Assembly: GCA_052387495.1 (NCBI GenBank)
Contig: JBQTJC010000094.1
Source of the DNA: Sphingosinicella sp.
GTDB taxonomy: Bacteria; Pseudomonadota; Alphaproteobacteria; Sphingomonadales; Sphingomonadaceae
Reading direction: 5' to 3' (one strand)
DNA: 48,814 bases
A model generated the notes under the pieces. That model searched no databases. It was not told the DNA's origin and saw only the letters and a list, made by a program, of their open reading frames with translations. Made by a program: the position numbers and the translations under genes. Of this stretch, positions 1-48,814 are shown one piece after another; within the stretch, counting starts at the first letter, position 1, and each line of letters opens with the position of its first letter.

Positions 1-1547
<1,547 letters not shown>

Positions 1548-1819
1548 GCGGTCGCCTTAGCCATTCGGGCCCGGTGAGGCCAGCGTCGACTTTGCAGGGT
1601 CACTTGAGTCAGCCAATGAGTTTCGATACCTAAGTATCTTGAAACACATGAAAAGATGCCGACCCTTCGGTGGCATGAACGGAAAGGACTCGTCGAAGCG
1701 GAACGTCGCCCCTAAATAGCGGCTCCGCGGGCGAGGAATGCGACGGACGCCGCGATTTGCGCGGCCGGCGTGTATTACATATATAACGCACCGACGAGAA
1801 AGCTGCTATTGGCAAGACG

Positions 1820-2995
1820 ATGACGGCCGACGCACTGACCCTTCCGACCTTGCGCCTCCCCGAGGCCGTACGCGCTTATTGGCGCGCCGCTTTGGTGGGC
1901 GCGCTCATGCTCGCCTTGTTCGCGGCGACCCTGGCCGGCATCGCGCTGCGCGACCCGGCCTCCGACGCCGTTTTCGCCCGCGAGGCCGCGGAGACGGCCC
2001 AAGTCTCGCAGCTGCGCCGGCAGGCGATCCAGATGTCCGCGACTCAGATCCGCCCCGTCGCGCCGACCGACGCGCTGGCGATCAACGCCGCGATCCCGAT
2101 CGCGAACCTCGCCAATCCCGCCGCGCGACCCTTCCGGCTGGCCGGCGGCGAGGCGGAGCGCGCCCGCGCCCTCGATTGCCTGACCGCCGCCATCTATTAT
2201 GAGGCGGCGACCGAGCCGACCGAGGGCCAGCGCGCGGTCGCCCAGGTGGTGTTGAACCGGGTCCGCCATCCGGCCTATCCCGCCAGCGTCTGCGGCGTCG
2301 TCTTCGAGGGCGCGCGCCGCTCCACCGGCTGCCAATTCTCCTTCAGCTGCGACGGCTCGCTGCGCCGCGCGCCGATGGCGCCCTTCTGGCAACGCGCCCG
2401 CGCCGTCGCCGAAGCGGCGCTGGGCGGATATGTCCATGCGCCGGCCGGCTGGGCGACCCACTATCATGCCAATTACGTCGTGCCTTACTGGGCCTCGAGC
2501 CTGGTCAAGACGGCGACGGTCGGCGCCCACATCTTCTACCGCTGGCGCGGCGGCTGGGGCCGACCCACGGCCTTTCTGAACCGCTATGCCGGCGCCGAGC
2601 CGGCGATCGCCTGGCGCGGCGGCTTCGGCCAACCGACCGCGCAGGAGCGGATGCTCGCCGCCGCCGAGGCCAATGCCCGCGACGCGCTCGCCGCGGCGGC
2701 GGCCGAGGGCGCCGCGCCGATCCACAGCGTCGACAGCTTCCAGCGCGCGGTCCTCCGCCGCTACGAGCCGCTGCGCCGCGACACCGCCAACGCGCTCATA
2801 GCCGAGCGTACTCGCGCCGATTCGTCGATGACCAACAGCCAGCGCTGGGCGCTGACCGGCAATGACGACGAAGCCGAGACGCCGCAGCAGCGCCCGCTGG
2901 GGCGCTGGGCGCCGCCTTCCGACACGCAAAGCCAAACGCAAACGCCTCCGCCGGCGGCGGCGGGCGGCGCGCCGCCCTCCCCGATGAACGTCTAG
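1820..2995 (+). CDS. Cell wall hydrolase, SleB-like (Hydrolase_2) with N-terminal membrane anchor
   Basis: CLTAAIYYEA, GQRAVAQVVLNRVRHP, CGVVFEG, CQFSF, ATHYHA, HIFY motifs; hydrophobic N-terminal segment. Confidence 0.9.
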   Translation: MTADALTLPTLRLPEAVRAYWRAALVGALMLALFAATLAGIALRDPASDAVFAREAAETAQVSQLRRQAIQMSATQIRPVAPTDALAINAAIPIANLANPAARPFRLAGGEAERARALDCLTAAIYYEAATEPTEGQRAVAQVVLNRVRHPAYPASVCGVVFEGARRSTGCQFSFSCDGSLRRAPMAPFWQRARAVAEAALGGYVHAPAGWATHYHANYVVPYWASSLVKTATVGAHIFYRWRGGWGRPTAFLNRYAGAEPAIAWRGGFGQPTAQERMLAAAEANARDALAAAAAEGAAPIHSVDSFQRAVLRRYEPLRRDTANALIAERTRADSSMTNSQRWALTGNDDEAETPQQRPLGRWAPPSDTQSQTQTPPPAAAGGAPPSPMNV

Positions 2996-3693
2996 CGGAC
3001 GCTTCCCCAGCCGGAATCGCGCGCGCGGCGCTCGCCGGCGGCGTCGAGTGGCTCGCCCGCCATCATCGCCTGCGCCGCTTCGAGCACCAATGGCGCCGAC
3101 CCGCCCGCCTGGCGATAGTCGGTTTGCCGCGCCCGGCTCCCGGCCGCGGTCATCACCAATTGCCAGTCCGCGCCGCCGCGGCAGGCGATGCCGCTCAGCG
3201 CGCCGCCCTCGAAGGTGCGGCAGGGGCTGCCGTCGGCGCGGGCGAAGGTGACGCCGATCCGGGTTGCGGCGTCCGCCGCCTGGGTCGAGGCGAGCTGGGT
3301 CTCCAGCGCCTCGGCAAGCGCGCCGCGCGCGACCAGCACACCCTCATCGGTCACGACCGTCGCGCTCTCCGGCCAGGCGCGGCCGACGAAGATGCCGAGC
3401 ACGAGGGTGGCGGCGATCGCGGTCAGGCTCTGCCAGAGCGGCCGCGACCGGCCCGGTCGCGCCGCCGCGATCTCGACGACGTTGGTCTCCAGCATCGCGC
3501 GAAAGCGCTCCGGCACGTCTTCGTCGGCCACGGGGCCGTAATGCGCGGCGAGCCGGTCCCGCAGGCGGCGCTGCCCGTCGAGCCGGGCGGCCAGGGCGGG
3601 ATCCTCGGTCAGCGCCGTCTCGACGCGGCGCCGCTCGACCTCGTTCAGCTCGCCGTCGAGCCAAGCCATCAGGGTGTCGTCATCCACGGCCAT
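2992..3693 (-). CDS. Transmembrane anti-sigma factor
   Basis: N-terminal LMAWLDGEL anti-sigma domain, central TM helix (AIAATLVLGIFVG), periplasmic domain with CRTF...GIAC; start overlaps the sigma gene stop. Confidence 0.85.
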   Translation of the reverse strand: MAVDDDTLMAWLDGELNEVERRRVETALTEDPALAARLDGQRRLRDRLAAHYGPVADEDVPERFRAMLETNVVEIAAARPGRSRPLWQSLTAIAATLVLGIFVGRAWPESATVVTDEGVLVARGALAEALETQLASTQAADAATRIGVTFARADGSPCRTFEGGALSGIACRGGADWQLVMTAAGSRARQTDYRQAGGSAPLVLEAAQAMMAGEPLDAAGERRARDSGWGSVR

Positions 3694-4181
3694 TACGCGG
3701 CCTCCAGCATGCGGGCGAGCGCCTGACGGCCCCGGGTCAGCCGCGAGGTTAAAGTCCCGATCGGTATCTCAAGCAAATCGGCCGCCTCGCGATAGGCGAG
3801 CCCTTCGACCAGGACGAGCGCGATCACCTCGCGCTGCTCTGCCGGCAGCGTATCCATCGCCCGATCGACATCCTGCAACTCCAGGCGCCGTTCGATCCGC
3901 TCGTGAGCGTCGCTGCCGATCCGCTCGCCGGCCTCCTCGGGCGCGAAGGTCCGGCCGCTGCGCGCGCGGCGGCGGGCTTCGTCGATCCAGCAATTGCGCA
4001 TGATCCGCATCATCCAGGCATCCAGTCTCGTTCCGGGCTGCCACTGGCCGCGTGCCTTCAAGGCACGCTCCAGCGCCGCCTGGGTCAGGTCGTCCGCATC
4101 GGCCGGGTCGTGAGTCAATGCGCGCGCGAACCGGCGCAGCCGGGGCACCAGCGTCAGCAGCTCACGCTCGAAAGCCTGCAA
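3693..4181 (-). CDS. ECF RNA polymerase sigma factor
   Basis: LRRFARALT..DADDLTQ (region 2), REVIALVLVEGLAYREAADLLEIPIGTLTSRL (region 4). Start placed at TTG 4181 (GGAG 7 nt upstream, downstream of ECF promoter); ORF track extends to 4235. Confidence 0.92.
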   Translation of the reverse strand: MQAFERELLTLVPRLRRFARALTHDPADADDLTQAALERALKARGQWQPGTRLDAWMMRIMRNCWIDEARRRARSGRTFAPEEAGERIGSDAHERIERRLELQDVDRAMDTLPAEQREVIALVLVEGLAYREAADLLEIPIGTLTSRLTRGRQALARMLEAA

Positions 4182-4202
4182 CAGGCGACTCCGTTCGTTG
4201 GA

Positions 4203-4232
4203 GGAAACGGATGGTCCCGCGCGTTTCATCCC
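4203..4232 (-). promoter_or_regulatory. Putative autoregulatory ECF promoter GGGATGAAAC-N12-CCGTTTCC
   Basis: Same 30-bp bipartite motif recurs at 5535-5564; AAC / CGT cores typical of ECF -35/-10. Confidence 0.8.
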
Positions 4233-4265
4233 CAAGCAAGCGAAAATATGTCAAGAGGAGGCCCG

Positions 4266-5534
4266 ATGGCGCCACGAAGGTTCTTGTCCCGAACTTTGAT
4301 CGCCGTGCTCGCATTGAGCGCGGCGGCGGCCGGCGCGCAACTCCTGCCGCAGACGCCGATCCCGCCGGTCGGCGATGTGCTCGGCGGGATCGATCGCACC
4401 GGACGCGACCTGCTCGATTCGGCCGACGCGACGCTCGGCGAGGTCCGGGCCAGCGCCCGCACGCTCGCCCGCGACCGGATCGACCGCCTCGAAGCGCTCG
4501 TCCGCCGCAACCGCGACCGGCTCGAGATGACCGATCTCGGCCCGGCGGTGCGCGGCGAGGTAATCGCAATCGATCCGGGCCCGGCGGCCTTGGCGGCCTT
4601 GCAGGAAGCGGGCTTCGTCCGGCGGGGCGAAGAGGCGCTGGACGGGCTCGGTATCCGCGCGGTGACGCTCGCCGTGCCGCGCGGCTGGTCGGTCGACCGC
4701 GCCTTGTCGCGGCTGCGCCGGATCGCGCCGGGCACCGAATTCGCCGCCAATCACCTCCACCTGCAAAGCGGCGCCGAGGCCGCGATCGACGGCGCGGTGG
4801 CGATGCAGGGGAGCGGATCTGGGCCGCCCGCTGTCGGGATCGTCGATGGCGGCGTCGCGCGCCACCCGGCGCTGCGCGGCGCGATCCAGCAGCGCGGCTT
4901 TGTCGCCGGGGCGCCCCGCGCCAGCGCGCACGGTACCGCGGTCGCCTCGCTCGTCGCGGGCCAGGGGGTGATGCGCAGCGCGGCGCCGGGCGCCGCCTTG
5001 TTCGTCGCCGACATTTACGGCACCGACCCGGCGGGCGGCAACGCGCTGGCGCTGTCCCGCGCCCTCGCCTGGCTGGCCGGCCAGCGCGTTCGGGTGGTGG
5101 CGGTCAGCCTGGTCGGCCCCGCCAATCCGCTCGTCGCGCGGACGGTGGCGCAGGCGCGGGCGCGGGGCATGCACATCGTCGCCGCGGTCGGCAATGACGG
5201 CCCGGCCGCGCCACCCGCTTATCCCGCCTCCTATCCCGGCGTGATCGCGGTGACCGGCATCGACGGGCGCGGCCGGGTGCTGATCGAGGCCGGGCGCGCC
5301 AGCCATCTCGATTATGCCGCGCCCGGCGCCGATATGGCGGCAGCCGGCGGCGGGGGTCTCGTCGCCGTGCGCGGCACGTCCTATGCGGTGCCGCTCGTCG
5401 CGGGACGGCTTGCCCATCATGTGGGCGGTCGCAACCCGATCGCCTCGCTGGACGCCGAGGCGCAGCTCCGGGGCCGCAGAGGCCTCGGACGGGGCGTGAT
5501 CTGCGGCGGTTGCCGCACGGTTCGTCGACGTTGA
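4266..5534 (+). CDS. Secreted S8 (subtilisin-like) serine peptidase
   Basis: GAGGAGG RBS before ATG 4266; signal peptide; catalytic triad IVDGG, HGTAVA, GTSYA; oxyanion AAVGNDG. Confidence 0.92.
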   Translation: MAPRRFLSRTLIAVLALSAAAAGAQLLPQTPIPPVGDVLGGIDRTGRDLLDSADATLGEVRASARTLARDRIDRLEALVRRNRDRLEMTDLGPAVRGEVIAIDPGPAALAALQEAGFVRRGEEALDGLGIRAVTLAVPRGWSVDRALSRLRRIAPGTEFAANHLHLQSGAEAAIDGAVAMQGSGSGPPAVGIVDGGVARHPALRGAIQQRGFVAGAPRASAHGTAVASLVAGQGVMRSAAPGAALFVADIYGTDPAGGNALALSRALAWLAGQRVRVVAVSLVGPANPLVARTVAQARARGMHIVAAVGNDGPAAPPAYPASYPGVIAVTGIDGRGRVLIEAGRASHLDYAAPGADMAAAGGGGLVAVRGTSYAVPLVAGRLAHHVGGRNPIASLDAEAQLRGRRGLGRGVICGGCRTVRRR

Positions 5535-5564
5535 GGGATTAAACCCGACAGCTCGTCCGTTTCC
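5535..5564 (+). promoter_or_regulatory. Putative ECF promoter GGGATTAAAC-N12-CCGTTTCC
   Basis: Matches 4203-4232 at 17 of 18 box positions with identical spacing; 46 nt upstream of ATG 5611. Confidence 0.8.
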
Positions 5565-5610
5565 CGCACGTGAGGACGCGATCCTCGCCTGTTTCAACGG
5601 GAGATCGACA

Positions 5611-6303
5611 ATGAAACTCGCATTCAAGCTCATGGCCGGCTGCGCCTTCCTGATCGCCGCGCCGGCTTCGGCCCAGATCCTGGGCGGCGGCGGCCTTGGC
5701 GGCTCGCTGGGCGGCCAGCTCGGCGGTACGCTCGGCCGCCCCCTCGGTGACGTGCGCGGCACGCTCGACAGCACCGTGCGCGGTACTGCCGACACGCGCG
5801 TCGAGCGCAATGTCGACCGGCGCCGCGGCCGCGCCAGCGCGCGCGGCTCGGGCAATGCCGCCGCCGACGGCACGCTCGACGGCACCGTCGATTCGGCGCT
5901 CGGCAGGCGCAGCGTTTCCGGCAATGCCGGCGGCAGCGCCTCGGGCAGCGCCGGCGCGGACGCCGAGCTGGTCGGCACCGACGCGGTGCGCGATACGGTG
6001 GGCAATGCGCGCAACCGGGCCCGCAACACGGTCGCCAACACGCGCGAGCGGGCCGGCAACGCCGCCGCGAACGCGCGCGGCCGCGCCGACGGCGCGCTGA
6101 GCGGCGTGGCCGACAAGCTGAACGCGGTCCAGGCCTCCGCCTCCGCGACCGCCGATGCCTCCGGCAATGCCTCGGCCGGCAACAGGTCGAACCGCTCGCG
6201 ATCGGGCGCCGCACAGTCGGATGCACCGCGCAGCAGCGCGACGAGCGAGCGACGCGGCAGCCGCGCCAGCCGCAGCGAGCGCACCCGTACCCGCGAGGAA
6301 TAG
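5611..6303 (+). CDS. Secreted Gly/Ala/Arg/Ser-rich low-complexity protein
   Basis: GGGAG RBS, signal peptide ending APASA-Q, GC3-rich codons, own promoter and terminator. Confidence 0.85.
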   Translation: MKLAFKLMAGCAFLIAAPASAQILGGGGLGGSLGGQLGGTLGRPLGDVRGTLDSTVRGTADTRVERNVDRRRGRASARGSGNAAADGTLDGTVDSALGRRSVSGNAGGSASGSAGADAELVGTDAVRDTVGNARNRARNTVANTRERAGNAAANARGRADGALSGVADKLNAVQASASATADASGNASAGNRSNRSRSGAAQSDAPRSSATSERRGSRASRSERTRTREE

Positions 6304-6317
6304 CACTCGCGGACTTC

Positions 6318-6358
6318 AGGAAAGCCCCGGCGCCTCCCGACGCCGGGGCTTTTCCTTT
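6318..6358 (+). terminator. Intrinsic terminator
   Basis: AAAGCCCCGGCG-loop-CGCCGGGGCTTT followed by TCCTTT. Confidence 0.85.
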
Positions 6359-6392
6359 GCCCTCTCCGCGAGCCGGCGACATAGGAGCGGCG

Positions 6393-7550
6393 ATGCACCC
6401 GCTCTTCGCCCAGCTGCCGGTCTCGATCTTCGAGCATATGTCGGGCCTCGCCCGCGCCCATGAGGCGGTGAATCTCGGCCAGGGCTTTCCCGATTTCGGA
6501 TGGCCGGACGACGTCGTGCGCCGCGCGGCGGAGGCGCTGACCGGCGAGGCGAGCCAGTATCCGCCAATGCGGGGCAAGCCGGAGCTGCGGGAAGCCGTTG
6601 CGGGCCATTATGCGGCACAGCAGGGGCTGACGATCGAATCGGAGCAGGTGATCGTCACCTCGGGCGCGACCGAGGCGCTCGCGGCGTCGCTGATGGCGCT
6701 GATCGCGCCCGGCGATGAGGTTTTGCTCTTCCAGCCGCTCTACGATGCCTATCGGCCGCTCGTGCTGCGCGCAGGGGGCGTGCCGCGGCTCGCGGGGCTG
6801 AAGCCGCCCGGCTGGCGGATCGACGCGGGGCTGATCGCCGGAGCGTTCAGCGATCGCACCCAGCTCGTCGTCTTCAACAATCCGCACAACCCGACGGCGC
6901 GCGTATTCGATGCCGAGGAGCTGGCGTTGCTCGCCGAGGCCTGCGTTCGGCACGACGTGATCGCGCTGACAGACGAGGTCTGGGAGCATGTCCTGTTCGA
7001 CGGCCGCAAGCACATCCCGCTCGCCTCGCTGCCGGGCATGGCAGAACGGACGGTCAAGGTCGGGTCGGCGGGCAAGATCTTCTCGCTGACCGGCTGGAAG
7101 GTCGGTTGGGCGGTGGCTGCGCCGGCGCTCGCGGCGGCGGTCGCCAACGTCCACCAGTTCCTCACCTTCACCACCGCGCCCAATCTACAGAGCGCGGTCG
7201 CCTACGGGCTCGGCAAGAGCGACGAATATTACGAGGCGATGCGCGCCCGCTTCGCCGAGGCGCGCGACCATCTCGCGGCCGGGCTCGAAGCGGCGGGCTA
7301 CGCCGTGCTCCCGGCCGAAGGCACCTATTTCCTCAACGTCGACCTCGCCGCCTCGGGCATCGCCACCGGCGATGTCGATTTCTGCGAGCGCGCGGTGCGC
7401 GAATGCGGGGTGGCGGCGATCCCGCTCTCCGCGCTCTACGCCGAGGCGCCCGTGACCAACGTCATCCGCCTCTGCTTTGCCAAGAAGCGGGAGACGCTCG
7501 ACGAGGGCATCGCCCGCCTCGCCAAAGCGCGCGCGCTGATGAGGGCCTAG
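6393..7550 (+). CDS. PLP-dependent class I/II aminotransferase (YbdL/kynurenine aminotransferase-like)
   Basis: NLGQGFPDF, VTSGATEAL, NNPHNPT, DEVWEH, SAGKIFSLTGWKVGW; AGGAG RBS. Confidence 0.9.
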   Translation: MHPLFAQLPVSIFEHMSGLARAHEAVNLGQGFPDFGWPDDVVRRAAEALTGEASQYPPMRGKPELREAVAGHYAAQQGLTIESEQVIVTSGATEALAASLMALIAPGDEVLLFQPLYDAYRPLVLRAGGVPRLAGLKPPGWRIDAGLIAGAFSDRTQLVVFNNPHNPTARVFDAEELALLAEACVRHDVIALTDEVWEHVLFDGRKHIPLASLPGMAERTVKVGSAGKIFSLTGWKVGWAVAAPALAAAVANVHQFLTFTTAPNLQSAVAYGLGKSDEYYEAMRARFAEARDHLAAGLEAAGYAVLPAEGTYFLNVDLAASGIATGDVDFCERAVRECGVAAIPLSALYAEAPVTNVIRLCFAKKRETLDEGIARLAKARALMRA

Positions 7551-8272
7551 AGCGGCCCGCCGCGCCACGCCGGCAGGGGGCGATCGCCGAGCGCCACCTC
7601 GACCGCAGCTTTGGCGAGCAGGCGGGTGGAATCGAAGATCGGCAGCGGCGAATTCTCCGCGCCGATCAGCAGCGGGATTTCGGTGCAGACCAAAGCGACC
7701 GCATCACAGCCGCGTGCGGCCAGCCCGTCGATGACCCCGACGCAGGTTGCGCGCGATTCGTCGGTGAGGATGCCGAGGCAAAGCTCGTCGAAGATGATGC
7801 CGTGGACGGTCTGACGGTCGGCCTCGTCCGGGATTTCCCAGTCAAGCCCGCGCCGGCCGAGCACGCCCGGATAGACCGGTCCGGTCATCGTCCAGTCGGT
7901 GCCGAGAATGCCGATCTTGCGCCGGCCGTCGGCGCGCGCCCGATCCGCGACGACCTCACCGATATGAAGGCAGGGAATCGGGAAAGGCGCGCCCGGCGCC
8001 TCGAGCGCGATATGGGCGGTGTTGTCCGGCAGCACGAAGAAATCGCAGCCGGCGGCGGCCAGCTTCCCGGCGTCGGCGAGGAAAATGCTGCGCAGCATTT
8101 CGAGGTCGCCGCGCTCCCAGGCGTCCAGCCCGAGGTGCATGTCGACGCAAGACATCGTGAACTCGGGATGGAAGTGCGCGACAATCCGCGAGACGCAATC
8201 GAGCCAGGCGGTGCGGTAGCAGAGCGTCGCCCCCTCCGCGCTGTGGGCGAGGATGCCGATATGCAGGGTCAT
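7547..8272 (-). CDS. Aspartate/glutamate racemase family protein
   Basis: IGILAHSAEG, PDNTAH, GILGTDWTM, LVCTEIPL, FDSTRLLA. Confidence 0.88.
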   Translation of the reverse strand: MTLHIGILAHSAEGATLCYRTAWLDCVSRIVAHFHPEFTMSCVDMHLGLDAWERGDLEMLRSIFLADAGKLAAAGCDFFVLPDNTAHIALEAPGAPFPIPCLHIGEVVADRARADGRRKIGILGTDWTMTGPVYPGVLGRRGLDWEIPDEADRQTVHGIIFDELCLGILTDESRATCVGVIDGLAARGCDAVALVCTEIPLLIGAENSPLPIFDSTRLLAKAAVEVALGDRPLPAWRGGPL

Positions 8273-8356
8273 GGCCTGTGCTGGCGTGCCGCGGCGCTGC
8301 TGGCAAGCGCGGCCGCATTAACGAAGCGTGGAGAATATCGGCGCAGGATGCGGCCC

Positions 8357-8593
8357 ATGCACTTTCTGCTCCTCGCGATGATGATCCAGCCGCAGCTTCA
8401 GGCGGTCGCCGAGCCGCCGCGGCGCGTCGCTCGCGCCGAGCGGAGCCGCCGGCTCGACCTACGCTCGCTGGACGCAACGCTCGCCTCCGAGGCGCGGCGC
8501 GAGCGGCGTGGTCGCCAGAGCCCGCAGCGGATTCAGGCCTGGCGCGGCGTGCCCGTGGTCATGGTCGACGGGCGGCCGCACGGAATCTGGTAG
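8357..8593 (+). CDS. Small hypothetical protein
   Basis: Fills the gap between racemase and SDR; hydrophobic N-terminus MHFLLLAMMI; alternative start 8348; no recognisable domain. Confidence 0.45.
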   Translation: MHFLLLAMMIQPQLQAVAEPPRRVARAERSRRLDLRSLDATLASEARRERRGRQSPQRIQAWRGVPVVMVDGRPHGIW

Positions 8594-8595
8594 GC

Positions 8596-9378
8596 TCAGC
8601 GTGGTGCCATCCGGATGGCGCCGTCGAGCCTCACATATTCGCCGTTCAGATAGCTGTTCTCGGCCATGACTACGGCGAGGCGCGCATACTCCTCCGCCCG
8701 ACCGAGCCGTTTCGGGAAGGGTACCTGCGCGGCGAGCGCGTCCTTCACGTTCTGCGGCATCATCGCCACCATCGGCGTTTCGAACACGCCGGGGAGGATG
8801 GTGTTGACCCGGATCCCCTCCCCCATCAGGTCGCGCGCGATCGGGAGCGCCATGCCGAGCACGCCTGCCTTCGAGGCCGAATAGGCCGCTTGGCCGATCT
8901 GCCCGTCCTGGGCGGCGACCGAGGCGGTGTTGACGATCACGCCCTTCTCGCCGTCCTCGAGCGGATCGAGCGCGGCCATGCCGGCGGCGGACTTGGCGAG
9001 GACGCGGAAGGTGCCGATCAGGTTGATCTGAATGACCAGTTCGAACTGGTGGATCGGATAGGGTCTGATCTCGCCGGTCGTTTTATCGCGGCCGACCGTC
9101 TTCATCGCATTGGCGACGCCGGCGCAATTGACGCAGATCCGCTCCTGCCCGTGCGCCGCGCGCGCCGTCGCGAAGGCGGCCTCGACCGCCTCGTCCGAAG
9201 TCACGTCGCATTGCGCGAAGATGCCGCCGATCTCGCCGGCGACCTTCTCGCCCCGCTCGGCGTCGCGGTCGAAGACGGCAACCTTCACACCCTTCGCGGC
9301 CAGCGCGCGCGCCGTCGCCTCGCCGAGGCCTGACGCGCCGCCGGTGACGACGGCGGCGATGCTGGAGTCGAGCTTCAT
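8596..9378 (-). CDS. SDR oxidoreductase, 3-hydroxyacyl-CoA dehydrogenase type II (HSD17B10-like)
   Basis: [47 protein letters not shown]; GAGG RBS. Confidence 0.92.
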
Positions 9379-9528
9379 GGCGGTTCCTCTCGAATTTCGG
9401 ATGGCCGGCGCACCTAGCGGCATGCCCCCGGGTTGGACAAGACACGCCCCTTATTTACCGTGTTGTTACTATATCCGGAAAGGCGTAAGCAGGCGGCGCC
9501 CTTTGGGGGGCATGTGGGGAGAGTCCAA

Positions 9529-9837
9529 ATGAAGGCTGTACGTAAACTCAGCCGCCGCTCGTTCATGACGCGCGTGGCGGGCGGTGCCGTGGTTGGGGGC
9601 GGCGCGCTCGTCGCGCTGACCGGGAGAGCCGAGGCGTTCCAGGTAACGGATGCGGACGACGGGGCGAATGCCGACCCGGCCGGCCGCGGCCGCGGCGGGC
9701 CGGCGAACCGGATCCGCGGCTGCACCGACGGCGACACCGGCGCCCGTGCCGATCCCGGCGGCGCGGGACGCGGCAATCGCCGCACCGACAGCGACGCTGG
9801 ACCGGGCTCCGACCCGGCACGATGCGGCCGCCGCTGA
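9529..9837 (+). CDS. Tat-exported small protein with three TDxDxGxxxDP repeats
   Basis: GGGGAGAG RBS; SRRSFM twin-arginine motif, h-region, AEA cleavage site; three tandem repeats; terminator downstream. Confidence 0.85.
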   Translation: MKAVRKLSRRSFMTRVAGGAVVGGGALVALTGRAEAFQVTDADDGANADPAGRGRGGPANRIRGCTDGDTGARADPGGAGRGNRRTDSDAGPGSDPARCGRR

Positions 9838-9856
9838 CGGGCTGAATCGCTGAAAC

Positions 9857-9894
9857 GAGGCGCGCTCGCCGGACCGCCGGCGGGCGCGTTTCTC
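9857..9894. terminator. Hairpin terminator between convergent genes
   Basis: GAGGCGCGCTCGCCGG-ACCG-CCGGCGGGCGCGTTTC. Confidence 0.7.
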
Positions 9895-9899
9895 TACGC

Positions 9900-11063
9900 C
9901 TAAGCGAGATTCTCGACGATCGTCACATTGGCGATGCCGCCGCCTTCGCACATCGTCTGGAGGCCGTAGCGCTTCCCGCGCGCCTTCAGCGCGTGGGTCA
10001 GGGTCGCCATCAGCTTGGCGCCGGACGCCCCGAGCGGATGGCCGAGCGCGATTGCGCCACCATTGACGTTCAGCTTGTCGGGTTCGGCCCCGGTTTCGCG
10101 CAGCCAGGCGAGCGGCACCGGCGCGAACGCCTCGTTGACCTCGTAGAGATCGATGTCGGCGATGGACATCCCGGCGCGGGCAAGCGCCCGGGCCGTGGCG
10201 GGGATCGGCTCCTCCAGCATGATCACCGGATCGCCGGCGGTGACGGTGAGGTTGTGGATGCGCGCCAGGGGCGTCAGCCCGTGCGCCTTGAGCGCCGCCT
10301 CGCTGACGATCAGCACGCCGCTCGCCCCGTCGCAAATCTGGGAGGCGTTGGCGGCGCTGATCCGCCCGCCCTCCTTGAGCAATTTGACCGAGGCGATACC
10401 CTCGAGCGTCGCGTCGTCCCGAATGCCCTCGTCGCGGCGATGCTCCCCGCCCTCGACCGCGAGCACCACGATCTCGGCGTCGAGCGCGCCGGCGTCGGCG
10501 GCGCGCGAGGCCTTGCGGTGGCTTTCCAGCGCGAAGCGATCGAGCTCTTCGCGCTCGAAGCCATATTTCTCCGCGATCATTTCGGCTCCGGCGAACTGGC
10601 TGAACATCGCGACTCCGAATCGTTCCTGGATGCTCCTCGGAAATGGCCCGGTGCCGATGCCGTGCTGCATCGGCAGGGTGACGGGCAGGCCCATCGGCAC
10701 CCGCGTCATCGATTCGACCCCGGCGGCGATCACCACGTCCTGCGTGCCCGACATCACCGCCTGCGCGGCGAAATGGATCGACTGCTGCGAGGAGCCGCAC
10801 TGGCGGTCGATGGTGACCGCCGGCACGCTCTCGGGCAATTTCGAGGCGAGCACGGCGTTGCGGCCGACATGGAAGGCCTGCTCGCCGGCCTGGCCGACGC
10901 AGCCCATGACCACGTCGTCGATCGCCGCCGGATCGACGCCGCTGCGCTCGACCAGGGCATTCAGCACCTGCGCGGCCAGATCGACCGGATGCCAATCCTT
11001 CAGCGCGCCGCCCCGGCGCCCGCCCGCGGTGCGGACCGCCTCGACAATATAGGCCTCGGCCAT
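9900..11063 (-). CDS. Acetyl-CoA C-acyltransferase (thiolase)
   Basis: DRQCGSSQQ, EVNEAFA, GGAIALGHPLGASG, TMCEGGG. Confidence 0.95.
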   Translation of the reverse strand: MAEAYIVEAVRTAGGRRGGALKDWHPVDLAAQVLNALVERSGVDPAAIDDVVMGCVGQAGEQAFHVGRNAVLASKLPESVPAVTIDRQCGSSQQSIHFAAQAVMSGTQDVVIAAGVESMTRVPMGLPVTLPMQHGIGTGPFPRSIQERFGVAMFSQFAGAEMIAEKYGFEREELDRFALESHRKASRAADAGALDAEIVVLAVEGGEHRRDEGIRDDATLEGIASVKLLKEGGRISAANASQICDGASGVLIVSEAALKAHGLTPLARIHNLTVTAGDPVIMLEEPIPATARALARAGMSIADIDLYEVNEAFAPVPLAWLRETGAEPDKLNVNGGAIALGHPLGASGAKLMATLTHALKARGKRYGLQTMCEGGGIANVTIVENLA

Positions 11064-11072
11064 CCCTCGCTC

Positions 11073-11088
11073 CTTACGTTAACGTCAA
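11073..11088. promoter_or_regulatory. LiuR-like (MerR family) operator TTGACGTTAACGTAAG
   Basis: ACGTTAACGT palindromic core 10 nt upstream of the thiolase start; resembles the known TTTACGTwwACGTAAA LiuR motif. Confidence 0.65.
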
Positions 11089-11175
11089 GCCGCTCTAGCC
11101 GCCGCGCGACGAGTCTGGAAGCCCCGCCCCGAAATCGCTATGCGCGGGCCTCAGAGAGAACGGGACCCACGAGAC

Positions 11176-11409
11176 ATGCCCAACCCCTTCACCCATCACC
11201 CCCGCGAGGTCGGCGAAAGCTATGGCGAGCATTTCGGCCATGCCGCCTGGTTCGGCGTGCGGATGATCGGCGGCGGCCTCGCCTGCCTGGTCCACGCCAT
11301 CTTCCCGTTTCTCTGCGTCAGGACCGGCAGCCAGACCATGGACCGGCTGCACAGCAAGCTGCACGGCCGCGCCGACAAGGCCAATTGGGAGCGGCATCCG
11401 ATCATCTGA
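11176..11409 (+). CDS. Small conserved protein (DUF6356-like)
   Basis: FTHHPREVGESYGEH...LVHAIFPFL pattern recognised from memory. Confidence 0.75.
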   Translation: MPNPFTHHPREVGESYGEHFGHAAWFGVRMIGGGLACLVHAIFPFLCVRTGSQTMDRLHSKLHGRADKANWERHPII

Positions 11410-11427
11410 ACCACCGGGGAGGGATTG

Positions 11428-11883
11428 ATGAAACGTGGCTTGCTGCTCGGCGCGACCCTGATCGCGATCCCCCTCACTGCCGCCCTGGCCCAGACTCCGC
11501 CCGCCGGTCTGACGCCCGAGCAGATCGTCGCCGCGCGCCAATCCTCGTTCATGCTCTCGGGCGGAGCGTTCGCGGGGATGAAGTTCGCCGCCGATGCGGG
11601 CGCCGACGTCAAACAGCTCGCTTTCCCGGCCCGGTCGCTGGCGCGCTGGGCGCGGACCCTGCCGAGCATGTTCCCGGCCGGCACCAACCTTCCCAACAGC
11701 AAGGCGCGGCCGGAAATCTGGAGCGACCGCCCGGGGTTCGAGGCACGGGCCCAGGCCTATGCCGCGGCGGCGACCGCGCTGGCCGAGGCGGCGCAGGCGG
11801 GCGACCGCGCCGTGTTCCTCGAACGCTGGGCGGCCGCGCGCGCAGCCTGCTCGGGCTGCCACGACAACTATCGTTCGGACTGA
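11428..11883 (+). CDS. Class II cytochrome c (cytochrome c')
   Basis: Signal peptide, ARQSSF, FPAGT..SKARPEIW, C-terminal CSGCHDNYR haem motif. Confidence 0.9.
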   Translation: MKRGLLLGATLIAIPLTAALAQTPPAGLTPEQIVAARQSSFMLSGGAFAGMKFAADAGADVKQLAFPARSLARWARTLPSMFPAGTNLPNSKARPEIWSDRPGFEARAQAYAAAATALAEAAQAGDRAVFLERWAAARAACSGCHDNYRSD

Positions 11884-11888
11884 CCGGT

Positions 11889-13472
11889 TTACAGGCCGAG
11901 TTTGCGGCGGTCCTTGAGAATCGCGGCGGCCGCATTATGCCCGGGGGCGCCGGTCACGCCGCCGCCCGGATGGGCGCCGGAGCCGCAAAGATAGAGGCCC
12001 GGGAGCGGCATGCGGTAATCGGCATGGCCCAGCATCGGCCGGTTCGAGAAGAGCTGGTCGAGCCCCATCTTGCCGTGGAAGATATCGCCGCCGATCAGGC
12101 CGAAGCGGCGTTCGAGATCGAGCGGGCTGAGCGCGAGCCGGCCGACCACGCTCGCCGCGAAGCCCGGCGCGAAGCGGTCGACATGGGCGATGATATGATC
12201 GGCGACCTCGTCGCGGCGCGCGTCCCAGCCATCCTCGATCACATAAGGGAAATGCTGACAGAATAGGCTGGCGACATGGGCGCCTTCGGGCGCGAGGCTG
12301 TCGTCGAGCGTCGAGGGGATCAGCATTTCGACGATCGGCTCGCGCGCATAGTCCTCGGTTCGCGCCGTCAGCCAGGCCCGGTCCATATAGCCGAGCGACG
12401 GGGCCATGATGATGCCGGCGGTCATCTGGTCGCCCGGCTCGGGAAGCGAGGTGAAGCGCGGCAGTTCCGAGAGCGCGACGTTCATCCGGAAGGTCGCTGA
12501 TTCGCTCTGCCAATGCGCCATCCGCAGCTCGATCTCCGGCTCGACCGCGCCGGCGGGTAGCAGGCGGCCAAAGAGGAGCTTCGGATTGACCCCCGCCGCC
12601 ACCGCCTTCGCCCGCCAGGCCTTGCCGCCGGCGATCGCCCCGGCCGCCTTGTGCTGCTCGACGATGACCGCCTCGACCGGCGTGTCGAGCCGGATCTCGA
12701 CCCCCTTCTCGCGGCAGGCCCGCGCCATCGCCTCGGTGATCGCGCCCATCCCGCCGATCGCGTGTCCCCAGGCGCCCTCGACCCCCGCCGCCTCGCCGAA
12801 GACGTGGTGGAGCAGCACATAGGCGCTGCCCGGCGCGTAGGGGCTGGCATAGTGGCCGACGACCGCGTCGAAGCCGAACAGGGCCTGGACCAGATCGTGG
12901 CTGAAATAGCGGCCGAGCACGTCGGCGGCCGAGCGGGTGAAGAAATCGACGAGGTGGCGCTGGTCCTCGATGCCGAGCCGCCCCACTCCGCGCCCGAGCT
13001 TCAGCAAAGCGAGCAGCTCGCCGATCCCGCCGCCGGCATTGGGCGGCGCGCGCAGCAGCCACTGGCGGACGATCCCGACCACCTGGCTGAGCGCGGCGGA
13101 ATAAGCGTCGTAATTCTCCGCGTCCGCCGCGCTGTGTCGCGCGATCTCACGCTTGGTCAGCCCGCCTCGCCCGGCGAGCAGGTAATCCTCGCCGAGCGTG
13201 GGCAGGAAATTGTCGATCTTGCGCAGCACGACCTCGAGGCCGTGCTCGTAGAGCCGCATGTCGCGGAGCACCTTGGGATTGAGCAGTCCGACCGTGTAGC
13301 TCGCCGTCGAATTGCGAAAACCCGGGGCGAACTCTTCGGTGACGGCCGCACCGCCGACCACGCTCCGCGCCTCCAGCACGGTCACCTTCAGCCCCCGCGC
13401 GGCGAGATAATAAGCGCAGACCAAACCGTTATGGCCGGCGCCGATGATGAGCACGTCTGAGGGCGAGGTCAT
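11889..13472 (-). CDS. FAD-dependent oxidoreductase, phytoene dehydrogenase-like
   Basis: IIGAGHNGLV, GGAAVTEE, GGDIFHG, LYLCGSGAHPGGGVTGAPGHNAA. Confidence 0.9.
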   Translation of the reverse strand: MTSPSDVLIIGAGHNGLVCAYYLAARGLKVTVLEARSVVGGAAVTEEFAPGFRNSTASYTVGLLNPKVLRDMRLYEHGLEVVLRKIDNFLPTLGEDYLLAGRGGLTKREIARHSAADAENYDAYSAALSQVVGIVRQWLLRAPPNAGGGIGELLALLKLGRGVGRLGIEDQRHLVDFFTRSAADVLGRYFSHDLVQALFGFDAVVGHYASPYAPGSAYVLLHHVFGEAAGVEGAWGHAIGGMGAITEAMARACREKGVEIRLDTPVEAVIVEQHKAAGAIAGGKAWRAKAVAAGVNPKLLFGRLLPAGAVEPEIELRMAHWQSESATFRMNVALSELPRFTSLPEPGDQMTAGIIMAPSLGYMDRAWLTARTEDYAREPIVEMLIPSTLDDSLAPEGAHVASLFCQHFPYVIEDGWDARRDEVADHIIAHVDRFAPGFAASVVGRLALSPLDLERRFGLIGGDIFHGKMGLDQLFSNRPMLGHADYRMPLPGLYLCGSGAHPGGGVTGAPGHNAAAAILKDRRKLGL

Positions 13473-13478
13473 GGCGTT

Positions 13479-13952
13479 CTATGCCTCGTCGCCTAAAGGC
13501 ACCGCCAGTGTCGCCTTCACCCGCTTCTTGACGAACGTGCTTTCGAAGCGGCGGACCGCCGGATGCTCGGCCAGGGTCGCGTCGGCGAAGGCGTTGTAGG
13601 CCTCCATATCCGGCGCGACGACGAGGAGCAGGATGTCGAAGGTTCCCGCAATGTCGAGACAGAGCTGGACGTTCGGGCTGGCGACGAGGCGGCGGCGGAG
13701 CCGGTCGCCCTCGTGCGGCGCGTGGCGCTCGAGTTGAATCTGCACGATCGCCGAGAGCGGATGCCCCGCGGCTTCCTCGGAAATCACGGCGACGTCCGCC
13801 GCGATCGCGCCGCCGGCGCGCAGCCGCCGCAGCCGCCGCGCGACGGCGGACGGGGAGCGCCCGACCCGTTCCGCAAGCGCGTCGGCGGTCTGGAGGTTGT
13901 CCTCCTGCAGACAGGTGAGAAGGCGCAGATCGAGCTTGTCGAGGCGGGGCAT
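13479..13952 (-). CDS. Lrp/AsnC family transcriptional regulator
   Basis: LDKLDLRLL..LQED, HTH, IAGTFDILL RAM domain. Confidence 0.92.
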   Translation of the reverse strand: MPRLDKLDLRLLTCLQEDNLQTADALAERVGRSPSAVARRLRRLRAGGAIAADVAVISEEAAGHPLSAIVQIQLERHAPHEGDRLRRRLVASPNVQLCLDIAGTFDILLLVVAPDMEAYNAFADATLAEHPAVRRFESTFVKKRVKATLAVPLGDEA

Positions 13953-13971
13953 CGCGCCCTTCTCACGTCAT

Positions 13972-13988
13972 TTGCCAGAATCTGGCAA
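13972..13988. promoter_or_regulatory. Perfect palindrome TTGCCAGA-A-TCTGGCAA, probable operator
   Basis: 8-1-8 inverted repeat in the divergent Lrp / S41 intergenic region. Confidence 0.55.
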
Positions 13989-14068
13989 GCGTCGATGCAA
14001 CTTTGCGCGAAATCACCGTGCGGATCGCGATAGCAAGGTGTGTTGCCCGGATAAAACGGAGGAGACGT

Positions 14069-15388
14069 ATGCGAGGTTCGGTTCTGCTGGCGGCGCTGCT
14101 GGGCGCGACCGCGATCGGCGGCGCGGCTCAGGCACTTCAGCCGCCCCCCGCGGTCCAACAGGCCACGATCGATCCGCGCTCGATCGTGACCGAGGTGCGG
14201 CGCATCATCGCCGAACGCTATGTTCTGCCGGAGCGGCGCGCGGCGCTCGACGCGCTGCTGGCGCGCGGCCTGGAAACCGGCCGGTACGACACGCGCGATC
14301 CTGCGGTCCTGGCCGAGCGGATCAACGCCGACCTGGCCACCGCGAACGACGGCCACCTCAACTTCGGCTACAATTCGCGCCAGGCGCAAATGCTGGGCAC
14401 GCCGCGCTCGGACGACGGCCCGCCGCCGGAAGCCTTCGTCCGCCTCGCGCGGGCGGCCAATCATGGCGTGAGCGAGCTGCGGGTCCTGCCGGGCAACATC
14501 CGCTACATGCGCTATGACGGCTTCATCTGGACCGGCCCGGAGAGCGCGGCGGCGCTGGACAATGCGATGCGCTTCCTGGCCGGCGGCGATGCGATCGTCA
14601 TCGACATCCGGCACAATGGCGGCGGCAGCCCGCAAGCCGTCCAATATCTGGTGAGCCATTTCCTGCCGCCCAACCGTCCGCTGGTCGAATTCCACATGGG
14701 CGGACGGGCCGAGCCCGATCGGCTGTCGACGCTGGCCGAATTGCCCGCCGGGCGGTTGATCGGAAAGCCGTTCTATTTGCTCACCAGCCGTCACAGCGCT
14801 TCGGCGGCGGAGGAATTTTCCGGGCACGTCGCCGGCTTCCGGCTTGGCGAGCTGGTCGGCGACCGGACCGCCGGCGCCGCTTTCCGCAACGATCTCGTGC
14901 CGATCGCCGACGCCTTCGTGCTCAGCGTTTCCGTGGGGCGCCCGGTGCTCGCCGCGACAGGCGGCGATTGGGAACGAACCGGGATCGCGCCGACCATGCC
15001 GGTGCCCGTCGAGAGCGCGCTCGAGGCGGCGCAGGTCCATGCGCTGCGCCGGCTCGCCTCGGCGGCGCAAGGGCAGGATCGCGAACGACTCGAAGCCGTG
15101 GCGGAAACCGCCGACGCAAGACTGACGCCCAGGCAGCCCGGACAGGCCCTCGCCACCTATGTCGGTACCTATGGCGAGCGAACGGTACGCACCGATGGCG
15201 ATCGCCTGCTTTATCAACTGGGCGAGCGACCGCCGGTCGCGCTGATTCCGCTGGGCGGCAATCGCTTCGGCTTCGAGCATGACGCGATGCTGCGGATCGA
15301 TTTCCTGGTCGCGGAAGGACGCGCCGTCTCCTTCGACCTGGGACCCGCGGGCGGACCTCTCCAGGGCCGTTACGAACGCTCGCGCTGA
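14069..15388 (+). CDS. Secreted S41 family peptidase
   Basis: GGAGGAG RBS; signal peptide; DGHL, IDIRHNGGG, TSRHSASAAEEF, GDRTAGA, WERTGIAP. Confidence 0.9.
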   Translation: MRGSVLLAALLGATAIGGAAQALQPPPAVQQATIDPRSIVTEVRRIIAERYVLPERRAALDALLARGLETGRYDTRDPAVLAERINADLATANDGHLNFGYNSRQAQMLGTPRSDDGPPPEAFVRLARAANHGVSELRVLPGNIRYMRYDGFIWTGPESAAALDNAMRFLAGGDAIVIDIRHNGGGSPQAVQYLVSHFLPPNRPLVEFHMGGRAEPDRLSTLAELPAGRLIGKPFYLLTSRHSASAAEEFSGHVAGFRLGELVGDRTAGAAFRNDLVPIADAFVLSVSVGRPVLAATGGDWERTGIAPTMPVPVESALEAAQVHALRRLASAAQGQDRERLEAVAETADARLTPRQPGQALATYVGTYGERTVRTDGDRLLYQLGERPPVALIPLGGNRFGFEHDAMLRIDFLVAEGRAVSFDLGPAGGPLQGRYERSR

Positions 15389-15490
15389 GATCGCCGCGTT
15401 TTTCCGAGAGCGCCCGCATTTGTCGGATTGCCAAGCCGCCGGAAGCCTCTAAGCCTTCGCGCACCGGAAGGGTAAGGGAGGTTCATACAT

Positions 15491-15811
15491 ATGAGAAAAT
15501 TGATGATTGCAGCCGCCGTCGCGCTGTCGATGGCGGCAACGGCCGCTTATGCCGCGATTCAGGATTTCACGATCCACAACAGCACGGGTCAGGCGATCAT
15601 GACGCTCAACGTCTCGCCGTCGGATTCGAACGATTGGGGGCCGGACATCCTCGGCGTCGACGTGCTCGGCGCGGGCGAATCCGCGGAGGTCAGCTTCGAT
15701 CCCGGCGACGACCAGTGCGAATGGGACATCCGCGTCACCTATGAGGACGACGACACCGGCGACTGGCGCGGCATCGATCTCTGCTCGACCACGGACATCA
15801 ACCTGACCTGA
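15491..15811 (+). CDS. Small secreted acidic protein
   Basis: GGGAGG RBS; signal peptide; DFTIHNSTG, WGPDILG, Cys pair; conserved-looking hypothetical family. Confidence 0.85.
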   Translation: MRKLMIAAAVALSMAATAAYAAIQDFTIHNSTGQAIMTLNVSPSDSNDWGPDILGVDVLGAGESAEVSFDPGDDQCEWDIRVTYEDDDTGDWRGIDLCSTTDINLT

Positions 15812-15822
15812 TTGGGTCTGTC

Positions 15823-15868
15823 CGCGAAACGACGGGGCCTCGCCGGCGACGACGGGGCCCTTTTCGCG
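15823..15868. terminator. Hairpin terminator between convergent genes
   Basis: GGGCCTCG...CGGGGCCC-TTTT, flanked by CGCGAAA / TTTCGCG. Confidence 0.55.
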
Positions 15869-17218
15869 TCAGCGCATCAGCACCAGCTCTTCCGACATGG
15901 TCGGGTGGAGCGCTAGCGTGTCGTCGAACTGGGCCTTGGTGAGGCCGGCCTTCACCGCGATCGCGGCGGCCTGGAGGATTTCTGGCGCGTCGGGGCCGAT
16001 CATGTGGAGGCCCACGACGCGGTCGGTCTCCTGGTCGACGATGATCTTGTAGAGAGCGCGCTCGTTGCGGCCGGCGAGGACGTTCTTCATCGGCCGGAAA
16101 TCGGAGACATAAGCCTTGTAGGAGCCCAATTTGTCGCGCGCCTCCCCTTCGGTCATGCCGACTCCGGCGATTGGCGGGTGGCTGAAGACGGCTGAGGGGA
16201 TGTGGGCGTAGTCGACCCGCGTCGGCTTGCCGCCGAAAACGGTGTCGGCGAACGCCTGGCCCTCGCGGATCGCGACCGGCGTGAGCTGCACCCGATCGGT
16301 GACGTCGCCGATTCCGTAGATCGAGGGTACTGACGACTGGTTGTCCTCGTCGACCAGGATCGCGCCATTCTTGCCGAGCTCGACCCCGACCTTTTCGAGG
16401 CCGAGGCCGGCCGTGTTGGGCGCGCGGCCGACCGCCCAGAGCAGGAGGTCGGCCTCCAGCGGATCCTGCCCCGAGACGTGGATTTTCAGCGTGCCGTCCT
16501 TGCGCTTCTCGATCTTCTCGAACGGCGCGTTGAACTTGAACTCGATGCCCTTCATCAGGCTGATCGTCAGCAACCGATCGCGGATCTGCTCGTCATAGTG
16601 TCTGAGGATCACCTCGCCGCGATTGACCAGGGTCACGTGGCAGCTGAACTCGTGGAAGATGCCGGCGAACTCGTTGGCGATATAGCCGCCGCCCGCGATC
16701 ACCACCCGCTTCGGCATCCGCTCTAGGTGGAACACCTCGTTCGAGGTGATGCCGTGCTCCGCGCCGGGCAGCTTCGGGACGACCGGATGCGCGCCGGTGG
16801 CGATCAGGATGGTCGCGGCGGTGACCTTCGTCCCGTCCGCCAGCGCGATCTCATGGGGACCGGTGAGGGTCGCGCGCTGGGGGATGGTATCGACCTCATG
16901 GCGGTCGAGAATGTCCTGGTAAATGCCTTCGAGCCGCTCGACCTCGCCGAGCACGTTGTCGCGCAGCACCGGCCAGTCGAAATCGCACTTGCCGACCTTC
17001 CAGCCGAACCGCGCCGCGTCCTGCAGATCCTCGGCGAAATGAGCACCGTAGACGAGCAGCTTCTTGGGCACGCAGCCGCGGATCACGCAGGTCCCGCCGA
17101 CCCGATATTCCTCGGCGATCGCCACCCGCGCGCCGTGCGCCGCCGCGACCCGCGAGGCGCGCACCCCGCCCGAGCCCGCGCCGATCACGAACAGATCGTA
17201 GTCGTAGGTTTTGGTCAT
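15869..17218 (-). CDS. gor: Glutathione-disulfide reductase
   Basis: GAGSGG, GGTCVIRGCVPKK, GGGYIA, LTPVAI, HPTMSEE. Confidence 0.95.
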   Translation of the reverse strand: MTKTYDYDLFVIGAGSGGVRASRVAAAHGARVAIAEEYRVGGTCVIRGCVPKKLLVYGAHFAEDLQDAARFGWKVGKCDFDWPVLRDNVLGEVERLEGIYQDILDRHEVDTIPQRATLTGPHEIALADGTKVTAATILIATGAHPVVPKLPGAEHGITSNEVFHLERMPKRVVIAGGGYIANEFAGIFHEFSCHVTLVNRGEVILRHYDEQIRDRLLTISLMKGIEFKFNAPFEKIEKRKDGTLKIHVSGQDPLEADLLLWAVGRAPNTAGLGLEKVGVELGKNGAILVDEDNQSSVPSIYGIGDVTDRVQLTPVAIREGQAFADTVFGGKPTRVDYAHIPSAVFSHPPIAGVGMTEGEARDKLGSYKAYVSDFRPMKNVLAGRNERALYKIIVDQETDRVVGLHMIGPDAPEILQAAAIAVKAGLTKAQFDDTLALHPTMSEELVLMR

Positions 17219-18057
17219 TCGACGGGCTCCAGCCAGATCGCGCGATCCGGAAAATCGGTGGTGATGACGAAATGGCGCAGAATCGACGTGCCGAGGTTAA
17301 GATCGGACGCTGTCTCGCCGGGATCGATCGCCGCGCGCACATCTCGGAACTCGCGTCCCCCGACGTTCAGAATCCTCAGGACAACAATGTCGCGATCGAG
17401 CGCGCCGCCGAGGCCGCCGCCGCTGCGCCGCTCGACGATCCGTTCGGGCGCGGTCAGGCCTATCCGTTCGGCATAGGCCCGGCCGATCAGCACTTCGCTG
17501 CCGTTGCCGATGTCGACCACGGCCTCGACCGGTTCGTGTCCCTCGGCGGCGGCCGGGATGGCGGGGACGCCCCGATGCTCCGTCACCGGCAGGCGCACGG
17601 CACCGGCGGGGATCGAATCGACGCGGTCGATCGCGCGCCCCGGGATGTCGATGCGAAAGCGACCCTGATCGAGCAGGTCCCGGCCGAGCAACATGTCCGC
17701 CCGGCGTCCGAGCAGCCGTTGCGAGACCTCGTCGAGATCGAGTATCCCGACGCGGGTGGTGAAGCGCGTGCCCGCGCCGTCGATGCGGACATCCTCGGCG
17801 AAGCGCGCCTGCACCGCCGCCTCGCCCGAGCCGTGCGCAGTCGCGCTGCCGACCTGAACAAGGCCGAGACGCCGGGCGCTGTCGTCGTCAAGGATGGTCA
17901 TCTCGGCGGCGGAATCGAGCAACGCCGTGACCGGCTGACCGTTTACGTTGACGGTCAGGAAGAGGCGGTTGTTGACTTCCTGCAGCGGCACCGCGGCGGC
18001 GCCCTGCGCGCCGAGGAGGCCAGCACAGGCAGCGGCGGCGAGCCAGATTCGCTTCAT
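17215..18057 (-). CDS. Secreted retropepsin-like aspartyl protease (two domains)
   Basis: Signal peptide; LLDSAA...LLGRD and VVDIGN...NLGTS repeats; 4-nt overlaps with pgi and gor. Confidence 0.75.
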   Translation of the reverse strand: MKRIWLAAAACAGLLGAQGAAAVPLQEVNNRLFLTVNVNGQPVTALLDSAAEMTILDDDSARRLGLVQVGSATAHGSGEAAVQARFAEDVRIDGAGTRFTTRVGILDLDEVSQRLLGRRADMLLGRDLLDQGRFRIDIPGRAIDRVDSIPAGAVRLPVTEHRGVPAIPAAAEGHEPVEAVVDIGNGSEVLIGRAYAERIGLTAPERIVERRSGGGLGGALDRDIVVLRILNVGGREFRDVRAAIDPGETASDLNLGTSILRHFVITTDFPDRAIWLEPVE

Positions 18058-19556
18058 TCCACGTCTCCGAAAGCGCGGGCGATCAATGCTTCGGTCGAGG
18101 GATCGAAGTCCAATGCGCTTTGGCTATCGAGCGCGTTGGCCATTTCCTTGCCGAGCTCGACGCCGAACTGGTCGAACGGGTTGATTCTGAGCAGCACCGC
18201 ATTGGCGAAGGTGCGGTGCTCGTAAAAGGCGAGCAAGGCGCCGAGCGTGCGCGGGTCGATGCGGTCGAGCAGGATGGTGGTCGAGGGCCGGTCGCCGGGA
18301 TAGGCGCGGTGCGGGTCTGCGGCGTCGCGGCCGGCCATCAGCGCCGCCCCTTGCGCGAAGCAGTTGATCAGGAGCTGGCGATGATGCTCCGGGTCGAGCT
18401 CGTTGCCCGGCTCCAGCGACGCGACGAACTCGACCGGGACGAGCTGGGTGCCTTGGTGGAGGAGCTGGAAGACCGCGTGCTGGGCGTCGGTGCCGACCCC
18501 GCCCCAAGTGACCGGCGCGGCGGTACGGCCGACGGGCGATCCGTCGAGCCGGACCGACTTGCCGTTGGATTCCATTTCGAGCTGCTGGAGATAGGTTGGA
18601 AGCAGCCGCAGCCTTTCGTCATAGGCAAAGACTGCGCGCGTGCCGGCGCCCCGGACATTAGCGTAATAGCGGTCGACGAAGGCGGCGATGAGCGGCACGT
18701 TGCGCTCCGGCAGGGCGAGGCGGAAATGGCGATCCATCGCCGCCGCGCCTTCGAGCAGGCTCTCGAACGCGTCCCAGCCGAGCGCGGCCGCGGCCGGCAG
18801 GCCGATCGACGACCAGAGCGAGAAGCGACCGCCCACCGTCTCGGCGAAGGGCAGTATGCGCGTCTCGTCGATGCCGAACGCCAGCGCCTTGTCCGGCGCC
18901 GCGGTGAGCGCGACGGTGCGGCCCAGCGGGTCGGTGACGCCGTGATCGCGCATCCAGTCGAGCGCCGAGCGCGCGTTCAGCATCGCCTCCGACGTGGTGA
19001 AGGTTTTGGAGGCGATGACGAGCAGGGTCGCATGCGGATCGAAGGCCAAAGCCGCCTCCTCCAGCGCCGCGCCGTCGACGTTCGAGACGATCGCCACGTC
19101 ATAGCCTGCGCCCGCCCGGCCGAGCGTGTCGAGCAGCAGCTCCGGTCCGAGCGCCGAGCCGCCGATGCCGATATGGATGATGTGCTCGACCGGACCGAAC
19201 GCCTCGGCCTCGACCGCGTCGATCAAGGTGCGCATCCGCTGGTGCAGCTTGCGGGCACGGGCGACGCTTTCCGGCGCCCCCTCCCCGCGCTCGGCGCTAT
19301 GCTCGGCGGCGCGTCCCTCGGTCGGGTTGACGATCTCTCCGGCGAACAAGGCGTCGCGGCGGCCGGCGAAATCCGCCGCCTCGGCGAGTCGGATGAAGGC
19401 GGCGAGCGCGTCGCGGCTCAGATGGGTCTTGGAGAAATCGAAATGGATGCCCGCTTCATCGAGGGCGAGCCGCTCCAGTCGGTCCGGCTCGTCGGCGAAC
19501 AGATCCTTGACCGAGGCCGTTTTCACAGCCTCCACCGCCGCCCACGCTTCGTCCAT
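18054..19556 (-). CDS. pgi: Glucose-6-phosphate isomerase
   Basis: HIGIGGSALGP, IASKTFTT, VGGRFSLWS, LQQLEMESNGK, FDQFGVELGK; start MDEAW at 19556 after GAGGAGG. Confidence 0.96.
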   Translation of the reverse strand: MDEAWAAVEAVKTASVKDLFADEPDRLERLALDEAGIHFDFSKTHLSRDALAAFIRLAEAADFAGRRDALFAGEIVNPTEGRAAEHSAERGEGAPESVARARKLHQRMRTLIDAVEAEAFGPVEHIIHIGIGGSALGPELLLDTLGRAGAGYDVAIVSNVDGAALEEAALAFDPHATLLVIASKTFTTSEAMLNARSALDWMRDHGVTDPLGRTVALTAAPDKALAFGIDETRILPFAETVGGRFSLWSSIGLPAAAALGWDAFESLLEGAAAMDRHFRLALPERNVPLIAAFVDRYYANVRGAGTRAVFAYDERLRLLPTYLQQLEMESNGKSVRLDGSPVGRTAAPVTWGGVGTDAQHAVFQLLHQGTQLVPVEFVASLEPGNELDPEHHRQLLINCFAQGAALMAGRDAADPHRAYPGDRPSTTILLDRIDPRTLGALLAFYEHRTFANAVLLRINPFDQFGVELGKEMANALDSQSALDFDPSTEALIARAFGDVE

Positions 19557-19598
19557 GCCGGTCCTCCTCGCGCCGCTATCTAGGGGCGGGCGAATGGA

Positions 19599-20486
19599 AT
19601 GCCTAGCTTGACCGCCCGCCGCGCGGCGGCGAAAGCGGCGCGGATGGAGCGCGAGTCCCCCGCCGCCGAGCCCGGCGAAGCCACGGCCGAGCCGGAGAAG
19701 AAGGAAAGTTGGTGGGACACCATCCGCTTCCTCTTGATCCTGTTCGCGATCACTTTGTTCGTGCGCACGTTCGTCTTCGCGCCCTTTTCGATCCCCTCGG
19801 GCTCGATGCTGCCCAACCTGATGATCGGCGACTATCTGTTCGTGACCAAATGGCCCTATGGCTGGTCGCGCTACGCGATGCCGTTCGGGATGGGCGGCTT
19901 CGAGGGGCGGATCGGGGGCGCATTGCCCGACCGCGGCGACATCGTCGTCTTCCGCTATCCGGGCCAGGAGGAAGAGGATTATGTGAAGCGGGTGATCGGC
20001 CTGCCCGGCGACCGCATCGAGGTGCGCGGCGGAGTCGTGATCCTGAACGGCACGTCGGTGCCGCGCCAGCGGATCGCCGATTACGTGATGCAGGTCAGCG
20101 CCAACAGCCCCTGCCGAGTGGTCGGCAACGATCCCGAGGCGGGCGCGCAGCAAAGCTCGAATGGCGAGGAATGCCATTATCCGCGCTACCGCGAGACGCT
20201 CCCCGGCGGGCGCAGCTACGAGGTGCTCGATCAGGGCGGCTCGCCAGCCGACGAGTTCGGCCCGATCGTCGTGCCCGACGGCCATCTCTTCGTGATGGGC
20301 GACAATCGCGACGACAGCGAGGACAGCCGGGTGTCCCTTGAGGAGGGCGGGGTCGGCTTGCTCCCGGCCGAGAATCTGATCGGCGAGGCGCTGATCGCCT
20401 TCTGGTCGACCGACGGCTCGGCCGGCTGGCTGCCCTGGACCTGGCTTTCGGCCGCGCGCTGGGCGCGGATCGGGCGGACCTATTGA
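19599..20486 (+). CDS. lepB: Signal peptidase I
   Basis: IPSGSMLP, DYVKRVIGLPGD, MGDNRDDSEDSR; start uncertain (19599, 19608 or 19644). Confidence 0.95.
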   Translation: MPSLTARRAAAKAARMERESPAAEPGEATAEPEKKESWWDTIRFLLILFAITLFVRTFVFAPFSIPSGSMLPNLMIGDYLFVTKWPYGWSRYAMPFGMGGFEGRIGGALPDRGDIVVFRYPGQEEEDYVKRVIGLPGDRIEVRGGVVILNGTSVPRQRIADYVMQVSANSPCRVVGNDPEAGAQQSSNGEECHYPRYRETLPGGRSYEVLDQGGSPADEFGPIVVPDGHLFVMGDNRDDSEDSRVSLEEGGVGLLPAENLIGEALIAFWSTDGSAGWLPWTWLSAARWARIGRTY

Positions 20487-21148
20487 TGAGCGACCTTTCC
20501 GACTGGCTCGAGGACAAGCTCGGCCACCGCCCGCGCGGCCTCGCGCCGTTCGAGGCGGCGCTCACCCATGCCAGTTTCGGCGAGGGCAATTACGAGCGGC
20601 TGGAGTTTCTGGGCGACCGCGTCCTCGGCCTCGCTGTCGCGCATTGGCTGATCGAGACCTATCCGAACGAGCCCGAAGGCAATCTCTCGCAGCGCCTCAA
20701 CGCGCTCGTCACCCGTGAGGTCTGCGCCGAGATCGCGCGCGAGCTCGAGCTGACGCCGCGGCTGCGCCTCGGCCGCCAGGCGATCGACGACGGCGTGTTC
20801 GACAGCGACAATGTGCTGGGCGACGTCGTCGAGGCCTTGATCGGTGCGCTCTATCTCGAGGCGGGCTTCGAGGCGGCGAGCAAGTTCGTCCGCGCCGCCT
20901 GGGCGGACCGGGTCGACCGGCTCGCCGCGCCGCCCAAGCATCCCAAGGCGGCGCTGCAGGAATGGACCGCGGCGCAGAGACGGCGGGCACCCCATTACGA
21001 GGTGGTCGAGGCGCGCGGTCCCGACCATGCCCGCCGCTTCACGGTGACCGTCACCATCAAGGGCGTCGGCGAGGCGACGGGCACCGGCCTTTCCAAGCAG
21101 GAAGCCGAAACCGAGGCGGCCCGCGCGATGCTGAAGGACCTGCCATGA
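20486..21148 (+). CDS. rnc: Ribonuclease III
   Basis: NYERLEFLGDRVLG, DVVEALIGALY, C-terminal dsRBD. Confidence 0.96.
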   Translation: MSDLSDWLEDKLGHRPRGLAPFEAALTHASFGEGNYERLEFLGDRVLGLAVAHWLIETYPNEPEGNLSQRLNALVTREVCAEIARELELTPRLRLGRQAIDDGVFDSDNVLGDVVEALIGALYLEAGFEAASKFVRAAWADRVDRLAAPPKHPKAALQEWTAAQRRRAPHYEVVEARGPDHARRFTVTVTIKGVGEATGTGLSKQEAETEAARAMLKDLP

Positions 21149-22038
21149 CGCAGCGTTTCGGCACGGTCGCCGTCGTCGGCGCGCCCAATGCGGGCAAGTC
21201 GACCCTGGTCAACGCGCTGGTCGGGCAGAAGGTCGCGATCGTGACCCCCAAGGCGCAGACCACCCGCACCCGCTTGATGGGGATCGCACTGCTCGGCGAG
21301 ACGCAGCTCCTGCTGACCGACACGCCCGGCATCTTCCAGCCGAAGCGGCGGCTCGACCGGGCGATGGTCGCCGCCGCCTGGGGCAGCGCGCAAGACGCCG
21401 ACCTGATCGCGCTCGTCGTCGACGCTAAGACCGGGCTGACCCGCGGTCTCGACGAGATGCTCGACCGACTGAAGGAGCGGCGCGAGCCGAAAATCCTGGT
21501 CCTCAACAAGGTCGATCTGGTCGCCAAGGAGAGCCTGCTCGCGCTCGCCACGGAGCTCGGGCGGCGGACGGAATTCGAGCAGATTTTCATGATCTCCGCG
21601 ACGAGTGGCGATGGCGTCGCCGATCTCAAGGCCGCGCTCGCTGCACGCATGCCGGAAGGACCGTGGCACTTCCCCGAAGATCAGGTTTCCGACGCCACCG
21701 ACCGGATGATGGCGGCCGAGGTGACCCGCGAGCAGCTCTACCACCAGCTTCACGCCGAATTGCCCTACGAAAGCGCGATCGAGACCGAGAAGTTCGAGGA
21801 GCGGCCCGACGGCTCGGCTGTGATCCACCAGCAGATCCTCGTCGCCCGCGACAGCCAGAAGGCGATCGTGCTCGGCAAGGGTGGCACCCGCATCAAGGCG
21901 ATCGGCGAGGCGGCGCGCAAAGAGCTGTCGGCACTCCTCGGCCGCAAGGTCCACCTCTTCCTCCACGTCAAGGTCAACCCGAAATGGGAGGAGGACCGCG
22001 GGCTCTACCGCGAGATCGGGCTGGAGTGGGTGGAGTGA
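21145..22038 (+). CDS. era: GTPase Era
   Basis: GAPNAGKSTL, KAQTTR, DTPG, NKVD, KH domain; ATGA overlap with rnc. Confidence 0.97.
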   Translation: MTQRFGTVAVVGAPNAGKSTLVNALVGQKVAIVTPKAQTTRTRLMGIALLGETQLLLTDTPGIFQPKRRLDRAMVAAAWGSAQDADLIALVVDAKTGLTRGLDEMLDRLKERREPKILVLNKVDLVAKESLLALATELGRRTEFEQIFMISATSGDGVADLKAALAARMPEGPWHFPEDQVSDATDRMMAAEVTREQLYHQLHAELPYESAIETEKFEERPDGSAVIHQQILVARDSQKAIVLGKGGTRIKAIGEAARKELSALLGRKVHLFLHVKVNPKWEEDRGLYREIGLEWVE

Positions 22039-22060
22039 GGCCCGCCGCCGCGGACCTCAC
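22035..22060. terminator. Hairpin between convergent era and rtcB
   Basis: GTGAGG-C-CCGC-CGCC-GCGG-A-CCTCAC; no U tract. Confidence 0.45.
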
Positions 22061-22066
22061 CCTCAT

Positions 22067-23290
22067 TCACCCTTTGACGTTGACGATCTGCCGCAGCCGG
22101 TGCCGGATCCGCACCAGATCGGTCTGCGCGTTCATCACGGCGCCGATGTCCTTGTAGGCGGCCGGACTCTCGTCCAGCACGCCTTCGTCCACCCGCGCCT
22201 CGATGCCGCGCATTGCCGCCTCGTGCTGCTCGAGCGTGATCCGGCGCTTGGCTTCGCCGCGCGACATCAGCCGGCCCGCGCCGTGCGAGCAGGAGCAGAA
22301 GCTCTCGTCATTGCCGAGCCCCTCGACGATGAAGCTGCCGGTACCCATCGAGCCCGGGATGATCCCGAGCTCGCCCTGGCCGGCGCGCACCGCGCCCTTG
22401 CGGGTCACCCAGACGCGCTCGCCGAAATGGGTCTCCTGCACCGCATAATTGTGGTGGCAGTTGATCGCCAGCTTGTCGGTCTTGAACGCCGGCAGGTGCT
22501 TGCGCAGCGCGTCGAGGACGCGGCCCATCATCAACTCGCGGTTCGCGATCGCATAATCCTGCGCGAAGTGCATCGCTTCGATATAATCGTCGAAGAGCTG
22601 CGAGCCTTCGCTCAGGAACGCGAGATCGCGATCGGCAAGGTGGAAATCCAGCCGCTCCTTCGCGATCGCCTCCCTGGCGGCGTCGATGAAGTAGGTGCCG
22701 ATCCGGTTGCCGGTGCCGCGCGAGCCCGAATGGAGCATCACCCACAGCCGATCCTCCTCATCGAGGCAGATCTCGATGAAGTGATTGCCCCCGCCCATCG
22801 AGCCGAGTTGGTCGCTGGTCTTGCCCTCCACCTTCGGGTGCCTGGCGACGATCTTGCGCCAGCGCGCCTCGAAGCGATCGTACCAGGCGCGCGCCACCGA
22901 ATTCGGGGTCACGACCCAGCCGCCCTTCGCATGGTTCGCGCTTTGGCTCGATTCGAAGCCCTTGGGTACGGCACGTTCGATCTCCGCCCGGACCGCGCCA
23001 AGGCCGTCGGGAAGCCGGTCGGCGGTGAGCGAGGTGCGCACCGCCATCATCCCGCAGCCGATGTCCACGCCCACCGCGGCCGGCACGATCGCCGCCTTGG
23101 TGGCGATGACCGAGCCCACGGTCGCGCCCTTGCCCCAGTGCACGTCCGGCATGCCCGCGACATGGCCGAACACGAACGGCAGCGACGCCACGTTGCGAAG
23201 CTGCTGCATCGCCCCCGCCTCGAAAGGCTGGTGGCTGTCCCACAATTTCAACGGCACGCCGGCCGTCTGATGAATCGAAAACTTGTCCAT
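22067..23290 (-). CDS. rtcB: RtcB family RNA ligase (3'-phosphate/5'-OH)
   Basis: MPDVHWG, VGVDIGCG, GGGNHF, HSGSRG, CHHNY, PGSMG, SCSHGAGR, DESPAAYK. Confidence 0.97.
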   Translation of the reverse strand: MDKFSIHQTAGVPLKLWDSHQPFEAGAMQQLRNVASLPFVFGHVAGMPDVHWGKGATVGSVIATKAAIVPAAVGVDIGCGMMAVRTSLTADRLPDGLGAVRAEIERAVPKGFESSQSANHAKGGWVVTPNSVARAWYDRFEARWRKIVARHPKVEGKTSDQLGSMGGGNHFIEICLDEEDRLWVMLHSGSRGTGNRIGTYFIDAAREAIAKERLDFHLADRDLAFLSEGSQLFDDYIEAMHFAQDYAIANRELMMGRVLDALRKHLPAFKTDKLAINCHHNYAVQETHFGERVWVTRKGAVRAGQGELGIIPGSMGTGSFIVEGLGNDESFCSCSHGAGRLMSRGEAKRRITLEQHEAAMRGIEARVDEGVLDESPAAYKDIGAVMNAQTDLVRIRHRLRQIVNVKG

Positions 23291-23317
23291 GGCCTTGATC
23301 CTGATGACTGGAATTTC

Positions 23318-23394
23318 TGGTCAGGGTGGCCGGACTTGAACCGGCGACCTCCCGCTTCCAAGGCGGGCACTCTATCCACCTGAGCTACACCCTG
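23318..23394 (-). tRNA. tRNA-Pro(UGG), atypical
   Basis: 77 nt cloverleaf: CAGGGTG/CACCCTG acceptor, A73, encoded CCA; D-arm GCTC/GAGT; anticodon stem CCCGC/GCGGG, loop CTTGGAA; T-arm GCCGG-TTCAAGT-CCGGC. Confidence 0.88.
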
Positions 23395-23420
23395 AACGAC
23401 GGGCGCAGCGCGGCGACCCG

Positions 23421-23474
23421 TCAACCTCGTAGGCTGACGCTCCTCGGTCGGAGATAGAGTTCGGTCGCGCACAT
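23421..23474 (-). CDS. Putative leader peptide MCATELYLRPRSVSLRG (17 aa)
   Basis: ATG...TGA between candidate promoter and tRNA; rare codons CGA, AGG, CTA, CGA; no SD (near-leaderless). Too short to prove coding. Confidence 0.45.
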   Translation of the reverse strand: MCATELYLRPRSVSLRG

Positions 23475-23484
23475 AGCGGACGGG

Positions 23485-23513
23485 CCGATACGCGAATGGG
23501 CGATTCGGCGCAA
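23485..23513 (-). promoter_or_regulatory. Candidate sigma70 promoter TTGCGC-N17-TATCGG for leader-tRNA-rtcB
   Basis: 17-nt spacing, immediately after cobB stop; partial consensus only. Confidence 0.4.
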
Positions 23514-23514
23514 G

Positions 23515-24219
23515 TCAGCCGGCCAGAATCTCGTCTACCCAGGCCGGCACCAACTCGCCCGCTTTGCCGATCCGGCTCTCGTGAAAGTGATAGGAGCCGA
23601 GGCTGGGATCGAGGTTCATCTCGATCGTCCGGGCGCCGCAATAGCGGGCGGTCTGGACGAAGCCGGCGGCGGGGTAGACGGCGCCCGAGGTGCCGATCGA
23701 GACGAATAGATCGGCCTCCATCAACGCCCGGTCGATCGCCTCCATCCCGTAGGGCATCTCGCCGAACCAGACGATGTCAGGCCGGAGCCCTCCCGCCGCG
23801 CCGCAGCCTGGACAGGCGGGATGATCGCCGAGATCGGCTTCCCATCGCGCGCGCCCGTCGCAGCCAAGGCACCAGGCCGAGTTCAATTCGCCGTGCATGT
23901 GCAGCACGCGCTTCGCCCCGGCGCGCTCGTGCAGATCGTCCACATTTTGGGTGACAATGAGCAACTCGCCCGGCCACCCGGCATCGAGCCGCGCCAGCGC
24001 CCGGTGTGCCGCATTGGGCTCCACCGTCCTCAGCCGCGCCCGCCGCGCGTCGTAAAAGGCCTGGACCAGAGCCGGATCGCGCGCGAACGCCTCGGGCGTC
24101 GCCGCGTCCTCGACCCGATGCCCCTCCCACAGCCCGTCCGGCCCGCGAAAGGTGGCGAGCCCGCTTTCGGCGGAGATGCCGGCGCCGGTCAGGACGACGA
24201 TGTTGTGGATGCCGCGCAT
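23515..24219 (-). CDS. cobB: NAD-dependent protein deacylase (sirtuin class III)
   Basis: LTGAGISAESG, FYDARR, TQNVDDLHERAG, HMHGE, CxxC..CxxC, RPDIVWFGE, GTSGAVYPAAG. Confidence 0.95.
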   Translation of the reverse strand: MRGIHNIVVLTGAGISAESGLATFRGPDGLWEGHRVEDAATPEAFARDPALVQAFYDARRARLRTVEPNAAHRALARLDAGWPGELLIVTQNVDDLHERAGAKRVLHMHGELNSAWCLGCDGRARWEADLGDHPACPGCGAAGGLRPDIVWFGEMPYGMEAIDRALMEADLFVSIGTSGAVYPAAGFVQTARYCGARTIEMNLDPSLGSYHFHESRIGKAGELVPAWVDEILAG

Positions 24220-24287
24220 TCGCCATCGATAGCGCCCTTCACCCGCCGGACAACCGCATCTTAAACACTCATAGCTAAGGCCTCCCC

Positions 24288-26285
24288 ATGGCGACCACGG
24301 CCGCATCTGCGCGCAAGGTACGCGCGCGCCTGTCCTGGGCGGGCGCGGCGGGGCTGACCTTGCCCGCGACGATCCTCGTTACCCTGCTCTTCGAGCTGGC
24401 GCTGGCGGAGCGGAAATATGCCTTGTTCGGCGGCGGCTTCGGCGCCTCGCAGGTGCTCGACACGCCGGTCGAGATCGGCGCCTTCCTGATCGGCCTCGTC
24501 GCCTGCCAGACCCTCGTTCTCTGGCTGCTCTACCGGCTGGTGCGGCGGCTGCACGGGCGGCGGGGGGACAGCCCGCTCTTTCACCTCAATTTCGCGATCT
24601 TCGCGGGCGGCGGGATGATCGGCGCGACGATCGCCAAATATCAGGCGCTCGCTTTCTTTAGCGACGCGATGAGCTTCCAGATCGTTCGCAATCTCGGCGG
24701 CGGCAGCCTCACCGACGCCCTGCTTTATTCACTTAGCGAAGCGGGGCTGATGGCGATCGCGCTCGGCGGCGCAGGCCTCGTCTATGCGGGGCTGCTGTTG
24801 TGGCTGCGCAGAAAGTGGCGCGACGTGCCGCCGCTCCCCAACTGTTACCGGCTGACGCGCGGGCGGCTCGCGCTCGCATTGATCGGCACGCCCCTCCTTC
24901 TCTTCGCGGTCAACCGGGTGGATGATGCGCGCCCCGCCCTCGCCCGCTTCAACGGCGTGCTCGTAGTGGGGACGGCCCTGCACCAGGCGACCGATTTCGA
25001 TCGCGACGGCTGGAGCTTCTATTCCTTCCCGCTGGACCGGCGGCCGTTCGACGGCAGCCGCCACCCCTATGCGCTCGACGTGCCCAACAACGGCATCGAC
25101 GAGGATGGGATCGGCGGCGACTTCGTCTTCTCCGGGAACGCGGAAACGGCGCCGCCGCCTGTCATCGCCGGGCGAAGACGCCATGTCATCCTGATCGTGC
25201 TCGAAAGCGCCCGCGCCGACGCGCTCGGAATGCGGGTGGATGGCCGTCCCGTCGCGCCGAACCTCGAAGCGATGGCGCGCGCGGGCTCGGCGGCGCGCGA
25301 GGCCTACAGCCATGTCGGCTTCACCACCCAGTCGCTGCAAAGCCTATTCAGCGGCGAGCTCGCCCCCACCGATGACCGCCAGTCGCTGATTCGCGACTTC
25401 CTCGCCAACGGCTATCGGGTCGGCGTGCTCTCCGGCCAGGCCGAGGATTTCGGCGACACCGCGGCGCGGGTCGGCATGCGGCGCGGCGCCTTCTTCGTCG
25501 ACGCCGAAACCAACCGCGAGGAACGCGTCTTCGATTTCGCGGCGCAGGGCTCCTTGACCATCGACGGCCGCGTGCTGCTGCGCGAGTTCGACCGGCGGCT
25601 GGGGCGGCCGGAGGCCTGGGCGCGGCCCAATTTTCTCTACATGAACCTGCAATCAGCGCATTTTCCCTATTCCTGGCCGGGCATGGACCGGATCCTGCCG
25701 GGCGAGCCGATTCCGCGCGGCGAGATTTCGGCGAGCAATCGCGCTTGGGTTGCGCGCACCTATTGGAACGCGATCGCCTATAACGACCAGCTGATCGGCG
25801 CGCTCCGCGAGCGGCTGCGGCAGCTGGGTGTGCTCGACGACACTTTGATCGTGGTCACCGCCGATCATGGCGAGTCGCTGTTCGACGATGGCTTCCTCGG
25901 CCACGGCCACATGCTGAACGCACAGCAGACGCGGATTCCGTTCATCCTGAGCGACCCGGGCGTCACCCTTCCCGCCCCTCTCGGCCTCGCCGACATGCGC
26001 GCGGTGATCCTGAACGCGGCGGGCGCTTCGGCGCCTCGGCGCTCAGGTCCGGTCTTTCAATATCTGGGCAGCCTGGAGCGGCCCGGCTCGATCGGCTTGG
26101 TCGGACTGGGCGGCGACTGGACGATCTTCAACTTGTTCACCGAGTCGGTCTGGACCAGCCGCTCGGGCCGCTGGCAGCGTTATGCCCAATTGCCGCCGGA
26201 GAGTGCAGAGCGCCGCGCCGCCGATGCGGCCGTCGCCGAATGGGCACGGCAGCGCTGGCTGAAGCACCTGCGCGAGAACGGCTGA
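24288..26285 (+). CDS. Membrane-anchored sulfatase/alkaline-phosphatase superfamily protein (LTA synthase-like architecture)
   Basis: About five N-terminal TM helices; LIVLESARAD, GFTTQS, HFPY, TADHGE, GHGH. Confidence 0.82.
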   Translation: MATTAASARKVRARLSWAGAAGLTLPATILVTLLFELALAERKYALFGGGFGASQVLDTPVEIGAFLIGLVACQTLVLWLLYRLVRRLHGRRGDSPLFHLNFAIFAGGGMIGATIAKYQALAFFSDAMSFQIVRNLGGGSLTDALLYSLSEAGLMAIALGGAGLVYAGLLLWLRRKWRDVPPLPNCYRLTRGRLALALIGTPLLLFAVNRVDDARPALARFNGVLVVGTALHQATDFDRDGWSFYSFPLDRRPFDGSRHPYALDVPNNGIDEDGIGGDFVFSGNAETAPPPVIAGRRRHVILIVLESARADALGMRVDGRPVAPNLEAMARAGSAAREAYSHVGFTTQSLQSLFSGELAPTDDRQSLIRDFLANGYRVGVLSGQAEDFGDTAARVGMRRGAFFVDAETNREERVFDFAAQGSLTIDGRVLLREFDRRLGRPEAWARPNFLYMNLQSAHFPYSWPGMDRILPGEPIPRGEISASNRAWVARTYWNAIAYNDQLIGALRERLRQLGVLDDTLIVVTADHGESLFDDGFLGHGHMLNAQQTRIPFILSDPGVTLPAPLGLADMRAVILNAAGASAPRRSGPVFQYLGSLERPGSIGLVGLGGDWTIFNLFTESVWTSRSGRWQRYAQLPPESAERRAADAAVAEWARQRWLKHLRENG

Positions 26286-26288
26286 ACC

Positions 26289-26327
26289 AAAACGACCCCG
26301 GCGCGGCCAATGCGCCGGGGTCGTTTC
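26289..26327. terminator. Bidirectional intrinsic terminator
   Basis: AAACGACCCCGGCGC-loop-GCGCCGGGGTCGTTT between convergent genes. Confidence 0.85.
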
Positions 26328-26339
26328 GGGGAGAACCGG

Positions 26340-26540
26340 TCAGTTGTTGGTCGCGGGGGTGTCTACCTTGACGTCGGCATTGATGTCGGTCGCCTTGTCG
26401 GCGCCGCCGATCAGATTGCCGCCGAAGATCAGGAACAGCACGACGACCACCGCGATCAGCAGCACCACGGCGAGGATCGTTCCGCCGCCGCCACCGCCGC
26501 CGTCGCTCGTCACGATCACTTCTTTTTCACGCTCGGCCAT
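26340..26540 (-). CDS. Small single-pass membrane protein, probable general-stress-response target
   Basis: AAGGAG RBS; MAEREKEVIVTSDGGGGGGG then TM helix; EcfG-type promoter upstream. Confidence 0.85.
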   Translation of the reverse strand: MAEREKEVIVTSDGGGGGGGTILAVVLLIAVVVVLFLIFGGNLIGGADKATDINADVKVDTPATNN

Positions 26541-26573
26541 CGGAAAACTCCTTGAGTTTCGTTCGGGGGAGGC

Positions 26574-26598
26574 AACGCCGAGCCGGCGCGCCTGTTCC
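26574..26598 (-). promoter_or_regulatory. EcfG/SigT general stress promoter GGAAC-N16-CGTT
   Basis: Exact match to the alphaproteobacterial EcfG consensus, 33 nt upstream of ATG 26540. Confidence 0.82.
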
Positions 26599-26665
26599 AT
26601 TGCGCCGGCTTGCCGCGCCGACGCGCCTCGCCCATGAAGATGAAGCGAAGGGAGCGTGGACGGGC

Positions 26666-27400
26666 ATGGCGATACGGATCGGGATCCTCGGGTCGGCCGG
26701 ACGGATGGGCCGGGCGATCGCCGCCGCGATCGAGGGCGAGGCGGAGGCGAATCTCGCCGGCGGCGCGGATCAGGGCGACGACCCTGCGGCGCTGGCGCGG
26801 AGCTGCGACGTGCTCGTCGATTTCTCCGCGCCAGCCGCGTTGGAGGCGAATCTTGACGCCGCGGTCAGCGCAGGCGTCGCCATCGTCCTCGGCACGACGG
26901 GGCTCGATGCTGCGCAGCAGAATCTGATCGACGAGGCCGCCGGGCGCGTCCCGGTGTTGCAGGCGGCGAACATGTCGCTGGGCGTCAACCTGCTTGCCCA
27001 TCTCGTCCGCGAGGCGGCGGCGCGGCTCGGCGAGGATTGGGACATCGAGATCGTCGAGATGCATCACCGCCACAAGGTCGACGCCCCGTCAGGCACGGCG
27101 CTGATGCTCGGGCACGCGGCCGCCGCCGGTCGCGGCGTCGAACTGGACATGGTCAGCGACCGCGGCCGCGACGGCATTACCGGCGCGCGCGAGGCGGGCC
27201 ATATCGGCTTCGCCGCGCTGCGCGGCGGCTCGGTCGCGGGCGATCACCAGGTGATCCTCGCCGCCGAGGGCGAGCGGCTCGAGCTCGGCCACCGCGCCGA
27301 AAGCCGCGACATCTTCGCGCGCGGGGCGGTGAGGGCGGCGCTCTGGCTCCGTGGCAAGGCGCCCGGGCGCTACGACATGGCGGACGTGCTGGGGCTGTGA
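26666..27400 (+). CDS. dapB: 4-hydroxy-tetrahydrodipicolinate reductase
   Basis: GSAGRMG, GTTG, ANMSLGVN, EMHHRHKVDAPSGTA. Confidence 0.97.
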   Translation: MAIRIGILGSAGRMGRAIAAAIEGEAEANLAGGADQGDDPAALARSCDVLVDFSAPAALEANLDAAVSAGVAIVLGTTGLDAAQQNLIDEAAGRVPVLQAANMSLGVNLLAHLVREAAARLGEDWDIEIVEMHHRHKVDAPSGTALMLGHAAAAGRGVELDMVSDRGRDGITGAREAGHIGFAALRGGSVAGDHQVILAAEGERLELGHRAESRDIFARGAVRAALWLRGKAPGRYDMADVLGL

Positions 27401-28710
27401 CGGCGCAGGCCGAGCCGCGCCTCGTCCGGCGCCTGGGGCTGTTCGATGCAACCATGCTGGTCATGGGCGGGATCGTCGGCGCGGGCATCTTCCTCAACCC
27501 CGCCGAGGTCGCGCGCGCCGTCTCCTCGCCGTTCTGGATCGTCGCCGTCTGGCTGATCGGCGGTGCGATCGCGATCACCGGGGCGTTCGTTTATGCCGAG
27601 CTTGCGGCGCGGCGGCCGGAAGTGGGCGGCCAATATGCCTATCTGCGCGACGCCTGGGGGCCGATGCCCGCCTTCCTTTACGGCTGGTCGCTGCTGCTCG
27701 TTATCCAGTCGGGCGGGATGGCGGCGGTGGCGATCACCTTCGCCCGCTATTTCCTCGAGCTGACCAACTGGCCGGCGGCGGACGGCGCCGTCGCCGCCGC
27801 CGTGCTGGCGCTGCTCACCCTCATCAACTGCCTCAGCGTGCGCGCCGGCGCCACCGTGCAGAGCCTGTTGATGGTGCTCAAGATCGGCGCCATCGCGGCG
27901 CTCGTCCTCGCCGGACTGATGCTCGCGGGGCCGGAGGCGGCGCGGCCGGCGACCGCCCCGGAGCCGCCGCCGCTCGGCATGCTGGCGGCGATCGGCGCGG
28001 CGATGACGCCGGTGATGTTCGCTTATGGCGGCTGGCAGACGGCGAGCTTCGTCGCCGGCGAGATGCGCGATCCCCGCCGCGACCTCGCCCGAGGATTGCT
28101 GTTCGGCGTGATCGGCGTGGTGACGCTCTACGCCGCCGTCGCCTTCACCTGCGCCTACGTGCTCGGGCCCGCGGGTCTCGCGGACTCGCAAGTCCCGGCG
28201 TGCGACGTGATGCGCCTCGCGCTCGGCGAAACCGGCGCGACCCTGATCGCGCTCGGCATCGCCATCTCGGCGCTCGGCTTCCTCAGCCAGGGTATGCTGA
28301 CGACGCCGCGCGTCTATTTCGCGATGGCGGAGGACCGGCTCTTCTTCCGCCGCTTCGCCGAGGTGAACGCGAAGACGCACGTTCCCGTTTTCGCGATCCT
28401 GCTGCAAGGCGCCGCCGCCTGCCTGATCGCATTGAGCGGTACCTACGGCCAAATCCTGAGCTACGTCGTCTCGGTCGACTTCATCTGGTTCGCGCTGACC
28501 GGCGCCGCCCTGCTCGTCTTCCGCTGCCGCGACCGCGAGAAAGCCTCGTTTGAAGTGCCGGGACATCCCTTCACGACCCTCTTCTTCATCGCCGCCTGCC
28601 TCGTCACCGTGATCGGCACGATCTGGCATCACCCGGCGAACAGCGCCGTGGGCTTCCTCATCCTGCTCGCCGGGGTGCCGGCCTGCCTTTACTGGCTGCG
28701 CAAAAGATGA
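27397..28710 (+). CDS. APC family amino acid permease
   Basis: GTG overlapping dapB stop; GGIVGAGIF, YAELAAR.PEVGGQYAY, FAYGGW, AGEMRDP; ~12 TM. Confidence 0.9.
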   Translation: MTAQAEPRLVRRLGLFDATMLVMGGIVGAGIFLNPAEVARAVSSPFWIVAVWLIGGAIAITGAFVYAELAARRPEVGGQYAYLRDAWGPMPAFLYGWSLLLVIQSGGMAAVAITFARYFLELTNWPAADGAVAAAVLALLTLINCLSVRAGATVQSLLMVLKIGAIAALVLAGLMLAGPEAARPATAPEPPPLGMLAAIGAAMTPVMFAYGGWQTASFVAGEMRDPRRDLARGLLFGVIGVVTLYAAVAFTCAYVLGPAGLADSQVPACDVMRLALGETGATLIALGIAISALGFLSQGMLTTPRVYFAMAEDRLFFRRFAEVNAKTHVPVFAILLQGAAACLIALSGTYGQILSYVVSVDFIWFALTGAALLVFRCRDREKASFEVPGHPFTTLFFIAACLVTVIGTIWHHPANSAVGFLILLAGVPACLYWLRKR

Positions 28711-29777
28711 GGGCCATGCGCTCCGAATATATGCATTGGGCGAAGACGCAGGCGCCCGTGCGCTTTCACCTCGCCTCGAGCGAGGTGCCGCACTTCCGGC
28801 TCGACCGCTTTCCCATCGACATCGCGGACCTGGAGCTCGATGGCGCGAGCCGCTACCGCTATCCGCCGTTGCGCGCGGCGATCGCGCGAAAGTGCGGGGT
28901 GAGTGCCGACCGGGTGGTGATGGCCGACGGCACCTCGCTCGCGAACATGCTGGCGATGAGCGCCCTGCTCTCGCCCGGCGACGAGGTGGTGGCGGAGCAC
29001 CCCGCCTACGAACCGATGACCGCGACGGCCGAGCATCTCGGCGCGAAGCTTCGGCGCTTCACGAGACGAGGACCGGGCTTCACGATCGACCTGGCTGCGC
29101 TCGAAGCCGCCGTGACGCCAGCGACGCGGCTGATCCTGCTCACCAATCTCCACAATCCCACGGGCAATCTCACCGACGAAGCGACCTTGCGCGGCGTGGC
29201 CGCCATCGCCGAACGCGTGGGCGCTTATGTGCTGATCGACGAGGTCTATCTCGACGCGGCGACGCCGCGGCCGCAGAGCGCGCATCTGCTGAGCGAACGC
29301 TTCGTCGTCACTTCGAGCCTGACCAAATGCTACGGTCTTTCGGGTCTGCGCTGCGGCTGGATTCTGGCTGCGCCGGAGCTGGCCGAGCGGATGTGGCGGC
29401 TGAACGAATTGTTCGGCGTGGCGCAGGCGCATCCGGCCGAACAGCTGTCGCTGCTCGCGCTGGAGCGGCTCGACGAGATCGCGGCGGACACCCCTGCCCT
29501 GCTCGCCCGCAACCGCGCGCTGGCCAATGCCTTCTTCGAGAGCCGCAACGACCTCGAAGTCGCGCCGATGGTGCACGGCATCACCGCCTTTCCTCGGCTG
29601 CGCCACCGCGATGTCGACGAACTCAATGCGCGGCTGCGCGCGGATTACGACACCTCGATCGTGCCAGGACGCTTCTTCGGCCTCGCCGATCATTTCCGGA
29701 TCGGCGTCGGCGGTCCGACCGACACGGTCGAGGAGGGCCTTTCGCGTCTCGGTGCGGCGCTGGATGCGGCGCGATGA
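28707..29777 (+). CDS. PLP-dependent class I/II aminotransferase
   Basis: TNLHNPTG, DEVY, SSLTKCYGLSGLRCGW. Confidence 0.88.
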   Translation: MRAMRSEYMHWAKTQAPVRFHLASSEVPHFRLDRFPIDIADLELDGASRYRYPPLRAAIARKCGVSADRVVMADGTSLANMLAMSALLSPGDEVVAEHPAYEPMTATAEHLGAKLRRFTRRGPGFTIDLAALEAAVTPATRLILLTNLHNPTGNLTDEATLRGVAAIAERVGAYVLIDEVYLDAATPRPQSAHLLSERFVVTSSLTKCYGLSGLRCGWILAAPELAERMWRLNELFGVAQAHPAEQLSLLALERLDEIAADTPALLARNRALANAFFESRNDLEVAPMVHGITAFPRLRHRDVDELNARLRADYDTSIVPGRFFGLADHFRIGVGGPTDTVEEGLSRLGAALDAAR

Positions 29778-30445
29778 AGAAAGCCGACATTCACGAATTC
29801 TACCGCCGGCTTGCGGAGCGAACGCCCGATCCCGAGACCGAGCTCGACTATGTCAACGACTATACCCTGCTCGTCGCCGTCGTCCTCTCCGCGCAGGCGA
29901 CCGACGCGGGGGTGAACGTCGCGACGCGCGACTTGTTCAGGGCTGTGACGACGCCGGCACAGATGGTCGCGCTCGGCGAGGAGGGGCTGAAGCGGCACAT
30001 CCGGACGATCGGCCTGTTCAACACCAAGGCGAAGAACGTCATCGCCCTGTCGCAGGCGCTGATCGAACGCCACGGCGGCAGGGTCCCCGCCGACCGCGAC
30101 GCGCTTCAGGCGCTCCCCGGGGTCGGACGCAAGACCGCCAACGTGGTGATGAACGTGGCGTTCGGCGCCGAGACTTTCCCGGTCGACACCCATGTCTTCC
30201 GCGTCGCCAACCGCACCGGCCTCGCCCCGGGCAAGGACGTCGCGAAGGTCGAGGCCAGGCTGGAGAAGGAGACGCCGGCGCCGTGGCGCAGCTCGGCGCA
30301 CCACCTGCTGATCCTCCACGGCCGCTACGTCTGCAAGGCGCGGCGACCCGAATGCTGGCGCTGCGTCGTCGCCGACCTCTGCCGCTACAAGCCTAAGACG
30401 CCGTCGCCGGGCGGGGGGCCGCCCCGGCGAAAAGCGGCGAGATAA
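29774..30445 (+). CDS. nth: Endonuclease III
   Basis: LSAQATD, LPGVGRKTANV, VDTHVFR, C-x6-C-x2-C-x5-C 4Fe-4S motif. Confidence 0.97.
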   Translation: MKKADIHEFYRRLAERTPDPETELDYVNDYTLLVAVVLSAQATDAGVNVATRDLFRAVTTPAQMVALGEEGLKRHIRTIGLFNTKAKNVIALSQALIERHGGRVPADRDALQALPGVGRKTANVVMNVAFGAETFPVDTHVFRVANRTGLAPGKDVAKVEARLEKETPAPWRSSAHHLLILHGRYVCKARRPECWRCVVADLCRYKPKTPSPGGGPPRRKAAR

Positions 30446-30499
30446 GGGGCTGGCCCCCTTGCCGGGCCTTTGCTAAGCGCCCACTTCCTTTCCGGCCAT

Positions 30500-30576
30500 G
30501 CACCCATAGCTCAGCTGGATAGAGCGCTGCCCTCCGAAGGCAGAGGTCAGAGGTTCGAATCCTCTTGGGTGCGCCA
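30500..30576 (+). tRNA. tRNA-Arg(CCG)
   Basis: GCACCCA/TGGGTGC acceptor, D-loop with A20, anticodon loop CTCCGAA, GTTCGAAT T-loop, CCA. Confidence 0.96.
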
Positions 30577-31884
30577 TTTCCCTCCTTCGACCGCCGCCGC
30601 CGCGCCGCGCGCGAGCAACGCGAGCTGGCGAGTCGCCGCTTCGAGGAAGCGCGGATCGGCGGCCAGCGCGGGAAGGAAGATCGCATCGATGCCGGCCAGC
30701 GCACGTACCTGCGCTTCGGGCTCGCGGAGGCTGGCGAGCCGTCGCGCCGTCTCCGCCGCGAGAGGGTCGTCGACGATGAACGCTTCGCCGGCGTCGGTCC
30801 GGCAGCCTTGCCAGCGCATCCAGGCGGCGACCGCCAGTGCGAGCGCATCTATGCTTTGGCCGCGCTCCAGCCGCGCGGCGATGGGCGCGAGCAGGCGCTG
30901 GGGCAGCTTTTGCGAGCCGTCCATCGCGATCTGGCGGGTGCGGTGCTGAAGGCCGGCGTTGGCGAAGCGTGCCATCAGATCGCGGCGGTAGGTGGCAAGA
31001 TCGAGTCCGGGAGGCGGCGTCAGCGTCGACGCCGCCTCCCCCCACAATGCCTCGACATATTGGCGCCCTTTTGGCCGGTCGACGAACTCGTGGACGAACT
31101 CGATCCCGGCGAGGCCGCCAAGGTAGGCGATCGCGCTGTGAGCGCCATTGAGCAGGCGCAGCTTCGCCTCCGCCCATGGCGCGATGTCGCCGGTCAGTTG
31201 CACGCCCGCCGCCTCGAAGTCGGGGCGCTCGGCGGCGAAGCGATCCTCGATCACCCACTGGGTGAAGGGCTCGGTCCTCACCATGGCGCGGTCGATCAGG
31301 CCGGTGCGCGCGGCGAGGGCTTCGATGTCGCTCTCCTCGGTCGCCGGGACGATGCGGTCGACCATGGTCTGGGGGAAGGCAAGTTGCGCTTTTGGTTGCG
31401 CATATAGGGCATGAACCGCGTCGCGGAGGCGGGCGCCGTTATTGGGAATATTATCGCAGGAAACGATCGTAAGCGGTTCAGATCGCTTGGCCAGCGCGGC
31501 AGCAAGCAAGACGAGGGCCGGGCTGCCCGGGAGGTAGCCTTTCTCGGTGACCGTCAATGTCACCAGCTTTGTTTCGGGCGACGCGATGCGGGCCGCGACG
31601 GCGGCATGATCGGTGAGCACGTCGCGGACGGCGCCGATCACGCGGACCTCGTCGCCGACGACGAGGCTGTAGAGCCCGTCCTGCGGCGCCAACGTCTCGC
31701 GCACCGCGGGCGAGCGGAGTGAGGCGCCGGTCACGCCCCAGCCGAGATCGTCGAACACTGCCGCCTGATGCGCGCGGTGGAAGGCGCCAAGGCCGAGATG
31801 GACGATCTTGGGGTCGGGCCGCGCCGCCGGACGCTTGACCCACGCGGGAAGCTGCCCGAGCGTCGCCTCCCTCAGCCGTTTCAC
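30547..31884 (-). CDS. uxuB: Mannitol dehydrogenase family protein (UxuB-like hexuronate oxidoreductase)
   Basis: [49 protein letters not shown]; substrate not certain. Confidence 0.8.
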
Positions 31885-33296
31885 AATTTGTAGGCCGCCT
31901 TGACCAGATCGTAGGCGAGCGCGCGGGCGACCTCGTGGGCCTCGTCCTCCTCAAGGCGGTGCTCGGCGACCAAGCGGGCGAGGAAGGCGCAGTCCATCCG
32001 CCGCGCGACGTCGTGGCGGGCGGGGATGGAGAGGAAGGCGCGGGTGTCGTCGTTGAAACCGACTGTGTTGTAGAAGCCCGCCGTCTCGGTCGCCGCCTCG
32101 CGGAAGCGCCGCATCCCTTCCGGGCTGTCGTGGAACCACCAAGGCGGGCCGAGCCGCAGCGCCGGATAATGGCCCGCGAGCGGAGCGAGCTCGCGCGAAT
32201 AGACGTCCTCGTCGAGGGTGAAGAGGATGATCGTGAGCCTCGCCTCGTTGCCGAAGCGATCGAGCAGCGGCTTCAATGCGCGGACATATTCCGTCGCGGT
32301 CGGGATGTCGGCCCCCTTGTCGCGGCCGAAGCGGGCGAGCAGCGGCTCGTTGTGGCTGCGGAAGGCGCCGGGGTGGATCTGCATCACCATGCCATCGTCG
32401 AGGCTCATCCGCGCCATTTCGGTTAGCATCTGGCCGCGGAACAGCTCCGCCTCCTCCGACCCGAAGCTGCAGACGAAAATCCTCGCGTAGAGCGCCTCGG
32501 CCTCCTCGCGCGGCAAGTCGGCAGTGAAGGCGCTTGGATGGCCGTGATCGGTCGAGGTCGCGCCCGCCGCGCGGAAGTAAGCGCGGCGATTTTCGTGCCC
32601 GCGCAAATAGCCCGCGTAGGTGGCGACATCCTCGCCCGTAATTTCGCCGAAGCGGCGCAGATTGTCAGCGAAGCCGGGATGCTCCGGGTCCATCACGGGG
32701 TCGGGGCGGTAGGCGGTGACGACGCGGCCGCTCCAGCCGCTCTCGCGGATCGCGCGATGATGGTCGAGCGGGTCTAGCGGACTCTCGGTCGTGGCGATGA
32801 TCTCGATATTATAGCGTTCAAACAAGGCGCGCGGGCGGAAGGCGTCGGTCTTCAGCACCGCCTCGATCGTCTCGTAATAGTGGTCCGCGGTCGCCGCCCC
32901 GAGCCGCACGTCGAGTCCGAAGACTTCCGAGAACACCCAGTCCAGCCAGAGCCGGGACGGCGTGCCGCGGAACAGGTGGTAGTGCTCCGCAAAAAGCCGC
33001 CAGATTTTGCGGGGGTCGCTCTCGGTGGGACTGCCGTCCTCGGTCGGGATGCCGAGCGCCTCTAGCTTCACGCCTTGGCTGTAGAGCATGCGGAAGACGT
33101 AATGATCGGGGACGATCAGCAGCTGCGCCGGATCGGCGAAGGCTTCGTTGGTGGCAAACCACGCCGGGTCGGTATGGCCGTGCGGGCTGACGATCGGGAG
33201 ATCGCGGATCGGCTCATACAGCGCCCGCGCGATCGCCCGCGTGCCGGGATCGGCGGGGAAGAGGCGGTCGGGATCGAGGCGGAGCGGCTTCGTCAT
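31881..33296 (-). CDS. uxaC: Uronate isomerase
   Basis: SPHGHTDP, PDHYVFRMLYSQG, PPWWFHDS, GFNDDTRAF..IPARHD. Confidence 0.96.
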   Translation of the reverse strand: MTKPLRLDPDRLFPADPGTRAIARALYEPIRDLPIVSPHGHTDPAWFATNEAFADPAQLLIVPDHYVFRMLYSQGVKLEALGIPTEDGSPTESDPRKIWRLFAEHYHLFRGTPSRLWLDWVFSEVFGLDVRLGAATADHYYETIEAVLKTDAFRPRALFERYNIEIIATTESPLDPLDHHRAIRESGWSGRVVTAYRPDPVMDPEHPGFADNLRRFGEITGEDVATYAGYLRGHENRRAYFRAAGATSTDHGHPSAFTADLPREEAEALYARIFVCSFGSEEAELFRGQMLTEMARMSLDDGMVMQIHPGAFRSHNEPLLARFGRDKGADIPTATEYVRALKPLLDRFGNEARLTIILFTLDEDVYSRELAPLAGHYPALRLGPPWWFHDSPEGMRRFREAATETAGFYNTVGFNDDTRAFLSIPARHDVARRMDCAFLARLVAEHRLEEDEAHEVARALAYDLVKAAYKL

Positions 33297-34729
33297 CCGG
33301 CGACGTAGACGGTCTTCGTCTGGGTGTAGAATTCGACCGCGGCGAAGCCCTGCTCGCGCGCGCCGTAGCTCGACTTGCGCGTGCCGCCGAAGGGCACGTG
33401 ATAATCGACGCCCGCGGTCGGCAGGTTGACCATCACCATCCCGGCGCGGACGTTGCGGCGGAAATGGCGGGCATGCTTGAGGCTCTCGGTGACGATCCCG
33501 GCGGAGAGGCCGAACTGGCCGCGATTGGCGATGCCGAGCGCCTCCTCATAGTCCGCAACCCGGACCGTGCTGACCACGGGCCCGAACACCTCCTCGCAAT
33601 TGATCCGCATCTCGGGCGCGGTGTCGGCGATGATCGCGGGGGACATGAAATAGCCCGGGTTGGCGAGACCGAGCCGTTCGCCGCCAGTGACCAGCCGGCC
33701 CCCTTCGTCGGTGGCGATATGAACGTAGCGCAGATTCTGCTCGAGCTGGCTCTCGCTCACCGCGGGTCCGATCTGCGTCGCCGGATCGAGCGCGTCGCCC
33801 ACCTTTAGCGCCTTCGCCCGCTCGGCCAGCGCGGCGACGAAGCGGTCGTGGATGCCGTCGGTCACGATCACCCGCGACGAGGCGGTGCAGCGCTGGCCGG
33901 TGCCGTAAAAGGCACCGTCGATCGCGCAAGCGACGGCCCGGTCGAGATCGGCGTCGTCGAGCACGACGAGCGGGTTCTTGCCGCCCATCTCCAGCTGCAC
34001 GCGCGCCTGCCGCCGCACCGCCCCTTCCGCGACGCGCGCGCCGACGGTCTGCGAGCCGGTAAAGCTGATTCCGTCCACCTCAGGGTGATCGACGATGGCG
34101 GCGCCGACATTGCCCTCCCCCATCACCAGGTTGAAGACGCCTGCCGGCGCGCCGCATTCGTGGACGATCGCGGCGAGCGCATGCGCGATGGCCGGCGTTG
34201 GGCTGGCGGGTTTCAGCACGATCGTGTTGCCGAAGGCGAGCGCGGGGGCCGCCTTCCACGCGGGGATCGCGATCGGGAAGTTCCAAGGCGCGATCAGCCC
34301 GAACACGCCGACCGCTTCGCGATAGGTCGAAACGTCGAGGCCGGGGCGGGTCGAATCGAGGGTGCGGCCGTGGCGGCGCAGCGCCTCGCCGGCGAAATAT
34401 TTGAAGATGCGCGCGGCGCGCATCACCTCGCCCGTGCCTTCGGCAAGGGTCTTACCCTCCTCGCGCGAGAGCAGCTCGCCGAGCTCCCTGGCGCGGGCCA
34501 TGATCGTCGCGCCGACCTTGTCGAGCAGGTCGGAGCGGACCTCGGGCGAGGCCTCGGCCCAAGCTGGGAAGGCCCGCCGCGCCGCCATCACCGCAGCATC
34601 GACCTCGGCGCCGCTGCCGGCCGGATAGCGGGCGACGATTTCGTCGGTGTTGGAGGGATTGATGCTGGCGTTCGGCGTCTCGGCCGCGACCTGCTCGCCG
34701 CCGATAAAGTGTGTGAGGGTTCTGGTCAT
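33293..34729 (-). CDS. Aldehyde dehydrogenase (2-oxoglutarate semialdehyde dehydrogenase-like)
   Basis: PWNFP, FTGS, LEMGGKNP, GQRCTA, EEVFGP, DYHVPFGG. Confidence 0.9.
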   Translation of the reverse strand: MTRTLTHFIGGEQVAAETPNASINPSNTDEIVARYPAGSGAEVDAAVMAARRAFPAWAEASPEVRSDLLDKVGATIMARARELGELLSREEGKTLAEGTGEVMRAARIFKYFAGEALRRHGRTLDSTRPGLDVSTYREAVGVFGLIAPWNFPIAIPAWKAAPALAFGNTIVLKPASPTPAIAHALAAIVHECGAPAGVFNLVMGEGNVGAAIVDHPEVDGISFTGSQTVGARVAEGAVRRQARVQLEMGGKNPLVVLDDADLDRAVACAIDGAFYGTGQRCTASSRVIVTDGIHDRFVAALAERAKALKVGDALDPATQIGPAVSESQLEQNLRYVHIATDEGGRLVTGGERLGLANPGYFMSPAIIADTAPEMRINCEEVFGPVVSTVRVADYEEALGIANRGQFGLSAGIVTESLKHARHFRRNVRAGMVMVNLPTAGVDYHVPFGGTRKSSYGAREQGFAAVEFYTQTKTVYVAG

Positions 34730-34764
34730 GGCGCGTCCCTGCCCGCCTGCGCGGCCGAGATCAA

Positions 34765-35772
34765 TCAGCGGCGGACGTCGAGCTGGCCGGCGAGGAAGGC
34801 GTCGACATCCTTCGTCCCGAACAGGCTCGCGTCGCCCGGCAGGCTGTGCTTGAGGCAGGCGAGCGCGAGGCCCGCGCGCACCGTCCAGTCCGTTTCGCGG
34901 CCGCTGAGCAGGCCGTGGAGCACCCCGGCAGCGAAGGCGTCGCCCGCGCCGATCCGGTCGACGATGCCGGCCACGATCACCTCCTCGGTCTGCGCCGCGG
35001 CCTCGCGCGTGTCGATCCGAGCGGCGAGACGATGGGTGTCGGCGTCGGTCAGGTGCCGGGCGGTCGAGGCGATCAGCCCAAGCTTCGGGAAATGCGCGAA
35101 CGCCGCCTCCGCCGCCTCCCGGCGCCGCTCGGCCCCGTCGCCGCTAAAGTCCTGGCCGAGCAGCAGGGCGATGTCGCGATGATTGCCGAAGAGGATGTCG
35201 GCCTGCCCGACCAGCCGCGAGAGGATCGCGCGCGCGTCGCCGTCCCAGCGCTGCCAGAGCGCCGGGCGGTAATTGCCGTCGAACGAGACCCGGATGCCCT
35301 TCGCCACCGCCGCTTCGGCCGCCGCGACGGCGTTCTCCGCCGCAACCGGCCCGAGCGCGGGCGTGATCCCCGACAGGTGCAGCAGCCCGGCCCCGTCGAG
35401 CAGATCGTCCCACTCGAACGCGTCCCCGCCGGCGAGCGTGAAGCTGCTCCCCTCGCGATCGTAGACGATTTCCGACGAGCGCAGCCCCGCGCCCGGCGAG
35501 AGGAAATAGAGCCCCATCCGCCCCGGCCCAGTCGATACGTTCGCGGCATCGACGCCCCAGCGCTGGAGATAGCCGGTCGCGGCGTCGCCCAGCGCATTGT
35601 CCGGCACGACGCTCACCATCGCCGTCTCATGGCCGAGCCGGGCGAGGCCGACCGCGACATTGGCTTCGGCGCCGCCGACATGGACCTCGAGCCGCCCCTC
35701 CTGCAGCAACAAGCCGCGGCCCGGCGCGGCGAGGCGCAGCAGCAATTCGCCGAAGCAGACGACCCGGCCCAT
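34765..35772 (-). CDS. kdgK: PfkB sugar kinase, 2-keto-3-deoxygluconate kinase-like
   Basis: CFGELLLRL, GGAEANVA, FDGNYR, DRIGAGDAFAAG; hexuronate context. Confidence 0.88.
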   Translation of the reverse strand: MGRVVCFGELLLRLAAPGRGLLLQEGRLEVHVGGAEANVAVGLARLGHETAMVSVVPDNALGDAATGYLQRWGVDAANVSTGPGRMGLYFLSPGAGLRSSEIVYDREGSSFTLAGGDAFEWDDLLDGAGLLHLSGITPALGPVAAENAVAAAEAAVAKGIRVSFDGNYRPALWQRWDGDARAILSRLVGQADILFGNHRDIALLLGQDFSGDGAERRREAAEAAFAHFPKLGLIASTARHLTDADTHRLAARIDTREAAAQTEEVIVAGIVDRIGAGDAFAAGVLHGLLSGRETDWTVRAGLALACLKHSLPGDASLFGTKDVDAFLAGQLDVRR

Positions 35773-35804
35773 CGGCCGCGACAATGACGGCGCCCCGGCC
35801 AAGG

Positions 35805-37364
35805 TCAATCCCGCTCCAGCGCGCGCAGCAGCAGCGCCATGTTCGCCATATAGGTCGCGGTCGAGATGCCGATCACGGGATTGTCGGTCGGATAAGGCGA
35901 GGTGTCGCTCGCATCGCCGACATGGGTGGTGCGGAAATCGCCCGGCGGCGGGTGCCGCGGGCCGGGGCCGCGATAGGGATTGCTGGTCGCGCGCAGCGGC
36001 GTCGGCCACCAGCCTTCCTCGTTGAGCGACGCGATCGCCTCTGCGGCGGTGGCGGCGGCGCTGGCGTTGAGGTCCGAGCCCGTCTCGAGGTTGATCACGA
36101 AATAGCGCGGCAGCGGCTCGTTGGCGGGCGCACGGAGCGGCGATTGCGCGAGCAGCCGCTCGCGCGGCGTCGCGCGCAATTCCTCATATTCGCGGCGGAG
36201 CGCCGGGATGTCGATCGCGCGCCAGGCGCCGTAATGGCCGAGCGGCGCCTCCGGATTGTAATCCCAATAATAGCGGCCGTTGACGACGTTCGAGCCGCGG
36301 CGGTGAATGTAGATCGGCCGGTTCGTGCCGATCTCGATGAAGGTGGGAAAATCGCGCCCACGCCGCGCCGGATCGGGCGGCAGGCGCAGCGATTCGAGCC
36401 AGTCCAGCGTCTCCGGCACGCGCGCGATGAAGCTGGAGTCGGCGGTCATCCGGTAGAAATTCAGCATCATCCTGAGGTTCGACGCGGTCGTGTGGGTGGC
36501 GAGCGACAGCGGCTCGTAGGAGCGCGCGCCGGATGGAGTCAGATCGAGATTGTGCTGCAGGCTCCAGCCCGGCTGCGGCATCGGCTGCTGGGTGGCGGGG
36601 AAGACCTCCATCGCGCGGCGGATGGTCGGGATCACCCGTTCGACACCAAGCGAGCGATAGACCATCAGCAGGAAGCGGATATTCTTCTGCGCGACGTCGT
36701 CGTTGAAGGTGATGAGATCGGCATAATCCGGCCATTCGTCGCTCGGCGGCCAGCGCTGCGGCCAGCCCCCGTTCGGATACTGGCTGTCGATCACGAAGGA
36801 AATCGCCCGATCGAGCGGCGCGCGGTAAAATTCGTCGCGCTTCTCGAGATAGATGCGGAGCAGCAGCTGCATCGATTCGGCGGTGCCGGCGTCGTCGAAG
36901 GTGGCGTTGTCGCCATAATGATGGAATTCCTCCATCCGCCAGGCGTTGCGGCCGATCGTCTCGTACCAGCGCCGCGTCGAGGCGGGGCCGGCGAAGTCGA
37001 TGAAATAATGCCAGCCGCCCGAGCGGTGCTGGCCCGCGACGAGTGCGCGCGCGGCGCGGTCGGCGGCCTGGTAATAATATTCGTCGCCGGTGGCGTGATA
37101 GGCATCGAGGAAGAGGTGCCCCATCGTCGCCGTGCCGGGGGGCTGGACCCAGATCATCGATGGGTAAGCCTCGATCTCGCCCCAGCGGCGGGAGCCGTCC
37201 GGAAGTTGCGCCCAGACATAGCCGCCGTTGACCGCCACCCGCTCGACCATGAACTCGGTAGCCCGGCGCATCGTGTGGCGAATCTCGTCGTCGCTCTGCG
37301 CCGCGGCCGGCGCGGCGAGGAAGAACAGGGCCAGAGCAGCGAGCAGGCGAGCGATCATGTCCAC
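35805..37364 (-). CDS. Pectate lyase (PL10-like), secreted
   Basis: Signal peptide; NATFDDAGT, QYPNGGWPQ, ITFND, ARSYEP; start may be 37358. Confidence 0.82.
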   Translation of the reverse strand: MDMIARLLAALALFFLAAPAAAQSDDEIRHTMRRATEFMVERVAVNGGYVWAQLPDGSRRWGEIEAYPSMIWVQPPGTATMGHLFLDAYHATGDEYYYQAADRAARALVAGQHRSGGWHYFIDFAGPASTRRWYETIGRNAWRMEEFHHYGDNATFDDAGTAESMQLLLRIYLEKRDEFYRAPLDRAISFVIDSQYPNGGWPQRWPPSDEWPDYADLITFNDDVAQKNIRFLLMVYRSLGVERVIPTIRRAMEVFPATQQPMPQPGWSLQHNLDLTPSGARSYEPLSLATHTTASNLRMMLNFYRMTADSSFIARVPETLDWLESLRLPPDPARRGRDFPTFIEIGTNRPIYIHRRGSNVVNGRYYWDYNPEAPLGHYGAWRAIDIPALRREYEELRATPRERLLAQSPLRAPANEPLPRYFVINLETGSDLNASAAATAAEAIASLNEEGWWPTPLRATSNPYRGPGPRHPPPGDFRTTHVGDASDTSPYPTDNPVIGISTATYMANMALLLRALERD

Positions 37365-38344
37365 AACCCCTGATAGCGGCCCCAGCCGAGAAAGAGATCT
37401 GGCCAGTTCTCGACCGACTTGCCCCGCGCCAGCCTCAGGCCGAAGCCGTGGCCACCGTCGGGGAAGACATGCGTCTCGGTCGCGACGCCGCGCGCGCGCA
37501 GCGCTTCGCGCAGCATCAGGCTGTTTTCGATCGGAACCGAATTATCGTCCTCGGCATGAAGCAGGAAGGTGGGCGGCGCATCTGCGGGCACATTGAGGTG
37601 CGGCGAGTGGGCGCGCTCGAGCACCGCGGTGGCGTTTTCCCCGACCAGATTGCGGCGCGAGCCGGCATGGGCGTGCGGCGCGCTCATGGTGACGACGGGA
37701 TAGATGGGCGCGGCCGCGTCGGGACGCGCGGAGAGGCAGTCGGCGGCGTCGATGGGGTCGTAGGCCGGCGCGGCGAAGCGAGTCATCAGGTCGGCGCAGA
37801 CATGGCCGCCGGCCGAAAAGCCGATCGCGCAGACGCGCGCCGGATCGAGCCCGTCCTGCCGCCGGATCAGCCGCATCGCCCGCTGCGCATCGGAAAGCGC
37901 GACGTTCGGCCCCGCCGCCCAGCCCTGGTGCGGCAGCCGGTAGAAGAGCACGAAGGCGGTGATCCCGCGCGCGGCGAGCAGGCGGGCGAGCTCGTAGCCC
38001 TCCTTGTCGACCACCACCCAGGCATAGCCGCCGCCGGGGATGATCAAAGCCGCCGCGCCGTTCGGCCGCTCCGGGCGGAACACCGCCATGCGCGGGCGGG
38101 CGACGTTGGTCAGGATGCGGTCGTTGAACGCTGCGTCGGTGCTGCGCTCGCGGAGCGCCTCGGCGGGCAGCGGCGAGGGCGCGCCGGGCGCGCCGTTCGG
38201 CCATAGGTCGATGAACTCGGTCGGATCGGCATGGACGAGCGGGCGCGCGTCCTGGGCGGGGGGCAAAGACGTCTGCGCGGCCGCCCGGGCGGCGAGGCCG
38301 GCGGCGAGCCCGCCGAGCAGGATCGTGCGCCGGCCGATGCTCAT
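37355..38344 (-). CDS. Tat-exported alpha/beta hydrolase (carbohydrate esterase-like)
   Basis: GRRTIL signal; PGGGY, GFSAGG nucleophile, DDNSV, GGHGFG. Confidence 0.85.
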   Translation of the reverse strand: MSIGRRTILLGGLAAGLAARAAAQTSLPPAQDARPLVHADPTEFIDLWPNGAPGAPSPLPAEALRERSTDAAFNDRILTNVARPRMAVFRPERPNGAAALIIPGGGYAWVVVDKEGYELARLLAARGITAFVLFYRLPHQGWAAGPNVALSDAQRAMRLIRRQDGLDPARVCAIGFSAGGHVCADLMTRFAAPAYDPIDAADCLSARPDAAAPIYPVVTMSAPHAHAGSRRNLVGENATAVLERAHSPHLNVPADAPPTFLLHAEDDNSVPIENSLMLREALRARGVATETHVFPDGGHGFGLRLARGKSVENWPDLFLGWGRYQGLWT

Positions 38345-39987
38345 GCCATGGCCGTGTAGCGGAAGTCGCGGAAGCGCGCCTCGCCCCGGCCGGCGGCGTA
38401 GAGTGCGGGCCTGAGGCTCAGGAAATCGTAGGCGACATTGTGGTGATAGCCGGAGACTTCCATCTGGACGTCGAACTTCCGCCAGCTCGCGCCGCCGTCG
38501 GCGCTGGTGTGGATGGTGAGGATGTTGCGTTCGTTGGTGAGGCGGATGCGCAGCGCGCGCACCGGCCCGGCCGCGCCCGCCTCGCGCTGCCCCGGAATTG
38601 CGCCGCGCGCGCGCTGGAGGCCGTAGCGGTGCATGACCAGGCCGTTGTCGCCGAAGCCGAGCCCCGCATAGAGCCGGCGGTTGTAGAAGAGCAAAAGCCC
38701 CGCCTCGGCGCCCGGATCGACCTCGACCGCCGCCTCGATCCGGTAGCTCTGGTCGCCGCAGATGCAGGTGATCGGCGCGCAATCGCCGGGCGTCGTCCCC
38801 TTGGCCCTCAGGTGCAGCGTCGACCCGGCATGGCGGACGCGCGCCATCTCGTCTGGCGCCGGGTCGTAGAAGGCCCATTGAATGCCGAAGCGGTTCTCTG
38901 AAAAATCGTCGCTGAGCTGCATGCCGTGGCGCTGATCCGGCAGGTTCAGCGGCTTGGCGAGCGGTCGCGAGAGGTCGCCGCCCAGCGGCCGCACCCAGCC
39001 GTCGACGGTCCATTCGATCGGCTCGAGCAGGGCCTGGCGGCCCAGCGTCCAATAGCCGTTCTCATAGCCGTGATAGATCATCCACCAGCGGCCGCCCGGC
39101 CCCTCGAAGATCGTCGCGTGGCCGCGCGACCACCATTTCTCCCGCTCCGACCGGGTGCGAATGACCGGGTTGCGCGGATAATTCTGCCACGGCCCGTGGA
39201 TCGAGCGCGACCGCGCCATTATCACCATATGCCCGGTCGGCGGGCCCGCCGTGCCGCCGACCGCGGTCACCATGTAGAACCAGTCGCCGCGGCGCAGAAT
39301 CTTCGGCCCTTCCGGCGCGAAGGTCTCCACGACCCAATCCTCCGGATAGCGCCAGGGATCGTAGACATGCTCGACCGGCCCCGCCTTGGCGAGCCCGTCG
39401 CGGCTGAGCTTCACCCGGTCGCCGCCGGAGAGGAAGAGATAGCGCTCGTCGTCCTCGCCGACGGCATGGCCGGGATCGATATGGTTGGGCAGACCAAGGT
39501 CGATCGGCTCCGACCAGGGTCCTTCGATCCGCTCGGCATGGATGACGTAGATCGAGCGCCGGTCGGGAAAGCGCGCCGGGATGTAGAGGAAGAAGCGGCC
39601 CTCATGCTTGACCAGCTCGGGCGCCCAGACCGAGCCGATTGGCGTTCGGAGCGCCGCCGTCACCGGCCGCCAGTTCACCAGATCACGGCTGCGCCAGATG
39701 GTAAGGCCCGGATAGGCATCGAAGCTGGAGAAGGTGAGATAATAATCCTCGCCGTCGCGCAGGATGGTGGGATCGGGCCGGTCACCGGCGAAGACCGGAT
39801 TGAGAAAAGTGCCGTCGCCGAGGTCGGCACAGCGCTGCCCCTCATAGGTGCGGCCCCAGCGCATCCCGGCATAGGGATCGAGCGACGATGAGGCCCGGGA
39901 GCCCTGGGCCAGCGCGCGCACGGGCCAGGGCAGCAGCGCCGCCGCGCCGGTCGCGGCGATCGCTTTCAGGCTGGTGCGTCGGTCCAT
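38341..39987 (-). CDS. Tat-exported GH43 glycoside hydrolase
   Basis: DRRTSLK signal; NPVFAGDRPDP, WAP, IDP, PEGP, GHA, LGRQ; C-terminal beta-sandwich. Confidence 0.92.
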   Translation of the reverse strand: MDRRTSLKAIAATGAAALLPWPVRALAQGSRASSSLDPYAGMRWGRTYEGQRCADLGDGTFLNPVFAGDRPDPTILRDGEDYYLTFSSFDAYPGLTIWRSRDLVNWRPVTAALRTPIGSVWAPELVKHEGRFFLYIPARFPDRRSIYVIHAERIEGPWSEPIDLGLPNHIDPGHAVGEDDERYLFLSGGDRVKLSRDGLAKAGPVEHVYDPWRYPEDWVVETFAPEGPKILRRGDWFYMVTAVGGTAGPPTGHMVIMARSRSIHGPWQNYPRNPVIRTRSEREKWWSRGHATIFEGPGGRWWMIYHGYENGYWTLGRQALLEPIEWTVDGWVRPLGGDLSRPLAKPLNLPDQRHGMQLSDDFSENRFGIQWAFYDPAPDEMARVRHAGSTLHLRAKGTTPGDCAPITCICGDQSYRIEAAVEVDPGAEAGLLLFYNRRLYAGLGFGDNGLVMHRYGLQRARGAIPGQREAGAAGPVRALRIRLTNERNILTIHTSADGGASWRKFDVQMEVSGYHHNVAYDFLSLRPALYAAGRGEARFRDFRYTAMA

Positions 39988-39999
39988 CTCACGCCTTCG

Positions 40000-40038
40000 A
40001 AAAAGAAAGGCCGGGAACCTGATGCCAGGCGCCCGGCC
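40000..40038 (-). terminator. Intrinsic terminator after the TonB receptor gene
   Basis: GGCCGGG...CCCGGCC stem followed by TTTCTTTTT on minus strand. Confidence 0.75.
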
Positions 40039-40061
40039 CCAGGCCAGCCCCCTTCGGGGGT

Positions 40062-42917
40062 CTAGAGCCGGTAGCGGATGCCGAACAGGATCGTCCGGCC
40101 GAAATGGTTGTTCTCGTAATTGCGGTTGGCGTCGATATCGACGAACCGGTCGCGATAGTCGTCGGTGAGGTTGATCCCCTCCAGCGAGACCTCGAAATTG
40201 TCGGTGATCTCATAGCGGACCGCGGCATCGACATTGAGCGACGAATTATAGCCCTCGAAGACGTTGCCCGTGCCGCTGGCCGCATCGACAAAGCGGCTGC
40301 GATAGCTCGCCGAGACGCGCGCGGAGAAGCGGCCGTCGTCATAATAAAGCGTGCCGTTATAGGCGCGCCGCGAGAGGCCGAACAGAGTCGAGGTTAGAGA
40401 CGTTGACGGTGCGAGCGCCCCGCCCGGCGTGGTCGCCGGGCCACGAATATTGTATTCGGCATCGGAATCGACCAGAGTGACGTTGACGAGGCCGCCGAAA
40501 TTCGAAAGCCACCCGGGCAGGAAGCGGAAGGGCGCCTGCAGCGCGATCTCGATACCGTTCAGCGTCGCCCCTTCGCCGTTGACCGTCGTATTCAGGGTCC
40601 AGATGTTTTGCGCGCGCAGGTCGGGATTCAGCGCCGCGGGCGAAGAGGGCACCAGCACCGACACCGGCAGGCCGGTGGCATTGAAGCTGGTGGTCAGGGA
40701 TTGTGAGACCGGGAAGCTCGAAATCTCCTTGCGGAACAATGCGACCGAAAAGACCGATTCCGGCGCGAAATACCATTCAACGCCGAGGTCGTAGGCCCAA
40801 GCGCGGAAGGGGTTGAGAAAGGGATTGCCATTGGTGATTCTAAAATTGAAGCCGTCGGCGCTGCCACCCGGGGTCAGGTTGCCGAGTGTCGGCCGGGTCA
40901 TCACCCGCGCGACCGCGGCGCGAATGATGAGGTCCCGGCGGGCATAGATGGCGAGGTTCACCGCCGGCAGCCAGTCGTCATAGTTGCGTGAGATGGTGGC
41001 CGGCGTGCCGCTGACGAGCCCGGTCGAGCTCTGGTCGGTGCGCACGTAGCGAAGGCCGGCATTGGTCGCGACTTCGATGCCCCCTACGTCGAAGCGGGCA
41101 TCGAGCTGCAGATAGCCGCCATGCACCGACTCGGTCACTGCGCGGGTGTTGCCCGCATCGACCCTGGCCTCGCGGCTATAGAGTTGAGTAAAGGCGGTAG
41201 AGGCGTCGAGATTGGGGATCAGCCAACTATTGCTGTTGCCCTGTGGTTGGCCTGCCGGACCCAATTCGAACAATTCGCCCAGATTGCCCGCCGGGAAGCC
41301 GTAGACGGCAGCCGGGCCGAACACAGACGAGGGCGAGCAGGTCAGCGTACCGAGCACGCGATCAAGCCCGCCATTGCCGCAGACGGCCGTGTCGCGCGTG
41401 AATGCCTCGATGTCGAAGCGGAAGCGGCGATAGAGCGCGCCCGCCCTCAAGGTCACGCGATCGACGATATCCCACTCGCCGTTGAGCTGGACGGTGTGGA
41501 AGCGGTTGTTCACGTTCGAGGGCCGGTCGCGAATCTCGGCGAGCTGGAAGTTCGCCGGGTTGGTCGGATCCGTGCCGAAGGTGAGCCGCGGGAAGCGGCT
41601 GTTCGTATAGTCGAACTGATAATTTTGCGCGTCGCGGTCGTCGAAGACGATCGTGGTCTCGACCGGAATGTCGGCATCCGATTCCGACATGCCCGCAAGG
41701 AGGTTGAGGCGGACGTCGTCGCCGACTTCCTGTTCGATACGCGCGCCGACCTGCCAGAAGGTCGTGATCGAGCGCCGCAGATAATGTTCGTTGCGCACCC
41801 AGGCGTCGTTCAGGGTCGCGCTCGTCATCGTGTTGGTGCCGTCGACCGTGAAATTGACGATGTCGATCGAGCGCTCGTTGCTGCGCAGCAGGACTTCGCC
41901 CCATTTCTCCTCGCGGACCTCGCGGAAGCGCGAATAGAGACCATCGATCGAGATGCGCGTGCCCTCGGCCGGCTCGACCTGGAAGCTGGCGGTGATGCCC
42001 AGCCGCTCGCGGTCGTGCCGCACCTCGCCGTAGCGCGGAATGCGCGGATGGAAAGCGAGCGCGGCCTGGTCGCAGGGGGCGCTGGGGATGTAGGTGCCGC
42101 CGCTATTCTGAGTGGTGAAGCAGGTCGTGCCGTTCACCGAGTCGAAGCGCGCCTGCGCCCAGCGCACGGTGTTGTTGCCGAGCTCGAGTGTGTCGGTGGT
42201 GGAATAAGCGGCCGAGATCATGAAGCCGACGGTCCCCTCGGCATTGCGCCAGGAGAGCAGGCCGGAAACGCGCGGGCCGACATTATCGCTGAGGTCGTTA
42301 TACGAACCCTGCACATTCAGGGCGAGGTTGAGGCCGGCGCGGCCGCCGAGCGGATTGCCCGTGTTGAGATCGACGACGGCGCCGAGCGAGCCCTCGTCGA
42401 TCGAAGCTTCCGCGGTCTTGCGCACGATGATCGAGGTGAACAGCTCGGAGGCGAAGACGTTGAAATCGAAAGCGCGGTCGCGATTGGCAGAGGCACCGTC
42501 GCTGGAGGTCGCGACGGTCTCCATGCCGTTGAGACGAACGCGGGTGAACTGGGCGCCGAGGCCGCGCACCGTGATCGCGCGGCCTTCGCCGCCGTCGCGC
42601 TGGATCGAGATGCCGGGAATGCGCTGCAGCGATTCGGCGAGGTTCTGATCCGGGAACTGGGCGATATCCTCGGCGACGATCGCATCGACCGAAGCCACCG
42701 AGTCGCGCTTCACATTGAGCGCGGCGTTGAGCGAGGCGCGAAAGCCGGTGACGACGATCGCCTGCTCGTCCTCCTCCGTCTGGGCGCCGTCGGCCGGGGC
42801 CGGCGGATCCTGCGCGAGGGCCGCCTGGGGCGCCGCCGCGACGGCGACGAGGGACGCGGCGCCGAGCATCCGGATCAACAGCTGCCTGCGCGAAGACTTG
42901 TCCACGGTCGAGATCAT
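40062..42917 (-). CDS. TonB-dependent receptor
   Basis: Signal peptide; TonB box IVVTGFR; plug FPDQNLAESLQRIPG, VRGLG; C-terminal GRTILFGIRYRL; AGGGAGG RBS. Confidence 0.95.
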   Translation of the reverse strand: MISTVDKSSRRQLLIRMLGAASLVAVAAAPQAALAQDPPAPADGAQTEEDEQAIVVTGFRASLNAALNVKRDSVASVDAIVAEDIAQFPDQNLAESLQRIPGISIQRDGGEGRAITVRGLGAQFTRVRLNGMETVATSSDGASANRDRAFDFNVFASELFTSIIVRKTAEASIDEGSLGAVVDLNTGNPLGGRAGLNLALNVQGSYNDLSDNVGPRVSGLLSWRNAEGTVGFMISAAYSTTDTLELGNNTVRWAQARFDSVNGTTCFTTQNSGGTYIPSAPCDQAALAFHPRIPRYGEVRHDRERLGITASFQVEPAEGTRISIDGLYSRFREVREEKWGEVLLRSNERSIDIVNFTVDGTNTMTSATLNDAWVRNEHYLRRSITTFWQVGARIEQEVGDDVRLNLLAGMSESDADIPVETTIVFDDRDAQNYQFDYTNSRFPRLTFGTDPTNPANFQLAEIRDRPSNVNNRFHTVQLNGEWDIVDRVTLRAGALYRRFRFDIEAFTRDTAVCGNGGLDRVLGTLTCSPSSVFGPAAVYGFPAGNLGELFELGPAGQPQGNSNSWLIPNLDASTAFTQLYSREARVDAGNTRAVTESVHGGYLQLDARFDVGGIEVATNAGLRYVRTDQSSTGLVSGTPATISRNYDDWLPAVNLAIYARRDLIIRAAVARVMTRPTLGNLTPGGSADGFNFRITNGNPFLNPFRAWAYDLGVEWYFAPESVFSVALFRKEISSFPVSQSLTTSFNATGLPVSVLVPSSPAALNPDLRAQNIWTLNTTVNGEGATLNGIEIALQAPFRFLPGWLSNFGGLVNVTLVDSDAEYNIRGPATTPGGALAPSTSLTSTLFGLSRRAYNGTLYYDDGRFSARVSASYRSRFVDAASGTGNVFEGYNSSLNVDAAVRYEITDNFEVSLEGINLTDDYRDRFVDIDANRNYENNHFGRTILFGIRYRL

Positions 42918-42963
42918 TGCCGCACCCTCCCTGTCGGCCGCGCGGAGCGCAACCATTCGCTTA

Positions 42964-42977
42964 TGACACCGGTGTCT
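42964..42977. promoter_or_regulatory. LacI-type operator copy 1 (TGACACCGGTGTCT)
   Basis: Palindrome with central CG; four related copies in this locus. Confidence 0.85.
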
Positions 42978-43109
42978 AAACCGGCCAAAAAAGCGCGCGT
43001 GCAATCTGGCACGTCATGGCGAAGGGCGTGATGAGGCCACACCGGCCGCTTTCTCCCCTCTCCAAAGTGCCGCGTTTGCCGCGGTCGCCTTCTTCCGGTC
43101 ATCGACTTA

Positions 43110-43123
43110 AGTAACCGGTGTCA
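43110..43123. promoter_or_regulatory. LacI-type operator copy 2 (AGTAACCGGTGTCA)
   Basis: Directly downstream of candidate promoter with minus-strand TTGACA at 43150-43155. Confidence 0.8.
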
Positions 43124-43234
43124 TAAGATTGACCCGATCCGCTGCGGCTTGTCAAGGCCGCGTATTTGCGGGCCCGTTCCGACAAAGAGACAGCTCCGAT
43201 TTCCCTCGGCCCCGTGGCCTGCCGACACGCCGGT

Positions 43235-44782
43235 TCATGTGCCCGGCTGGATGTAGGGGAAACGGGCGAAGAGCTCGCGCTGCCAGCGGCGCGGATCGGC
43301 CTCGACGCGTGGCTCGGAATCGAAGATCATCGTCCGGCGCTCGGGCAAGGCATAAGCCGGCCAGCCGGGATCGCCCGTGCGGGCGAAGGCGAGGAAGGCG
43401 CGCTGCATCGCTTCGCTCACCGCGCGCGAGTCGGCGCCGGTCCCGGCAATCGAGCCGGGCGCGTCGAGCGTGCCGAAGACGAGCGGGATGTCGAGCGTAT
43501 GGGGCGCGGCGCGCCAGGGCTCGACCGGCGAGGCGAAGTCGAGCTGGTAGACGAAGGCCGGGGCGCCGGCGCGGTCGCGCTCCTCCGCTTCGATCACCTG
43601 GCCGCGCCAGCTCCGCGCCGCCGTGGTCGCGGCGAAGAAGACCTGTTCCGCCGTCCAGTCCGGAAAGCGCTCGCGATATTGCGCCACGACCCATTCGGGA
43701 TGGGCGTCGAGGCGCAGCTCGGGCGCGATCCGCCCGGCGATATTGTCCCAGTCCAGCCCCGCGATCCGCGGATGGTCCGGCGCGTAGAAGCCGCGCGTCT
43801 CGTCGCGCGTGTTGCCGAGCAGCATCGGGATCGCGTTCGATTGCGGGTTGGCGTCAGGCCAGAAGGGATGGCGGGTCAGCCACTTCATGTCGAGCACCGG
43901 CCCCATATAGACGCCGCCGCCGAGGATCGGATCGGGCGCGGCGAGGCCTTCGACCAGCGCCTCGGCCGGCATCGTCAGCAGCGCCCCGGCATCGGCCACG
44001 CCGAGCCGCTCGAGATAGGCCTGGGTCCGCCGCGTCGCATTCTGCGGACCGGAGACGGTGACCTGCTGGCCGCTCATCGTCGCGGCGCGGTGGAACAGGC
44101 CGGCCACGGCGGGCGTCCCCATCAGGGTCGCGATCTTGGCGCCGCCGCCGGACTGGCCGAAGACCATGACCTTGTCCGGATCGCCGCCGAACGCGGCGAT
44201 ATTGTCGCGGACCCATTGCAGCGCGAGTATCAGGTCGAGCTGACCGGCACTGCCGCTGTCAGCAAAGCGCGGATCGAGCCGGGCGAGATAGAGATAGCCG
44301 AAGGCGTTAAGGCGGTGGTTGACCGTGACCACCACGACGTCGCCGCGCGCCGAGAGGTGGCGCCCGTCGAGCAGGGGATCGACGGCGCTGCCCGAGGAAT
44401 AGGCGCCACCGTGGAAATAGACCATCACCGGCCGCCGCGCCCGCGCGTCCGGGCCGGGCGTCCAGACGTTGAGGAACAGGCAGTCCTCGCTCTGCGGCCT
44501 GTAGCGATCGCCCGATTGCGGGCAGGAGGGGCCGAATTCCAGCGCGTCGGCGGGGCGGGTCCATGGCGCGGGCGGCCGCGGCGCCTGGAAACGAAGCGGG
44601 CGCGTGTCCGCGCCGTAGCGCAGGCCATGGAAGACATGGAGGCCGCCCTCGACCATGCCGCGCACCGGGCCAGGCACCGTCCGCACCAGGTTGGTCCTGC
44701 CGGATGCTGCGGCAACCGAAGGCATCAACGCCGCTATGCCGAAGCCCGCGCCGGCAGTCAGGACGGAGCGGCGATCAAGCAA
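43235..44782 (-). CDS. Tat-exported type-B carboxylesterase
   Basis: DRRSVL signal; SEDCLFLNVW, HGGAY, FGQSGGG, PHTLDI; start TTG 44782 (AAGGA RBS) or GTG 44812. Confidence 0.88.
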   Translation of the reverse strand: MLDRRSVLTAGAGFGIAALMPSVAAASGRTNLVRTVPGPVRGMVEGGLHVFHGLRYGADTRPLRFQAPRPPAPWTRPADALEFGPSCPQSGDRYRPQSEDCLFLNVWTPGPDARARRPVMVYFHGGAYSSGSAVDPLLDGRHLSARGDVVVVTVNHRLNAFGYLYLARLDPRFADSGSAGQLDLILALQWVRDNIAAFGGDPDKVMVFGQSGGGAKIATLMGTPAVAGLFHRAATMSGQQVTVSGPQNATRRTQAYLERLGVADAGALLTMPAEALVEGLAAPDPILGGGVYMGPVLDMKWLTRHPFWPDANPQSNAIPMLLGNTRDETRGFYAPDHPRIAGLDWDNIAGRIAPELRLDAHPEWVVAQYRERFPDWTAEQVFFAATTAARSWRGQVIEAEERDRAGAPAFVYQLDFASPVEPWRAAPHTLDIPLVFGTLDAPGSIAGTGADSRAVSEAMQRAFLAFARTGDPGWPAYALPERRTMIFDSEPRVEADPRRWQRELFARFPYIQPGT

Positions 44783-44808
44783 ACCGGTCCTTCCGCGCCC
44801 ATCGCCCC

Positions 44809-45564
44809 TCACCGCGCCAGCCAGCCTCCGTCGACCGCGAGAATGTGGCCGTGGACGTAATCGGAGGCCGCCGAGGACAGGAACACGGCCGCGCCGCCAA
44901 GATCGGCTGGCGCGCCCCAGCGGCCGGCGGGGATGCGCTCGATGATCTGGCGGTTGCGGCTCTCGTCCGCCTGCAGCGCCGCCGTATTGTTGGTGGCGAT
45001 ATAGCCGGGCGCGATCGCGTTGACGTTGACGCCCTTCGCCGCCCATTCGTTGGCGAGCAATTTGGTGAGGCCGGCGAGGCCCGATTTGGACGCGGTGTAG
45101 CTCGCGACGCGGATGCCGCCCTGGAAGCTCAGCATCGAGGCGATGTTGACGATCTTGCCGCGCCCCTGCCCGATCATGTGGCGCCCGGCGGCTTGACAGA
45201 GGAAGAAGGCGGACTTGAGGTTGGTGTCGATCACCGCGTCCCAGTCCGCCTCGCTGAACTCGACCGCGTCCGCGCGGCGGATGATCCCGGCATTGTTGAC
45301 GAGGATGTCGAGCCCGCCGAGCTCGGCGATCGTGCGGGCGACGACCCCCTGGACCGGCGCCGCGCTCGACAGGTCCGCGTCGATCAGAGCGGCCCGGCGC
45401 CCGAGCGCCTCGACCTGCGCTGCCGTCTCCTCTGCCCGCGAGCGGCCGACCAAAGCGACATCGGCGCCCGCCTCGGCCAGCGCCAGGGCGATGCCTTGGC
45501 CGATGCCGGTATTGGCGCCGGTGACTACCGCCACCTTGCCCGAAAGGTCGAACGACACGTTCAT
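44809..45564 (-). CDS. kduD: 2-dehydro-3-deoxy-D-gluconate 5-dehydrogenase
   Basis: [39 protein letters not shown]; overlaps kduI. Confidence 0.95.
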
Positions 45565-46406
45565 TGCAGCTGGCAGATGTCGAGGACGTTCATGTCGGTA
45601 TAATCCTGGTTCTCGCCCGCCATCGCCCAGATGAAGGCATAGGCCTTGGTGCCGCTGCCCATGTGGATCGACCAGACGGGCGAGATCACCGCCTCGTCAT
45701 TCTGGACGACGAGGTGGCGGGTCGCCTCCCCTTCCCCCATGAAGTGGAAGACGCGGTCCTTCTCCAGATCGTCCAGCTCGAAATAGAAATAGATTTCGCT
45801 GCGCCGCTCGTGGATGTGCGGCGGCATCGTGTTCCAGACGCTGCCGGGCTTGAGCACGGTGAGGCCCATGACAAGCTGCGCCGAATCGCAGACGCCGGGA
45901 ATGACGAGCTGGTAGATCGTCCGTTCGTTCGATTCCGCGAGGCTGCCGCGCTCCAGCGCATTGGCCTCGGCGATGGAGATCTTGCGCGTCTGGCAGGCTT
46001 TGTGCGCCGGGCAGGAGGCGAGGTAGAATTTGGCGCCTTCGCCGGCGAATTCCACGTTCGCCGCGCCCATCGTGACGTAGAGGCAGTCCTTGTTGCCGAG
46101 CGCGAACGACTCGCCGTCGACCGTCACCGTACCCTCGGCCCGGCCGACATTGACGATCGCCAGTTCGCGCCGTTCGAGAAGCGGGTGTCCGGCCGCCGAC
46201 GCCGGCTCGCTCTGCGCGGGCAGCTTCACAGGCGCCGCGCCGACCTGAACGCCCCCGATCACGAAGCGGTCGGCATGCGTATAGTGCAGCACGCACCCGC
46301 CCTCGCGGAACAGGCCCTGGATCAGATAGCGGTCGCGGAGCTCCTCGTTCGAGACGCATTCCATCATGTCCGGATGGGTGGCGTAATAGGTTCGTTCGAA
46401 CATCAT
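45561..46406 (-). CDS. kduI: 5-dehydro-4-deoxy-D-glucuronate isomerase
   Basis: [44 protein letters not shown]. Confidence 0.95.
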
Positions 46407-46430
46407 TCTCTCCGCTGTTGCGTCTCTTAT

Positions 46431-46444
46431 GGTAACCGGTGTCA
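46431..46444. promoter_or_regulatory. LacI-type operator copy 3 (GGTAACCGGTGTCA)
   Basis: 24 nt upstream of kduI start. Confidence 0.85.
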
Positions 46445-46462
46445 CAACAAGCCGCAAGCCGC

Positions 46463-47530
46463 TCAGGCCGGCGGGGCGGCGACCGAACCGCGGCGGACCA
46501 GGGTCGAGGGCAGCTCAGAGGGCTCCTCGGCGGGCCCTTTCCCCTCCACCACGTCGCCGACCAGCTTGCGCGCCGCGGCGCGGGCCATCGAGACGATCGG
46601 CCAGCGCACGGTGGTGAGCGGCGGCCAGATATGGGCGGCGATCGGGGTGTCGTCGAAGCCGATCACCGACAGGTCTTCGGGAACCGAGATGCCGCGCTCG
46701 CGCGCCGCGAAGACGACGCCGGCCGCCATCTCGTCGTTGCTCGCGAAGATCGCGGTCGGCCGGGGTGACAGATCGAGCAGCCGATTGGCAGCGGTCACGC
46801 CGGTCTCGAACGTATAATTGCCGCGCGCGATCAGGCTGCGGGCGAGCGTGAGGCCCGCCGATTTCAGTGCATCCTCGAAGCCCAGCCGCCGCTCGCGTGC
46901 CGACCGGAAGCCGTCCGGACCCTCAATCAGCCCGATCAGCTTGTGGCCGTGCTGGATGAGATGCTCAGTCGCCTCCCGGACCGCCTCGCGGTCGTTCGAG
47001 GCGACCATATGCGCGGCGTCGTCGAGCTCGGCCGAGCCCATCCGCACATAACGGCAGCCGACCTCGTCACAGAGTCGCGCGAGCGCGTCGTTCTCGCTGA
47101 TCGGCGGCAGCAGGACGACTCCGAACAGGCGCTGCCGCTCGAGGAAATGGCGCACGTCGTCGAGCATCATCGAGGAGGTGCGGTCGACCGGGCGGACGAC
47201 CATCTCGAAGTCAGTGCCCTGCAGCGCCTCCAATATGCCCTGCTGCACGTTGAGGACCATCTGGGCATTCGGATTGTCGTGAATCAGGCCGACCAGGAAA
47301 TTTCGGCGCAGAGCGAGCGCGCGCGCTTGCGGATTGGGAACATAGCCGAGCTCGCGGATCACCTTTTCGACCCGCTGCCTCGTCTCCTCATTTAGCAAGG
47401 GCGAGCGGTTGATGACTCGGCTCACCGTCTTCTTGGAGACGCCGGCGATGCGCGCGACGTCGTTGATCGTCGGCTTGGCGGCGCGGCCGCCGCTCGCCTC
47501 GTCCGTCTTGCGCACGCTTCGGTCTCCCAT
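46463..47530 (-). CDS. LacI family transcriptional regulator
   Basis: [49 protein letters not shown]; start uncertain. Confidence 0.95.
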
Positions 47531-47614
47531 CCACACCCGATTAGCCGGGCTTGCCCCGTCCCGCCAGCCAAAGGCGGCGGCGAGGCTTGCCCAGACCGCG
47601 CTTAGGATTTAGGA

Positions 47615-47628
47615 TGACACCGGTTTCC
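47615..47628. promoter_or_regulatory. LacI-type operator copy 4 (TGACACCGGTTTCC)
   Basis: Ends 2 nt before the uxaA ATG, in the divergent LacI/uxaA spacer. Confidence 0.85.
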
Positions 47629-47630
47629 AT

Positions 47631-48814
47631 ATGTCGCAAGCCCAGGCCCAGACCGCGCCCGAAGCGCCCGCCTTGCTCCGGCTGACGCCGGCCGACGACG
47701 TCGCCGCGGCACTGCGTCCGCTCGCCCCGGGCGAGGCGCTGGACGTCACCGTGACCGAGCCGATCCCGCAGGGGCACAAGATCGCGCTGCGCGATCTGAA
47801 GGAGGGCGAGACGCTGCGCAAATATGGCTGGCCGATCGGGCGGCTGACCGCCGACGTCGTCACCGGGGCGCATGTTCACAGCCACAATCTCGAGACCCTG
47901 CTGGGCGGCGTCGAAGGCTATCGCTTCGCCCCGGCGGAGCCGGTTTCGCTCCCAGTCGACGATGCCCGCTTCGAAGGCTATCGCCGGCCCGACGGGCGGG
48001 TCGGCACGCGCAACGAGATCTGGATCCTGCCGACGGTGGGCTGCGTCGCGCGCACCGCCGAGCGGATCGCCGCGATCGCCCACGCCCGCCACGCCAGGGC
48101 GATCGACGGCGTCTACGCCTTCGGCCATCCGCACGGCTGCTCCCAGCTCGGCGACGATCTCGACGGCACCCGCTCGCTGCTCGCCGCGCTCGCCTGCCAT
48201 CCCAATGCCGGCGGCGTGCTGATCGTCGGCCTGGGCTGCGAATCGAACCAGCTCGATGCCTTGCTCGCCGAGATTCCCGAACCGCTGCGCCACCGGGTCC
48301 GCGCGCTGAAGGCGCAGGGGGTCGAGGACGAGATCGAGGCGGGCCTTGCCGAGGTCGACGCGCTCGCGGTCGGCGCGGCGCTGGCGACGCGGCAGCCGGC
48401 GAGCCTCGCCGACCTCGTCATCGGCCTCAAATGCGGCGGCTCGGACGGCTTTTCCGGGCTCACCGCCAATCCTTTGCTGGGCCGCATTTCCGACCGCGTG
48501 ATCGGCGCCGGGGGCGCCGCGATCCTGACCGAGATTCCGGAGATTTTCGGCGCCGAGCGGCTTCTGATGGCGCGCGCTAAGGACCGCGAGGTGTTCGAGC
48601 GGATGGTCGACCTGGTGAACGACTTCAAGCGCTACTTCCTCGATAACGGTGAGGCGGTTTCGGAAAATCCCTCGCCCGGAAATATCGAAGGCGGGATCAC
48701 GACGCTCGAGGAGAAGTCGCTGGGGGCGGTGCAGAAAGCAGGCCGCGCGCCAGTGGCGGACGTGCTGCGCTACGGCGCGCGGGTCAGGCGCAAGGGGCTG
48801 AGCCTGCTCGAGGC
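47631..48814 (+). CDS. uxaA: Altronate dehydratase (UxaA family), 3' end runs off the window
   Basis: Not in ORF track. Manual translation: SAF domain IPQGHKIAL..KYGWPIG..HVHSHN, GYRRPDGRVGTRNE, HPHGCSQLGDD, GLGCESN, GLKCGGSDG, NPSPGN.EGGITTLEEKSLG. Confidence 0.93.
   Translation, partial: MSQAQAQTAPEAPALLRLTPADDVAAALRPLAPGEALDVTVTEPIPQGHKIALRDLKEGETLRKYGWPIGRLTADVVTGAHVHSHNLETLLGGVEGYRFAPAEPVSLPVDDARFEGYRRPDGRVGTRNEIWILPTVGCVARTAERIAAIAHARHARAIDGVYAFGHPHGCSQLGDDLDGTRSLLAALACHPNAGGVLIVGLGCESNQLDALLAEIPEPLRHRVRALKAQGVEDEIEAGLAEVDALAVGAALATRQPASLADLVIGLKCGGSDGFSGLTANPLLGRISDRVIGAGGAAILTEIPEIFGAERLLMARAKDREVFERMVDLVNDFKRYFLDNGEAVSENPSPGNIEGGITTLEEKSLGAVQKAGRAPVADVLRYGARVRRKGLSLLE

Follow-up and report, generated by a model that had tools for sequence, protein, structure and literature searches.

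A tRNA-Pro gene as the probable ribosome-controlled switch in a leader ahead of the RNA ligase gene rtcB in sphingomonads

The RNA ligase gene rtcB of a Sphingosinicella sp. is preceded by a leader that, judging from comparative sequence analysis and folding models, probably acts as a translational attenuator controlled by ribosome position, with a tRNA-Pro gene as its switch. The leader lies in the window (the whole 48,814-nt stretch of DNA that was analyzed) and runs from a short upstream open reading frame (uORF) through the tRNA-Pro gene to the Shine-Dalgarno (SD) region of rtcB. Since these elements carry a conserved chain of competing pairings, a ribosome stalled in the uORF would likely permit the tRNA to fold and rtcB to be translated. 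The predicted helices 2:3, 3:4, 4:5 (the acceptor stem) and 5:6 (the anti-SD helix), each named after the regions that it joins, are mutually exclusive and are conserved together with the geometry of the uORF. The features of the locus are as follows.

Minus strand: cobB (Sir2), the start of the minus-strand series cobB, promoter, uORF, tRNA-Pro, rtcB
23513-23485, minus strand: candidate housekeeping promoter, with -35 TTGCGC (23513-23508), 17 nt, and -10 TATCGG (23490-23485)
23474-23421, minus strand: uORF, predicted near-leaderless, 17 codons plus TGA
23468-23463, minus strand: OFF helix 0a, predicted to pair with the tRNA variable loop/T-stem start (23349-23344)
23459-23450, minus strand: OFF helix 0b (uORF:D-loop), predicted to pair with the D-loop/3' D-stem (23379-23370)
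23450-23445, minus strand: CGA-CCG (Arg9-Pro10), candidate stall site that may also pair with region 2
23439-23435, minus strand: region 1, CGTCA, predicted partner, in the absence of a ribosome, of the TGACG that overlies the stop codon
23423-23410, minus strand: region 2, which spans the stop codon and is predicted to pair with region 3 (2:3, ON)
23409-23398, minus strand: region 3, anti-acceptor strand GCTGCGCCC, predicted to pair with the tRNA 5' strand (3:4, OFF)
23394-23318, minus strand: tRNA-Pro(UGG), called by ARAGORN, Rfam tRNA 66.6 bits, with encoded CCA and A37
23392-23384, minus strand: region 4, tRNA 5' strand
23328-23321, minus strand: region 5, 3' acceptor strand
23304-23299, minus strand: region 6, rtcB SD region TCAGGA, which the 3' strand of the tRNA covers in the predicted OFF fold
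23290-22067, minus strand: rtcB, RNA ligase, 407 aa, PF01139, E 5.8e-127

The coordinates that the initial annotation had given for the uORF, tRNA-Pro and rtcB, as well as the spacers of 26 nt (uORF to tRNA-Pro) and 27 nt (tRNA-Pro to rtcB), all hold according to ARAGORN, Rfam and PF01139. PF01139 spans the full length of the protein, which aligns with solved RtcB proteins across 380 aa, as expected of an RtcB RNA ligase. Its score against TIGR03073, 149 bits, lies below the 271.8-bit cut-off for the PrfH-associated (ArmZ-type) RtcB. The same annotation had seen no rtcA, rtcR, Ro60/TROVE or prfH next to rtcB, and this extends to the whole source genome (84% complete), where RtcR, TROVE, RtcA and PrfH (TIGR03072) gave no match above cut-off. 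Likewise, neither the locus nor the rest of this 84% complete assembly showed the rtcR, rtcA and Ro60 genes by which an RtcR/sigma54 RNA-repair operon is recognized. In the Rfam scan of the locus the tRNA was the sole match and YrlA (RF02553) was absent; YrlA was detected in the control loci L013 and L050, which served as a positive control. No Rfam cis-element reached threshold in the leader. Downstream, rtcB and era converge, and a GC-rich hairpin free of a U tract was seen by eye between their stop codons (22030-22066).

The promoter proposed in the initial annotation is supported by TT(G/T)C and TA positions that are near-invariant across 33 aligned leaders, although a sigma-70 consensus scan of the leader did not call it. 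The uORF ATG lies 13–17 nt after the TA-starting hexamer, for which reason we predict a nearly leaderless uORF, with transcription starting ~3 nt ahead of the ATG. The uORF varies between 14 and 19 codons among the leaders and its peptide is only slightly conserved overall. Its stop codon lies 12–14 nt ahead of region 3 in 34/34 leaders, where the search tolerated 9–18 nt. After the uORF, the leader holds no U-tract intrinsic terminator of the kind found in trp/his-type attenuators, and the uORF is not enriched in cognate control codons, containing a single conserved CGA-CCN pair only. A sensor working through Pro-rich or rare-codon composition was rejected, as Pro and rare codons fell under the shuffle means (total Pro codons 30 vs 38.8 and, in another comparison, 17 vs 19.8). 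Four soil RNA runs from one study contained relatives only; two contigs that terminate close to the uORF start join the leader to the tRNA and rtcB, but they are not counted as support because a contig neither demonstrates transcription nor rules out a DNA origin.

The minimum free energy (MFE) fold of the tRNA-Pro(UGG) is a clean cloverleaf. The gene encodes CCA and carries C1-G72, A73 and G35-G36, which we take to be the identity elements of tRNA-Pro for ProRS. Three housekeeping tRNA-Pro genes were found elsewhere in the genome, all with G37, and since they include a separate tRNA-Pro(UGG) gene, the window copy is an accessory one. It is 82–87% identical to prophage tRNA-Pro genes and 64–69% identical to the housekeeping tRNA-Pro genes of its own genome; a plasmid BLAST with the element returned generic tRNA matches only. 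A37, which 25 of the 110 viral genes for this type of tRNA-Pro also carry, was rejected as a component of the switch because five leader-gated tRNAs have G37 (L290, L292, L296, L297, L468). Among the 46 other tRNA calls in the genome, one, a tRNA-Leu(UAA) (G000 C29:3279-3365), is likewise preceded by a 9-bp complement of its 5' end; it was set aside as a second candidate because it lacks a uORF. The accessory tRNA-Pro type also occurs 3' of a sigma54-like promoter, without a uORF, in RtcR-type loci (L050:513-590, L062:803-878, L057:662-738, L016, L017), where a GC-rich hairpin also precedes it. In L050 it lies upstream of a 515-aa Ro60-like ORF (labeled by eye), YrlA, rtcB and an rtcA-like ORF.

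The window rtcB belongs to a clade of sphingomonad sequences with 64–100% identity (40 rows, SH-aLRT 96, in a quick tree with a midpoint root). The RtcB searches drew on 23/61 relatives, the best 80 of 599 GTDB loci and 28/156 genus genomes, with further searches contributing 2/401, 12/301 and 11/101; duplicates (L112, L120, L124, L267, L270) and loci truncated at the end of a contig (L029, L122, L275, L276) were dropped. In 34 of the 42 clade loci selected by protein, rtcB is preceded by the leader, consisting of the uORF, the hairpins and a tRNA-Pro or its remnant. The 42 loci comprise 15 with a uORF and a whole tRNA (including the unpublished G083), 19 with a uORF and a tRNA remnant, seven without a leader and one, L108, that has lost an internal segment; a pattern scan contributed L234 as the 35th leader. 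Among the remnant-type carriers is a cultured strain, Sphingomonas caeni LB-2 (L032). Hence both the uORF and the pairings, on whose conservation the initial annotation had staked its proposal, are conserved in homologous loci, the counts being non-independent because the loci are related. In the 19 remnant loci the tRNA has lost its D, anticodon and T arms to decay, yet the switch helices persist and covary. The cloverleaf as the switching element, as first proposed, therefore needs qualification: the acceptor stem is kept throughout, but the full cloverleaf is lost in the remnants. Even among the 15 intact tRNAs of rtcB leaders, three have a damaged anticodon loop. L110 and L116 have anticodon loops of six bases, L109 carries U33C, L234 has an altered T-loop, and in L117 and L119 the anticodon has changed from UGG to CGG, with proline retained.

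The clade or motif is rare in even draws of genomes (2/401 at each of the family, order and phylum levels, own genome included). Within the genus, the region 3 motif was found in 16/156 genomes, each time beside rtcB, and the reversed control in 0. A metagenome pattern scan returned 120 loci, of which one had rtcB (L234) and one further was a true leader (L157), the pattern being too loose. A palindromic REP/MITE-like repeat was seen after cobB and before rtcB in L003, L004, L005, L033, L108 and L118; in L005 and L118 the promoter-like hexamer is kept and the leader is apparently deleted as far as the tRNA 3' end. In other rtcB clades (L010, L052, L065, L080, L083, L087, L093, L095) T-tract hairpins lie upstream of rtcB, some of them 3' of short ORFs, and by eye resemble terminator-type attenuators. 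In L035, L084, L094, L096, L101 and L104 a conserved gene, whose product presumably belongs with the SPFH/slipin proteins that it resembles, abuts rtcB upstream.

Two pairings had been named in the initial annotation, between leader ACTCTATC (23453-23460) and tRNA D-arm GATAGAGT (23369-23376), and between CCTGA in the tRNA 3' strand and TCAGG in the rtcB SD region. Both are located as described. Taken alone they are weakly above chance (shuffle P ~0.04 and ~0.09, respectively), and their weight comes from their conservation rather than from these values. Of that two-pairing scheme the anti-SD pairing stands, but the decisive competition, 2:3 vs 3:4, had been missed. The uORF:D-loop pairing (0b) is conserved where the tRNA is intact (90% of cells paired in 16 leaders, two pairs with two-sided change), but falls to 63.6% across all 33 leaders, which makes it an accessory OFF helix. 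Helix 0a was paired in 88.5% of cells in the same 16 leaders, two-sided changes being absent. In the 33-leader alignment, which omits L123 and L274 (the latter with a long insertion), the 9-bp helix 3:4 was paired in 99.7% of cells, with one-sided changes only, relative to the commonest pair. Helix 5:6 was paired in 86.8% and showed two-sided change at 3/5 pairs. Helix 2:3 was beyond the 5% shuffle level in 26/33 leaders, and its own partner paired better than swapped ones in 27/33. The weakest helix is 1:2, 98.7% paired in the intact group, yet not above shuffles in either the 15 intact leaders or the 18 remnants, where own exceeded swapped partners in 6/18.

An alignment-free test on the 18 remnants gave own partners better than swapped ones in 14 for 2:3, 15 for 3:4, 18 for 4:5 and 17 for 5:6, against three and six for two control pairings; the 4:5 value is partly circular because region 5 had been defined as whatever paired best with region 4 (in L030 and L278 it was assigned manually). 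In the 16 intact leaders the OFF structure as a whole gave no clear gain over shuffles (two-sided pairs, 25/500 shuffles); 2:3 plus the cloverleaf beat shuffles (1/500), with the T stem driving this result.

Folding models used a ribosome footprint of -12 to +14 nt. The mean MFE difference, ON minus OFF, over 33 leaders was 5.4 kcal/mol with the ribosome mid-uORF, 13.2 with it at the stop and 10.6 without a ribosome. This swing was positive in 32/33 leaders and above the mean for shuffled region 2 in 29; shuffling region 2 lowered it from 7.8 to 4.5. When the model was limited to RNA 3' of the stalled ribosome, intact leaders were close to balance as long as region 2 was free (+0.5, or -0.8 if coaxial stacking was included), and blocking region 2 raised the value to +8.5, in 15/15; in remnants the shift was from +4.7 to +7.9, in 14/18. 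With region 2 free, the value was at or below 0 in 7–9/15 intact leaders and 1–2/18 remnants. As the ON fold is thus seldom the lowest at equilibrium, co-transcriptional priority of 2:3 and tertiary folding of the tRNA must be assumed. In the window, the modeled cost of opening the rtcB ribosome-binding site (RBS) was 5.8–7.9 with codons 1–12 in the P site vs 10.4–11.0 with codons 14–17. It was lower in ON than in OFF for most leaders, a comparison in which the automatically chosen region 5 was the anticodon stem in eight intact leaders, and nearly flat in several remnants (L007, L028, L271, L277). In the ON/OFF energies, the partner-swap test and the downstream-RNA model, region 5 was the acceptor strand. 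Free ensemble folding was noisy, especially for remnants. Conservation, covariation and constrained folding together support both the view that the 3' strand of the tRNA acts as an anti-SD and the direction originally suggested, from stalled ribosome through tRNA folding to a free SD.

We infer the following cycle, in which the transcription start, the translation of the uORF, the effects of the ribosome footprint, the RNA processing and the trigger are all predictions. In the OFF state, a ribosome at the uORF stop codon would mask region 2; when no ribosome is present, the uORF RNA itself would tie up region 2, the D-loop and the V-loop. Region 3 would then invade the tRNA 5' strand and the freed 3' acceptor strand would cover the rtcB SD, so that, as long as the uORF is translated normally, the tRNA would stay unfolded and rtcB would stay off. 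In the ON state, a stall near codons 8–12 would mask the uORF and leave region 2 free. Helix 2:3 would form co-transcriptionally, the acceptor stem and cloverleaf would fold and the SD would be released. Cleavage by RNase P and maturation of the 3' end would finally set free a spare tRNA-Pro and fix the mRNA in the ON state.

The same leader and tRNA-Pro also occur without rtcB, in six viral and two cellular loci. The viral leaders are L290, L291, L292 and L296 (4/8 pattern matches) and L424 and L468 (among 60 distinct matches), from pattern scans that used 3:4 alone; the cellular ones are metagenome locus L157 and genome G496 (L297). No RtcB-like ORF was seen downstream of the eight leaders in ORF lists and downstream DNA inspected by eye. 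The acceptor stem is broken in L291. Some of the viral leader-gated tRNA-Pro genes sit within tRNA clusters. In L157:198-547 and L297 (G496:C1, ~1370700-1371200, minus strand), leader and tRNA-Pro head a small tRNA cluster that also includes tRNA-Cys and a His-like tRNA, which ARAGORN did not call and whose GUG anticodon was read by eye. Among 110 viral tRNA-Pro genes picked irrespective of their upstream DNA, four had an 8–9 bp hairpin, and a uORF was present in 3/4 of these vs 7/106 without a hairpin.

An in-frame CGA-CCN pair is present in 15/15 intact rtcB leaders, 8/8 leaders without rtcB (shuffle expectation: mean 0.4, maximum 4) and 2/19 remnants. In the folding models of L290, L296 and L468, 2:3 and the acceptor stem form when the P site is on the Arg codon of the Arg-Pro pair, and 3:4 forms with the ribosome at the stop. 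The minimum of the mean switch profile falls within one codon of Arg in the P site; in L290 and L296 the profile flips one codon later than Arg. CGA and Pro codons are described as slow in Salmonella (PMC4046918). CGACC can also pair with region 2 in 13/15 rtcB leaders and is conserved out of frame as well, and descent alone is enough to account for retention of the CGA-CCN frame. In L424 the sole Pro codon is CCA, yet the tRNA anticodon is CGG. These observations, together with the lack of Pro enrichment and the damaged anticodon loops of three intact tRNAs, speak against Pro sensing. The Arg-Pro pair is a possible sensor of Pro-tRNA, and the inducing signal may be narrower than the general translation damage first suggested, namely a stall at this site. 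The trigger is most likely one of two: slow decoding of CGA-CCN, through shortage or cleavage of Pro-tRNA, which by itself falls just short of being probable, or any mid-frame stall, a real but somewhat lesser prospect. Equally tentative is a feedback in which cleavage or depletion of Pro-tRNA would cause a stall at CGA-CCN and one event would yield both a replacement tRNA-Pro and the repair ligase, with a phage-type origin and with decayed relatives in which a tRNA gene was repeatedly turned into a pure cis-regulatory switch.

The output could instead be transcriptional, an unfolded tRNA and untranslated rtcB exposing C-rich RNA to Rho, with the anti-SD helix secondary. The leader is C-rich, it also heads tRNA clusters where there is no SD to control (L157, L297, L292), and Rho termination controlled by a uORF is documented (PMC12360218). 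We nevertheless consider this unlikely, given the covariation of 5:6 in the remnants (17/18), which points to selection for SD occlusion; the transcriptional and translational outputs are also compatible with each other. That the switch gates maturation of tRNA-Pro only, with rtcB a passenger translated regardless, is less likely still. The eight leaders without rtcB and the short 5:6 core of the window (just 5 bp, P ~0.09 alone) would fit such an arrangement, but 19 loci without a tRNA body still keep the uORF, 3:4, 4:5 and 5:6 before rtcB, and in most leaders the RBS opens at less cost in the ON fold than in the OFF fold. An ordinary constitutive tRNA-rtcB dicistron, whose uORF and pairings are by-products of GC-richness and descent, has very little probability left: GC-rich DNA pairs readily, as the upstream complement at 1/46 other tRNA calls illustrates, and seven relatives have no leader, but the shifts in uORF length (14–19 codons) preserve the frame with the stop position fixed, covariation continues after the tRNA has decayed and the leader recurs in viral contigs. 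A riboswitch-like RNA binding a ligand or protein in place of a ribosome sensor is the least credible, since the near-invariance of regions 3 and 4 that suggests it is explained by tRNA ancestry and dual pairing constraining both, and against it stand the uORF stop at footprint distance and the lack of any Rfam cis-element at threshold.

On the tree, leaderless loci are nested among intact ones (six changes) and the remnants form three supported groups (three changes, at least two forced). The simplest reading of these sequences is repeated decay from an intact tRNA; leader exchange between lineages is an alternative that we do not prefer. A leader-gated tRNA-Pro module of the phage or tRNA-cluster type would first have gained rtcB behind it, and the tRNA body would later have been lost in at least two or three lineages with the switch retained. 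The series from intact tRNA through damaged anticodon loop and acceptor-stem remnant to deleted leader would then be a natural record of a regulatory RNA arising from a tRNA gene.

In the open-access literature searched, no description was found of a uORF that gates tRNA folding or of a tRNA strand that serves as an anti-SD. In the translational attenuators of ermC and cat and in the trp leader attenuators, a uORF directs ribosome-dependent alternative helices. Attenuation in the his leader is described in PMC12360218 and PMC4046918. With all of these the window leader shares a uORF and, as predicted, a footprint-dependent 1:2/2:3/3:4 logic, and with the ermC type, whose hallmarks of a conserved short upstream ORF and an SD-occluding helix (5:6) in competition with another (4:5) are present, it shares SD occlusion as the predicted output. 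It differs in that a tRNA acceptor stem supplies both segment 4 and segment 5, one from each of its strands, and in having no U-tailed terminator, control-codon run or conserved arrest peptide. In the autoregulation of Salmonella tufB, the last tRNA of the operon (thrT) is reportedly involved. There, too, tRNA genes are co-transcribed with a translation gene and ribosome progress sets the mRNA fold (PMC12360218, PMC6134099), but sensing takes place at the start of the tufB coding region, 3' of the tRNAs, and leads to termination by Rho (PMC12360218), and no upstream uORF invades a tRNA acceptor strand.

Among systems that induce RtcB, the Anabaena trn L-array resembles what is predicted for the window leader in that spare tRNAs and rtcB are co-induced by translational stress (PMC8421152); it differs in being governed by a repressor that acts on direct repeats in the promoter, and the text consulted mentions neither a leader ORF nor a folding switch (PMC8421152; the TrcR paper on this system is PMC10272220). 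In the rsr-yrlBA-rtcBA operons under RtcR/sigma54, RtcB is likewise induced by tRNA damage and a tRNA-like RNA adjoins rtcB, but these have their own CARF-domain protein sensor, Ro60 and Y RNAs (PMC7790460, PMC4201824), none of which was found here, and the RNA in the window is a full tRNA rather than YrlA. A further parallel is the PA5471.1 leader peptide that controls armZ (RtcB-like) in Pseudomonas aeruginosa, where a short leader peptide and stalling induce an RtcB-family protein with no protein regulator; the mechanism proposed there is transcriptional attenuation with terminators and no tRNA (PMC12057347). The window RtcB is also set apart from ArmZ by falling under the cut-off for release-factor-associated RtcB, with prfH not found in the genome. 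If the proposed switch is correct, the tRNA is the moving part of an mRNA switch and its own maturation is controlled by the ribosome, and the inducer of this 200-nt element would hint at the physiological substrate of stand-alone bacterial RtcB. It would then represent a third route to the induction of RNA repair, after RtcR/sigma54 and repressor control, that operates through no protein regulator.

Follow-up and report, generated by a model that had tools for sequence, protein, structure and literature searches.

In the ermC leader, a stalled ribosome rearranges the hairpins and unmasks a Shine-Dalgarno sequence, and in mgtL stalling on proline codons can induce. Closer to RNA repair stands PA5471.1-armZ-prfH of Pseudomonas aeruginosa, for which PMC12057347 proposes transcription attenuation via predicted terminators. 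Leaderless polycysteine ORFs of mycobacteria, as described in PMC9031893, offer a precedent for a sensor ORF that lacks a leader of its own. As to the codons involved, CCN and CUA are reported to stall when m1G37 is missing (PMC8384417), and CGA-CCG is presented in PMC7829197 as an intrinsically stalling pair in yeast ribosomes.

Here, I describe a leader that appears to combine a short ORF with a tRNA gene in front of an RNA ligase gene. It lies in a 48,814-nucleotide stretch (the window) of contig JBQTJC010000094.1 from Sphingosinicella sp., where the minus strand reads, in order, a Sir2/CobB-like gene, a short intergenic stretch, the leader ORF, a tRNA-Pro(UGG) gene and, 27 nt further on, rtcB (Table 1); the element itself measures about 200 nt. 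Its predicted folding suggests, with a chance that I put slightly above even, a feedback switch that responds to proline decoding and would gate both the folding and maturation of the tRNA and the translation of rtcB. The closest named records of the locus belong to Allosphingosinicella sp. and other Sphingomonadales. Beyond its end, rtcB faces 21022-22038 on the plus strand and converges on a lepB-rnc-era cluster, in which era was named by NCBIfam, and lepB and rnc from their translations only.

Table 1. Features of the rtcB leader locus, with positions counted along the window
Feature	Position	Strand	Remarks
rtcB, 407-aa RtcB-family RNA ligase	22067..23290	-	single copy found in the assembly
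Segment 6, rtcB ribosome-binding region	23291..23304	-	
Accessory tRNA-Pro(UGG), A37	23318..23394	-	ARAGORN; Rfam 66.6 bits
Segment 5, T-stem end and acceptor 3' strand	23321..23331	-	predicted anti-Shine-Dalgarno in OFF (helices 6, 7)
Segment 4, tRNA nt 3-11 (acceptor 5' strand, D-stem start)	23384..23392	-	
Segment 3, anti-acceptor	23398..23409	-	pairs with segment 2 (ON) or tRNA 5' strand (OFF)
Segment 2, overlaps stop codon	23413..23427	-	pairs with segment 1 or segment 3
Leader ORF, 17 sense codons and TGA	23421..23474	-	no Shine-Dalgarno sequence; near-leaderless
Segment 1, 3' part of ORF	23431..23438	-	pairs with segment 2 in ribosome-free RNA; helix 4, 87% paired
Anti-D-arm segment	23443..23460	-	accessory OFF pairing with 23384..23369
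Arg9-Pro10 dicodon, CGA CCG	23445..23450	-	inferred stall site
Codons 3-4	23463..23468	-	predicted OFF pairing with tRNA variable loop/T stem 23349..23341; helix 1, 73% paired
Predicted -10 hexamer, TATCGG	23485..23490	-	TA 13-16 nt before ATG in leaders
Predicted -35 hexamer, TTGCGC	23508..23513	-	17 nt from -10; from sequence
Sir2/CobB-like deacylase gene	23515..24219	-	upstream neighbour; absent from some loci

A preliminary description had read the ORF at 23474..23421 (-) as 17 sense codons followed by TGA, and its letters are identical here. Under a loose rule, the ORF recurs in 31 of the 41 rtcB loci with at least 75% identity (28 distinct), as against 29/152 distant rtcB loci, so that the proposed leader is indeed kept in relatives. 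The remaining close loci either lack the element (eight, seven of them distinct) or offer no usable upstream sequence (two). In 27 of the 28 distinct leaders the ORF has 15-19 codons, and 11 in one with a partial deletion; lengths differ by whole codons, TGA is swapped for TAA or TAG, and every carrier retains the ATG, the uninterrupted frame and a stop located 5-20 nt ahead of segment 3. None of the 43 other ARAGORN tRNA calls of the genome has an ORF of 10-21 codons at the leader spacing. Most carriers also share a promoter-like layout (TTG or TTC, 17 nt, TA, and an ATG 13-16 nt after the TA), from which a leader of 0-5 nt would follow. The TA spacing was part of the rule by which leaders were selected; TTG or TTC stands at the matching distance from the ATG in most of the 28. 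In the window, the -10 position would place the transcription start at about 23477-23479, leaving a leader of 3-5 nt, and this predicted start agrees with an earlier expectation of one near 23478. A strict consensus scan returned no promoter.

The ORF had also been described as loaded with rare codons. CGA, AGG, CGA and CTA are rare genome-wide (synonymous use of 4.8% for CGA, 4.1% for AGG and 1.0% for CTA in 1082 crude long ORFs), whereas the overall load is that of chance: 4 of 16 internal codons, with a nucleotide-shuffle mean of 4.4 (P 0.69). Pooling 26 leaders gives 65 rare codons where shuffles predict 108.7, a depletion which suggests that the leaders behave like coding sequence, and in three relatives rare codons are wholly absent. 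Sensing of rare codons at large was therefore rejected. As for transcripts, four soil metatranscriptomes of one study, available as contigs only and sharing 6-8% of words, contain two contigs of a relative (about 93% alike) that span the leader interior, the tRNA and rtcB, and a third that bridges the upstream gene and the leader; they show neither start nor expression. On the whole, it can be held with high confidence that a conserved regulatory leader is real.

Close RtcB orthologues occur in 28 of the 156 genomes of the genus, in a few other Sphingomonadales and in metagenome records, and in none of 400 family genomes at E<=1e-190. In an approximate FastTree RtcB tree (43 sequences, many nodes weak), the loci without the element nest inside the clade with intact tRNAs, which points to secondary losses. 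Seven such orthologues (L002, L003, L005, L006, L027, L032, L038) miss the leader, the tRNA and apparently the Shine-Dalgarno sequence; in several of them palindromic repeats have inserted between the genes, and others or the same ones retain a remnant of the tRNA 3' end.

The ligase aligns over residues 26-407 to PDB RtcB chains (E 2e-37) and keeps, in the alignment to solved ligases, D76, C79, N169, H170, H187, H280, K298 and H336, which I take to be the conserved metal/GTP residues; it scores below the curated cut-offs of the NCBIfam subfamily models matched. Neither RtcR (PF06956) nor Ro60 (TROVE, PF05731) was found in the genome (84% complete), and no TGGCAC-type box was found before the leader, while a second rtcB clade has one. 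Upstream of that second clade (L011, L013-L015, L018, L020, L025) stand tandem structured repeats with tRNA-like T loops, presumably akin to YrlA-type Y RNAs.

The tRNA has a cloverleaf, G35-G36, C1-G72, A73 and CCA; presumably G35-G36, C1-G72 and A73 make up the identity set of tRNA-Pro. A separate canonical tRNA-Pro(UGG) is encoded on contig C181 of the same genome. Position 37 is A rather than the G that makes a TrmD substrate; the same holds for 15 of the 16 distinct viral members of this class, retrieved with a search pattern that left the anticodon free. All 16 of these have proline anticodons, and the idea of a non-decoding tRNA owing to A37 was dropped. A specific m1G37/TrmD sensor was likewise considered and set aside, for three phage copies of the switch (L287, L289, L290) have G37. 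Among intact copies, anticodons change among proline anticodons only, or lose one loop base.

When the 43 tRNA calls with full flanks are compared, the acceptor stem of this tRNA takes 12.4 kcal/mol to form within its surroundings; the median of the other calls is 0.35, and two of them score higher. In one tRNA-Arg(TCT) of the genome (contig C55, 578-654, minus strand) the flanks disfavour the acceptor stem by 13.4 kcal/mol, which might point to another regulated tRNA or simply to chance.

The pairings were followed through an alignment from which three of the 28 elements were excluded, one with a partial deletion (L028), one with an insertion (L126) and one nearly identical to another (L127); among the 25 aligned, the tRNA is intact in 15 and decayed in 10. 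One of the intact rows (L043) comes from an unpublished genome (G083). The mutually exclusive hairpins around the stop codon that had been noted earlier are present (23438..23420 and 23422..23398), and the attenuator-like layout read from them is borne out by conservation and predicted pairings. To these hairpins the present analysis adds what the modelling suggests is the main switch, namely the 3:4 helix, a pairing of the acceptor 3' strand with the Shine-Dalgarno sequence and a recurring Arg-Pro dicodon. The 3:4 helix is a hairpin of 9 bp (23409..23401 with 23392..23384) in which the 12-nt stretch upstream of the tRNA pairs with tRNA nt 3-11. It is 99.6% paired in the 25 sequences and is the sole helix kept by RNAalifold, with one two-sided change only; its pattern stands upstream of 30/39 close rtcB loci and 0/153 distant ones. 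The 5:6 pairing is retained with compensatory changes, even where the tRNA has decayed. Both the OFF set (leader pairings, 1:2, 3:4 and 5:6) and the ON set (2:3 and cloverleaf) beat 500/500 column shuffles in percent paired and covariation score; this control ignores kinship, and since relatives are not independent, every p value is to be read as nominal. For all six pairings, native partners outdo cross-species partners in 12 hand-picked lineages (nominal permutation p <0.0001 to 0.013). As judged from sequence, the decayed tRNAs, about a third of relatives, appear to keep the 3:4, 4:5 and 5:6 pairings, and their elements would serve solely as an rtcB switch.

The anti-D-arm segment, to which the preliminary description gave a central part, is present (23460..23443) and marginal when taken alone in this genome. 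Its duplex value of -20.5 is equalled or beaten by several ordinary tRNA flanks and by 54/300 shuffles; the match is absent in two phage elements, L287 (278/300 shuffles pair as well) and L323 (164/300). Across 12 chosen lineages, native leader/D-arm pairs reach -14.2 and cross pairs -11.2. As the main switch it was rejected on the strength of the flanks and shuffles, and it is retained as an accessory, helper pairing.

The proposed switch would work as follows. With no ribosome on the leader, 1:2 would form, leaving segment 3 to take the tRNA 5' strand (3:4) and to block the cloverleaf; a ribosome that has reached the stop codon would itself cover segment 2, so that 3:4 blocks the cloverleaf again. 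In both cases the acceptor 3' strand would pair with the Shine-Dalgarno sequence of rtcB (5:6), the OFF state. A ribosome held at about codons 4-12 would cover segment 1 and the anti-D segment, 2:3 would form first, the tRNA would then fold (4:5) and segment 6 would be released; RNase P would presumably mature the folded tRNA. The natural signal would be slow decoding of CGA-CCN, most likely with tRNA-Pro cleaved, uncharged or unmodified, and the two outputs, a spare tRNA-Pro and an RNA-mending ligase, would relieve the stall. That the element is a ribosome-driven switch with the tRNA as its ON state is, judging by the models, likely.

With a modelled ribosome footprint of -12..+15, the median dG(ON-OFF) of the 15 intact elements is +12.3 for free RNA and, by the codon in the P site, +6.6 at codon 4, +2.1 at codon 8, +2.7 at codon 9, +3.8 at codon 10, +4.7 at codon 12 and +15.2 at the stop, so that a modelled stall at codons 8-9 moves the balance about 10 kcal/mol toward the cloverleaf; the window follows the same course (+9.6 free, +4.6 and +3.3 at codons 8 and 9, +13.8 at the stop). 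For nascent RNA, before the tRNA emerges, the probability of 2:3 in the window is 0.00 without a ribosome or with one at the last codon, and 0.96-0.99 when the ribosome stands at codons 4-10; at codon 9 it exceeds 0.5 in 15/15 intact and 9/10 decayed elements, and in the window it drops to 0.02 with a footprint 3 nt shorter. In eight of the ten decayed elements 2:3 forms without a ribosome, and their OFF state would hence require ribosomes to run on to the stop. The rtcB ribosome-binding site is predicted to open at lower cost in ON than in OFF in 25/25 elements, with a small gain in the window (1.5 kcal/mol; 7.0 against 8.5).

The equilibrium model never favours ON in the window (acceptor-stem probability <=0.03) and does so in some relatives only, and folding under ribosome footprints does not flip the window element; the proposed reading thus needs co-transcriptional folding or tRNA tertiary energy that is absent from the model. 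Native leaders beat shuffled ones (at most 1/25 shuffles as high) in 9/14 elements only, and in the other five shuffled leaders matched the native in at least 4/25 trials. In the model, part of the stall effect is the masking of any leader pairing.

The likely stall site was sought in what the leaders share. Those that precede a tRNA-Pro or tRNA-Pro-like gene have CGA-CCN in frame in 7/7 lineages (the window clade, L236, L287, L288, L289, L290 and L323), with a shuffle chance of 0.03-0.10 per lineage; L323 surfaced after the prediction had been made. CGACC copies fall in the Arg-Pro frame in 9/12 cases (nominal p 0.004). Any Arg-Pro dicodon, counted before L323 was known, is found in 11/16 lineages where 4.1 are expected, five times with an Arg codon other than CGA, and is absent in five. 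The leaders hold one or two such dicodons and no long run of control codons. Within the window clade, 14/15 aligned intact elements have CGA-CCN, and the exception, CGG-CCG, comes from L043; an element found later (L219) has Lys-Pro instead, CGA and GGUCG having been lost together. Since CGACC is also complementary to GGUCG in segment 2 or in the variable loop, RNA pairing may explain its retention. Arg-Pro persists, however, without anti-tRNA complementarity in L287 and L323, and its position coincides with the smallest modelled ON-OFF gap. Recurrence, persistence and position, together with anticodons restricted to proline, suggest that the signal is read as slow Arg-Pro decoding, arising most likely from the loss of usable tRNA-Pro.

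A sequence model built from the alignment finds the full element, within the genus, at rtcB only. In the same genus, this tRNA-Pro class also heads sigma54-type rsr/rtcB operons without a leader. In rsr/rtcB operons L223-L228, L230-L235, L016 and L017 a conserved GC-rich hairpin precedes the tRNA-Pro, with no leader ORF. In the family, L237 has a leader, a decayed tRNA and an RtcB of 66% identity, L236 a leader, a switch and an intact tRNA-Pro with no rtcB within its 3-kb locus, and L267 was added by pattern search. The switch pattern matched 5 of 400 other genomes of the order (two true elements and three false; a reversed control also gave five) and 1 of 350 other genomes of the class, a tRNA-Asp without leader.

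In IMG/VR, a pattern of anti-acceptor and tRNA start returned four matches, all of which carry an ORF of 10-17 codons that ends 10-14 nt before segment 3 and precedes a gene for tRNA-Pro or a tRNA-Pro-like RNA; their 4-kb loci gave no match to rtcB. A variant pattern, run afterwards, gave six matches, two of them identical and forming a fifth lineage (L323/L324), and four not tRNA loci; one further viral pattern had no matches, and in another pattern search 14/15 matches were not tRNA loci. Most copies of the tRNA-Pro class carry no switch: 28 other viral tRNA-Pro loci showed no strong anti-acceptor hairpin, and six phage or plasmid loci with names, picked among the best BLAST matches, lacked the element. 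Among the matches listed no phage or plasmid record covers 80% of the query. L287, L288, L289, L290, L323/L324 and L236 share the promoter-like layout, the Arg-Pro ORF, the 2:3 and 3:4 hairpins and the tRNA-Pro, with no adjacent rtcB; there, going by their sequence, the same switch apparently gates the tRNA alone. The tRNA of L288 lacks the acceptor 3' strand. A widespread phage tRNA-Pro class that starts with CAGGG (L291-L318) has A37 in 15 of its 16 distinct sequences, which would not be TrmD substrates, and adjoins rtcB at 2/28 loci. It may tentatively be proposed, at somewhat less than an even chance, that these elements form a natural class of attenuator, spread over sphingomonads and unrelated phages, in which an Arg-Pro stall decides whether the cognate tRNA-Pro folds and is matured by RNase P, one clade having its acceptor stem wired to the rtcB ribosome-binding site and several branches having let the tRNA decay to a pure riboregulator.

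Other readings of the same facts have to be weighed. The switch might be a general sensor of stalled or damaged ribosomes, answering to antibiotics or rRNA cleavage, with Arg-Pro merely intrinsically slow and tRNA-Pro supply not the signal. Any stall at codons 4-12 yields 2:3 in the model, five lineages do without Arg-Pro, and in ten of the aligned relatives the tRNA is not intact. The Arg-Pro-Arg of the window fits what I take to be the macrolide +X+ arrest motif, yet many leaders have no +X+ at this position. Such a sensor would find a parallel in the leader peptide that, according to PMC12057347, induces the RtcB-like ArmZ under ribosome-targeting drugs, and the stalling of yeast ribosomes at CGA-CCG given in PMC7829197 would suit it as well. 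Arg-Pro nonetheless tracks tRNA-Pro in every lineage that has it, phage loci without adjacent rtcB included, which makes the general sensor rather unlikely. The fold might otherwise act chiefly on transcript length or stability, through Rho termination or decay of misfolded untranslated RNA, with Shine-Dalgarno masking secondary. Untranslated C-rich leaders are typical Rho substrates, the gain in ribosome-binding site opening is small in the window, and the tRNA-only versions have no downstream site to control; against this speak the compensatory changes in 5:6, decayed tRNAs included, and the lack of an intrinsic terminator in the leader, the single match found lying inside rtcB at chance level. 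I regard this as improbable.

Two further explanations dispense with translation of the ORF. In one, the element works as RNA only, being a decayed inverted tRNA copy switched by, for instance, tRNA halves in trans or a protein, and the ORF is incidental to it: the ORF does align with the reverse complement of tRNA nt 1-60 (in L004, 4/500 shuffles score as high), and RtcR of Salmonella is described in PMC7790460 as responding to damaged tRNAs. The preserved ATG, frame and stop placement, the whole-codon length changes and the exchange of stop codons, as well as phage leaders L287 and L323 that lack complementarity to the tRNA, render it very improbable. In the other, the ORF is a chance neighbour of an ordinary tRNA gene. 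Short ORFs abound, and in the window neither the rare-codon count nor the anti-D duplex goes beyond chance; still, ORF, promoter spacing and hairpins are conserved in 28 distinct loci and in phages, none of the other tRNA calls of the genome has such an ORF, and this explanation is largely refuted and scarcely credible. The switch that responds to proline decoding remains the preferred reading.

How does the proposed switch relate to those already described? With PA5471.1-armZ it shares, as far as PMC12057347 describes that system, a short leader ORF before an RtcB-family gene and an RNA that is restructured by impaired translation so as to turn the gene ON; here, in contrast, no intrinsic terminator was found, and ON would consist of a tRNA cloverleaf and the predicted release of the Shine-Dalgarno sequence. 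As in the ermC and ermB translational attenuators, a stalled ribosome is predicted to shift a chain of hairpins and to free a downstream Shine-Dalgarno sequence that is masked in OFF, but the chain has six segments, two of which form the tRNA acceptor stem, the ORF is near-leaderless and no resistance gene follows. Like trpL, leuL and ilvL, in the terms in which PMC8384417 presents them, the locus has a short ORF with codons matching the controlled function, and by conservation and prediction that ORF overlaps the first pairing segment; the OFF-state terminator hairpin with U-tract of the trpL type was not found in this leader. Codon-sensing leaders act on protein genes, through termination or translation, whereas the predicted product here includes the cognate tRNA, via its folding.

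Gating of maturation through alternative pairing of the pre-tRNA 5' region has its likeness in a synthetic theophylline RNase P riboswitch, which PMC7897497 depicts as engineered, ligand-driven and masking a single-stranded leader, while the present element is natural, would be driven by the ribosome and is predicted to disrupt the acceptor stem. It recalls the RtcR/sigma54 rsr-yrl-rtcBA system in that rtcB is linked to tRNA-like RNAs and tRNA damage, to the extent that PMC7790460 covers it, and differs in having a layout of the sigma70 type with a leader ORF instead of RtcR and Ro60, neither of which was found. It departs from YrlA-type Y RNAs as well (no Ro60 found, and Rfam gives tRNA only) and from T-boxes, the window having no Rfam match beyond two tRNAs. 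In the literature searched, which took in few subscription journals, no description of the element was found, and the engineered device was the one case of tRNA maturation controlled by alternative pairing.

To sum up, known leader-peptide switches stop transcription or hide a ribosome-binding site, while the predicted output here is whether a tRNA folds. The element would be a natural counterpart of the engineered RNase P riboswitch and would add direct feedback on tRNA supply; it would let RNA repair be controlled without a protein in the role of RtcR, and suggests how some phages could release a spare tRNA-Pro only upon depletion by host defences. Its relatives form a series that leads from an intact tRNA to a tRNA-derived riboregulator.
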